Shown: positions 1 through 64,000 of the stretch, piece after piece | How the letters are laid out: every line of letters begins with the position of its first letter | How positions within the stretch are numbered: the stretch's first letter is position 1 | NCBI GenBank assembly: GCA_964016885.1 | Contig: OZ024743.1 | Location: 118,420,001-118,484,000, forward strand | From: Eledone cirrhosa | Lineage: Eukaryota | Reading direction: 5' to 3' | DNA: 64,000 nucleotides | Made by a program: the position numbers and the translations under genes | The notes under the pieces: generated by a model | What the model was told of the DNA's origin: nothing | Databases searched by the model: none | The model's input: only the letters and a program-made list of their open reading frames with translations

Positions 1-596
1 ACAACACCTTAACATAAATATGAGCAACCGGCTATGGCTGGTTTGAACAGAAAGAGGCGAGAAAATACTGGCCAGATTATAGAAGGTTTACACGCTAAAG
101 GGTTAAGCGTAGTGCCCAAACGTTGGTTAATGCAAACATTTGTAAAGTGTTACTTATATATCTCTCTTTCAATGCGTTCATTTTTTTTTTATTTTTGCAA
201 TTCTATTTTTTTATAATTACATGGTGAACATATATATTTTGTGGGAGAGACAAGTAGCTTTCCCTTTGCAAATTATTAGAAAAACCACTCTGTGCCTCAG
301 TTGTAAATTATTATTTTGTACTGGGGTACTTGTGTCCAGGCTAGAACAGATAAGGTGTGGGTTTGCACGTTGTAGAGATGGCCTAACTTCTGTTAATTTT
401 CAATTTATTTATTACGTTCTATCACAATGTATATATATGATATACATGAATATACCTGTAATTTATAGATTAATTACATGCATCTATAACTGATTACTCA
501 AATACTTATGAAGTAATTTGAAATGGAGCTTTCATTTGGCATCTGATTAGAGCTTATCACCAGTTTGCACGGATACGCTTGTAGCCAATATATGAC

Positions 597-815
597 GTGG
601 ATTGGCAGTATCGGTAGATGACCGGACGCCATGCTTTGCAGTATAGAGTTACGGCCCTTTATGATCTGAGTTCAAATCCCGCAGGTGTTAGATTTGCCTT
701 TCATCCTTACGGGGTCGATAAAATAAAGTACCAGTCCCGCACTGGGGTCGATTTATTCGATATTACCCTCCGCCCAAAATTGCTGATCTTGTGCCTATAT
801 AAGAAACCATTATTA
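597..815 (+). mobile_element. tRNA-derived SINE (octopus-type, Meta-domain-like core)
   Basis: GAGTTCAAATCCC B-box-like motif, core GCCTTTCATCCTTACGGGGTCGATAAAATAAAGTACCAG, tail CTTGTGCCTATATAAGAAACCATTATTA. Matches many copies in the window. Confidence 0.85.
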
Positions 816-819
816 TGGA

Positions 820-1185
820 TATTCAAAGAATATGGTGAATTAGCAGTGTCGGTAGATCGTTGGACAAAGACTTATCAGTGTTTGTAAATACTTAGTATTA
901 TATAATATTTCTTCACCTAAATTGCAGACCTTGTGCCAATCTTAGAACAACACCGTTCAGATGTCAGCAGACAACATACTCCATACCAGTAATACACTGG
1001 TATAATTGCTGGCCTTGTGCCAAAAGTAGAAACAATTATTTAGTGCATTCTAAGTGTAATTACTAAGGAGTTCAACTTTTTGTCCTTCCAGTGTTGATAA
1101 AATAAAGAACCAGTCAAGTACTGGAGTCGATTTAATCGACTTTTCCGTTCCGCTAAATTGCTGGCCCTGTGCCAGTATTAGAAGA
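820..1185 (+). mobile_element. Degraded SINE fragments (tails and a partial core)
   Basis: Repeated tail motif AATTGCnGnCCTTGTGCC at about 920, 1005 and 1157. Core-like GATAAAATAAAGAACCAGTC at about 1096. Confidence 0.6.
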
Positions 1186-1193
1186 AAAAAAAT

Positions 1194-1201
1194 CATCATC
1201 G

Positions 1202-1251
<50 letters not shown>

Positions 1252-1474
1252 GTAGTAGTAGTAGTAGTAGTAGTATGTCTGTGAGATGAGGAGAATAGGA
1301 GCGAGAAGGAGCAACAACAAAAGCAATGATATCCTGAAATGAAAACAACGATGACCGAAAATAGTGTTTCTTTGACCTTTTCAACGATCCGCTTGGTTTC
1401 ACACACGAATACCTTCCTTATCTCAATGTACCCGGCAACTGCTACTGTTGCTGCTGCTGCTCCTGCTCCTGCTG

Positions 1475-1515
<41 letters not shown>

Positions 1516-1520
1516 GATGC
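1194..1520. repeat. Trinucleotide microsatellites (CAT)n, (TAG)n, (CTG)n, (CTA)n
   Basis: Directly visible. Explains the poly-D, M, V and T ORFs. Confidence 0.95.
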
Positions 1521-1949
1521 TACTGTATGTTTCGCACAAGTATGTTCACATTCATACATACATATATTTTTATTATTATTCCCAGTAAAATAAAGTGCCA
1601 GTAACAAATTGTGATATATTTAATGGTATTTCCCTTCCAGCAAAATTGTTGGCCTTGTGCCTAAATCAGAAACCATTATTATTATTTCCGGTGCCTCCTC
1701 TGAGAGAGATCAATTTGTCCTAGCGGACAGGGTGTCCATGGCTTTTTGTGGCCTTCATGAGTGACGCTTGGAGTCTACCCACCCTTGGGGAATTTGTTAT
1801 GTTTATGTTTTTAAATGTTTATTTGCTTAGTCTATGTTATAAATTTCATTTACACACAAAAAACTGCACTCTATCGTCCTGTGCCGTCTTTAATGCTTTC
1901 TTAATGTGAGCCCTGTGTGGTAATGAATACATCATTATGGATTGGCAGA

Positions 1950-2170
1950 GTGGTGGATTGGCAGTATCGGTGGAAGTCGAACGCTATGCTTCGACGCATA
2001 GAGTTACGGCCCTTGCCATTCTGAGTTCAAATCCCGCTGAGGTTAACTTTGCCTTTCATCCTTACGGCGTCGATAAAATAAAGTACCAGTCACGCACTGG
2101 TGTCGATTTAATTGGCTTCCCCCTCTCCTAAAATTGCCGGCCTTGTGCCTATATAAGAAACAATTATTAA
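1950..2170 (+). mobile_element. SINE, full length
   Basis: Same head, core and tail as 597-815. Confidence 0.85.
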
Positions 2171-2224
2171 GGTCAGTACTATAACGTACGTTCTTGGTAT
2201 GGGTCTGTTGTGATAATAACCTTA

Positions 2225-2420
2225 ATAATTGTTTATATTTTTGGCACAAGGCCAACAATTATTCCAGTGCATTACTGGTACTTTATTTTATCGAACCCGT
2301 AAGGATGAAAGGCGAAGTTAACCTCGGCGGGATATGAACTTAGACCATAAAGGACCATAACTCTTTGCTGTAAAGCATAGCGTCAAACCCTCTACCGATA
2401 CTGCCAACCCACCGCCCTTA
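2225..2420 (-). mobile_element. SINE, tail-to-tail with the 1950-2170 copy
   Basis: Reverse complement of the core (CTGGTACTTTATTTTATCGAACCCGTAAGGATGAAAGGC) and head. Confidence 0.85.
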
Positions 2421-2514
2421 ATATAATCAAATTCACCCTACGAACATAAGTTGCTTTATACCTTGGACATTTCTACCAAACTATCACCACTATATATATG
2501 TATATATATATAAC

Positions 2515-3680
2515 AAATTCAAAGGGGTATAATTAGACATAGTCACAGATACATATATGACTTTGGCTACCTTTCATGGTGTGGCACAATGAAGAATTAA
2601 TTAAGCAAATAATCATTAATCAGAGCTATATATATATAAAATTGCAGGTTTGAAGAACTATTAGATAAAATATATACAGTATTTTCTCTTCCTAGTCCGT
2701 ATAAATCAACCACATAAAAATCATTTAAACGGGGCTATAAGTTTAAAATGTAACTATGAAGAAATAATAGACAAATGATACAGACTATTTTCCGCGATGT
2801 ACAGCCAGATAAAATTTATCCAGATATTTCTTTTAGCCTGTAGAAATTGACTAGACAAATAATCAACTACAGGGAGTTAGGTACAAAATAGAAGTTTGAA
2901 GAAAAAATGCACATAAACTTTACCAAAATTCCTCTAGTCCCGACCACCGGCGGTTTCGTTCCATTTTTTGGATATACTCTATCTTGGATCTATTCACGAT
3001 GATTCTAGACTAAGTTTTCTATCATGATCCCCGCCAGAGATGAATTCAAAATGGCTAAGAACTATCACGTGGCCAGTGGTCAAGGCAGAACATTTGGGAT
3101 TGGTGCCTGTCGGCGAGTAGGCTGGTTGCTAGAAAGCGCAGCCGGATACTGCCTAAAGCTTTACTCAACCTTACGGGAGTATATATTAAATTCAAAGGGG
3201 TATATGTATATAATTAGACATAGTCACAGATACATATATGAGTTTGGCTACCTTGACGGTATGGCTCAATGAAGAATTAATTAAGCAAATAATCATTAAT
3301 CACAGCTATATATAAAATTGCAAGTTTGAAGAACTATTAGATAAAATATATACAGTATTTCCTCTTCCTAGTCCGTGTAAATCAAACACATAAAAAATCA
3401 TTTAAACGAGGCTATAAGTTTAAAATGTAAAAAACTTAGTCCAGAATCGGAGTGTCTCCTGATGAGTTCCAAGCCTCGTGGATAGATCCAAGATCGGGTA
3501 TATAAAAAAAAAAAATGGAACGAAATCGCCGTTGGTCGGGACTAGAGGAACTTTGGTAAAGTTTATGTGCATATTTTCTTCAAACTTATATTTTGTACCT
3601 AACTCCGTGTAGTTGATTATTTTTTTTATATACCCGATCTTGGATCTATCCACGAGGCTTGGAACTCATCAGGAGACACT
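2515..3680 (-). mobile_element. Non-coding HHR-bearing element: about 673-nt unit, partial tandem copy, inverted 5' segments
   Basis: 2515-2753 repeats directly at 3188-3430. 3431-3620 is an inverted copy of about 2860-3017. 3626-3680 inverts 3452-3505. Abuts (TA)n at 2491-2512. Confidence 0.7.
3454..3542 (+). ncRNA. Type I hammerhead ribozyme
   Basis: gtctc-CTGATGA-gttcca...tggaac-GAAA-tcg(ccgt)tgg-TC-gggac, with all three stems pairing. The minus-strand paralog at 2937-2963 has stem III ACCG(CCGG)TGGT with a palindromic loop. Confidence 0.8.
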
Positions 3681-4299
3681 GTGTGCGTGCGTGTGGATGG
3701 AGAGGAGTCAGAGGGGTGGGGGAGGGGGGCATGTGGATTCCGGAGGCTGAGTGTGTATATGAGTGGGTGCGCACGTGTGTGTTTGTGTTTATACATGGTA
3801 TGGATGTAGGTGGCGTGCTTCGAAAAAAAATGTGAGTGTTTGTTCGTTGGTAAGTTCCTAAGGTAGTTCCGTGTATTGTGCCATGAGTTGTTGGATATTT
3901 TTCATGTTATAGAGTGGATAGCTGGAACGATGAACGGTGGTGTGGAATCCGTTAGTTGTGGTGGTCGGAAGTGGAGAGATGTGGGGTGCGCGCGCACAGG
4001 AAGTGGTCAGAGGGTCAAGGCAGGGTGAAGAGATAGCAGTAGAGGAGGATGATAGGTGGAGAAATGGTCTGTATGTGGTGAGGACTGTGTGTCTGTGTGT
4101 GCGGAGGTGCGGAGATGCGGTGGACAGGGGACAGGATGGGTAGGTGTGAAAGGTGAAGGGGAAGGTAGTGATGTGGGGGGGGATGGGGTGTATATTAGTA
4201 GAGGTGTTAGTGGGATGTGTGTGAAGGGGTGTTGGTGGAGCGAGGAGAGGGAGAGGGAGAGAAAAGATGTTGGGATGGAGGAGGGAGTGTAGTGTACTG

Positions 4300-4332
<33 letters not shown>

Positions 4333-4355
<23 letters not shown>

Positions 4356-4522
4356 CAAACAGGGTGTGGTAAGATATCAGGTGGACCATAACGCATTAGA
4401 GTACTCGATACTTGGGTTAGTAGAGCGGGTAATATGAAAAGATTCAGGACCCGAACAGCTCGATCCGAACGTATCTAGCTATCGAAACGGTCGGAGCTCA
4501 GCCGTCGGGGTCCTGAATATTT
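4333..4522 (+). mobile_element. Short (TA)n-embedded element with decayed HHR; homologs at 36647-36795 (+) and 32703-32770 (-)
   Basis: Shared CAGGTGGACCATAACGCA..AGAGTACTC. Stem I ttcaggaccc/gggtcctgaa and GAAAcgg...ccgTC are present, but the CTGAnGA box is degenerate. Confidence 0.6.
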
Positions 4523-4729
4523 ATATATATATATATATATATTTTTTTTTTCCTACAGAACAACAACTGTTTTATTTGAAACAGTTCTAGTCCTGTAGAA
4601 TCCATTTCTATATTTAAAATATTATACTCTGCTATGTATTGAGTACCTTACATATTGTGGTTATGCCCGATTGAACCCCGAGGACACACACACACACACA
4701 CACACACCCATATATATATATATATACAT

Positions 4730-4785
<56 letters not shown>

Positions 4786-5040
4786 AAAGTAAGTGTTCAA
4801 ACCAATCAAGAAAGCGAGGTAAGAGATTAGTTGTGAGAATTATAAGCCGCTAGTGAAGAGGACAGCGTGCTCAATGCGCATTAAGTGCAAAAGAAGCGAA
4901 CAGTGAAACTAAGCAAAAGAAGTATAAGTCATGCCAATAGAGTATAGGCAGAGCATAAATATAAAAATTGAATAGTCTGTTGAATAATGGTCTACTAATC
5001 AGTTTCAAACTGATTCCATACTAATTTATATATATATATA

Positions 5041-5290
5041 ACCAAAGATTAATATCGTTCATTGATTACTCAATGAATATAGTTTTACAATAGATTAAAA
5101 GCACTCTACAATGAAGTTTTCTGGAGTTATTAATATTATTCAAAATATTAATAAATGAAGACTTTCACATTATCAAAATATATGTTTTATTATATATATT
5201 TCGAAGGTACTGTGCTGTTTTTTCAGTACGTTGTCGTCAGATAAAATACATGAATTGGTGTATGACATACCTCAACGGTCTTGATGGTTT
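5041..5290 (-). mobile_element. PLE-type terminal (pLTR-like) fragment with type I HHR at 5185-5246; homologs at 16860-17030 and 61880-62223
   Basis: Minus strand reads ttttat-CTGACGA-caacgtactg...cagtaccttc-GAAA-tatata-TA-ataaaa. The family end ATTAATCTTTGGTTATA(TA)n is shared by all copies. Confidence 0.7.
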
Positions 5291-5293
5291 TGA

Positions 5294-5327
<34 letters not shown>

Positions 5328-5881
5328 ACACACACATGTCCTTCGTTTGTATTTGTATTTAAAAAAAATAATTTTTTCATTCGTTGTCTTGTCCTCGCAT
5401 TGTTATTTTCTTAAGCTTATCTAATGCGACGAACGTGTTATTTCTTTTCTCACTGCCCCCCAATTTATTGAAATGTCTTACACATTTTTTTTACACAATA
5501 ACTTACTTTCTGCTTCTTGCTTTTTCCCTTCCTTTCTCTTTCTTTTTTCTTTGTTTCTTTCATGATTCTCGTGCTATAAGATGCACCAAACTTGTCCCCT
5601 AACGTCACATGAAATTATATGTGTACTTGTAGCATAATTGGTATACATTAATGTTTTGTCTTTTATCTCTTACTCCAATGGATAGCGTTTAGCTTATGTC
5701 AGACGCTGTGACTCCGGGTCCACCCCAACGGCCGATGTCCCAGGAGGTCTGTGACTTTCATTTGTACTTTATTTTTGATAAATATTTTTTTTAGGTTTTT
5801 CCCTTCATAAATTATTTTTCGGTCGTTGTCTTACCATATCCTTGTTATTTTTCTTAAGATTATATATATATATATATACGC

Positions 5882-5930
<49 letters not shown>

Positions 5931-5939
5931 GCATTCATC

Positions 5940-7236
5940 ATTCATCCAGCCATCTGGTGGGGGTGGGGGTAGGGGTGCCGCGTGGGCTCTTTTAGACTGA
6001 TGCCGCTGGGTGGAAAAAGATTACGGCCCTGGTAGGATGATTTGGTGGATGGAGGAGGACATGTCCTTATTAGTACATGCGACGAATATCTTTTAGGCGG
6101 AAGCTGTAGCTTGATGCGGGCGCGCACGCAACACTTTGTTGTGGTGCCGTGCGCAACACATGGTGGTGCCATGCGATTTTTTTTATGGTCCTCAGGGCTC
6201 TGCTATCGAAGCTGTCAATCCACTTTTTCATAGTATTTATAAGGAGCCACGTTCCTGTTCCATAAAAGAGAACATTGTAAATGTGGAACTTCGTCTGTTT
6301 GGGAGAGCGGTGACGCCAAAGGCCTTCCATAGTGAGTGCATGTCCTAAGCAGCCAGTCCACATCTGTGGCTGATCTCCGTAGTCAGGTCTCCATTGTTGG
6401 TGACAGTCAAGCCCAGGTAAATGAAGGAGCTGACAAACTCCACGCCGTCGGGGCCAATATAAAGCGAGGGAGAATCCGGATCATTGCCAGCATGCATCAG
6501 TTTGTCCTCGCCTAGCTTACCTGAAGCTATATTCCTCTCGGTATATAGTTAGTGAATCTCTGAGCTGATCGATCGAGTTGCTGAATAGTGTGGTGTCGTC
6601 TACTTACACCAGATCGCTCAGGCAGGAATTCCCGAAAGTAACGCCAGAATCTCGCTCACAGACATTGGTCATCAGATAGATGATGACACAGGCGAAAAAG
6701 ACGGGGGCAGCCACGGAGTCTTGTTTGACCTCGCTGTTGATGGGGAACCAGTCGGTGTCCTTCCTGTTCAACCGCACGAGCTATAGAGCCTTTGACACAG
6801 GCTGGTGACCTTGAGAGTGTGTGTGTGTGTGTGTGGAGGGGGGGGGGTAAGTAAAAAAGCTGGAGAATGTTCAGATGGATGCGTGTTCGATCGTTTTGGA
6901 AGCTGCTTTGAGGTCGGGTCGGCGAAGGTGACGTAGAGGCAGCGATCTCTATGGAACATCTGAGATCTTTGGATAATGAGGAGGTGGTCAAAAATGTGGA
7001 CGGCGGTGGATCGATTAGTCATGAATCTGGTTTTTTTTCGGTGACGTCTGCTTTTGATGGCGGGAAGAGCACGGGTGAGGAGGAACTTGGTGACGGCCTA
7101 GCTTAGGATGGAGAGAAAGGTGATACCTCTGTGATTGCTGCAAACAAGCCTGCCATCCATCCGTTTCCAGAATGGGGTGGATAATGCCTCGGGTCCAGTC
7201 ACATACATTACAATATGTCGAGATGTATTCAGGCAA
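5940..7236 (-). mobile_element. Degraded RTE-clade LINE (RT domain and 3' end)
   Basis: Frameshifted RT motifs: DWTRGII.PI, FMTNRSTAVHIF, VKQDSVAAPVFF, LxVDDTTLF, IYNVLFYGTGTW, DSFDSRALRTI. Confidence 0.8.
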
Positions 7237-7631
7237 AGATGAAATTTGTTTGAATGTGTTTAAAATGATAAATGAACTTTAAGCCAAAACAAAAGACAGC
7301 GATACCAACAAATATGCACACCAGAGAAAACAAGGCATTATGTAATAAGAGTCGACTGAATTAAAGTAATTAATAAAAGTTAAAAAGAACATTTCTCTGA
7401 TAGCAGTCGAAGTAGAAACGTTCAGAATATTACTAAAGAAATGACTTGGTGATAATTCGTAAGCACGGATATAGAGGTATAAGCAATTGTTAACGAGGTG
7501 AAAAGATGATTGGGTGGTAAAATTTAATGTGGATTTAATTCAGCATTTTTCTGAATGATGATTTAATGAGTTGGTTGTGGCAATGCGATGCCAAAGAAGC
7601 GTCTGTTTGTGGTGTGGCTCCGTTGTAGTAA

Positions 7632-7716
<85 letters not shown>

Positions 7717-7718
<2 letters not shown>

Positions 7719-7762
7719 TACTAATGTATTGAGTGCCTTACTTACTGCGGTTACTCTCGATT

Positions 7763-7806
<44 letters not shown>

Positions 7807-7840
7807 ATAAATATATATATGTATATATATATATATATAA

Positions 7841-7905
<65 letters not shown>

Positions 7906-7970
7906 TATATATATATATATAAACAATCGAGAGTTACCGCAGTAAGTAAGGCAGTCAATACATTAGTAAA
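7717..7970. repeat. About 50-bp inverted repeat enclosing a (TA)n/(CA)n tract
   Basis: TTACTAATGTATTGAGTGCCTTACTTACTGCGGTTACTCTCGATTGTTT versus AAACAATCGAGAGTTACCGCAGTAAGTAAGGCAGTCAATACATTAGTAA. Confidence 0.9.
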
Positions 7971-8069
7971 GTATATACAGCAAAATTTAATATCTACCTG
8001 ACTATAACTTTTTCATTGAAAGGAAACAGTTGTAGTCCTGTAAAAGCCATTTCTATATTAAATTTGTTA

Positions 8070-8123
<54 letters not shown>

Positions 8124-8188
8124 AATAATATATATATGTATATATATATATAAAATAATATATATATATATATATGTATATATATATG

Positions 8189-8237
<49 letters not shown>

Positions 8238-8494
8238 GAGAGATGACCGGTGTATATATAGAAGCAACGGCCCTATTCTTTTGTGTGTAGAGCCAATCCT
8301 CTGGGAAACGTGCGTAACAGGTCGATACGCGGTAAATATCTTTTACATGTGAACGAAACTTACTCATTTTTTTTTCTAATATATACAATCCACCTGTACA
8401 TAGAGTGGTTGCTTTGGTACCAGCACCAGTAATACACTGAACCAGCTACACTATATATATGCATATCGCTATGTGGAAACACGAATACAAATAT

Positions 8495-9495
8495 ATATAT
8501 AGGAGCAAATCATGGAATAGCTTAAATAGGACTAAACATAAGATAGGGAAAGCCTCCTCATTGTACGACAACCAGAGATACCAGAGTGTCATGTTCGTGG
8601 ATTCTACCCCTGGAGGGAAATGACCTAACCGATGTAGCAAGGCCCTAAGAAAGACCAATTTAAAGATTAAAGTGGTAGAAAAACCAAGACATACGCCTTT
8701 AAGAAAACCCACTGTACAAATAAGAAATATGTTAGAAGTAAAATGAATCTGCTATAAGTAAAATGAATCTGTAAAACTAGAAATGTAGTTTATAGCATAA
8801 GATATAATGAGGGTACTTGCAGAAACATGACCACGCCATATATAGGTGAGACATCTCGAAGCATAGGAGAAAGAATAGACCAACACCGGGGGGAACTAAA
8901 AGGACAAACAAAAAAAACGGTTCAGTACTATATGAACACGCCAGACAAAGACATGGCCATAATATAGACAACATAGAAATTAAAATAATATCTAAACATA
9001 GAAATGACTCACTCTACAGGTAGGCAAATCAGAGAAGCCACTGAGATAGGACTAAGTAGACCGAAGTTAAACAGAAAAAACGAATGGAATAACAAGAACA
9101 ACCATAACCAAACAAACAATACTGACTTAAGGGAAATATAAATAAATATATACACAAGTGCAATAACCACAAACACATATAAGCACACACTAGTGAACAA
9201 AGATAGAATACAAAAACAAACACGCACACACTCAAACATATGCGCAGGGACAGATACAAGAATAAATAAATAAATGAAAATAAAAATGCCGTAGACATAC
9301 AATACAACAGGAGGAAAAAACTGATGATGTTGCAGATGTGCAACGAAAGAACTTTGATAGACTATATATATATTTATATCTGTATTTTTAACCGCTGGTC
9401 AATCAATGATAAACATTGATTGCCAAATAAATTAACTATGGAAATATAACAGATACAGAAACGAAAACCAACCCAAACATTGAGTGTGTTCTGTT
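8495..9495 (+). mobile_element. PLE 3' portion (linker, GIY-YIG endonuclease, 3' UTR), pseudogenised
   Basis: Manual translation gives YRSKSW..SVMFVDSTPGG..IKVVEKP, CKTRNVVYSI..CRNMTTPYIGETSRSIGERIDQH and QIREATEI..PKLNRKNEW. HHR-like core CTGATGAt-gttgca-gatg-tgcaac-GAAA at 9321-9348. Confidence 0.8.
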
Positions 9496-9592
9496 ACAAT
9501 ATATATATATATGTATATATTTATATATGTGTGTGTGTGTGTGTGTATGTGTGTGTGTGTGTTTATATATATATATATGTGTGTGTGTGTAA

Positions 9593-9660
<68 letters not shown>

Positions 9661-9676
9661 ATATATATATATATGC

Positions 9677-9730
<54 letters not shown>

Positions 9731-10222
9731 TCGTGTTCCCACATAGCGATATGCATATAAATGTACGCATTCTATATTGAATAATATACGGGATGTTTAT
9801 GAAAATCATTTGTAGAACTTACGCTATGAATGTTAAGGTTGTGACCAACGTTACGTACCCAGCTTCAGCAAAAGCAGGAGGAAGTAGGAAGTAATGGAAG
9901 ATGCCACCGTTTGTCACTTCTTAGTGGTTTTCAAGACTATTATATCTCCCCGCGTTTGCTGAAGCTAAACTAAACTAGATTCTTATAGAATTCTGCTTAT
10001 GTTTATGTATGACACGTAGTATTCCACAAAATTGCTTGCCCAAGCAATTCACCTGGTTGAGAAATGAGAAACTTGCCCATAATCTCAGAAGACCACCCGG
10101 GTTTCCTATCATATGTATTTGCGCGCGCGCGCGTGTATGTGTGTTTGTGTGTGTGTGCGCCTGCGTGTGTAGTATTTATATATAGCATTTATCCTTTTGA
10201 TTAATAAAAGGCCTCGGGCGCA

Positions 10223-10294
10223 CCCGAACTACGCCGATGTCCTGTAATTCAGCGCCGAAACATCGGATCGGGAAACATTTACAGCTGACGATGG
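10223..10294 (+). ncRNA. Candidate non-circularly permuted hammerhead ribozyme (family A)
   Basis: Stem III ccgatgT/Acatcgg, GUC site 10239-41, stem I ctgtaa/ttacag, GAAA 10257-60 before CTGACGA 10285-91, outer helix cccga/tcggg. Confidence 0.65.
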
Positions 10295-10390
10295 AAACTC
10301 CTTTCTTCCTTTCTCCTCCTGTTCCGTCCTAACCACAATCCTAAACCTTGTTTTTAGTAACCACACAAGTCTTTTCGTTTCATATAATTT

Positions 10391-10993
<603 letters not shown>

Positions 10994-11203
10994 GGGAGAG
11001 AGAGAGGGAGAGAGAGAGAGAGAGAGATAACTATATGTACATATACATATATGCATGGTCACACAGAGGTGCGCATCTATACTTATTTGTTGTGGGGGCT
11101 CGAACGGTGGACCGAGTCAGAATTTGTGTGTGGTGGTGGTGGTGGGGTAAGTGCCCGCGCTTGTATGTGTGAAATAAAGAAGGAGTAAAAGAGGAGGAGA
11201 TGG

Positions 11204-11237
<34 letters not shown>

Positions 11238-11721
11238 GGGGGGGTGCGATAGAATGTGTGAAAGAGAAAACAGATCGACACAGAGAAAGACAAAGCGACA
11301 GAGGTGGCAGAAAATGAAATAAAATATATAATGTATTATTAGACTGACACATTAAAAAATATATTTTTTGCTTCTGTCTGAAACCTGATAGAATTCAGAA
11401 TTCACAATTCCTGGTGGGTGGTGGTCCCTCCCGCTTCCTCTTTATCGTAGATACGACTTGGATCTAAGTGTCCGTAAAAGTTCAAAGACACGCGTCTAAA
11501 TACACGTTGTGCCCTGCAAACTCCGCCTAGTATCATGAATGGTAACAGAAAGAAAAGGAAAAAAATGCACCAATAACGCATGCGCACTTAGTATCATTGA
11601 TGTGTTGAGTTCAGTAAACTGGCGGCACACCTCAGTTCATTCTCTGTAGCTGTCTCTCTGTCTCTCTAACTCTCTTTCTCTCTCCCCCTCATTCTGTCTT
11701 AGCTACTATTATTTCTCTCAC

Positions 11722-11814
<93 letters not shown>

Positions 11815-11846
11815 TGGGGGAGTGTGTGAGATGTATATATTTATAT

Positions 11847-11885
<39 letters not shown>

Positions 11886-12060
11886 TAGATACATATAAGT
11901 ATTTGTTATTTCAGACCTGTTGAGATATATAATATGTTTGTACGCAGGCAACGACAGAAACTAAATAGATTGTTGCTCGGACTCCATCACCCCGAAAAAC
12001 TCCATACATTACAGTCTCCCACCATCCCCATCACCTTACGGTAGCTTTAACACCTTCCTT

Positions 12061-12154
<94 letters not shown>

Positions 12155-12929
12155 CACGTTTATTATATATATTTTCTATGTGTATATGTGTATTCTTTAT
12201 TCACTTGTATCCCACTCCCATCCATTAACGTATACATTTTTCATATTATTCCCTCACCTCTTTCACCTAAAGAAGATGAAAAAATAAAATAAAAAAAAAA
12301 CATTAAAAATAAAGAAAATATAATAAAAATGATATAAAACACCATGGCAATAACGTTGGTCTGTCATCGCTTTGTGATGACCCTTTGGTCAGGAAATTTA
12401 TAGAAGAAATGTGTGAATTTAATGTCTTTTAGCAGGTGCTTTTATAATGCCAAGCAGTAAATGACACTTATAGTAGCACAGATATGAATTTGTCTCCTTT
12501 TTACCCTGTATTAGTTTTTACTGATCTCATATTATCTTATTTATTTAGTTGTGTTGCAGGATTCATTTTTAAAGTATTTATTGCTCTCTTTAATGTTTTA
12601 TTATATTTATTATCCGTGAGGTGAAGGGAACCCCGCAGATTAGATGTAAGCACCCGTTGTGCCTAAACTACGGTCCTAGGCTACCTTAGTGACTGTGACG
12701 GTAGGAAGTTGCTACTGTTCTTTAGCAAAGCCTTCATTTCTTACAACTGCGAAAGACGTATAATTTATGCAATGGTTATATAGATGATTTTGAGCGATGA
12801 GTATTGTAATAGTAGTTGTTTTTGAATTCGCTCAAGCTTGATCGAACAGCCTTATGATGAAAATGGTACCAGGACCAACTAGGCGTCTAAACAATAAAAC
12901 CATCCCCTTTAAAATTAGTGATGAATATT

Positions 12930-13325
12930 TCTTCTTCTCGTGACGCTAAACTCCGCCAGTTGCAGAGTACGCATTAACATGTGATATCACTCTCCACAAA
13001 GTTCGATCACCAGCAGCAGAGTTCAAAGAGCCAAGATCAAGTCAAGTCCATAAGTTGACATTGTCAAGCCATCGTTTTGGCTGCCGGCCTCTGCTTCTCT
13101 TACCAGCCAACCTTCCTTCCAGGCATAACCTATTCACACAACGAGTTGATCTTTTTATATGGCCGTATAGTTTGAGTACTCTTGACTTGACAATTGATGT
13201 AATTGGTCTAACTTTGGTAATGTTGAGCAGCTCACTGATACAGATACGGTCGCTGAGCCGCTTGCCAATCATAAGTCTCATGTGGTTCTGGAATGTAGAA
13301 AGCTTCTGAAGTGACCTTGTCGTCG
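12930..13325 (-). mobile_element. RTE-clade LINE 3' end (a different family)
   Basis: ORF ..RVLKLYGHIKRS..LEGRLAGKRSRGRQPKRWLDNV. Confidence 0.85.
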
Positions 13326-14045
13326 AATTAACACAAATACCATATATGAATATTTAGTGTTTCTTAAATAGCTCATACATACAGTCTACGAATCAAAATA
13401 TAGCGTGACCATTTTACGAAACTTCGCTTACTAAAATGTAACGTAAAACGGACGTGGGTATAGCCGAATGTTTAACAAGTTTACTTTACATTCATATGGT
13501 TTCAGATTCAACTGCATGGTATATGAGACGAATGTTTCTTTCTTAGCCTAGTTTTGACATAAAGTTATGAATAGAAATATGGACAGAAAGTGTTTGGAAC
13601 CTCGTTGGATACAATATATCTGCAATTCAAAAAGCCAGTTTTGTTCAACTTTGTCGCGTTGAATATCGATGAGAATTATGTTAAGAGTTGATATTTCCTT
13701 GGAACATTTGGCCACTTGTAAATGTATTTCATGAGTAAGCCGTTGCATTGACCCAACAACTGAATCGCTCTCCGTCGAAACACATGAAGGTCATTGGATA
13801 ATACTCTGATTAAATAATCCTAGCGACAACGTTTATATACATCTCTGGCTTACTTGACAAAATTATCGTTATAGTTATTTAGTCTTTCACGCATCTATTA
13901 TAAATCCAATGTCTTGTTCACATAGAAGCAACCATTACGAATTTCAGCAGGAAGGTTGTTGTGATGTTTATGGCAGACATACGCAAGATCTGATGTTTGG
14001 GGGGGGGGGGGTTGCAGCACTTCATATTTGATATAAGTAAGATTA

Positions 14046-15395
14046 CACCGTGTAACATATATTCTGTTCCCCGGTTCTAAGTATCATTTCCTAGTTTATT
14101 ATATGCCATTATTATCAACAAACACTATTATTTAATTAGAAGTTTGGGTTTGTCGTCAGGAGTTTGATATTTCTAAATTTTCGTATTTTTCAAGAAAAAA
14201 CACATCTAAAAAAAATTTATCAGTTCATATCATTAAATCAACAGAGTATATATTTATTTTATTACACAAGCTTATCAAAAGCAAACAAGTAAAAACAAAT
14301 AACACTTATAAAGCAACTTTACACGTCAGAAATGACTGGATTTCCTGGATTTGCGGTTGTAGTCCAGGTCGCATTGCCGCACTACCCCCCAGATATAGTC
14401 CCCCATCAGTTTTTCATTGTAGTGGCCCTGGTACCCCCGCTCTATCTCTTTCACATCTTGGTGGAATCGTTCGCCTTGTTTTTCTGAGTAGGCGCCCATA
14501 TTGTCCTTGAGTTTTTCCAGATGAGCGTCCAGCACATGGAGTTTAAGCGACATCATGCATCCCATGGCGCCAAAAGCCTTTATCACTGCACCAGTTGCTG
14601 GTAGTTTTCAGCTCTGTAGTTGCTCAGGAAGCACTTACCTTCTGCCTTGAAACAGTTCCATGGTGTCTCTCAATCCTATTGAGCTTATTGCAGAACTCAG
14701 TAGACTCAAACACCTTCTTTATCTGAGGTCTAACAAAAATTCCACTTTTGATTTTGGCCTCAGATAACTTGGGGAAGAACTTAAGAAGGTACTAAAAAAC
14801 GGCTGATTCTTGATTGAGAGCTTTCACAAACTGCTTCATCAACTTAATGTGCAGTGGCGGCATGAGCGCAATCCTGGGATCAAGCAGTGGCTCCCACATG
14901 ACGTTCCGGGTCCCAACTACAAATTCTGTTCGCTGCTCCCAGTTCTTTCTTTTGTAGTGGTCAGAGGTGGCTCTGCTGTCCCAGAGGCAGAGGAAGCTTT
15001 GGAATTTGATAAAGCCTCCTTGGAGTCCAAGCAGGAAAGCCACCATCTTGAAGTCTACAATGATTTAACAATTGCACTGGTTGTATTGTAGAGGACTTTC
15101 ACACTGTAGTAATCTTCCTTCAGGCAGACTGAATGAGCTAGGGGCAGTGTCGGAAACTTGTTTCCATTGTGGAGAAGGACAGCCTTCAAACTTGTGATGG
15201 AGCTGTCTATAAATAGTCGCCACTCCTTGGGCACAAACGGCACCCCAATAACGTCTAACAGTTCAGGCACGTCATGGCAGAAGCAGAGGTCATCCCTAAG
15301 AGTGTAAAAGCCTGAGAAATGTTCGTGTCGACTTCTCTGACTTGTCACCTGCACTTCATCCTTGACCACGTTCCACTGCTTCATCCTGGAGACGA
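14046..15395 (-). mobile_element. Chapaev-type (CMC superfamily) DNA transposon, disrupted transposase
   Basis: Motifs EWRLFIDSS..SLKAVLLHNGN, LLGLQGG..FLCLWDSRA, PPLHIKL.MKQFVKAL, MSLKLH.L.AHL, EKQGERFHQD..YQG..MGDYIW, split over three ORFs. Probable terminus CACCGTGTAAC at 14046. Confidence 0.85.
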
Positions 15396-17037
15396 ATGCT
15401 TAAAACACAACTTATCTTTTTTCAGGGTGCGAAAATCCAGTATCAATAAATCTCTTTAATCCACCTTTTAACAATTTTATACTTTATTGCATTTTTATAA
15501 TTTTCTTCAGGTATTACTCTTTGTTTTTATAATTTTAATTTAATCTGAAACATATATAAAAAAAAAATCATTTAACATAAGCAAATTAAACTTACATACA
15601 ACGTAAAATCCAGCATACAAATAATTCTAGTAAATAGCTTAGAATTTTTACAAACCCAAACTTTAACTGTTTAATAGCACTTTTTTTTTTATTTGGAACC
15701 TAAGCAACACAAAAAAGTGATTACAAGCCAAGAACAGAGAGGTGTAATGAAGAGGAAAGGCAATAAATAAATAAATAAATAAATAAATACATAAAAAGAT
15801 AAATGAATAAAAAAAAAATTGGATGAATGAATAAAAGAAATTTATAAAAAAGAAAAGAGGGATAACGACAAAAGAGTGGGAAGGTGTGAGGAAAGTAAAA
15901 GGGAACAAGGGGTGTTGGGTAAAGAAAAATAAAAAAAAATAAGGGAACATCGAATAGAGGGGGATAAAAAAAACCGTTGTTTTCAAATGTTAGATCAAAT
16001 AAGACATCAAATCTATTCACATAAACAATAGAATATCTCTTGTAATTGATTATGCTTTAGCTAATTATACTTATATATTATATCAAAATTAATCAGTATA
16101 GATTACTTTCTATAGCAATCACATATTTAGTTTAATTATAAATTGATATAATTTAATTTAACTTATAGATTATTATAATTTTTTAATTTTAAGGTAAGAT
16201 ATTCTATAAATATTTTGTTACAACTTTAAAAGAATTCATCTTTAAAGCGAATTTAAATAATTATTAAATATGTATTAAAATATAATACCATGCGTATATC
16301 ACCATCAATACATATAATATATTTAGACAATTAATTACCCAAATTATTTTATTTAATTAGGATATTCTCATTATAAAATCTTTACTATTCGTTAATTTTC
16401 ATTTAATTCCTAGGATTAAACTGTAGTTATATTTACTCTCAAAACTTTTATTTCATTAATTTAATGAAAGGTTATATTTACTTCTGTATATAATTATTTT
16501 GATATATAGTTTCCTTTTAATGATAGTCTATATATTATTCATCTACATATTTCATATTTAATATATTTTAGCAAAAAGAAAAGACATTTTTACGGACAAT
16601 GCAAACAAAAGGAAGATAATTCATTCACCATATACAAACATATATAACTTATCTCTACTCTCACGTCCAGCGATATTTCGAAAACCATATATCATCTATT
16701 GTATATATCATAATTGATGTCTAATTAAATATAGAACTGTCTTAATCAAAGCATAGGATAACGAGACTCTTAATGAAATTATTCTAATACATATAAATCT
16801 CAATAGGCAAAATTTATATATATATTAAATTATTAATTGTCAATATTTTTTCGAAACTTATACATTGCCTGGAAAGTTTTTACTAATATTATGGTGACAA
16901 CTACTAAATAATTCATTTTTTTGTTGATTAAATTAAATTGGAAAACGTCTTTGTTGACTGCTTCTAATCTATTGTAAAACTGTATTTGTTGAGTAATCAA
17001 CGAACCATACTAATCTTTGGTTATATATATATATATA

Positions 17038-19542
17038 TTCCTTTAAGTCGTTTGGAAGTCTCGACAATGCAGATGGGTAAATCTCCGGTAACAAGATCCG
17101 GTGGTGGAGAGAGAGATGTAAGTGGGTGTACATTGAGATGCGTGGCGTGTAGAAGACTGTAGCGTGTAGAAGAATGTAGGAAAGAGCGTAAAGGATAAAC
17201 ATAAAAATAATAACACGAGATAGAGTTACTTTGGGAGAGATTTAATTGTCCCTATATATTTCGGATTCACATCCATCAAATGGGTTTTTTTCGGGGGGAG
17301 GGGGGGACACACATACACACACACATCAACGCCGCCTCAACCAACATCTGCGACCGGCGGAAGCTCCCGAAGAAGCTGAGATACAACCTCCTCACGAGGA
17401 ACAGCAGACTACCCGCCTTCTACCACCTCGTGAAAACACACAAACAGGGACCCGACCTGAAGATCAAGCCCATTGTATCGAGCGTGAAAGGACCGCTCTA
17501 CAAAATTTCATGGCTCCTAGACAGAATACTCAGATCCATCTTAGACACCTTGCCGGGACACGTTAACAGCTCCGAGGAGATGTTGAAGCGCCTGCATCAA
17601 ATGGATCCCGACACCAAAAAGGATAACAGATATGCCTTCAGCCTTGATGTAGTCGCTCTCTACACCTCGGTCGTAGCAATCCCGGCCGTTAATATGCTGA
17701 TGGAACGCGTCCAATCCACCGACCTACACTGCTTCGGCCTCACCACCACTGACATCCACCAACTCCTATCCATCGTCGTCGACAACATCTACTTCGGATT
17801 CCTTGACCAAGCATACCAGCAAACCTCGGGACTGCCCATGGGCTCAAGCCTGTCGGGTGTGCTAGCGATCTCTTACATGGACAGCCTCGAGCGCAAGGCA
17901 CTCAACGCCTGCCACCCCAACGCCGTCGCCTTTTTCTCAAGGTACGTGGACGATATCCTCATCCTCACATCTTCCCAAGACATGGCGAACAGAATCTATG
18001 AGACATTCAACAACACAGACGAGAACATTGACTTCAGTGTTGAACACCCCAGCGACGACGGGTCACTTGCCGAATCAATTCGAATCAACATCACGGTACA
18101 GGGAGGGATCCACTGCAACTTCTACCGAAAGGCAGCCTGCAGAGACCTGTTCGTCCACTACAAGTCCGCCCTCCCTAACAGTGCCAAAAGAGGATACATC
18201 ACGAACGAGATCGCGCGAATCAAAAACAGATGCAGCGATCCCGCGAGTGGTGTCAGTCATACCAAGCGATTCCTCGAGGTGCTGGAGACGAACGGGTACC
18301 CCACCTCGCTCACAGACAGAGTAGAAGACAGAAGAGACAGAGAGGCACCCAAGGCAAGTGCTTCCTTAAAATGCCACACCTGGGCGAGAATACCACCAAC
18401 GCTATCCGCAAGGCTATACGGAGGGAGGGCCTCGACATCCACCTGGCCCACTCGGGCCCCTCCCTGCGAAGATGCTTCTCTAGGAAACCCGGGAAATCAA
18501 CTGACGCGTGCTCCCTCAGAGACTGCCCGATGCACCATCCCAACTGTTGCCTACGCACATACGTCGTGTATAAGATAGAATGTAACAAGTGCAACCAATA
18601 CTATATAGGTAGCACAATCCGGCCGCTGCACATCCGGATCAAGGAGCACACTAACACCAGGGGCTCATCTTTCTGGAAACACATAGCCAAATGCGGAAAC
18701 AAAGACGGAAGGCCCATTGTCACAATTCTAGCGACAGAAAGAAACGTCGGCACATTACGTATCAAGGAAGCACTTTGGATCAAACGCCCAGGGCCACAAT
18801 TAAACAACCGATCCGAGAGAAGAGAAATGAGGTGGTTGGTTTAAGTAAACAAACGATGCAGCAACACACGCACACACACACAAGCGAGACAGCAACACAC
18901 GCACACACACACACACACACAGTAGCATTCCACCATACGAACATACTACACTGCCAATACAGAGGAACAAGGCAACAACACACGCACACTCAAGCGAGAC
19001 AACAACACACGCACACATACACAGTAACATTCACCAAACAGGCAGAGAATACTATGGATGACAGCTAGCGCCACCCCACTCCCACAAATGAAAGAACTAT
19101 TTCGGCCGCCGACATCTGCTTGACCGACCCCATTTCACGCGCACGCGCGCTCTGCTGAATACGTTAGATATTCAAAACAACGAACAGCGGAGGACACGTT
19201 TCGCACTTTTCCGACAGACAACCTCCCCCCCCCCCCCCCCCGGAAAAAACCCAGTTGATGGATGTGAATCCGAAATATATAGGGACAATTAAATCTCTCC
19301 CAAGATAACTATATCTCGTGTTATTATTTTTATTTTTATCATTTACGCTCTTTCCTACATTCTCCTACACGCTACAGTCTTCTACACGCCACGCATCTCA
19401 ACGTACACCCACTTACATCTCTCTCTCCACCACCGGATCTTGTTACCCGGAGATTTACCCATCTGCCTTGTCGAGGCTTCCAAACGACTTAAAGAAATTT
19501 ACATTATTATTCCACAATGCTTCAAGCAAACTTCAATACTCT

Positions 19543-19545
<3 letters not shown>
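17038..19545 (+). mobile_element. Penelope-like element, 5'-truncated, with inverted pseudo-LTRs, flanked by (TA)n
   Basis: 17038-17306 is the reverse complement of 19222-19496. A 3' tail of about 50 nt follows, then (TA)n. RT and GIY-YIG ORFs lie inside. Confidence 0.95.
17325..18844 (+). pseudogene. PLE reverse transcriptase plus C-terminal GIY-YIG endonuclease (one frameshift near 18330-18360)
   Basis: RT: FYHLVKTHK, KPIVSS, SLDVVALYT, GLPMGSSLSGVLA, RYVDDI. Endonuclease, in ORF 18230-18844: VVYKIECNKCNQYYIGSTIRPLHIRIKEH..KEALWI..PQLN. Confidence 0.93.
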
Positions 19546-19585
<40 letters not shown>

Positions 19586-19879
19586 GGATATGTGTTCCTA
19601 CACGCACAGGCGCTAAGGGACACATGTATTGTCCAACCGTATGTAGGAACACATATCCTATTATTACTCCACTCCTCTATGTTGAGAACAATTTGGTCGT
19701 TCTGACTGCTGCTAGTTATAGCAGTAGCCATTTGACCTCCCTGCCTCTGCCTTTATTTTTACACTCGGCCCTTGAAAAAAATTGGTTCCACTTCATTTAC
19801 TCTCATCTCGGGAACAATTTTGAATAGCGCCAGTTCGTACTTTGAATTCGAGAATTTTATATTCTCCGAATGAAAAGAT

Positions 19880-19961
19880 CCTTCTGACGAGATTCTTTCT
19901 TTGCAACGAAGGCCGTATGGACTCCGTTTATTTTTGAGAATCGAAACCGAATCGGTAAAGG
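19880..19961 (+). ncRNA. Type I hammerhead ribozyme, intact
   Basis: cctt-CTGACGA-gattct...agaatc-GAAA-ccg(aat)cgg-TA-aagg. GUA site ends at 19957. (TA)n starts about 70 nt downstream. Confidence 0.85.
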
Positions 19962-20029
19962 TAACCATAGTAAGTACAGTTAATTTTTAAACATTTATTT
20001 TGAAACTTTATCCTATTTGCTAAACCTTG

Positions 20030-20075
<46 letters not shown>

Positions 20076-20082
<7 letters not shown>

Positions 20083-20307
20083 GTATATATACGTACATAC
20101 ATATATGTGTACAGACGCACAGTAGTATGTATATATATACATACATGCACACATATATATATATACGTATGGGTTTACCGAACATTTATTATAATGTTCG
20201 GTTTGTTTGTTTACTATATATATGTGTGTATGTATGTATATATATACATACTATTGTGCGTCTGTACACATATATGTATGTACGTACGTATACATACTTA
20301 TATTTAG
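20076..20307. repeat. About 85-bp inverted repeat with a central hairpin
   Basis: TGTGTACAGACGCACAGTAGTATG versus CATACTATTGTGCGTCTGTACACA. Spacer hairpin ACCGAACATT/AATGTTCGGT. Confidence 0.85.
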
Positions 20308-20615
20308 GTATCAGTCGTACTAAGAGTGAGAAATGAAATTTCATTTGATTCTTTTCCATATATATAAAAATATAAATATATATATATATACACACACATA
20401 TACATATACAAGTACCAATCTGTATCTTGCCTTTCCATTGGATAACATTGGTGGCGTGTATAGGAGAAACTTTTGGTATGGGCAATTATTTGTCTCATAT
20501 AAAACCTGTCCAGGCCTGAGCAGATATTTGGCCAAATCTGTCAGACGGAAACGTGAGATAAAGAGGGTCGTGGTGGAAGTATTTGATTTAATACACTATG
20601 ACAAAACTCTTTAAA

Positions 20616-20792
20616 TAGTTGTTTCTACTTTTGGCACAAGGCCAGCAATTAACCAGTACATTACTGGTACTTTATTTTATCGATCCCATAAGGTTGAAAG
20701 GCAAAGTTAACCTCGACGTGATTTGAACTCGTAAAGGGACGTAACTATGCTGGAAAGCATGGTGTCCGAACATCTACCGATACTCCCAATTC
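20616..20792 (-). mobile_element. SINE
   Basis: Reverse complement of tail, core and head. A more decayed copy follows at about 20930-21080. Confidence 0.8.
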
Positions 20793-21738
20793 CTTTTAAA
20801 TAGTGTAAGTTCGTTGTGTTCCCGAAACTGATAACGAATTCACAAAAAAATGGTCAACTAAATTTTCAATGATTCCATCTTTCTTTGTCTTTTTCTGTAG
20901 TTTCAAGCTTTGAAAGTTAAACATTTTGTTCGGCAGTCTGATAGATCTGGTAGAGCGTACAAAAAGGTATCAAAGAGTTTTTGGTTTGATACATTTTCAT
21001 TCTGATTTCGAATCCTATATGAGTACAATTTGATTTTCATACTTTTCGGGTCGATAATATAAGTACCAGTTGAAGTAAGTGAACAGATGGGACGATATAA
21101 TTGATTCATACACTTAGGAAGTACTACCCCGTTAGAGTTATGTTCAATGACTGGAGCTATTAATGTGCATAGTGAGCAATATAAAAACTGAACTTGCTAA
21201 AGGTTTCTTCAATTATCTAAGTCTGCTAACTAAACAACCCATCTTAACATGTCTCTATCTGTTATAAATTTCACATACTAATTCATGAGTTATCGTTAAT
21301 AGTGGCATTCTGTTGCTGTTGCTATTATTGTTGTTATTGTTATTGTTATTGTTGTTCGTGTTTGTATCATCACTGATTTCATTAAAAATCTACTTAGTTA
21401 TCGTCTTCTATTAAATTTCTTTATATCTTAAAAATATATGTTATCGACATATGCAAGAATAGAGAAACAAACACCTCTAAATCCAGGAATGCGAAAATAA
21501 CCACCACCACCTCCGCCACCACCACCAGTAGCAAGAGCAGCGGCAGCAACAGCAAGTAATAGTAGTAGTAGTAGTTGTAGTAGTAGTAGTAGTAGTAGTA
21601 GTACTTTTACAATAACAACACAAAAATTAACAAGCAAAATAAGAATAAGGAGAATGTTGTCATAAAACTTATCACTTATTTAAGTATTCTCACGAACTAT
21701 ATAACTACGTATATGTACAAAAAGTAAATGATAATTTC

Positions 21739-21769
<31 letters not shown>

Positions 21770-22255
21770 AACGCACCCACTCTCACACACACATGTTTAA
21801 ACATATCTCTGTGTATATGTATGTGTACGTATGTATATGAGTAGTAACGAAGCTATCCCTCTTTTAAATGATCTATTCATCAATTTGATATCCTTCTCAG
21901 AAATGTTCTATATTGTTGACAATTTTATCGGTATTTCTGCAGCTATAATGCATTATTTATTAAGGCATTATGAATTTTATGTTTGCTTCGAAACCAAATA
22001 TATGTATATTTTAATGTTTTCAGAGTGAGAAGACAAATTTATTAGGGGTATTCAATTTAATAAAATAAATATTATAAATATATTCAAAACACAATCTATT
22101 TTAAAATGCAACATTCCTCCAAATAATATAATGCAGCTTTATGTTTAGCATCGTCTTGAAATTCCATGCAACAAACTCGAAACATTTTCCTTTTACCCGA
22201 CTTCGTCTATTTGTAAATCTCCCATGTATAATAGATCACGCCTATGTATGCAATA

Positions 22256-22674
22256 TCATTTTAAGTAGGGACTATGTCACTTACTTCTTTTTTCGGTAAA
22301 GGAAGGGAGAGAAGCTGACAGATTCTGTTTCACACTGTTGGTGTTCCTCAGAGCAGCGTACTCCCTGCCTCTGCCGAAAATTATAGAGGCTGGATTCTTA
22401 TAGAATTCCAGTAATAATCAGGAACTGATTATACAGAGCGAAAAAAAGAAGTAAGTAACATAGTCACTACTTTAAAATGATAGCGCAATATCTTCAAAAT
22501 GTTTTTAATTAAACATACGGCATATTGCCAAATATACTATACATACATTCATGTATACATCGCTATTTCAGAGCACCAATGCTAATTTATAATTTTTGCT
22601 GGACCGGCATCGCTCTGTATAATCAGTTCCTGATTATTACTGGAATTCTATAAGAATCCAGCCTCTATAATTTT
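22256..22674. mobile_element. Rearranged copy of the element at 58472-58765
   Basis: Shared blocks GACTATGTCACTTACTTC, GAGAGAAGCTGACAG and CTTATAGAATTCCA..GATTATACAGAGCG, two of them present in both orientations. Confidence 0.85.
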
Positions 22675-23604
22675 GTGTATGTTTATAATGAATTTTTCAA
22701 GAAGATTTCATGAAATTTAACAATATTAGGAAGTCAGCCAAATGCTTATAATCGAATAACAACAGTACCGTCATTAGAAATGTTAAGAACATTAATTACA
22801 TAAACAGCCTCAACATTACCCAAGTCGATATTTTTGAATTTATCGTTCTATCACTAAACTGCTATTTAGCACAACCATAGAATTAGCTAGACAATATAAC
22901 ATATAACAATAATGATAAAGATATTACTATGCACACAGTTAAAATGAGATTTGTTCTGCGAAAAGGATCATGAGGAGTTGAAACTCAAGTTTAAAGTCAA
23001 TTGACAGTTCAGAGATATGTGAACGTGTTGCACTCAGAACAATATGTATGGATTAAAAAGAAATTCAGTCCATATGGAGAATTCCACACCAAAGGGAGCT
23101 CCGTAGATATCCATGATATAGTAAATAATGTAACACAATTTTGACGTCACTATATATATTGCTACATATACTTTCTATCAATTGTATAGGACTAAATTTA
23201 CAAAACACAAAAATAATATGGATTTTTCACATGATATGAAAGTTAACTATTCTTGCGTGGATAACAAAGACTCCCACAGTCGAAACCACATCTGTATAGC
23301 TTCTACCCAAGCAATATACCTGGGAAGGTCTAAATCGAGTAAACTTGTTTACGGAAGGGATTTTTTTCTTCCCAATGCTGTAGCAAATAGAAGCAAACTC
23401 ACGAAATGGTACCTTGAGAATATACTTACCACAAATCATTTCATAGCAATATGAACAACATTTGATTTTCTAAACTAGCCAAGATATGAATAATCGAGGA
23501 CGCTTGATGATTTAGACAGACATCCCTGGTATGAAACTATAATATATATATAGAGATCACTTATTTAGTTTAGACACACACATGCACCCATACATATATC
23601 TATC

Positions 23605-24112
23605 TATCTAGGGCGGATAAAATTTCGAGATCCATGGACGAGCTCTCTCCAGCGGTCTCTGTCCCTCATTATCACTGTCAAGTCCTGCGTCTCCATCAGA
23701 CCAGCGTCTGTCCTTAGGGCATCAACATATGTTAACTTCGGGCATCCTCTTCCAGTGTGTCCATGCAGGGCCCTCCACAGGAGCACTGAGTGCAGTGTCA
23801 ACTCTGGATGTCGGTGAGCATGTCCAGCTAACGTCAGTCTCCTGTGTCACTTTTGAGCTGACTTTTGGGAGGCTCCCGTACACCTCTGAGTTATTCATCC
23901 TTAGTGTATACTGATTGCCGAAGATGATGTGGTCGAGAAGAAGAGCAAAGCCTGGGCGGCGTGCCACAGCTTGAGATCGGTGTGGAAGTCGGACCTTCGT
24001 AAAGACTTGAAAATCCGCCTCTTCGTTGCTGTAGTGGAGTCTGTGCTGCTGTACGGGTCTGAGACTTGGACACTGACCAAGAAACTCACTCAGATGGTGG
24101 ATGGGTGCTACA
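23605..24112 (-). mobile_element. RTE LINE (same family as 10430-10872) with an inverted 5' segment
   Basis: 23605-23915 (-) runs from NQYTLRM to the 3' end. 23916-24112 (+) encodes KSKAWAACH..ESVLLYGSETW..DGCYT. Confidence 0.9.
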
Positions 24113-24764
24113 CACATATATATATATCAAATTAAAAATACGAGGCAATAATAGACAAAGATTTACCTATATTTTCTTTAAAGTCCCGAGTTCAGGTTCG
24201 AGTGTGTGCACGAGTGAATGTAGCTAGCTGTATGACATGTTGTCAAATGATAGTGTTATCGTATAAAGAAGTACGTCTCAGTATTTTATAATAAGCCCAG
24301 AATGTTATTAATTATCCTATGAAAATATCTGCATATAAGATTTAATGTTGTGACGAATCAATGATTCATCCAACTTTTTCATTATAGACTTACAAGGGTT
24401 CCGGTAACTGATTAGATTAAAACTGACGGGGTGGAGATGTATTTAGAAATATTTAAAGGATGTATGTCTAGATGGAGAATATTTTCTTTCTAAAGAAAGG
24501 AAGTACGTATACTGACCTTTTATGGTTGAAATTTCAATATACGCCACAGATTCGATATAAGTTAAATACTGAAAAGCTTATTGAAATATCTAGAAATAAA
24601 GGAGCATTGTAATTGAGTGACGCCATATCTGATGACATTACATATACTGCTGGTTATATACACCCTCTTCCCCCATATATATTATTATTAGTAGAGATGT
24701 TTATCCTACTTCTTTCAAACAAGATAATTTGGCATTAGAATAAATATATGTAAATTCAAAACCA

Positions 24765-25110
24765 TTATGGAGAAACATATGAATGGGATTTGCCCACTAT
24801 ACAGGAGCAAATCATGGAATAGCAGAGAAAGGACTAAGAAAAAGATATGAAAGGCCAAATCATGGTATGACAGCGAAAAAATTCCAGAGTGTTTTGTTCG
24901 TGGATAATACTCCTAGAGGCGAACTAGTGTATCGTTTTAGAAGAGCTTTAAAATAGATAAACCTTGGGATTAAAGTAGCATAAAAACAGGAGCTACCATA
25001 AAATCCCAGACCAGGAAACACCCTGTGCTGATAGAAACTGTATAGTCTGTAAGATAAGCATACAGATAAACTGTAAAACTAGAAAAGTACTCAATAGGAC
25101 AAGATGTACA
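24765..25110 (+). mobile_element. PLE fragment homologous to 8495-8800
   Basis: Shared AGGAGCAAATCATGGAATAGC, CCAGAGTGT..TGTTCGTGGAT and CTGTAAAACTAGAAA. Confidence 0.8.
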
Positions 25111-25274
25111 GAGGGATGATGCAGAAATAAGACAATGAATATAGATTCCATAACTCCTTGTGGAATCGCAGAGGCACCGTCAAACGGTGTCTCTAGGGCA
25201 CTTTTAAACCTGGAGGAGCCTAACCCTCTCCCGGTCTGAACGCAGTCGATCTTTTCTATAGTGGAAGAAACGCT

Positions 25275-25357
25275 CCCAGTACTGGACTGGTACTTTTTTT
25301 AATCGACTTTGAAAGGATGAAAGGCAAAGTTGACCCCGGCGAGGATTTGAACTCAGA
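25275..25357 (-). mobile_element. SINE core fragment, apparently within a decayed LINE-like segment (about 25150-25520)
   Basis: CTGGTACTTTTTTTAATCGACTTTGAAAGGATGAAAGGCAAAGTTGACC..GGATTTGAACTCAG. Confidence 0.65.
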
Positions 25358-26944
25358 GAAACAACCACTCTCAGGCTACTATCTATGTAGTACTTTCCCT
25401 TCCAGCACGCTGAAGGCAATGGATAGAGTCATTGACAATCACCTCGCTCAACACCTTGAATGTCCCACTCACCTTAACATCATCAAATTCGTAAGGGCAG
25501 GTGTATTGGCAACCAATTCTCTAAAAGTTAAATATATATATGTACATAAACAGTACAGAGTTAACCAAGATTGTGTAAATGCTTATCTAAATATACACAT
25601 TGATTCTACAGATGTGTGAAGAATTATTTTAAAAAAAACAGTGGATTGTATCAATGTAATGGGGCTATGCCAGAGGATATCTAAATCAAGGGAATACAAA
25701 ATTGAGTGCGCAAAACTCAAATGTACGTACTTCCCTAACGATTAAAAATATACTCAGTGCGTATATTTATATAGTATTATGTAGTAATTATATTAGCCAT
25801 CAATACAAGCACAAACTATATGCAAATTAGTACCATTGTTAATATTACATTTAGTATAATATATAAACGAATAAAGTCACTAATTACTGATTTCTATATG
25901 TTCTGATCACATCCTAATGGAGGTCAGACATCGTATCAATGATGTTATAATTATGTTTAATATACAGGGAACATGGACTTTGCCACGTCAGTCTAATCAA
26001 AGTCTATATTCATATATATATATATATATAAAAGGAGTCTCAGTTACATCTGTGCTGTATATGTTCAGACATTTATTCATCATATATACATGAATACATA
26101 TAAGAATGAGAAAGCTCATCGCTAGAATAACCGTTAAAACAGTTAAATGCGGTCAAAGACAGCAATGGCCCAAAAACGCCTCAAAGGGCAGACAACAGCG
26201 AACAGTGGTCATCAGATAAACAATCCACAAGTTGGGTGATATGCAGTTGAAATATAGGAACGATTGAAAGAGGAGGAGATCAAAGAGAAGTGCGCAGGCG
26301 TACATAAGTGACTGGAAGAAAGAAATAAAGAAAGGCGATGTACATGACAAGTTTACACGGTCATCTGCTTTCAAACCAGCAAAATGGTTTCGCACGATTT
26401 AATTGAGAGTACCATTTTAAAAAGCTGGATAGGGAAACAGAAAAATATATCTTTCTGTTGGTATGATGTGTGTATGATAAAACAAACAACACAAATAGAA
26501 GGACATCCTTCTATTTGTTATCTTTGTTTCATCACATTCACATCATAGGAATATACCACCATATGAATATACCACCGACAGTAAATTATTTTATTTAACA
26601 ATTTGCTGTTAGTTAGCATAAACTATAGGTATCATCAGAGTTTAATCAAAATCCAAAACGATTGAAACAATATCAATACAAATCATTTAAGAACAGCAGA
26701 TGAAATGTATCACTCATTAAGTAGCATGTCAAAATAAGAGGGTGCCAGATGTCTTGAAACACTTAAATGTTATCTAGAAGCGTAGTAACTTTCCAATAAT
26801 GAATTAGAAGTTATACAGTTTTATCGAATCAATATTCATAGTCTGTAAAAAACAATCAATCCAATTGAACGGTGTTAAAGTTGATATATATTTACTGCAG
26901 GATTAACATTGTATCAGAACACATGAAATCATACGGAGTGAATA

Positions 26945-27900
26945 TATATATATGATATAAAACTGACGGCCGTATGTATGTAACAAACTTTTCGCCAAAC
27001 GGCTGGATGAAACAGCACCAAATTTGCACCATACATGTAACCTATTCCAAGTAAGAAAGTGAGGGTATTTTTGTCTACTGAATTTTGTTAAAAGATTAAA
27101 GACATTATTTAAATATTTCAAATGTCAACACTTCCGTTTATACGACATTCCACACTTTTTCTTAGTCAGTCTTTTTAGTTAGATACATAGCTATGATGTC
27201 GCACCCTTATAATATGCCTCTGTATGTCTGGCTGTCTGCATTAGAAAACTTTTTTCGAAATATTTACTTCTGCGTTCACAGATTGATTTTTTTAGTCTTA
27301 GAAGATCCCGTTAAGGGTGAAAGCAGCGATTTTTTGCTTAAACTTTAATCTGTTATTTTAATATTTCAGAAGATCCTGTTAAGGGTGAAAGCAGCGATTC
27401 TTTGCTTAAACTTTAATCTGTTATTTTAAAATATATATTCGTGTACATATATTTTTGCATACACAAAAACAAATACCTATTTATTTCACGAAAGCACGGA
27501 TACATGCCCACATTTAAAGTACAGGGCCAAGTGTACCACTCGATTGGAAGTCTCCTACCTCTGACCGACGAAGACCACAAGTTTTTGCAAAGCAATACTT
27601 CGCCATCGGGCCATCCCAGGAACCAGATTTGAAATCATTCGCCAGTTACAGGGTATGTTAAGCAACTTCAGTTTCCAATAAGACTAAGTTTCGCGATTAC
27701 CATCAACAAAGCTCTGGGTCAAATCCTAAAAGTGGCTGGCCTTCACTGGGAAAACCATGCTTCTTCCATGGTCAATTCTATGTAGGATGCTCTAGGGTAA
27801 GCTCGCCAAACAATCTCTTCCTCTTTGCTCCGGAGGGCCGAACAAAAAATATTGTATACTCTGAGGCTCTAACAATGTAATTTATGTATTTTCTGTTACT
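26945..27900 (+). mobile_element. Internally deleted Helitron (RepHel fragments)
   Basis: GYMPTFKVQGQVYHSIGSLLP..KFLQ (27497-27590), then PIF1-type helicase end QFPIRLSFAITINKALGQ..HGQFYVGCSRV..GRTKNIVYSEAL* (27665-27880). 68-bp tandem duplication at 27300-27430. Confidence 0.85.
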
Positions 27901-28199
27901 TGGAATTTCAATTATGGTTGTACACATTATTGTTTGTTAAAAAATGTGTTCTCTGTTTAGCCTTTATTGTTGTAACTATCAATTTTCTTTATCGTACTGG
28001 CTGCTGAACTGGGGAATCCTAAAAACTATTCAAACCCAACATCAGAGCACGTTAACCCCAACCAGACTTGAGAGGGCGTGCGGTATTTTTCCACTGGAGT
28101 GTGTGTGTATGTGTGTGTGTGTATTAATGTTTAAGTTGTTACAAAGATGTTATAAAGACTATAATTATTATTAAATAATAAATAATATTTAACTAGATG

Positions 28200-29275
28200 T
28201 AAAAAGGATATATTAATATAAATAAATATTGTAGTATTTACGTATTTCGCAATACTAGGGTAAGGGAGTTAATTTAAGGGTTTATACCGGTGTTCAGAAT
28301 TACAAAGTAAACTTCTAATTTTGCGTTATCTAAATATTATTGATAACTAAATACATTTGATTTAATATGTGTTTATCATTTATACTTATCTAAATTATAT
28401 TTGTCATATATGAGGTATATGCGGGTGAGATATTTAAGAAAATTAATACATTACATTGAAATAGTGAAATATATTATTAAGGTGGAACCTAAAGGAAGTT
28501 AGATGAGATAAGATAATATATTGTATAAAATGTATCAATACATAATGTTAATAATCTATCTGTAACATTTACTATATATAAATGTGGCAGACTACAGATT
28601 ATTCCATTCTTATGAATTTAAATTAAGATTAAGTACTAGTTGAATTATATAGACATAGTTAAATGTATATGCGGTTACGTTTTATGCCTATCTAATATAT
28701 ATTTATCCTATAAATGTATCAAAAGTATGGCAATGAATAGAATGACAGATCCCCAGTAATTATACTAAAGTATTTATTATTATTATTAAGGTAACAAAAG
28801 AGGGAGTTTGATACGATAGTATATTGTATTAACTAAACAAATGTATCATGTAATCTATATAAATATTAAATAATAATTGTTTCTAGTTTTGGCAATTACC
28901 ACTAGTTGAAGTATAAACGATTGTAGGTTTTTATGCGGGAAAGTGGAAACGATTTCTGATTTCCTATTTAAAAGATTAGATTTCGATTTAATGATAAGCT
29001 GAAATTCAAGAAAGCATACACTACATATTCTATTATTAAGTTCATAAGAGCCCGATCTAGTAAATTAGAGGATATAGATGTGTAATAGATGTTCCTGTCG
29101 AATTGAATGAATTTATAAGTTTTGTTCACGCTTATTAAACCATTAAATAACTTCGATGAATTCTTTTTACAAACTAAGAATATTGTTGTGATAAAACTGT
29201 ATAACATCCAATCTATTATTGGAATGTTACTACTCTTCCAAATAACATCTAAGTATTTTAATACAACTGACATAT
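28200..29275 (-). pseudogene. Highly decayed PLE RT
   Basis: WKSSNIPIIDW..FIQFDRNIYYTSISSNLLDRAL resembles the PLE motif FIQFDIxxFYPSIS. 29130-29270 has an inverted homolog at about 26750-26880. Confidence 0.55.
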
Positions 29276-29282
29276 ATATATA

Positions 29283-29643
29283 CTAGCTGACGTACCCAGC
29301 TTCGCCCGGGTAAACAGATGATAAGAGAAGACAGGTAAAAGAGAAAATGACTGTATTGGATGTTTGTCTGGTTGCAGTATGAGGCGTGTCCGTGGTGTTT
29401 GTGTGATACAGAAAACAGTAAAAAACAATCTTCCAGATATACCAGATTCTTCGTTGTACCGTTTGTGCATAGTATATGAACAATTCTAGGTGCTTCCACC
29501 TAGAATAGTGACCTCTAGGAAATGGTTCATCTTCTGCCTGACTGTAAAACGTGTATCATTGCATAGACGTGGTTGTTTCACGTTTCTCAAAAGGATGATG
29601 GAAGTTCCAATCTTTTATATTATAATATAGATATAGATATAGA
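29283..29643 (-). mobile_element. Non-autonomous Helitron
   Basis: 5' TCTATATCTATATTATAATATAAAAG, helicase C-terminal remnant NGTTKNLVYLE, 3' hairpin ACCCGGGCGAAGCTGGGT followed by CTAG-T. Confidence 0.8.
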
Positions 29644-30882
29644 TAATTAATATAAAAGATGATGCTCAGCCAGTTCGTCAACAACCATCGCAGCACGCCG
29701 TGTTTCGTTGGCGTTATTCAGCCAGCTCCTCTTCAATCATGGAGGCACGTCGTCGCCTCTGAAGTTCGGCGTTCCGATGGGGCTATTCAGCCCGTTTTTC
29801 TTCATTCCTGGCTGCACGCCGTCGCCGCTATAGTTCACTGTTTGATAAAGTCGAATTGCTTTTATTATCAGTATTCATTTCGAGCAATTGTCAAAAAATG
29901 ACACAATAATATATATAAAAGATGTCTGTCAATGTAAAAAAAGGTCCCTATTCACTCCTTCACAACTCTGTGTATGTTAGACTGACAGACAGGCTCACAG
30001 ACAGTAAACTGCGTGGCGATTGTGGAACGCCCCACGTACACACACATACACGCATGGAAACGCGCACACGCACGCAAACTTACACACGCACCCGTGCACT
30101 TACACACATTTACACACTCACACATGTTGATAGTTTTTACTTTCTGTGGAGCGCTACACGCACGCACACACACATAAATATACGCGCACGTACATACACA
30201 CGCACACATGGCAATAGTTACAGCGTTCTCTTTGCCTCTCTGTTTCTTACTCTCCCCTCTCACTTCCCTCATTGGCATTATGTGTATTAATTTAAGTTTG
30301 GCGTCGTTGAGGTGGGCGGAGTCGTTTGAAACCTACGAACCAATGATAATCGAGAATTATGACACACGGAATACTGATGTTGTTGAAATTAATATATAGA
30401 TATATATGACATAATATATGTCATCCGTTGTTCTAAATTGACTTATATTAATGTTAATTAAAATCTATTGATTCCTATAGTTTATGCTAACAAACACCAA
30501 ATTGGTAAATAAAATAACTTACAGTCGGTATATTCCTATGAGAAGAAACAATTATCAGTGATTAAATATCTTCTTCAATTTTTAATTTTAGTATATAAGC
30601 ACATTGAGTATAGTGCATAATGTAGAAAATAATATTTTTAAGAAGGTTAAGACAATGCAGAATGGATGATAGAATTTATTTTAGATGAAGACAAAGAAAA
30701 AGTTTGTATCCTGTTATGTATTATTGTATTGGTTTTCGTCCTAATATTTCAGGATTTAAAAATCCCTTCCTCAGAGTTCCCCCACCCCCCACATATATAT
30801 ATATATATATGTGTTGTTTACTTGTCTCACTCGCTTTACGCGATTCACTTGTCCCAATAGCTTATTTTAGTTATTGCTCGCA

Positions 30883-30950
30883 CCAACCTGAGGTATATGA
30901 TTTTTAATGCGATGAAATACCAATGATGGTTGGCAAATCACTGATGAGGG
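30883..30950 (+). ncRNA. Candidate non-circularly permuted hammerhead ribozyme (family B, copy 1)
   Basis: Stem III ggtaT/Atacc, AUA site 30895-97, stem I tgattt/aaatca, GAAA 30914-17 before CTGATGA 30941-47, outer helix ccaacc/ggttgg. Element spans about 30810-31010 between (TA)n tracts. Confidence 0.65.
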
Positions 30951-31008
30951 ACTAATTTTATAATATGTAACCCATGTGCAACCACGCAGTATTCCTCTTT
31001 CTTCCCAT

Positions 31009-31164
<156 letters not shown>

Positions 31165-31921
31165 CTGCAAACTCTGCTAAGAGTAATGCAATCGCTAGTC
31201 AGATTACAGAAAATGGTCCATCTTTAAGCTATGGTCAGCCACGCGAACCTGTAGCAGATCCTGAATAAGCAAATCTTGTGCTTTCAATGTTTTTAAGTGG
31301 GAAAAAATTCTTGCACTCGACCAATCCCACCCTCTGAGCATCCAAAACACTACCCGTAAAGGAGAACTCTTCAACATCATCGAAGCCGCAGGTTTTTTTT
31401 TCAGAGTTTCCTTTTCTTAGAAAGGTGAAAAATAACAAAAAAAAAACGAAAAGTACTATTTGGATGGCCGTTGACTCCTCCAACTTGTATTTCATCCCAC
31501 AGGGTGTCCATATATCACCCTCCTCACCAAGCAAGCTTGGTGGGGGTTGCAGATTTAGCACCCCATTGAAAGACATGTGAAGGCCGGATTCCAGTAAATT
31601 GCATTTTTGTTGCATACATAATTTGTGTCTGATCAGTCTACGTCATCAGAACATGACGTGAAACAATCGGTGACGTCATGAACATAACAGATTTAGTTAA
31701 GTAATCCGTATTTTGGCACGGCAGAAATGAGAACAAAAACAAAGAATTAATGATACAGAGGCATCCAAACTAGCGATGTTACCGCTGTTACAGCTTGCAA
31801 TTGAAATACGTATTAGGCATTAATGAAGGAAGTTATTGTAACCGGCCTTAACGTTTTTCATTGAACTATACGCACACACACACACACACACACACACATA
31901 CGCATGCACGCACACACACAG

Positions 31922-31986
<65 letters not shown>

Positions 31987-31989
<3 letters not shown>

Positions 31990-32215
31990 CAAGGACGATT
32001 TGTTAACCATTCATTACGTTTATTGATTGGTGACCCGCGTTTCGCTATTGATCAGCTCAAGGTTCAATCTGTATCGATCTGGCCGAACTCTGGAATCAGA
32101 ATCTCGTCAGACTTCTGCTACGAACCTTTGATCGAACCTTGAGCTGATCAATAGCGAAACTCGTGCCATATAAGAATAAACGTAATGAAGGTTTCAAAAA
32201 TCGTTCTATTATTAT
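31987..32215. repeat. Fold-back element with a candidate decayed type I HHR on the minus strand (32029-32113)
   Basis: Arms GTTTCGCTATTGATCAGCTCAAGGTTC / GAACCTTGAGCTGATCAATAGCGAAAC. Minus strand reads gt-CTGACGA-g...c-GAAA-cgcggg-TC-ac. Confidence 0.6.
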
Positions 32216-32388
32216 TATATTTTTATATTACACTCTATGTAGCTCTACACATCTCCAATGACGTGAATCTAAACATCGAGTGCTCACCTGGGTGAACCTA
32301 CGGTAACTTCACGTTAGACTCCCTGGATGTCTCGCTCGCTTCACCCTATTTTACTTGTCTCAATAACTTTATTTAGTTATTGCTCGCA

Positions 32389-32455
32389 CCAACGAGAGGT
32401 ATATAATTTTTAAAGCGATGAAATACCAATAAAGGTTGGAAGATCACTGATGAAG
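32389..32455 (+). ncRNA. Permuted HHR family B, copy 2 (one stem I mismatch)
   Basis: ccaac..ggtaTA-taattt..GAAAtacc..gttgg-a-agatca-CTGATGA. (TA)n begins about 50 nt downstream. Confidence 0.55.
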
Positions 32456-32501
32456 AACTAATATTATTCATATGTAATCCATGTGCAAGCAGCACTCCAT
32501 T

Positions 32502-32542
<41 letters not shown>

Positions 32543-32612
32543 AAAAATGCATATATATTATATAAATATATATATACATATATATTATATAAATATATAT
32601 ATACATATATAT

Positions 32613-32696
<84 letters not shown>

Positions 32697-33696
32697 CATT
32701 TATATAACCATACTCTACTACCGCAAGTATCGAGTACTCTGGTGAATAATGGTCTAACCAGTTTCTTACTGAATTTATCTTTATATATATATATTACGAA
32801 TGAAATTGGATCTTAATCTTATTCTTTCTCATTCTGATGCATTCAAACTTAGAGTGTATGTGCGTATGAGTAAACTAACTGGCTGTACATGTTTTTCCGT
32901 GCATAAGTACGAGTGTGTGTGTGTGTTTCTGTGTGTTTGTATGTGTGTGTGTTTAGAAGGAAACCTCCCCTCAGTAAGAAACGGAAATGCGTATATTGAG
33001 CTGTTATTATTGAAAATTTAATGGAAACAACAGATTAATTGTCAGCTATTGCTAAAATACATACGGAAACATCTAGAAATATGAAACTTAATGTGAAACG
33101 ATATATGATAGGATGACCTTTAAGAAATAGCAGCCAAATCCGATAGAATACAGCAGAAAATATCGGGATTTATGCAAGCAAATTATTGTGAGTATATTGT
33201 TGACGGCTTTTTGATAATATAACATGAGGGCTTCAAGAAATAGAAGTAAATATGAGTAACATTTGACTTTATAACAATAAGAATAAACCAGTTATGTTTT
33301 AATACTACATTTCCCGAGATAACAGTAGCAAGAAAAACAACGAAATACGTTGCAACGAATGTACCTGAAACTTTACTCTCGCTATTGATGGCAAAGTTAG
33401 GAAAAATATAGCCAACATTGTCGTCGTCATCAATTGTCGTCATAATCATCACAATCAACATAATCATAATTAGATTTGTCGTTATGATCACTGTCACTAT
33501 GGCAATGCTTAGTCATCTGTTTTGCAAGCCATAAATGGAGATTGCATCATATCACTTCCGTTTTCGATGAAGCTTTTCATAGCTGTCATTAGAGTAAGAT
33601 TACTACTTAATGATGTTGATGAATTATGTAATGTGGAATTAGAAAATTCACAAACACACACATACACCCCACCCATATATAAATAAACAAATAAAC

Positions 33697-33789
<93 letters not shown>

Positions 33790-34698
33790 TGAATGTGTGT
33801 AGATAAGATGAAGGGAAAATAGCGTTCAATGTTATTATTAACAAGTGATCGGTTAAACTGATCGCTGCCTTAGGTTTCGAAGCATAGCCCCCTTGGATAA
33901 ACATAATCTAATGTATTAAATAGAACGCTGTAATATAGGATTAATTAAATGGAATAATACGATGGGTGTATAACGAAACTATTCATTACAAAGCGATGCA
34001 TTATAGAATATACTAATGTACAATGGTAACTGTTGTGTGCGTCGTACTGTTTTACAGAAAATCATTGATAAAATGTAAATTGAGTGAATTAAATATGTAC
34101 AACAGTCAGCTCGTAAAGAATTCAATAACTAACGCCTAATGCTGTTAGACTAGTAGTTATTTACGAGACAACCCGTATATTTTGTTATAACACCAGCAGG
34201 TGTATTAATGATACATTGTTATACTATGATTAAGTGTAGTGTATTAATAATAAAATTTAATAATTTAAATTTAAAGTCAATGAAGTCTGATTGGTAAATT
34301 ATTAACACAAATCAATAATGGGTTCAAATTTTGACTTAGTGTTTCTATAACAATATAACTTTCAAAGTTATAATTTGAAATAAAATACAGTGAAACAAAA
34401 AAATACAATTAAGAACAAGAATATCTTTAGGCGGCGAAATAGCTGTATGGTGTGCAAGTGGCTTATCATTATGATGTTATTAATACTTTAAGTGCAGCTA
34501 GGCCGTGATACGTCATGAAACGTTAGTTTTGATTGCAGAGTTAATTTGTTACATTCATTTATAAATCATGTATACTCGAGACCATCACCTTAAATTATAT
34601 AAAATGAAAGACGTGTTTAGTAAATAGGGTTATGAATTAAAGCTAACACACTGATTCACTCAAGCAATCATTTCTCTCCCTCTCTCTCTTCAAATTTA

Positions 34699-34754
<56 letters not shown>

Positions 34755-34761
<7 letters not shown>

Positions 34762-35585
34762 AATTAGTATATCTACCAACATATATATACAGATGCATAC
34801 CTATGCTAGCAAATATATACGTTTTGTCTTAGTAACTTTGTAGTTCAATGCAAGGGGATGCAGAACAATTATATGAAAGACGTAAAATAAGAAAATTATA
34901 AAAATTAACTTACTGAAATTTCACTCCAACTAATTAGTTTCTGAAAGGGAATAAACATGGTTTCCAAATGGAAAGCACGGAGAAGCCGTTTCGTCATCAG
35001 GAAGTCTGTTCTCAGCTAAGTTACCAGACGATGCGTGGACACAGAACTTATACAAAAATAATTCAGTGGATGGAAAAAAGCAAGCGTGGAATAAATTCCA
35101 AACCTATATATTTGCTAGCATAGGTATGCATCTGTATATATATGTTGGTAGATATACTAATTCTTTATAATTATCTCCAAATTATTTTGTTGAGCAAAAA
35201 TTTGCTAAAACTGCTACTATAGTTCATAGTAATGGCTCGGCTGCTGTCTTTTTAACACCCCATTCCTCACTGATTAACCTCGATGTCACGTGATTGAGTC
35301 TTTTGAATTTGCCACCGACCAAGTAGGCAGTGATTTTTTCAATGTCTTGGAATTTAGTCCACGCTTGCCTTTTTCCATCCACTGAATTATTTTTGTATAA
35401 GTTCCCTGTGTCCACGCATCGCCTGGTAACTTAGCTGAGAACAGACTTCTTGATGACGAAACGGCTTCTCCATGCTTTCCATTTGGAAACCATGTTTATT
35501 CCCTTTCAGAAACTAATTAGTTGGAGTGAAATTTTAGTAAGTAAGTTAATTTTTATAATTTTCTTATTTTACGTCTTTCATATAT
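34755..35585. repeat. Two interleaved inverted repeats (X-Y-rcX-rcY)
   Basis: X 34755-34819 versus 35105-35170. Y 34872-35100 versus 35346-35585. Confidence 0.9.
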
Positions 35586-35755
35586 ATATAATTAGGATAA
35601 CAAATTATCGTTTTAGCTAATCCCGTTAGAGTTTGTGGGTACTCTGTACTATGGATAGATTTAACGTACGGCGTTGTTTGGCTTAACAAGAAGTTTCCTT
35701 AGTCAGGTAGCGAGTTTGCGAGAATTCCCATGCAGGTTATTCTTGGAGTAATTGT

Positions 35756-36030
35756 AGTGAAAGAGTGGTCCGCTGTACAAAAAGGGTTTTATTTATAGTA
35801 TTAACAATTGTTTCATTGACAAGGTGAATCTAAAGATGGCTAATCACTCGAAGTTGCGTCACTCAACCTTAAATACAGTTTGTATCTCTGACCAAATCAT
35901 CGGAATACTGAGTGACGCAACTTCGAGTGATTATCGGTCTTTAGACTCACCTGATCAATGAAACAATTGTTAATACTATAAATAAAACCCTTTTGTACAG
36001 CCGACCATGTCATACTTCACTCTTTCACTA
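35756..36030. repeat. About 110-bp-arm fold-back
   Basis: CTGTACAAAAAGGGTTTTATTTATAGTATTAACAATTGTTTCATTGA..CGAAGTTGCGTCACTCA and its reverse complement. Confidence 0.9.
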
Positions 36031-36572
36031 TATTTAGAAAATCTAGAAATCCGTAAACGCTGGAAATAACTGTAACTATAGAAAGTTAGGTAAAAGAAAC
36101 AAATAGAGAAACAAACTTGGCCAGCTGCCGCTTTCGACCATTGAGGAAAACGAACTCCATTGAGTTTAAATACCTCTGCTTAGCAGAATGGACCAGCACG
36201 CTCAACAGAGATTTAAGATGTACGAAGTTCGATTCTTCGTAGCGGCTGCTGGTCACTTTTTCTGTATATATGGGTAATATACCCGATTATTAAAGCTATT
36301 CTTTATAGCAATCGACTGCGGTTATTTTCTACATTTGACAATTCAACATTTTCTGAGAATTTCAATCTACTGAACACTGGAAAAAATGAGGTTCTACGTC
36401 ATTGATGCCGAGTTGTATTAGATTTGCCTGTCTCCTTGGACAACTTCAGTAGCGTGAACATCATCGGTAGCATGGCTGACTGCTGGTCTTTCACGAAACA
36501 CATTTCCCGGGCTTGTACTTCGAAGCTTCTCAGGGGAACATTCCGTGGTCATTCGTGCCCGAGGAAGGAGGG

Positions 36573-36649
<77 letters not shown>

Positions 36650-36791
36650 CGAAAGTAGTGTGGTAAGGAACCAGGTGGACCATAACGCACCAGAGTACTC
36701 AATACATAGGGTAGTAAAGTGGGTAATAGGAAAATGTTCAGAAATAACCGTCGAAACGGCTTGAGCTCTGCCGTCGGGGTCTTGAACATTT

Positions 36792-36832
<41 letters not shown>

Positions 36833-37060
36833 GAATTCCAACTTTGACTGATTTACTCGTTTTATTTACAATCCTTTAAAATTTATAATGGTATTAGAAT
36901 GAAATAGTATGGTAGAATATTAAATGTTAAGTGTTAATTGAACATTGAACAAGTAGTTTCATGCTTTCGCAATGTTCAGGTTCATAATGTGTGGTGACAG
37001 TCAAGTTTGCAATTTTAAACTGTTGAAAATTGCAAACTTGACTGTCACCACACATTATGT

Positions 37061-37138
37061 GAAATACCCCTATAATTCGGCAATGAATAGTTTGTTGTTC
37101 TGTTTCCCTCTCGTGCATTGGAGTCTTCAACATCTCTA

Positions 37139-37170
<32 letters not shown>

Positions 37171-37248
37171 TAGAGATGTTGAAGACTCCAATGCACGAGA
37201 GGGAAACAGAACAACAAACTATTCATTGCCGAATTATAGGGGTATTTC
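37061..37248. repeat. Perfect 80-bp inverted repeat centred on (TA)n
   Basis: GAAATACCCCTATAATTCGG...CAACATCTCTAAT, then (TA)n, then the exact reverse complement. Confidence 0.95.
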
Positions 37249-39030
37249 TCAAAAGCAGTAAAATACACAAATACAAGTTTAAGGGATTCTAATCATCGAA
37301 GTTTAGAAAAAACTCCAATATTTTATGTTGATAAAGAGTACAACATTTTCATCATATAACACTTGAAAAATCATTGACATTTTCAAACATAATGTAGTAC
37401 AATCTATTTAAATGCTTTTCTGATACAGTTTCAGTTAAATTTGATTTTTGTATAATTTGAATAATGACTTGAGTATGTTTAGGTGATTGTTATCTTTTTA
37501 GCTCGAACTACACTATCAGGTGTATCCTGTTGAAGGAACTTGGTATATAGATTCAGTAATTGTTAATGTCTATTTGCAGCAGATCATGTGACAACATTAA
37601 GGCATGTACAATGGTGTCACTGATATTTTAGATTGTTATCGATATTTTCATGTCATGTAAAGGATTGTTCTTTTAGACATACAGTTGGTTATATTTTACT
37701 GGGTAGAGGTTTTTGAAGCTTGCCTTTGTAATTCCCAAACCAATTTGTTGGAGTGTCTTGACAAGCATCTGATTCTGTGTTTCTATATGCATTGATAATT
37801 CCTTCATACACCGTTCGTTGTTTTATATTTGTAGCTTTCTTATTTTTATCAAGTTATCAAGTTGTCTGTTTCATCGTGTTGCATAGATAAATTAATTTTA
37901 TTTGTTGTGTGGTTTTGAGTTATGTAATAGAAACGAGAGTAAACTCGATGCCAGTGAAATCAAAAAGGCATAACATTTTATTCGGTGCAAGAAATAGAGT
38001 TGCAATTTATTTCGAAACCCATCCCTTTATGTAATATGAATCTGTTTTGAACACAAACTACGTATATTAAAGGAGGGAACTGTCGATTATATTGACCTAG
38101 GCATTTCATTGGTGATTGTAACATTGACTCTAACACAAAGGTACGAAAAGGAAAGTTGTACTTGCTACTGTTCCAAATCATAAACACTGCAAGGCAGTAT
38201 GTCATTCTACTGCGATACTCACTTCGTAATATATCGAGATTATAATGATTTTCATCATATTTTAATCAACCGTCTACTGAAGAACGTCGATTTCACCTCA
38301 GTGTATTATCATTTAAATGAACTCGAGAATAATTTAAGAAATAAGGAATCTTACCTATATTACTTACGTGCTATTCCAGAATATTGAATTCGATGTAGTT
38401 CATATCCAATTGGAAAAACGATATTTATTCGGCATGGGTAGGATATTGAAAGAGTAGTAAATAATTTTAAGTATGCAGGAGTGGTCAAAATGTTTCGGAA
38501 AACGAAACATATGAAGGGTATAAGAAGGAAAAGGTGGTTATATTGATTCGGTTTGAGGTACATTGGCAGAGATTGACGTGTATAAACGAAACCAGAGTGA
38601 TTGAGACTCAATGTACTGAGTCATACAACACCATAGCATAATGTATTTGGTTCGGTTCTCCATTGCTTCCATCATTCCCTCCCCCATCCCAACGACCTCA
38701 TAAATAAGTATTTCACCATTGACCTAATATCGAGGACAACGTATGAAATGAAATTGTATATTTTAATGGGTAGTTTAGAAAACGGTGTAAAGGAGAGTGG
38801 GGAGATGACAAAGCTTTTCCGGCTAAATTACTATTTTAAATGAAATTGGAAATATAAATTATTAAATTACCGGTCCTCATTTACAAGGAGCATAAATGTG
38901 TGAGCATGTCTATGTATGTGTGTAAATGAAAGAATGTATATTCGTATTGCCCTCTCTGTCTATGTAGCACATCTATATATATAGATTATATCACATCTAT
39001 ATGCATATATGCATACACACACACACATAG

Positions 39031-39110
<80 letters not shown>

Positions 39111-39251
39111 TTGTGTGTGTATGTATTTATATATATATATACACATATATATGTATTTATGTATATATATATATATATACACATATATATATATATATAC
39201 ACACACATATATATGTATTTATATATATATATATACACACATATATATGTA

Positions 39252-39287
<36 letters not shown>

Positions 39288-40018
39288 TACATATCATACA
39301 TATCATATGTATATATCATACATACAAATCATTAAGAGGTAGTATTGGGGGAGAGAAATATAGAAAATGTGCTGGGTAGAGAGAGGAGGCACAGAAGAAA
39401 AAGAAAACAAAATATAATTTGACAGAGGAAAAGAGTCATGAATAGAATTTTGGCATACGTTGCTATAATAATTAAGCAATTGATTACCTAATTGTACCAT
39501 ACAATTTTATAAAGCATGCACAGAAACATAGACATATTTTTGATGTATTTATGCGTGTATATATATATATGCATAAATGAAATTATTAAATATTTACATT
39601 TAATTATGTTTGTATTGAAAACAAATATACATAAAGAAGATTATGTAAACCTAGATACATAAATAGATAGATATACAAGAGTTTTTAATATTGATATGCG
39701 TGCTTATATTTATTCACATGCAAACACACACACATACACCCACACACATACACATATATTTATATATATATATACAGTGATATATATATATATATATAAC
39801 CATAAAATTGAATTATTTTGGCTATATTATTATCAAAACTATAAAATTACCTAATCTGTTTTTCATTGCACCTAACTTTTAAAATAACCTCATAGCCATT
39901 TTCTAGGGATTTGTATCGTAAATGTGTAGTCTATTAACAATTTAATGTTTAAAAGATGTTAACTAGAAGCCAAATGATGCGACCAGTATTTTATTACATT
40001 GATTTATAGCAATATGTA

Positions 40019-40138
<120 letters not shown>

Positions 40139-40463
40139 TGTGTGTGTGTGTGTGTGCGTGCGCTCGTTTGTGTGTGTGCGTGCGCTCGTTTGTGTGTGTG
40201 TGTGTGTATGCGTGCGTGCGTGTGTGTGTATAGATATGTCAATGCAGTATTTTATTGTTATTACCGTCTACGGTATGATGGTATGCCGGACTGACACCCA
40301 AATGAAATGTTGACACTTTGTGTTCTCTCGATAACATATACCACGTTCTATCCTTAGGCAAGATCTTTCAATCTGAAGTCAGATTACACACGTATCTGCT
40401 AGGCCCGCAACTTATTAATGAGGCTAGTTGTTGAATAGTTAACCATTCTATTCATTACTAACT

Positions 40464-40787
40464 ACTAGCAGAAAAACCACCCTTCGAGTGGTTTTCTGCT
40501 AGCATGTGTAGTATGTATATTGATATTATACGCATGTAGATATGATACATCAAATAAAATCATAACTGACAATAGAAATTGAACGAAGACTGCGTTACAC
40601 TGTCTTATTTAATCAGTAACGTAATCCATGATACATTAAAAAAGACGAAATTATATATAAACTGCATTAGGAGAAAATTAGTGACAGAAAATTAGTATGT
40701 TTATTTAAGCGATGGCCAGCAGGAAGTGCTGACATTTCAGATATTTTAAAGAAATCCCGCGCTTCTTACTTTATTGTAGTTTAGATG
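40464..40787 (-). mobile_element. Helitron-like non-autonomous element
   Basis: 5' TCTAAACTACAATAAAG (similar end at about 41560). 3' hairpin AAACCAC..GTGGTTT followed by CTAG-T. Confidence 0.5.
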
Positions 40788-40837
40788 AGTTTAAAAAAAA
40801 AGGAGTTAATAAATAAATAAAACGTTATACTTGTTTT

Positions 40838-41200
40838 ACCCTCCCATTACCAATTAAACCGAACGCTATCATGACTGTATGTGTGTGTTTGTGTAAATGT
40901 ATATGTATGAATGTATGTATGTTTGTGTAAATGTATTTGTGTGAATGTATGTATGAATGTATGTTTGTGTGAAAGTATGTGTGAATGTATGTATATTTGT
41001 GTTAAAGTATACCCTCCCATCTCCAATTAAACCGAACGCTATCATGACTCTATGTGTGTGTGTGTGTAAATGTATATGTGTGAATGCATGTATGTTTGTG
41101 TGAAAGTATATGTGTGAATGTATGTATATGTGTGTGAAAGTATATATGTTTGTGTGAAAGTATGTGTATCTGTGTGAATTATGTCTGTGAGAGTGTATTT
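40838..41200 (+). repeat. 173-bp-period direct duplication with GT-rich minisatellite
   Basis: ACCCTCCCAT..CCAATTAAACCGAACGCTATCATGACT at 40838 and 41011. Confidence 0.85.
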
Positions 41201-41928
41201 TTATAAGTTTGTGTTTGCGCGATTATAGTTACTCATGCATATAGATGCATGTATGTGCACATACGCGTTAGGTGTAGAAAATCACAATCTCTCTATCTCT
41301 CTCATCACACACTCTCTCTTTTTATATATATGGTAGTTGAAATGGAGGTGGTGGCGACGATATACCGGAAGTGCAACTTTGAAAAGAAGTCAATTTGAAA
41401 TTATTTATTTTTACGAAATTATTTTTGTTTACGAAATTTAGTAGATAAATTATGTAATATTCATTCATTATTTATTCAAAGTAATCCAACTTATTTTACA
41501 AACGGGATAAAATAATAAAACGGACGCAATCCCGCAGACCTTTCTTTATTATAGTTTAGATTAAAAGAAATACGAATAAAAAAAATCGTGGTCACAAATA
41601 CCACTGCCGAATTTCATTTGCAATAACGCTTGCTCAATACTTACGAGACTCTGCCCATCTTGATAGCATGATTCAAACATATTTCGAGGAAATTCACAAT
41701 GTTGGGAGTTTGGCAACATCATGAACCTAGCAATGGCCAATTTATTTTATATTGGAGTAACTTCTGAGTTTAAATTCCACAAATTTCTACATGATGTCTA
41801 GACTTAGTATGATGTCGGTTTTAACATTATCGGAATACCCATTTCTGTAATAGAAGCACCTTTTTTAATATTAAGAGAAAAAGCATTTTTGTCAAAAATA
41901 AACTTGTTTCAGACTTGAACAAGTTTGC

Positions 41929-41987
<59 letters not shown>

Positions 41988-42157
41988 GTATATAACTCAT
42001 CCTTCATCCTCCAAGCGTGAAACTAATACTGCTGCATGTTATTGAATCCTCTTGTTTGTTCGTTTTTTGTTTCCTCGATATACACATATACACGTACATG
42101 TACGTCAATACACATCCTTTTCCATTTTAGACGGTTTCAAACCCCACTAGCAGGCTA

Positions 42158-42189
<32 letters not shown>

Positions 42190-42208
42190 ACCTGCTCAAT
42201 ACATGATG

Positions 42209-42480
42209 TTCAGTCCTGGCATGAGAACTTAGCTGTGTATTTAGAGCAGACATAATTTTAAAAATCCACATCAATTGCACATTAATTTAGGTGCAGTTTG
42301 AACTGCTTGTGGTATCTGGTCTTAAGCCACCTTGAAATGTTTCTTTAAATCTTCTTGAGATTGCATATCTTGTGGCATATTTTCGATTGAGAAGTCTGGA
42401 CTGGCAGGTGTGTTCTCTAATCAGGTTGAAGTGCCAATTATGTGTTCTTATGTCAGATTTACGTCCATCCTCAGTTAAGT
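42209..42480 (-). mobile_element. Possible Tc1/mariner 3' remnant
   Basis: TPASPDFSIEN..EDLKKHFKVA*DQIPQ resembles SPDLnPIEN..AWxxIP. Possible terminus CAGTCCTGGCATGAGAAC. Confidence 0.4.
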
Positions 42481-43138
42481 AGGTTTTGCCACAAATTATA
42501 AAAATTGAAAGTGCATATTCCCTTCTATTTTTTTTTTATTATTATTTTATACTTCATGTTTATCTTTATTAGTCCGTTTTGCTAAAACTGGCGATATATT
42601 TCCCATATGTCGATATGTGCGTTTTGTCTGAGCTCATGGTTTTAGTTATATGTGTTAGTTTCATACCAGTTTCTGCTCATGTAGAAGAAATCAGTTCCCG
42701 TCCGCGCCAACGTGGATAGAATACGTAATCCTTTACCGACTTTGTGTCCATTAGGTGAGGTTAGCTAATTCTACACTAATTCTACACTATGAATATTTCT
42801 ATTCTTCTCCCCAAATAGTTTCAGAGGGTCTGAAAAGGGACCTGCGCAATGATATTCCTACCATTTCTAAACATCAAGTAAAACGAAACTGAGAACTTAA
42901 TGTAAAATGTAAAATAGTTTGTCCAATATTACTATTTTCGCTCTCTGTTAATCATGCCTTCTGACATGAATAAATTTATAGCATGAATTTTCTGTATGAC
43001 ATTTTGATATTTGCATATTTAACTTAAAATAATAATCATATTATTCAGCGCTTAACTATGGCACCAAGATGCGTTATGGCTTATTCATAGCTGAATCTGG
43101 GCAAAGCTGGTACGCTCTTAGCATATATATATATGTAT

Positions 43139-43181
43139 ATTAGGAAAATTATTTTTTAAAAAGTGTTTGAAAAGCGCATCT

Positions 43182-43232
<51 letters not shown>

Positions 43233-43410
43233 GATCTTTATAACATGTACAAAAATTGACGTTAAAAATTGATATTAGCAATCCTGGTTTCTTTGGATCA
43301 TCAGAACATTTGTTATTAGGTTAAATTGCTGATTCTCGACCACATTCGTTTTAATATATATACCAGGTGCGCTTTCCAAACCCTTTTTTAAAATCATTTT
43401 CCTAATATAA
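43139..43410. repeat. About 50-bp inverted repeat flanking (TA)n plus spacer
   Basis: TAGGAAAATTATTTTTTAAAAAGTGTTTGAAAAGCGCATCTGGTATA versus TATACCAGGTGCGCTTTCCAAACCCTTTTTTAAAATCATTTTCCTA. Confidence 0.85.
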
Positions 43411-43455
43411 CGTGATCTGTATAGAACGTTTTCTAACGTTCACGCTTTTTATCAC

Positions 43456-43523
<68 letters not shown>

Positions 43524-44339
43524 CGTGCGTGTGTGTGTGTCTGTGTGTGTGTGTGCGTGTGTGTGTGTTTTTATAAGTGTATGTGTGATTTGCAGTTCTG
43601 TATTTTTATACGTATGTATGTATACACGTGTACAGTCTGTGGTCCCTGTTATTCATTAGTCGAATGATTACATTTGAAATAACATATGTGAGCCTGAATA
43701 CTTATTCTGAGTTATATTCAGATTTCAAACGCCTCATTATAAATGATAAATCAGAAATTTAATATAATAAACGCTTCATCTGATCTGAAAGAAGATTTAA
43801 AGTGTTGTCTGACATAGTTTCACACTCATGTGCTAAGTTGAAATGTTTTCTTACTAAATATATTACAAGGCTGTGATTAGCCAGTTCGGATACACTTATT
43901 TACCATGTATATCTACACTATCGCTTTACTACGCATGTTGATTTATTTTTCTTTTGCTTGTTTATCAATTTGTATATAACTAATTCTGATCCAGTCTATC
44001 CAATTATACTTTCAACATATTTTTGAGGAGAAAGATATATTGAGCAGTAAGAGATGACTCAGTGAGTAGGCTATCTTTTGAACAATATGAATAACAGCTC
44101 TGCATAAACATATTATTTAAAATACGTTAAAATTCAATGTGTGTGATTCTGTGTATGTCTGTGTGTGAGTGTGTGTGTGTGTGTTACTTTTGTCCCGTAA
44201 CGTACCATTATGCCACACAGAGATCGATAATACTTAAGATATTGAAATATGTTCTGGCATCGATGTAGTTACCGAAACTCTTTAAGATGCTGAACCTGTG
44301 TAACTACCGACCAATCAAATTACTGACTTGAGATGTGTG

Positions 44340-44930
44340 AAAAATCTGATCTATTTGCTTTCTTGATGTTATGTCTATGGAACTTAAACATGAAAAGCAT
44401 GCAATTAATGAGCCCTCGCCTTCGCTCAAAATGCTAGGCTCCGCACTAACTAAAGATCTCTCACGGTAAATGCATATCCTACGTATAGTTAGAAATGTGT
44501 GAAACAGATTGGTCCTTCTCTTCAGAGCCAGAATATAATACATCCTCGAACACCATCTGACAATCTACAATCTCCAGGTAAAGCAACAATAGAGTAGTGC
44601 TCCCAAAACTGTGAGGGTGTTAATGCCTCACATACCTCTTAGACCACGTCCAGAAAAAGGCCATTCATCTGACACATGCTCCAGGATCTATGGCTACTAC
44701 AATGGAATGAGCTCCTAGGAGCTCACTGGACCTATGTCAACTTCAGTCAGTTATTCCCGCCTCACTCGTCTTTCCTGCTCTCATCCTTCCTATCGTGTCC
44801 AACTTCTCCAGGCCTTGGACCAAACACTATGTGAAGGACATCCTATTTGCCCTCCTAACGATACCAGATGGAAGTTCCAGCTGAAATGAGTGATATTAAT
44901 TTCAACGTAGATCTAAATATAGCTTTAAAA
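44340..44930 (+). mobile_element. Decayed CR1/L2-group LINE 3' region
   Basis: LKMLGSALTKDLS..HI..LVLLFRAR..EHHLTIYNLQVK resembles the post-RT domain LxxARxY..LLTIYKxQVRP. Confidence 0.55.
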
Positions 44931-46175
44931 AGGTAGATGAAAAAGCGTCACATTCTTTATCATCTGTTCAAGACTTGTTGCTTAGCGTATCCATCTTGTC
45001 ATATCTTCATTAAGAATATTGACGATTGAATAAATTGAGCGGTCTATCTGAAAGGTTCAAGAATCTTACAAATAATGGGAAGTGACACTCAATCAAAAGC
45101 TTTAATACAATCTTGGAAAATTATGTAAAGAGATCAATGTTATTCTACATATTTGTTTGGATTTGTCGTAAGAAAGATGTCACATCAACCGTTTCGAGAT
45201 AAGGTTTAAATCTACGTGGATTTTGCGTAAGAATCAGTCTGTAAAGAAATCTTTTTACGAGAATTATTTTCAAGTACTCAAAAAACGAGAGCTAACCAAA
45301 ACGAAATTCTTAGAGAGGCAGAGAGAGTGGGTGAGAGGCAGAGAAAAAATAGGCGGGGAAGATGAGTGAGAAAGCGTCCTTCGTAAATAACGTCAATTCA
45401 TAAATTATATTTTAAAGCAAAATCTATTATACACAGTTCTTCAATGATAAATAAATGAAAGACTTAATGACTAACGTTTATAATGTTTACGCTATAATAT
45501 GTATTAGATTAGATTCTAAGTGGTTATTGAGCTTTGCAGATTATAGTTCAATGTTTCCCAGTATTATTGATTGATAGCAGGGGCTGAACTTAGGACAAAA
45601 AGGGTTAAATTTCTCAGCAAAGGGACATAACATTTCTGATGAGAGGTTATGAATACCTGGACCCTTTGACCTGTAAACCTTCGTTGGACTCAACCAGAAG
45701 CGCCACTCGTTTGTCAGTATTCTTATCATGAGCCTTCACGTGATTTGATCCGATAGTTGATCTTAGTTAGTTTAAAGTTATGATCAAAGGAAGCTATTTC
45801 AAATGTTTGTGTGCTGTGGATATCGTATTTCTCTCAATTGGGTGTCGACTATTTGTTACAGAAGTTTGTAACGCCCTATAGAATTAATCATTCCGGCTCT
45901 TAAGTCTCGTAATTTAAAACCTCAGTTCATATATACGTACATATATATATATATATATACACACATACATACACATACATACATGCATACATATATACAT
46001 AGATACATACGCATATATATATATATAAACACATACGAACATTCATACAAACATATGTATGTGTGCGTGCGTATAAGTGAGTACTCGCGTTTGTGCGGGC
46101 ATGACTTTTTGTTTCACTGAATATATATGGATTTGTCTATGTGGGTATTGCTTCTATTAATGCATCTCTCTTTCT

Positions 46176-46288
<113 letters not shown>

Positions 46289-46576
46289 GCTTATGTATAT
46301 CTGTATAAACATATGTATCGCTCCCTCTTTCCATCTCCTTTCTCTATGTATCCCTTTCTCTCGCTCTCCACACACGCACACACACACACACACACACAGA
46401 CACAAACACACATATATATATATACACACATACACTTATCTCTACATACCTGATTGTGTATAAACAGATATAGCACAGTATATATCTGTGTGCATACACA
46501 TTTGCAAAATTATATTTATGCGTTTGTGTGTCTACCAATGCATATATTTATGTTTATATGCTTCTCTCTCTTTCTC

Positions 46577-46613
<37 letters not shown>

Positions 46614-46616
46614 AAT

Positions 46617-46660
<44 letters not shown>

Positions 46661-47369
46661 GTATAATCAATTATGCTGATGGAAGAGCTAGAAAAATCAC
46701 GCAATCTCCAGAGACAATATGATCGTTGCAAGACAATAAATCAAACACTCCAGCTTACTGCTGTTTAGCTGTCCACCATGTATTTTTACCTTCTATCTCC
46801 CACCTCCGCATCTCAATCGCTGTCATAGAATTGGGATAGTGTATTAATGTATGATCAGTTAGCGGTTGTCGAATGCAGGTTTAATGATAGCGGATTGTCA
46901 CTTGATTTCCCTAATGTGTTTTGCTTCTTTATTACCTTCTCTGTAATTCCAGAGCAGAGATTAAAACGTACATAAACTGCGATTTGTAATATTCTTCGTT
47001 AAATGAATAACACCTAGAATTACTTTGTTTATATATTATTTGTTTTCTTTTTGTTAAATATTCCGCTTGCAGCAAAATTTCGGCTCCCAAATTTCTAATG
47101 TATAATGTTTTAAAATATTTTGTATTTTTTTGTTTTTATTAAATATATGTACTCGCATATATATATGGCAGTGACTCCTTTTCAATATCTTTTTTTATTC
47201 TTTTAACATATTAAAATAGACGTATTCCAATGAATTATGTGAATGGACTGCATACAATTTATATTTATTTTTCTCAATGTATATGATGGATGCATTTCAT
47301 CTGTGGTAAATTACTGGTTATTCGAGTTATACATGTGTTTCTAGTTCAATCCTGCAGTTGAAATTATTT

Positions 47370-47559
47370 CTTTTCAATTAGCCTAGCTTTGCTAATTCAC
47401 TTCATGCTTTTCTTGAAGGCGCCTTCAAGAAAAGCATGAATTGAATTAGAATAGCTAGGCTAATTGAAAATAAATAAATAAGGAGAGAAAATGGTGACAT
47501 TCATGCTTTTCTTGAAGGCGCCTTCAAGAAAAGCATGAATGTCACCATTTTCTCTCCTT
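47370..47559. repeat. Two adjacent palindromes sharing an identical 40-bp palindromic core
   Basis: TTCATGCTTTTCTTGAAGGCGCCTTCAAGAAAAGCATGAA at 47401-47440 and 47500-47539. Confidence 0.95.
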
Positions 47560-48423
47560 TTACAAGTATGGGAACTTGTTACTTAATCATAAGAAACCAA
47601 TACATATTTCACATTTTTATACCTGATTTATATTGCCCTTTTGACAACCACCCAACAGTATTTTCATTTATTTTCCTATATATTTATTATTAGACTATAA
47701 AAACCAGTGAAACGGAATTACAACTACTGAAAAGTAAATCTTTTCACAAACAATAAAGGTCCATAAAAAAATATGTGGTACTCCATTAAAACGAAAAGAA
47801 ACATAGAAAAAAGAAAAGGGGCGAAACAATTTAAATAGGTATATGGCCACAAGAAAAAAAAACCCTTGAGTATAAAAATACAAAAATGTATAAATGGTGA
47901 TAAACATTTCACAATAGCCATAGAAGAAACGTTACATACAACCTGTCTCCACCTTTAGTGACACTATGCGTTTCATTACTGAAAACGGGTGTATTAATAT
48001 TAACTCAACCATTAATTTGGATGGTTCATTTTTTAAAACAGAAGGTAAATCGGTAGTAAAATTTTCGGAATGTGATTTGACTGTTTTGCAATGTTATCAC
48101 AGAACGCTCGTAGGCTAACAGTATAATAACGGTAACGGTTTTCATTCATCCCGGATTTCCCAATCTCTCAATAAATAAGGAAAGGAAACTTTAAAAAGTG
48201 TGTATATTTACCAAAAGTATTCATAAGGTAAAAGATGCGAAATTCAATTCAACAAATAAATGAAGGCACGGCTCACTAAAATAATTGTCCATATATACAT
48301 GTGCACACACACAAACAGGCAGCTGCTCGCACTCGCGCACACTGACCCCCCCCCCTCTCAAAAGCGTGAACCTATTAAACTCTTATTTGTACTGCCTCTC
48401 TGTTTTTGTTCCCGTCTAAGTTT

Positions 48424-48509
<86 letters not shown>

Positions 48510-48585
48510 CATACATATATATATATACAAGCAAATTATAAACGTAAACATGTAAGTATGTTTTTGAAACGGTGCGCGAGTTTGA

Positions 48586-48816
48586 AATTAGAAGTTAGAA
48601 ATTATAAGCTTTCACCGTATTTTAGACTAAAGAAATTTCTAGCCTGATAGTGGGGTTTATAACCCTCGGAGAAATGGAAAAAGATGAGTGTTGCCGTACA
48701 AGTGTTGCCATGTACGGCAACACTCATCTTTTTCCATTTCTCCGAGGGTTATAAACGCCACTATCAGGATAGAAATTTCTTTAGTCTAAAATACGGTGAA
48801 AGCTTATAATTTCTAA

Positions 48817-48824
<8 letters not shown>
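48586..48824. repeat. About 115-bp-arm fold-back next to (TA)n
   Basis: TTAGAAATTATAAGCTTTCACCGTATTTTAGACTAAAG...GTGTTGCCGTACA and its reverse complement. Confidence 0.9.
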
Positions 48825-48889
<65 letters not shown>

Positions 48890-49016
48890 GAGGTTATATT
48901 TAATTTGTTGGGATACAACAAGCAAAATATTTTTATAACTGATATAAAGCACTCAACAAATTGATTGCATTTGTTAAGGGTATGTCAATATTTATTTATA
49001 AAACTAACCCATATTA

Positions 49017-49082
49017 TATTTTATCTGATGAAAGCGCACCATAGTTTAACTTTGTTGCTCTTGAAATATGTATAATGAAATA
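49017..49082 (+). ncRNA. Type I (minimal stem III) hammerhead ribozyme
   Basis: tattttat-CTGATGA-aagcgca...tgctctt-GAAA-tatgta-TA-atgaaata, with an 8-bp stem I. (TA)n lies about 40 nt downstream. Confidence 0.75.
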
Positions 49083-49116
49083 AATATGGTTTTATAAATA
49101 TAGTTTCCCTTTGTTA

Positions 49117-49161
<45 letters not shown>

Positions 49162-50787
49162 ACACACACATATATATATATATATGTATATTTTATAATG
49201 ATATTGCATAGCTTTTGCTAGCGTTAATATTGGTTTCTCATATTGATCAGGTGTTGGTTGGTGTTAAATCTCTGCATAGCAAAAATACCATTCATCAAAC
49301 CCCTTTAATTTTTAGATGACCCACGCTGGACTGTGAGATCTGAAGTCTACGAAAAAAGAAAGCAGTTAATTCAGCGGCGATAACACTATTATTATATATT
49401 GGAGTTTTTTCTGTGGCTGGTGAGTATAATTTACAATTTTATAATGAGGATAATTTAGACAGAAAGTTAGTGTACAGAAATTTTGATCGCAGTCCGCTAT
49501 GGAAATGTACAGTCTGAATGCGCTGAAATAACGCTAAATTCAAATTTGCATTTCGTCTCTTCAATGTCGATGAGATAGAGTACCAGTCAGAGAGGTGGTT
49601 GGATAGAATTTTTGAAGAGTCCAACAGGAGGCTTTGTGGTGATTTGTTTAGGCTCCTCCCATTCTAAATATGTGTACAGTGGTCATAATAAGTCAATCGG
49701 TTTAGCACCACCACCTGCTCTTTGTATGACATTATTGGAGTTCACCCTGTTACAAGCACCCGGGTCGAATGTCTCGTCTGAGGATAACTTCTTTCTAACC
49801 TTCTACTAGTCTTGCAGGATTTGAAATTAATATAGTATCATGCTCATCCCTCCCTAATTAAGTGGTAACATTTGATTCATGATGACACAATCAACCTAAT
49901 TCGTGCTGAGAAAAGCCTACTGATTACTATGCCTATCTTTTACACTCATCTCATAAAACTCTTTATATGAAGAATTCTGCCATAGAACTTTCACATCCGA
50001 CCATGATAATGCACCACGTCACAAATGCCCCCGCAATAACAGGTTAAAAACTTGAAATATATAACAATTATCATCTTTAAAAATATCAGCTCAGCTTCAT
50101 AAATTAGATTTATAAAAGTAACATTTTACCAAAAGTGTCTCCTCCACGTAGGCATGCTTTCATTGTTCCTTGCATCTTTTGGTAGTAGCTTTCGTCGGCG
50201 TAGCATCAAAATAAATAGCCTTAATGTATGATCTTTATCATCGTTATCACCATCAACGCCAACATTTTCGACAACAAAAACAAAAACAAAAAAAAACAAT
50301 GAAAACGACAACTACTAGAACATCAACATCGCCATCAATTCAATTTCAATGGTGTTTTTACTTTCCTTCCTTCCTTTCCAGAGTTCCCACAAGAGGTCAT
50401 CTTCATCAACGTCATTATCATCTGTGTTCGTTGTGCAACAGATCGTGAATGCATTGAAAAATACCTCCCTGACGTCAAGCTGCCTCAGTGACTGTTCAAA
50501 GTCTTTCATATTATAATCATCATCATCGTTGAATTGTCGCGACAGCAATAGCATTTCCATCAACATATGTAATCATTGGTGCAGAGCCTTCACTGCACAG
50601 CCAGTAACGCCGTAACTTAGATTTAGAAAGAGCGGCGCTAAACATGACAGACGAATAACGAGGGAGAGAAACAGAGGGTGAGAAAGAGAAAGAAACTGGG
50701 AAATATGTATTAAAAATGAATTATTAAAACAATTAAATAAATAACTTTATTATGCTTAGGCCTAGCCAAAATTGCAGCAACACTCAA

Positions 50788-52070
<1,283 letters not shown>

Positions 52071-52382
52071 CAAATATGTATACCAGCGCACACATTATTT
52101 AGGCCATTCGTGTTTTATCGTTGTTGTTTTTTTGTATGAATTTTTCTCTCTTTTTTTCCCCTGGACTTAATCGTTCCCTGTGATTGTCTACTCTAGTGTA
52201 AAGTTATAATGACGGTATAATATACAGACTTTACAGCAGGGGTCCTCCATTTCGTTTAGCATGACTATAAAACAACCAACCTATTCCTGGAGTTTTATAC
52301 TGCAATACAATGAAATGAATCGTAGAAAAAGCACTATTTGTATATATATATATATACATACAATATAATATAACATACTGTC

Positions 52383-52426
<44 letters not shown>

Positions 52427-52990
52427 TATTATACTATAGTATGCTATATTATATATCTACCATACAAGAATCCATTGATCAAAAAATACAGACTTGTCCC
52501 ATATATTGTAATGGCTGGATGATTAAAGTTTGTAAATAGGAATAATCGTGAATAGTTCTTGTGGATTAACCCATGCTATAGGTGTTTGTTGAGTCCGTTC
52601 TGAAAAGCACATATCTTTCTATTCATTTTGTTGTTTTTTTATAGAAAAGAACATTGAAATATTCTTTGAATTTAGCGCCATCTCTCTGCTATCTCTCTAT
52701 CTTCTCTCTTTGCCACATAATCCCCCCCCCCCCCCCCCCACAGCCTCTCTTGCTATATATATATATATAAGGAAAAAAGATGAAATCGAAAATGCAACTG
52801 GAGACTTTTTAAGAATATTTATTTGGTTCCTTTACTGGTTTCGCAGTTATTATGCTTTTCAAAAGTAGAATTGAGATGGAGGGTTTGTGGTTTTTCTCGC
52901 ATCTGATTTCATCTTTTTTTCCTTATACTTTCACTCGTTTTTTTTTCATTTTGGAAAAAAAAACTAATTTTCTAATATATATATATATAT

Positions 52991-53635
52991 ATATGTGAAA
53001 AATATGGGGAGAAGAATACTGCATGGTTGCACATGGATAACATGTTATAAAATGAGTCCCTCATCAGTGATTTGCAAACGGTCATTGGTATTTCATTGCA
53101 TTAAAAATCATATACCTCACGTTGGTGCAATAATAACTAAAATAAGTTATTAGGACAATTAAAACGCGTAAAGCGAGTGAGACAAGTAAACAACACAGGG
53201 GAAAGCTAACCGAAGATAGGAAGAAACACAAGCTACATAGTTATTCTATCAGTATAAGCTGGGTGAATATATGAGCGAGTAAAGAATAGACCTTTCGCAA
53301 TGAATCCGATGTAAGAAAGAAGGAAAATCGTTTTCGTAGCGAACGGGGGAAGTGAGAAGGGGAGAAACACTGAGTGAGTGAGTGGAAGTGCGAGGAAGAG
53401 GTCAGTAGAGAGAAAATGTTAACTGACATGACAGAGGGGGCGAAAGAAAGTAAGAGAAACAGAGAGAACGAGGGAGCAGTAAGAGAGAGAGAGAGAGAGA
53501 AAAACAGTATCGCAGTTTAGGTAAATATATGTGAAAAATATGGGGAGAAGAATACTGCATGGTTGCACATGGATAACATTTTATAAAATGAGTCCCTCAT
53601 CAGTGATTTGCCAACGGTCATTGGTATTTCATTAT
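52991..53635 (-). mobile_element. Family B element: 536-nt unit plus partial tandem copy; permuted HHR at 53058-53125, partial copy at 53595-53633
   Basis: About 108 bp repeated at a 536-bp offset (TCATCAG at 53061 and 53597). Reverse complement of 30810-31010. (TA)n on both sides. Confidence 0.8.
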
Positions 53636-54304
53636 ATATATATATGCTTACACAGTGACCGCAACTCGCTTGATACTTGAACATGCGCATCACAGACGTG
53701 GCTTTTTAGTCCTGCTAGGGACTTCCCTATGGTCAACAATACTAAGCATCTTAAAAAATGTCATATTAAGCGACGCCTGTGCTTTAAGCTTTTTTAAGTG
53801 AGGAAAAGCTTTGCACGGGTCAATCCCACACTCCGAACACCGAATGCATTTGCCCAAAAAGAAGAACTGGTCTACATCATTGGATGCAAACGAAGTCGCA
53901 GATTTTATATGAGAATGACCTTTTCCTAGAGACATGTCTTAATTAAGAGTAGGAGTCCCTCCAAACAAAATCAAATACATTATTTGATGTCCGTTGACGC
54001 CCCCGCACTTTGGAGTGTTTTGTTTTTCATCCTGCAGGGTGTCCAAAATCACCCTCTTCACCAAGCAAATTTGGTGGGCTTGCCGGTTTAGTCGCCAACG
54101 ATCCGACCATGCACGGGTTGTACTGGGTTGCATGTCACCAGTTGCGCTGAAGATCGACCTGATATAAGCTTACATAGATATATACATACACACACACTAA
54201 TCTATATAACATTTAACAAAAACAAAAATGCAAGTCTCTGCGAAATTTCCTGTGTCCCACTCGTTTACACATAATAACACATACTTTCCTACATAAAAAT
54301 GTAT

Positions 54305-54391
<87 letters not shown>

Positions 54392-54392
<1 letters not shown>

Positions 54393-54840
54393 AATGGTTT
54401 CTGATTTAGGCAGAAGGCCAACAATTTTGGGAGGATGGAATGCGATTAGATCAATCTCAGTGCTTTACTAGTACTTTATTTTATTGACCCCCGAAAGGTT
54501 GAATGGCAAAGCTAACTTCGACGGGATTTGAACACAGAATGCAAAGGGCCGTAACGACATACCATAATCATGGTGTTCGACGCTCTACCGAATCTGCCAA
54601 TCCACCACCGTTATGAGAATAATAGTAATAATGGTTTCTGAATTAGGCACAAGGCCAGCAAATTTGAGGCGAGACTAAAGTTCATTAAATCGACCCCAGT
54701 GTACTTCAGTTTATCGATCCCGTAAGGTTGAAAGGCAAAGCTAACCTCGGCTGGATTTGAACTCAGAACGTAAAGGGCCATAACTCTATGCCACTAAGCA
54801 TCTTGTATGACGCTTTACCGATTCTGCCAATCCACCACCA
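54392..54840 (-). mobile_element. Two tandem SINE copies (54392-54612 and 54630-54840)
   Basis: Each shows the reverse complement of tail, core, GGATTTGAAC and head CTGCCAATCCACCACC. Confidence 0.85.
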
Positions 54841-54849
54841 TGCGACAAG

Positions 54850-55052
54850 TACTGTGGATGTTGCTTCACCGTGGGACAAAAGGGTGAATGAGAAGGACAG
54901 TGAGAAAGCTAAGAAAAACCAGCTGAGAATCAGACACGTAGAAGCGGTACCAATTGTGGTTAGCGCCCAGGGAGGAAGTAGTATAAGGTTAGATGCATGG
55001 CTTGGGAAGCTAGGGATTACTATCAGGACGGGATTGTTGGAGAAACAGCCTT
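54850..55052 (+). mobile_element. R4/Dong-type non-LTR element fragment (restriction-like endonuclease end)
   Basis: VDVASPWDKRVNEKDSEK..VEAVPIVVSAQG..LDAWLGKLGI..LLEK. Confidence 0.65.
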
Positions 55053-56192
55053 GCTTTTTCTCGAATATTTTTTTCCATTTCTCCCCTGATCATTCTCCTC
55101 TATCTTGCAGATATTCAAACCACCAGGATTGAACTTACCACCTTCGTTCTTCCAACTCTCAACTCTTCACTATCCTCACACATACTGTGTGGTTACACAC
55201 ACCTTGTTGTAATTAGAAGTACCTGACTGGAGAATAACGATTCTTACTTATCTCCCCTGTCACTGACTCATCCATCATTACGTACTTAGCTCTCCTCTCT
55301 CTTGAAATATCGTTACAATCGCCGTTTTAATAACATTCCCTTCTTTGTTTCTGTCCCTTCTTTCACAAATATACCCAATGCTTTTTCTGAGAAAGTCTCT
55401 AAGATGTGTTGAAACACGCCCGAAATTCTCCCAGTTAAAAATACTAGAAAAAATATGTATTGACTAATATCAATTTAAATGTGAATGTTGTGTGTAGCGC
55501 CATATTGAAAAGGCTTTTGACTTGAATTTATTCAGTCGAATGTCTTGATTTGGGATATATATTTCTTATTGCAAATATAACACGGTGATTTTAATTTAAC
55601 GAATAAAATTGTGCCTGTATTGAGTCTCAATTTTCCACTTCATTCTCTATCCAAATGTAGATTCTCATGGTATCAATTGCTATTGGTCTTTGCTTATTCT
55701 GGTTTTTGCACATCCGAACATAGTGTTTTTACTGAGATTATAAATACTGTTAATGTTTTTAAGTGCGAGTGTGTTCATCTAACTGTTTTTGTAGCTATCT
55801 ATGGCTATTCATCTCTAAGTACATCTGTGTCTATGTTTTTGTGTGTATCTGTGGCTGATTGTGTATGTATCTATGTATGGCCCCGTGAAACATTCCCTTA
55901 CCCTAGGATGTTTGCAAGAGATTATTAGAATGTTTTCGTAGGAGTGTTCTGATGTGTCATATATATTTTTCTGTTTGTTTGGAGGTGGTATTTTATGTAT
56001 TGGTGGAGGGTGAATTAGTTGGAATTAGCTGATGCAACAAACTGTGAACTTCGTTTATATTTTGATTATGTGAGTAATATAGTGTAGATGTTTAATGTTA
56101 TAATGATTACATTTAAATCGCTTATAGCCCGGCAGATACATGGGCATGCATGTATACACTCATATAATACATACACACATAACTCTCTCTCT

Positions 56193-56292
<100 letters not shown>

Positions 56293-57511
56293 GGTGGGCC
56301 CATATAACCCTCATGATAGTGACCGCTCCGCACATCTGAGTGACACCAACCGAGCTCGACCTGAGCTGTGCACAACCACGCGATGGCTCACAGCGGACAC
56401 CCTACAACACCGCATGAATAGGACCAGGAATGTCACATGGTATAACCATCCGTACTCGGTGGGCCTACGTACCAGCCTGGCTAGAACATTCTTTAGAGTA
56501 CTGGATAAATGTTTCCCTAGGGCCCACAAGTACCATAAAATATTCAACAGGCACACGGTGAAACTTTCCTACTCAACCACACGCTCCGTAGCCCAGCACA
56601 TAGCTGGCATAAATAGGAATAGGCTCACTGCCTCTAATACCACCGTAAACCACGGAGCCACCCAACAGAACCAGCACGCGGGACGCAACGGAACCCGGAC
56701 AGGCCCAACTAGCACACCGGAACCCAACGACCCTGTGCTGATTGCGGAGGCTACCCAGTCAAGCCCGAGTGATGGTTACCACGCGGTACATGTGGTGGGG
56801 TTTAAGAAGTCATATAATTGCAGAGACCCATCACTATGCCCCCTTAGTAATGAATGCATGACGAAAAACGTAGTCTACAGGTACAAGGTCACAACCCCTA
56901 ACACAGAGCACCACTACATAGGATCCACAGCGATGAGCTTCAAAGATCGGTGGTATAACCATCGCCATTCCTTTAACAGAATAGATAAGAGGAAATGTAC
57001 GGCCCTTTCGGAATTGATCTGGTGGCTCAAACTTGAAAAGACCCCGCACTCTCTGGTCCGTGGTTAGAAAGGTTCCCCCAGACAGAGGTGGATCTGGTAT
57101 TTGCAAACTCTGTCTTAGTGAGACACTCGAGAATCTTCATGGCGGAACCAAGCTATTAAACAGAAGGGCCGACTTATTTGGTGCCTGCAGACACCTAAGG
57201 ACGGGAAATTTCCTCAAGCTATATGGATAAGCCCCGGTTACGGCCTCCCCCCCTCCCTATAGGTCCCCTACACCCCGTACCAATGACCAATGGACAACAA
57301 TAACCACCCATAGTTTGTGGTCCCTATGGTGGATGGTCCACCGGATCTTCTACTGGTTAGGAGTCATCTAAACCACGCTTTATTGAACCTGATTTTATAT
57401 ATATATGTATATAATATGTGTATATATATATATGTATTTTATATGTGTATATATGTGTATTTTATATATATGTATGTATATATATGTATATATTTTATAT
57501 ATATATGTATG

Positions 57512-57593
<82 letters not shown>

Positions 57594-58460
57594 ATGTATG
57601 TATTATGTGTGTATATATTTTGTGTATGTGTGTGTTTTATGTATATATATATATTTTATATATACATATATACCTATGCGTACATACGTACATGCATATA
57701 TATATATATATACACACCTGTATGGATTTGTGTGTGTAGATGTGTGAGTGTATGTACAAGTCAACCAGCATAAACCTTTTATTTCTAAATTTTCTAAACT
57801 ATCTAAGTATTGGACTCTAACCATTGTTTTAAGTATAACTACCCCACATTTTGTATGTGTGGATGTGTGTGTGTGTCTGTGGAGGTAGGTCTGAGTGTAC
57901 GTGCAAGCCAACCTACATAAGACTTTTTATTTGTAAATTTTCTACTCTAACCATAAATTTCAGTAGCACCTCTCCACATAAATTCCTCAATTTAAGAATG
58001 ACCTGTAGTATCTATTTCATACTAATTGAATATATATCTGACATAAATTCCTCAATTTAAGAATGACCTGTAGTATCTATTTCATACCTTAATTGAATAT
58101 ATATCTGACCAGGAATGCTTTTTGTGAAAATCAGTCATATGGAACTATTGTCAATTTGCCTGACGGTTTGAAATTTACAACATCACCTGCCTCTTTGAGG
58201 TCAAATACCAACCCTACTACTATCTACAAACTGACCAATGAGAATCAAGACTATTCCTGCTGACAACATTAAATTATTCCTAACAAACTCATGTGTTCCA
58301 AGGCTCTGATACCATCAACACTATAAACACAGAGCTGGCATATCTAAGAACTGACTAACTGCCTGATGAGGTCGTAGCCATTCAATGGCTATCATAGAAA
58401 TATATATAGCAGTAAATACAGGATTATGAGTTCATACAATTGACTTATGTTTCGTCACTA
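56293..58460 (+). mobile_element. 5'-truncated PLE (Nematis-like GIY-YIG end, coding to about 57230) with a probable long 3' UTR ending in an HHR
   Basis: RNVTWYNHPYS..HKIFNRHTVKLSYS, YNCR..CPLSNEC..VVY..YIGST..FKDRWYNH..ALSELIW, then a frameshift to CKLCLSE..LLNRRADL..CRH. 65-bp tandem duplication at 57976-58110. Linking the UTR across the microsatellite is inferred. Confidence 0.85.
58358..58413 (+). ncRNA. Type I minimal hammerhead ribozyme (base of stem II decayed)
   Basis: actgc-CTGATGA-..tagcca-ttcaa-tggcta..-GAAA-tatata-TA-gcagt. Confidence 0.7.
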
Positions 58461-58763
58461 TATATATATATATTAGGATTGGTGCTCTGATATAGCGATG
58501 TATACATGAATGTATGTATAGTACATTTGGCAACATACCGTATGTTTAATTAAAAACATTTTGAAGACCTTGCGCTATCATTTTTAAAGTAGTGACTATG
58601 TCACTTACTTCTTTTTTTGTCGGCAAAAGAGGGGAGAGAAGCTGACAGAGTCTGTTTCACACTGTTGGTGAAAACTATAAAAGCTGTATTCTTATAGAAT
58701 TCCAATAATAATCAGGAGTTGATTATACAGAGCGATTGCCGGTCCAGCAAAAATTAGGTATTA

Positions 58764-58861
<98 letters not shown>

Positions 58862-58939
58862 TAGCTTTATAACTACTCGTTGATAAACAGGCTTAAGCAA
58901 GTAAGACCACTCCACGTCAGTGGTATTTATCCGGCTCAA

Positions 58940-60560
58940 AGATGGCAAACAATCGTACTGGAGTTATGTATTAAATAAACGTTATGATAGAAATTCGCTC
59001 TACCATATACTTCCTCAACTCTATAAACCGGACATCATAGGCCGCCCCCTCTTCTCCGCGGGCTATTATCCAGCCAAATGGTTTTGGGCTTTCCTTAACT
59101 ACATCATTAAACCTCTGGTAGCGATTTTGCCAATTCCGACTCCAACCACACCTCTACTCCTTGACCCTCCCATCTGGCCCACAACCGCTTCTCGTCACAC
59201 ATCATATCAAGTCCCTCTATACCATTGGTTCCTAAATTTTTCCAAGTTTTTTTCTCGGCGGTCCCCTTACCATTTTTGGGATGCCTCGCGTTTCCCTATC
59301 ATATTATGGCCGTATTTCCAAAATCTTTCAAAGACAAACTTTTATGAAATGCATGACAATATATAATTGTTTCTACTTTAGGCACAAGGCCAGCAACAAC
59401 CCAGTGCATTACTGGTACTGCGGGAATGAAACTCCTATGGTTTGCACGTTAGCGTCAAATGTTTATTCAAGAAAAATTGCTTCCTAGTTTTAAAACTTCA
59501 ATCACGGTATACCATGAAAGTTTGGCTAAGTCTTCACGGTCCCCCCCACACAAAAAAAAAATCGCTTCGTGTTCCCCGAGGAGACCGCGGACCCCAGTTT
59601 GGGAACCACTGCTCTATGCTATTATCCCCCACACCGAGGGTCTCATGGCCCTCCAATATTTCCTCGACATTCGTCCATCGCCTCAAACTTTCACCTGCAC
59701 CCTTATCTACCTGTCCGAGCTGGTCCTCACCCAGAAAGTTTCATCTTTCTCGTGTAAGATGTACCAGCAGACGGCGGGGGTGGATATGGCTATCTTATTC
59801 GTCGACTATGTTGAGGCTCAAATCTTTTCCCAATATGCTGGTGCAACTCACGAGCTATACAGACGTTATATTGATGCCTGCATCGGCGTCACGTCACTCA
59901 TATGAGTACAGGTCGACTCAATCCGCTCCTTCTTTTACATCCATCCCGGCCTTGACTTCATCACTTCCGTTCAATTCTCGGATATCTCTGTTTCTATTAA
60001 CTATTCCAATCACTCCCCCATCACGTCAGTCATCTTTCAACTGCCCGATTCCCACAACTACCGCAGCTTCAAATCATCCCTTCTCACTTCACCAATAAAC
60101 TCCATCCCCTCCTTCCAATTATTTCGTTTCCGCCGTCCGTGCAGTCGAACCCAAGACTCTGAGTCTCAGGCTTATTACAAGGCCAGACTCTTCAGCGGCG
60201 AGTATAACACTCCCCACTCTGATACAAGCCACCCTAACACATACGGGTAGAGCCGACTGCACTTCTGCCCTTGCCACTCGCCGCCCCAAAACAACCGGCT
60301 ACCACTTCCATTTACCTACAACCCTTCCACCTTGCTCCTCCAGAAGACACTCCTCCGCATCTTCCGCCGCCTCCGATCGGATACCTCCACCCTCCCATTT
60401 CCCGCTCCCACTCATCATCTTTTTTAATCGCATACACAAAATTAGGAAGCTTATCATTGATCCCATCCCTTCACCCGGCCCCACTGCCATACATGCAGCT
60501 TCATCCCCCATAGCACTACACTAACCAGATCTCGCAGCCGTATTTTTCATGTTAGGGTCC
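58940..60560 (+). pseudogene. Decayed PLE RT (Neptune-like), interrupted by a MITE
   Basis: ILPQLYKP..GRPLFSA..IIKPLV, IKSLY|AIIPHTEGLMAL..LSELVLT..YQQTAGVDM..YRRYIDACIG. Confidence 0.8.
59223..59611. mobile_element. hAT (Charlie-like) MITE containing a SINE tail fragment (about 59365-59420)
   Basis: TIRs CATTGGTTCCTAAATT / AGTTTGGGAACCACTG. 8-bp TSD CTCTATAC (59215-22) / CTCTATGC (59612-19). Confidence 0.85.
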
Positions 60561-60682
60561 CTTTGTGCTGTACGTGCACAATCCTCGTCTCTAGGCCTGT
60601 GAATCTGGCTGACTGATTCGTTGAATATCTGCGGGAGACCCGGGTCGGCAACCCTCCTCAGAGGCTCGACATTTCCACAATA

Positions 60683-60767
60683 TTTGTCTTTCCACACGTC
60701 AGCTTACTATGTTTGTCTTTCCACACGCCAGCTTACTATGTTTGTCTTTCCACACGTCAGCTTACTG
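60683..60767 (+). repeat. 29-bp minisatellite, about 3 copies
   Basis: TTTGTCTTTCCACACGTCAGCTTACTATG. Confidence 0.9.
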
Positions 60768-61751
60768 GACCTGACTCTCCTGATACGCGCCGTCAGAATG
60801 AACAGCGGCTTATTTATTTTCTAAATACATCTACACTCAATTGCCTAAATGCACCGCCCCTCTTCCTCTTATCTGCTCCCCACAACACATCCAGTGACTT
60901 CCTTCATACCTGCGCACACCGACACGGATACAATATTGCAGCCACCACAGGGAAATATTCGCACACACTTAGATACATTGCACATACAACAACAACATTT
61001 TAACGCGCATTATTAAACAAATTTGTAAAAACCCACACATAGACACACTAACATCAGCACAAATACACATGCATTTATCACTTAGCGGTGTATAGTGTGG
61101 TTGGTATAGAAATTTAACTGTTTTTTTTTCTAATTTATTTTAACTTCAGCTAGACCACCTTGAAGTTTACTTTCGTTTTTTTTTTTTAATGAACAGATAC
61201 TTACCGAATAGATACATATTAATCACTGATAATTTCGATTATATTTGATTCATAAACAGACACCACACATACATACAATGTTAATACATTTAAACACCAC
61301 CAAGAATCATGTAAAGCCCATTCTACCAATATATATGCTGATACGCCTAAACAATTAAAAACAACACACAGACTCACATGTCCCGCTTTTTCTATTTTTT
61401 TTTTCTAATCTGTCTACCATTGTGTTATCCTGGTAAAGGACTAAGATCCGATATGTTGAATATGTTCTTTCCTTCATCCAAAGGGTAAATCTAATAACAT
61501 GTTTCTTTGTTTTTTTTTACGAATAATTATTTCTTTGTAAAATGGACATAGCATGCATAGCAGTACGTGAACGTCTCGGTACATGGAGTTGCTACACTGC
61601 CTGTCAAATAGTGTAATAAGACTAAACAGTTCTTGGAGCTCAGGTATTGCATTGGATTTCTCCTTGTAGAGAAAGATATAGAAATGTATTTTTATATATG
61701 AAATAAATTATAAAAGATAGAAGCGATACACACATGAATATATATATATAC

Positions 61752-61821
<70 letters not shown>

Positions 61822-61828
61822 GTGTCTA

Positions 61829-61879
<51 letters not shown>

Positions 61880-61883
<4 letters not shown>

Positions 61884-62222
61884 CAAAAAGTTAATAAATG
61901 AAAAATATTCTCATAATCAAAATATATATTTTATTATACATATTTCAAAGGTACAATGGTGGCAGGCTGCCAATACTGGAATGGAAAAATCAAAATCGTA
62001 GCGGTGTGTCACATATCAAATCATATATTTTGTCTGATGAAGACGTACTTAAAAACACCATTTGTACCTTTGCAATATGTATCATAAAATATATATTTTG
62101 ATTATGAGAATATTATTCATTTATTATCATTTTGAATAATATTAAAAACTCCAGGAAAATCTCCGTTGAGTGCTTCTAATATTGTATTTGTTGAGTAATC
62201 AACGAACCATATTAATCTTTGG

Positions 62223-62223
<1 letters not shown>
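61880..62223 (+). mobile_element. pLTR-like fragment with HHR (62023-62093, GAAA changed to GCAA) and an inverted 5' copy
   Basis: tattttgt-CTGATGA-agacgtac..gtaccttt-GCAA-tatgta-TC-ataaaata. The inverted copy at 61895-61961 retains GAAA. Confidence 0.7.
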
Positions 62224-62301
<78 letters not shown>

Positions 62302-62560
62302 TGTGTGAGTCGCTTCTATCTTTTATAATTTATTTCATATTAAAAAATGAAATAAATTATAAAAGATACACATATGAATATTTATTTCATTTTTTAATAA
62401 ATATTTTTTCTCTTTGATATTTTTTTTATAAATATTTTTTCTATTTGATATATATTTATCCTTATCGAGCCCTCTTTGGATTTTAGTCTTCACATTTATT
62501 ATTATTATTATATATATATAGAGAGAGAGAGAGAAAGAGAGAGAGAGACAGAGAGAGAGA

Positions 62561-62652
<92 letters not shown>

Positions 62653-62813
62653 ATAAGAAGTCAGATTTGCAAATTGTAATGAAACTTTATTGCATGTTAC
62701 AACTGTTTCGATATTGATTGTCCTCGGGTATCATCAGACGATCGGATCCCGACACTTAATCGATACGTCTTCAGATATGCGAGTTTACATACTTGGGTGG
62801 TCCCATCCAAACA

Positions 62814-62917
<104 letters not shown>

Positions 62918-63129
62918 GTTAAAGTGTACATCTACATATGTATACGGAAGTATTAGTATGCATATAAATACACACATGTATACATATGTACATGTACTCA
63001 GCTTTTCACTAGACACTTTACAGTGAGTGTCAGCTAGTCTGTATGTAACCACACAGGCGGACCGGGTTTTAGAGTCATACGAGTTTTCAAGGAAACACAT
63101 TTCCTCTATTCTCCAGCGGGCCAGACAGG

Positions 63130-63174
63130 AATATTGGACTAGTTTCGATGTTATTACATCTCATCAGCAATATT
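63130..63174 (-). ncRNA. Type I minimal hammerhead ribozyme, intact (unit 1)
   Basis: aatattg-CTGATGA-gatgt-aata-acatc-GAAA-ctag-TC-caatatt, with palindromic ACTAGT stem III and a GUC site. Confidence 0.92.
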
Positions 63175-63598
63175 TACCCATCTTCCGGCTTCTCTGGAGA
63201 ATTGTAAAAGCACATATCGTTATATGCTTTTTCTATGAAAATTAGTAGTGGGTAGACTAATTTGCATAGAACGTGAGTCATTGTACGCACCGGTTCAGCG
63301 GAAACGATAAAAACAAATAACGAAACGAAATTAAATTTCGTTTCGCTTCTAACTCACTTTTGTATGACTGACGCTTAAACAATTAAGTTAAAGTGTACAT
63401 CTACATATGTATACGGAAGTATTAGTATGCATATAAATACACACATGTATACATATGTACATGTACTCAGCTTTTCACTAGACACTTTACAGTGAGTGTC
63501 AGCTAGTCTGTATGTAACCACACAGGCGGACCGGGTTTTAGAGTCATACGAGTTTTCAAGGAAACACATTTCCTCTATTCTCCAGAGGGCCAGACAGG

Positions 63599-63643
63599 AA
63601 TATTGGACTAGTTTCGATGTTATTACATCTCATCAGCAATATT
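63599..63643 (-). ncRNA. Type I minimal hammerhead ribozyme, intact (unit 2)
   Basis: Identical to 63130-63174 at +469. Confidence 0.92.
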
Positions 63644-64000
63644 TACCCATCTTCCGGCTTCTCTGGAGAATTGTAAAAGCACATATCGTTATATGCTTTT
63701 TCTATGAAAATTAGTAGTGGGTAGACTAATTTGCATAGAACATGAGTCATTGTACGCACCGGTTCAGCGGAAACGATAAAAACAAATAACGAAACGAAAT
63801 TAAATTTCGTTTCGCTTCTAACTCACTTTTGTATGACTGACGCTTAAACAATTAACTTAATTGTTTAACTTAATTGTTTAAGCGTCAGTCATACAGAAGT
63901 GAGTTAGAAGCGAAACGAAATTTAATTTCGTTTCGTTATTTGTTTTTATCGTTTCCGCTGAACCGGTGCGTACAATGACTCACGTTCTATGCAAATTAGT

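Follow-up and report, generated by a model that had tools for sequence, protein, structure and literature searches.

The hammerhead ribozyme is built from three blocks, C, G and S, whose order defines types I to III (CGS, GSC and SCG); type SGC is a non-circular permutation that requires pseudoknots, and type CSG was represented by only two reported sequences (Eckert 2023, PMC10085705). The type-SGC RNAs, HRIMA-1 and its variants, come from metatranscriptomes, where they occur beside hairpin ribozymes, and their in vitro cleavage rates are 0.007-0.19 per min (Eckert 2023). Hammerheads are also known from retroelements. Minimal type I hammerheads lie near the 3' end of the unit in Penelope-like pseudo-LTRs (Cervera and de la Pena 2014, PMC4209133), and the non-LTR retrozymes, with non-coding monomers, tandems, one hammerhead per unit and a proposed Penelope-like origin, were defined and searched by type I hammerheads only (Li, Clavereau and Pollet 2026, 10.64898/2026.07.22.740005). 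Penelope-like elements typically form partial tandems and inverted truncated copies and are truncated at the 5' end (Craig 2021, PMC8557442). The Naiads are described in that study as preferring (TA)n targets and as having no canonical hammerheads; some of them hold halves of the core, 35-50 nt apart, "on either side" (labelled 'HHR_core' and 'HHR_half_core'), and the same study suggested that hammerheads might merely parasitise Penelope-like elements.

The window, by which we mean the whole 64-kb stretch of Eledone cirrhosa DNA analysed here, contains a motif at 10223-10294 with the hammerhead features CUGANGA, GAAA, the A15.1-U16.1 pair and an NUH site. Its blocks follow each other in the 5'-3' order S-G-C (site, GAAA, CUGANGA), which makes it type SGC (Table 1). 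An earlier note had described a permuted hammerhead at this place, and all the features that it listed, pairings included, can be read base for base; its proposal of a cut after C10241 agrees with hammerhead numbering, and the (TA)n tract that it placed about 100 nt downstream begins 103 nt beyond the motif. The note gave no name to the permutation, nor did it identify the class of the host element or a connection with Naiads. The outer helix P0 is shorter in this copy than in the majority type of its repeat family. Directly past the TA tract lies the 3' part of the reading frame of a LINE (window 10430-10870, minus strand), which we take to be RTE-like.

Table 1. Coordinates in the window of the SGC motif, of its host repeat and of the two related motifs (pairings and the cut-site base are read directly; the cut itself is predicted).
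Feature	Position	Strand	Details
5'-truncated family A copy	10193..10396	+	last ~200 nt of a ~820-nt non-coding, pyrimidine-rich unit
Upstream hairpin	10214..10227	+	can sequester the 5' arm of P0 (competing fold, predicted)
Outer helix P0, 5' arm	10223..10227	+	partner 10268-10272; 5 bp
Block S	10234..10247	+	stem III strand 10234-10240 (with 10260-10266; 7 bp, A15.1-U16.1 pair included); GUC site, C17 = 10241, predicted cut after 10241; stem I strand 10242-10247 (with 10279-10284; 6 bp)
Block G	10255..10266	+	CC of stem II 10255-10256; GAAA 10257-10260; partner strand for stem III; stem III closes a 19-nt loop
Outer helix P0, 3' arm	10268..10272	+	
Block C	10279..10294	+	stem I partner strand; CUGACGA 10285-10291; extra U 10292; GG 10293-10294, giving a 2-bp stem II
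(TA)n tract	10397..10429		at the element's fixed 3' end, likely insertion target
Family B SGC motif	30892..30947	+	distant homologue; element ends at a (TA)n tract at 31012
Second family B SGC motif	53061..53116	-	partial copy ~540 nt upstream (partial tandem)

The motif shares with the type-SGC RNAs of Eckert 2023 the block order, the core, stems I and III and the short linker that ties the S strand of stem I to the G block. This linker is typically 3 nt in the published RNAs, whereas it measures 7-10 nt here. A second difference concerns the bracing of the fold: the published RNAs need a stem I-II interaction helix, whereas here P0 extends stem III and stem II has only 0-2 bp. No interaction helix was found by eye, and the 3' tail carries no conserved pairing in the alignment described below. 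The third difference is the setting, environmental RNA in one case and animal genomic repeats in the other; the terms 'octopus', 'cephalopod' and 'Metazoa' are absent from the searched parts of that paper and its supplement, although host lists in other formats could differ from this term search. The Penelope-type hammerheads of Cervera and de la Pena 2014 likewise have an extra base before stem II, but their order is C-G-S, their stem II is long and stem III is nearly absent.

An order-free descriptor for the three hammerhead blocks returned exactly three motifs in the window, this one and the two family B motifs, and all three are S-G-C. Among 2097 dinucleotide shuffles in 1-kb blocks no SGC match had a stem I of at least 6 bp together with a stem III of at least 5 bp, compared with three in the real window; at the loosest setting all the shuffles together gave three matches, again compared with three. 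Rfam found no match at the gathering threshold in the whole window, nor in 20 of the 80 Naiad loci discussed below; its canonical models are blind to the SGC order.

Further evidence for the fold comes from the way in which its stems change. We aligned 48 of the 125 distinct motif copies from family A and its relative family C, picked for subfamily coverage and with truncated copies omitted. Of all cells, 92.3% are paired, against 32-45% (maximum 44.6%) when the partners are slid. Both sides have changed in four of the six pairs of stem I and in three of the seven pairs of stem III, there mostly at the distal end; stem II, two base pairs after one extra base, is paired in 97.9% and has no double changes. 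The covariation score is 0.281 versus 0.123 with shuffled partners, a value that none of 500 shuffles reaches, although relatedness can beat such a shuffle, the cells count copies and not events, and the independent events amount to a handful of subfamily splits. Family B variants show compensatory changes as well, with stem I, stem III and P0 altered together, and further double changes in stems I and III are seen in family B and in the Naiad motifs.

How well the pairings persist within family A was scored in 70 copies, with three more set aside as 5'-truncated. The core is kept in 59 of them and a full stem I also in 59, but only 35 have all the features. The earlier note, which named loss of the pairings in other copies as a refutation, had argued for a selected fold rather than chance, and had called for shuffled controls; the controls gave far fewer matches than the real sequence, and together with the covarying stem I they sustain its argument. 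A chance arrangement that was amplified by the spread of the repeat is therefore hardly credible and in our view largely refuted. Counts are indeed inflated by related copies, and one of the descriptors used for the Naiads below was tuned after motifs had been seen; on the other side stand the compensatory changes across subfamilies, the 248 genome-wide matches to a core pattern against 21 for its reversed control, and the first, untuned Naiad descriptor, which already gave four SGC matches, every one of them in a sense 3' UTR, with coding DNA free of any. We conclude that the window motif very probably represents a genuine RNA structure that has been conserved.

The motif lies near the 3' end of the family A unit, which is ~820 nt long when complete, consists of 72% pyrimidine and has no ATG-started frame of more than 77 codons. 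The 211 bases around the motif gave 1111 first-look candidates in the 3.0-Gb genome, and blocks G and C together were matched exactly at 472 genomic places, close subfamilies included, versus none for the reversed control. The family is also present in contigs from two sequencing runs (kind unspecified), which carry majority alleles only. On the 3' side the copies end at the same point, against a TA tract; their 5' truncation points are scattered, and they form head-to-tail partial tandems, with copies ~800 nt apart, as well as inverted truncated pairs. A non-coding unit, 5' truncation, partial tandems, inverted copies and microsatellite targets are traits of a non-autonomous Penelope-like element, and we read the host repeat as Penelope-like because this architecture matches the description of such elements in Craig 2021. 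The unit is similar in size to the monomers of the non-LTR retrozymes, but where these carry a type I hammerhead per unit family A has the SGC order.

Two further families carry the same fold. Family B yielded 1682 candidates, the best 40 of these 1682 being 99-100% identical, and has a tandem period of 525-545 nt; family C, with 1255 candidates, was exposed by the genome-wide core pattern. By BLAST family B has no apparent relation to family A, and the earlier note had called the two motifs sequence-unrelated, implying independent origins. Neither the label nor the implication survives the intermediates: family C has flanks in common with family A, the loci L064 and L195 unite B-type flanks with C-type cores, and through shared flanks and linker these intermediates connect A with B. 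As judged from their sequences, the three families form a single superfamily whose members have diverged. Since A and B are diverged homologues, the differences between their stems represent covariation and not convergence, and this makes them stronger evidence for the fold. At one locus (L182:1843-2396) a run of six 95-nt tandem repeats, which contain blocks G and C of family C but no block S, lies in the opposite orientation to a full copy. A 3.3-kb tandem that holds family B was considered as an autonomous partner and rejected, as it is a segmental tandem that includes an unrelated piece of a LINE.

What the structure does can be addressed less directly. The motif is probably a type-SGC hammerhead variant that cleaves itself, most likely slowly, after C10241. 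The hairpin of stem III and P0 would fold first, co-transcriptionally, with the cut site in its loop; the downstream strand could then pair back into this loop as stem I and bring CUGANGA to GAAA, and a pseudoknot with a 2-bp stem II would result. Bracing may come from P0, which in most cases leads into stem I with hardly a gap, instead of from the usual stem I-II contact. Cleavage would release unit-length RNAs from tandem or read-through transcripts, and the reverse transcriptase/endonuclease of a helper Penelope-like element would copy these RNAs into TA tracts. Several observations count against this reading, among them a stem II of 0-2 bp without covariation, a predicted competing fold, and the incomplete state of many family A copies. 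The first need not be fatal, because natural hammerheads with a 1-2-bp stem II are active (Perreault 2011). As to the second, a nested structure that pairs the GUC site with the core is favoured by ViennaRNA, a program unable to handle pseudoknots (-23.9 kcal/mol versus -13.2 kcal/mol for P0 and stem III alone), and adding 16 upstream bases lowers the probability of stem III to near 0.

The vestigial stem II and the predicted competing fold would also agree with a structure whose main role is in recognition or priming by the helper reverse transcriptase, with the core kept and cleavage slow or dependent on host factors. Metazoan Penelope-type minimal hammerheads are reported to be only weakly active in vitro (Cervera and de la Pena 2014). 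Of 87 5' truncation points in family A, scattered over the unit, just two fall at position 667, close to the predicted cut site (669). However, CUGANGA, GAAA, the A-U pair and a cleavage base other than G are constant in all 24 motifs that we tabulated, rows that were selected on those features and that omit three representatives which failed the descriptor (L120, L136 and L137), while the stems vary freely. Twister-like or CSG motifs, identified by eye, apparently fill the same slot in other Naiads, which fits a slot for cleavage. We therefore consider a role restricted mainly to recognition unlikely.

Still less probable, in our estimate, is a ribozyme that is active only as a strand-swapped dimer, in which the S-G hairpin receives its block C from a different copy or molecule and no intramolecular pseudoknot forms. 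Partial tandems do place two motifs on one transcript, a dimeric mode of action has been suggested for Penelope-type hammerheads (Cervera and de la Pena 2014), and the link between P0 and stem I is short. But the spacing of tandem copies is long, the monomer has a complete stem III, unlike the dimer-dependent minimal hammerheads, and the SGC RNAs of Eckert 2023 cleave as monomers.

The SGC fold, for which we continue to prefer self-cleavage as the function, has counterparts in the Naiads. Starting from a Naiad remnant in this genome, we collected full-length relatives, with GIY-YIG before the reverse transcriptase, and 80 metagenomic loci in 66 clusters. The second descriptor, the one tuned after motifs had been seen, found 12 SGC motifs, in 12 of the 80 loci, within 59.8 kb of sense 3' UTR; it found none in antisense UTR, in 368 kb of coding DNA or in 69 kb of upstream DNA, and nine matches in 2000 sets of shuffled sequence. 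The other 68 loci have no SGC motif, and many of their contigs end early. By eye the 12 motifs form about eight related groups. They are placed on several branches of the reverse transcriptase tree (FastTree, 87 rows, midpoint root, with a warning of long branches), which speaks to their spread only and not to its direction. As for stem II, 8 of the 12 give 0-1 pair after CUGANGA or need a 2-nt insertion, five give none, and the plain G10.1-C11.1 pair is absent or shifted in most. Across family A and Naiad motifs P0 has 5-11 bp, and often only 0-2 nt link it to stem I. A motif in S-G-C order with a full 5-bp stem II and a mismatched stem I was seen ~1430 nt after the reverse transcriptase match in L241.

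A minority of the published Naiads also show, by eye, the same fold. In the last 330-400 nt of 53 of the 54 Naiad consensus sequences of Craig 2021, inspected by eye, the S-G-C order with P0-like helices appears at six ends (two from Octopus, one from Euprymna and three from Acropora), and the published cephalopod Naiads have a similar P0 or stem I. Six nematode ends (Naiad-1/2/3_Nbra, Hcon, Hpol and Asuum) instead have, by eye, the order C-S-G, with a stem II of 4-6 bp, differences in all three stem sequences and a long helix flanking block C. Families A to C share with the Naiads described by Craig 2021 the (TA)n targets, partial tandems and inverted truncated copies; they differ from Naiads in having no ORF and no significant alignable similarity, by BLAST, to the 80 loci. 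From the shared fold and its position, the repeats may have taken their 3' module from a Naiad element.

Several Naiads in which no SGC motif was found have, by eye, other conserved motifs in the 3' UTR slot (L228, L245, L260, L263, L276, L277 and L289), and a similar motif was seen by eye in the same slot of bivalve or hemichordate consensus ends. We take these motifs to resemble twister. Other conserved structured motifs are present in L218, L243 and L233.

To the extent that these patterns can be read from sequence, the permuted hammerhead is likely the cutter that Naiads were thought to lack, and it offers a testable answer to the oddity, noted by Craig 2021, of Naiads without canonical hammerheads. 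We lean, with somewhat less confidence than for cleavage at the window motif, towards the broader view that non-circularly permuted hammerheads, far from being a curiosity of viroid-like RNAs, are a standard ribozyme at the 3' end of elements of the Naiad clade and of the non-autonomous elements derived from them. Cephalopods, corals and many marine lineages would then have a P0-braced SGC form lacking stem II, nematodes would have CSG, and in other groups twister-like motifs would take the same place. Animal genomes would contain thousands of active pseudoknotted hammerheads that canonical descriptors and Rfam have missed, and if Naiads carry permuted hammerheads or other ribozymes in the same slot, then self-cleavage looks generally needed by Penelope-like elements. 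The permutation itself is known; its setting in an animal retroelement, the reduced stem II with P0 and the connection to Naiads were not found in print, and our search, mostly outside the subscription literature, found no paper that links these permutations to Penelope-like elements. Type SGC, so far described from environmental RNA data alone, thereby gains many covarying examples in animal genomes, and animal genomes probably hold type CSG too, for which support has been thin. The motif is also a clear target for kinetics and structure determination, as a candidate natural hammerhead in which stem II is nearly gone and another helix may do the bracing.

Which element might act as helper in this genome was approached through its Naiad remnants. 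Their collected relatives have an N-terminal GIY-YIG. In this genome all Naiad matches are decayed, broken fragments with unreadable 3' ends and no intact motif there, in searches of which one used a stricter first look that may have missed an intact copy. Their decay contrasts with the near-identity of the best copies of family B, a young family. The end motif of the published Octopus Naiad had no match in this genome at two mismatches. A single-protein metagenome scan, a word-based protein search and a search of viral contigs likewise found nothing. Neptune- and Hydra-type fragments that lie beside some copies (L009, L017 and L106) were rejected as partners: TA tracts lie in between, and the Hydra-type end in L106 has a canonical-order motif of its own, so these fragments are better seen as neighbours at a shared target.

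Some Naiad ORFs of the collected set carry a C-terminal ubiquitin hydrolase (UCH) domain, as recognised by Pfam in P0039 and by eye in similar frames of L231, L237 and L238. Hammerheads in canonical order also occur in the window. The 3' fragment of a Neptune-type Penelope-like element at 8498-9490 (plus strand) has a minimal one at 9321, with an extra U before stem II, and further minimal cores of this order are located on the minus strand at 30774, 22351, 63167 and 63636, the last two in a 469-nt tandem.

Follow-up and report, generated by a model that had tools for sequence, protein, structure and literature searches.

Background

Type-SGC hammerhead ribozymes (HRIMA-1 and SGC variants) have been validated in vitro (Eckert et al. 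2023, PMC10085705). In the available text of that paper, the non-circular permutations of the hammerhead come from metatranscriptome contigs and environmental sequence, and no genome of a known organism figures among the sources, except for one weak bacterial GCS candidate. The published SGC alignments have a stem II of about 5 bp with C11.1, and the search pattern demands CGAAA (PMC10085705). Our literature search, which covered few subscription papers, returned no link of Naiads or animal genomes to these permutations, and no animal-genome or Naiad cases are reported in the available part of a 2026 paper that cites them (PMC13725137).

Naiads, which are Penelope-like elements (PLEs), target (TA)n and form partial tandems. 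They are stated to lack canonical hammerheads, and in the same source some Naiad families, Octopus and Euprymna included, carry the flags 'HHR_core' or 'HHR_half_core' (Craig et al. 2021, PMC8557442). The hammerheads of PLEs cleave poorly and as dimers (PMC6765202, PMC4209133), and are dispensable for insertion in vitro (PMC11167929). In vitro, the template of a Penelope-like reverse transcriptase (RT) is mostly uncut RNA, on which it primes internally (PMC11167929); for PLE tandems, copying beyond one unit has been suggested (PMC4209133). Animal retrozymes have been proposed to be non-autonomous PLE derivatives of 51-972 bp, with two complete ribozymes as the working criterion of an active retrozyme (Li et al. 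2026 preprint). According to PMC7229834, the circles formed by retrozymes have a high degree of self-pairing.

Results

A 536-nt unit and its partial copy between (TA)n tracts

The window analysed here, that is, the whole stretch of 64,000 nt from Eledone cirrhosa, is microsatellite-rich animal DNA with remnants of Penelope-like RT and GIY-YIG. Coordinates of the features are collected in Table 1. A first-pass annotation had described, at the target locus, a tandem 536-nt unit followed by about 108 nt of the next, with (TA)n bounds, no ORF and a GA-rich interior, and this description was confirmed. The direct repeat (52986-53097 against 53522-53633) is identical at 109 of 112 nt (97.3%) in the period comparison, and period 536 alone scored 50/50, the next-best period reaching 30/50. 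With its period limit of 500, TRF did not detect the unit, and the output of a generic repeat finder was dominated by microsatellites. The partial copy measures 112 nt, a (TA)n tract is found at either end, the longest ATG-started ORF in any of the six frames across the locus has 62 aa, and A and G make up 41% and 33% of the plus strand of the interior.

The RNA sense of the unit is the minus strand, in which the interior is C/U-rich and the partial copy lies upstream (5'). Read in this sense, the locus consists of a partial copy without cleavage block, the junction with an (AT)3 remnant (53525-53530), the interior, a complete ribozyme and (TA)n. The 5' end of the partial copy is 13 nt 3' of the place where the next predicted cut falls; if stops were uniform, a stop this near the cut would have a probability of about 0.03, a value calculated post hoc. 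The fold of the 536-nt unit (z -1.9, 42% paired) is neither self-complementary nor rod-like.

Table 1. Features of the target locus, related copies and the 469-nt tandem in the window
Feature	Position	Strand	Remarks
(TA)n target tract	52975..52994	.	3' end of element
Full 536-nt unit	52986..53521	-	non-coding; one complete S-G-C hammerhead core
Block C	53060..53073	-	stem I 5' strand, CUGAUGA (53067), G10.1
K-turn-like bulge strand and IIIb 3' arm	53075..53086	-	3-nt bulge, G, A, C
Block G	53087..53095	-	U11.1, GAAA (53094), stem III 3' strand
Block S	53105..53116	-	stem III 5' strand, AUA triplet, predicted cut, stem I 3' strand
IIIb 5' arm and non-bulged k-turn strand	53117..53125	-	U, G, A
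11-mer	53136..53146	-	common to published octopus Naiad 3' UTRs (by eye)
Pyrimidine-rich (C/U) interior	53201..53500	-	CU microsatellite; purine-rich on +
Junction region	53521..53530	-	end-to-start junction 53521/53522
5' partial copy	53522..53633	-	pseudo-LTR-like, 112 nt; blocks G and C, no block S
(TA)n tract	53633..53645	.	5' end of element
Family copy C1	30811..31011	+	identity about 88-90%; SGC core intact; IIIb of 6 bp; k-turn sequence of textbook form
Family copy C2	32328..32505	+	about 78-80% identical; decayed
F2	10223..10294	+	second SGC motif, distinct in sequence
469-nt tandem	62912-63860	-	2.0 copies, 99% identical; type I hammerheads, C3 at 63636 and 63167

A hammerhead core in the order S-G-C

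That the locus carries a permuted hammerhead had also been claimed, and as a pattern this is sustained. The blocks follow one another as S, G, C in 5'-3' direction, the order that defines the type-SGC hammerhead; the core elements CUGAnGA, GAAA and UH (as an AUA triplet) are intact, and cleavage is predicted directly 3' of the AUA triplet, between 53111 and 53110. Stems I and III are fully paired over 6 and 5 bp, where the type calls for at least 4 bp in each. At the strict setting no match to the SGC pattern was found in 150 shuffled windows, and at a looser setting 4 of 100 gave one. Pattern scans for type I, II and III arrangements returned no fitting reading of the motif at the locus, and an Rfam search across the window at gathering threshold gave no match. 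Minimum-energy folds, computed without the pseudoknot, include stem III along with competing helices.

Stem II is reduced to a single G-U pair (1 bp in total). The published descriptor asks for C11.1-G10.1 as closing pair and 3 bp or more in stem II, and for this reason the motif, judged by its sequence, is classified as an SGC-order variant outside HRIMA-1. The published search would have missed the family, because its pattern requires CGAAA. A longer stem II involving an upstream GUCC-like sequence was rejected: this sequence is not adjacent to GAAA and is not kept in copy C2. A candidate stem I-II helix between the G-to-C linker and the 3' flank is 5 bp long and AU-rich in the target copy and absent from C1.

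The motif shares with type-SGC ribozymes the block order, the full catalytic core and a short S-to-G linker. In those ribozymes, however, the G-to-C linker forms a helix with the 3' flank, whereas at the target locus it pairs with the 5' flank by way of a k-turn-like loop. Compared with the minimal hammerheads of canonical PLE pseudo-LTRs (PMC4209133), the motif likewise stands in a terminal repeat and has one weak stem, and its cleavage, as predicted, would probably be slow or assisted as theirs is; those hammerheads, however, are of type I with a weak helix III and a long helix II, whereas the target motif is pseudoknotted and weak in helix II. By analogy with other PLE hammerheads, the predicted cleavage may be slow, dimeric or protein-assisted. 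We conclude that the motif is most likely a pseudoknotted type-SGC hammerhead in the RNA of an animal retroelement, with predicted cleavage.

Helix IIIb and a k-turn-like loop

Pairing of the 5' flank with the G-to-C linker, which we call helix IIIb, is found in both SGC families of the window, and it is this helix that is conserved, in place of the stem I-II linker/3'-flank helix. Five of its six pairs form in the target copy (one mismatch), and all six form against the arm of the partial copy. Between stem III and IIIb, the target family has a loop in which G.A and A.G come after a 3-nt bulge. C1 has a U.U pair, which we take to be of the box C/D k-turn type. A standard k-turn consists of a duplex, a 3-nt bulge, G.A and A.G pairs and a second duplex (PMC4382518), a definition that the loop fits in sequence; the pattern is present in two of the three complete copies (target and C1) and broken in C2. 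A kink at this place would bring the chain to stem I via a 1-nt linker. Box C/D k-turns need protein to fold (PMC4382518).

Related copies in the window

Two further copies of the family lie in the window. C1 is flanked by (TA)n on both sides; the decay of C2 consists in one stem I mismatch, loss of the k-turn G, and A-U at the stem II position. All core nucleotides and fully paired stems I and III are kept in two of the three complete copies, and the distance from cut to (TA)n is 102-116 nt in the family. F2, the second SGC motif, has a GUC triplet, stems I and III of 6 and 7 bp, a stem II of 2 bp after a U insert, and a 5-bp IIIb across a 6x1 loop; its (TA)n lies 155 nt past the cut. The extra U after CUGAnGA occurs in type-SGC ribozymes as well as in F2 and, by eye, in the octopus Naiads. 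H17 and C3 are 44 nt apart in both F2 and the target family, although the stem sequences differ. F2 has the GC-richer stems and is the best candidate within the window for work in vitro.

A covariance model built on the three complete copies matched its own inputs and the partial copy, and no others. Covariation within the family amounts to one compensatory pair, which is not significant (344 of 500 shuffles reached it), and structural support therefore comes from comparison between families, where the stems are wholly replaced (computed for the target family against F2, by eye for the Naiads). The MAFFT alignment misaligned F2 against the target family and was left out of the analysis. None of the three other SGC-bearing loci of the window reaches into the interior or the junction; when the interior was compared with the sequence preceding C1, C2 and F2, homology did not rise above shuffles in any of the three, and no homologue of the interior was detectable within the window.

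A pattern scan of bacterial and archaeal genomes gave one match (L001 973-1001, minus strand), which has no S block and was discarded as a chance match at a gene start. The gene presumably encodes a ferredoxin-like protein.

Other elements of the window

Several other features were recorded. A type I hammerhead with a loop II insert of about 55 nt lies at 3454-3545 (+), among direct-plus-inverted repeats at 2515-3680. Further CUGAnGA cores occur at 49025 (+), 58363 (+), 35000 (-), 5240 (-), 19884 (+) and 62737 (-), most of them with type I-like pairings of varying quality, and some may be due to chance. A Penelope-like element at 17038-19497 combines an RT (PF00078) with a C-terminal GIY-YIG (PF01541); it has a frameshift and is flanked by 270-nt inverted repeats. 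PLE-like endonuclease/RT remnants are found at 8767-9069, 56183-57067 and 59612-59992 (all +), two of them adjoining (TA)n. Several repeats in inverted arrangements (9729-9858, 8453-8490, 22451-22580 and 58478-58596) have in common a terminal motif that adjoins (TA)n and is likely to be the end of another PLE family. Finally, a SINE-like dispersed repeat of about 220 nt was noted at 597-866, 1950-2172, 2224-2420, 20612-20790, 25275-25357 and 54391-54839, the last being a tandem.

Permuted hammerhead motifs at the 3' ends of Naiads

Of the consensus 3' ends of Naiads in the supplement of PMC8557442, 43, of about 270-400 nt each, were read by eye, as were all Naiad comparisons below. Four of them (Obim and Ovul from octopus, Esco from squid, Ptep from a spider) have the S-G-C order, all four with a proximal stem II of 0-2 bp. 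Full-stemmed hammerheads of type CSG were seen in six nematode Naiads (Nbra-1, -2, -3, Hcon, Hpol and Asuum), and a further CSG match was found in a Pristionchus element. For the other 33 ends, either no core was present in the part shown or parsing was not possible. Among the ends in this supplement, those of bivalves and hemichordates share another conserved motif, and one from a box jellyfish is twister-like in look.

Naiad_Obim and Naiad_Ovul resemble the target family in block order and in a 6-bp stem I, of which they have their own sequence, and they have a 5-bp IIIb and the UGA / A(A/G)UGAU loop of the target family. Between the cut and the (TA)n end there are about 121-125 nt in the octopus Naiads, compared with 102-116 nt in the target family. 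An identical 11-mer, common to the published octopus Naiad 3' UTRs, is placed 25 nt before the cut at the target locus and 28 nt before it in Naiad_Obim; its two occurrences in the window (0.07 expected) are those in the two family copies that have kept it. Naiad_Esco in turn has the 7-bp stem III and the 6x1 loop of F2. The octopus Naiad UTR and the junction region are alike over 12 nt, which was set aside as possibly due to chance.

Insertion into (TA)n and a partial-tandem, pseudo-LTR layout, as expected of a Naiad or PLE, are both seen at the target locus. Unlike Naiads, however, the locus has no ORF with N-terminal GIY-YIG and C-terminal RT, the longest ORF being the 62 codons given above, and its stems and interior differ in sequence. 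The target locus is at most a relative of the non-autonomous or 3'-fragment kind. The PLE ORFs found in the window are of C-terminal-endonuclease types, and no Naiad ORF was identified among them.

Discussion

A probable small Penelope-like insertion

We consider it probable that a small Penelope-like retroelement, related to the 3' end of Naiads and carrying a pseudoknotted SGC ribozyme, was inserted once at the target locus by a PLE protein; the element is probably non-autonomous. The loop closed by stem III would contain GAAA and the cut site, stem I would arise as the CUGAUGA block farther downstream pairs back into this loop, and the k-turn would bend IIIb, such that the chain reaches stem I across the 1-nt linker. 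A head-to-tail transcript would be cut at its upstream ribozyme, which would set the 5' end of the RNA; a Penelope-like RT/GIY-YIG protein acting in trans would nick (TA)n and start internal priming about 120 nt past the cut site, at the AU-rich end. The RT would copy the downstream ribozyme, still uncut, and a whole unit, and would stop 13 nt short of the RNA 5' end, leaving a unit plus a partial copy. The sequence itself shows the repeat, the block order, the pairings and the (TA)n ends, and from it we infer the folding and cleavage of the RNA, a function of the k-turn, the helper enzyme and the form of the template.

The layout fits a self-cleaved head-to-tail RNA, with read-through of one cut and a stop 13 nt 3' of the next. 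A real head-to-tail unit of 536 nt is, on balance, the better-favoured possibility, if a shade less so than the insertion itself. The first-pass annotation had gone further and taken the end-to-start junction to imply a circular or multimeric RNA template. What stands of this is an RNA-derived insertion longer than one unit, with cDNA running through the predicted cut; what does not is the equation of the junction (53521/53522) with the ligation site, the predicted cut being within the unit (53111/53110). A circular template is possible and is not needed by the explanation; a circular intermediate appears unlikely. The tandem by itself is ordinary PLE behaviour, and the notable part is the ribozyme with its link to Naiads.

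Was there a 536-nt RNA unit?

It is quite possible, if less than probable, that the junction is a one-off, in which a 5'-truncated piece of a longer Naiad-like 3' UTR was followed by a second short end copy through a template jump, re-priming or a local DNA duplication; there would then be no 536-nt RNA unit, and the ribozyme reading would be unaffected. PLE insertions are heavily 5'-truncated with partial tandems (PMC8557442), a Naiad 3' UTR is about 1 kb by eye and could hold 536 nt free of ORFs, the other copies of the family are short 3' fragments, and (AT)3 remains at the junction. On the other hand, there are 13 nt between the end of the upstream copy and the predicted cut, and the number of differences between the two copies is 2 in 100 positions, compared with 10-20% between family members, a closeness that fits one event of either kind.

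Does the structure cleave by itself?

A second question is whether the hammerhead-derived structure still cleaves alone. It could have become an RT-binding or RNA-stabilising element, or cut only as a strand-swapped dimer or with protein, which we regard as rather unlikely. The proximal stem II of 0-2 bp, both in the motifs of the window and in the four S-G-C Naiads (by eye), speaks for such a loss, as do the poor, dimeric cleavage of PLE hammerheads and their dispensability for insertion cited above, and the protein dependence of k-turns of the type presumed for C1. Yet families with wholly different stems retain the UH site and every nucleotide of the catalytic core, and nematode Naiads carry full-stemmed CSG forms (by eye).

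Is the target element a retrozyme?

The preferred reading, a small Penelope-like insertion, has also to be compared with retrozymes. The animal non-LTR retrozymes are, like the target, small, non-coding, head-to-tail and PLE-linked (PMC7229834; Li et al. 2026 preprint), and the low GC content (39%) and a hammerhead-bearing unit are shared as well. They differ in having type I hammerheads, at least two full units and self-paired circles, whereas the target has one SGC ribozyme in 1.2 units and no type I arrangement at the locus. The window offers a direct comparison: the 469-nt unit, with its classical type I hammerheads, folds with z -11 and 69% paired. The cut site of this tandem falls within the unit and its end adjoins (TA)n, as at the target locus, and an inverted 5' piece lies beside it (63864-64000); it is a typical non-LTR retrozyme with PLE-like ends.

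A retrozyme-like monomer of 536 nt, as had been suggested in the first-pass annotation, is not what this locus would yield: it has one complete ribozyme and no rod fold, and it could not release a monomer because the partial copy lacks the cleavage block. A true retrozyme would rather imply 536-nt arrays elsewhere, with monomers cut at both ends, circularised and reverse-transcribed for more than one round. We hold this to be doubtful. It would agree with a cDNA that crosses the cut site and exceeds unit length, and with the proposed descent of animal retrozymes from PLEs; re-ligation is plausible too, since the S-G-C order would leave nearly the whole ribozyme on the 3' product. Against it stand the single complete ribozyme, the lack of a rod-like fold where known circles are highly self-paired, and the stop near the cut site, which a circle leaves unexplained.

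That short motifs in AT-rich repeat DNA fell into this order by chance, as the short, AU-rich stems and the matches in loosely scanned shuffles might suggest, is very improbable and largely refuted, given the empty strict shuffles and because two families of the window and four Naiad families (by eye) share the layout with different stem sequences.

Implications for Naiads and for the hammerhead permutations

As a tentative proposal, to which we give a little less than even weight, Naiads and their non-autonomous offspring would carry active hammerheads, as SGC in cephalopods and a spider and as CSG in nematodes; the octopus form would be held by a k-turn, be nearly devoid of stem II, be switchable by a host protein of the L7Ae/15.5K type and process a 536-nt head-to-tail mobile RNA. 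If this is true, the non-circular permutations SGC and CSG gain their first known host genomes and a biological role, and the octopus form is a new architecture, pseudoknotted and almost without stem II. A natural k-turn-assisted hammerhead with minimal stem II would have a bearing on ribozyme structure and on the design of protein-controlled ribozymes. The link also suggests that standard searches for types I-III miss many animal ribozymes. Naiads are among the most abundant retroelements of invertebrates and have been reported without canonical hammerheads, and the permutations, one weak bacterial candidate aside, have been without a known host or role; a link between the two would answer both open points.
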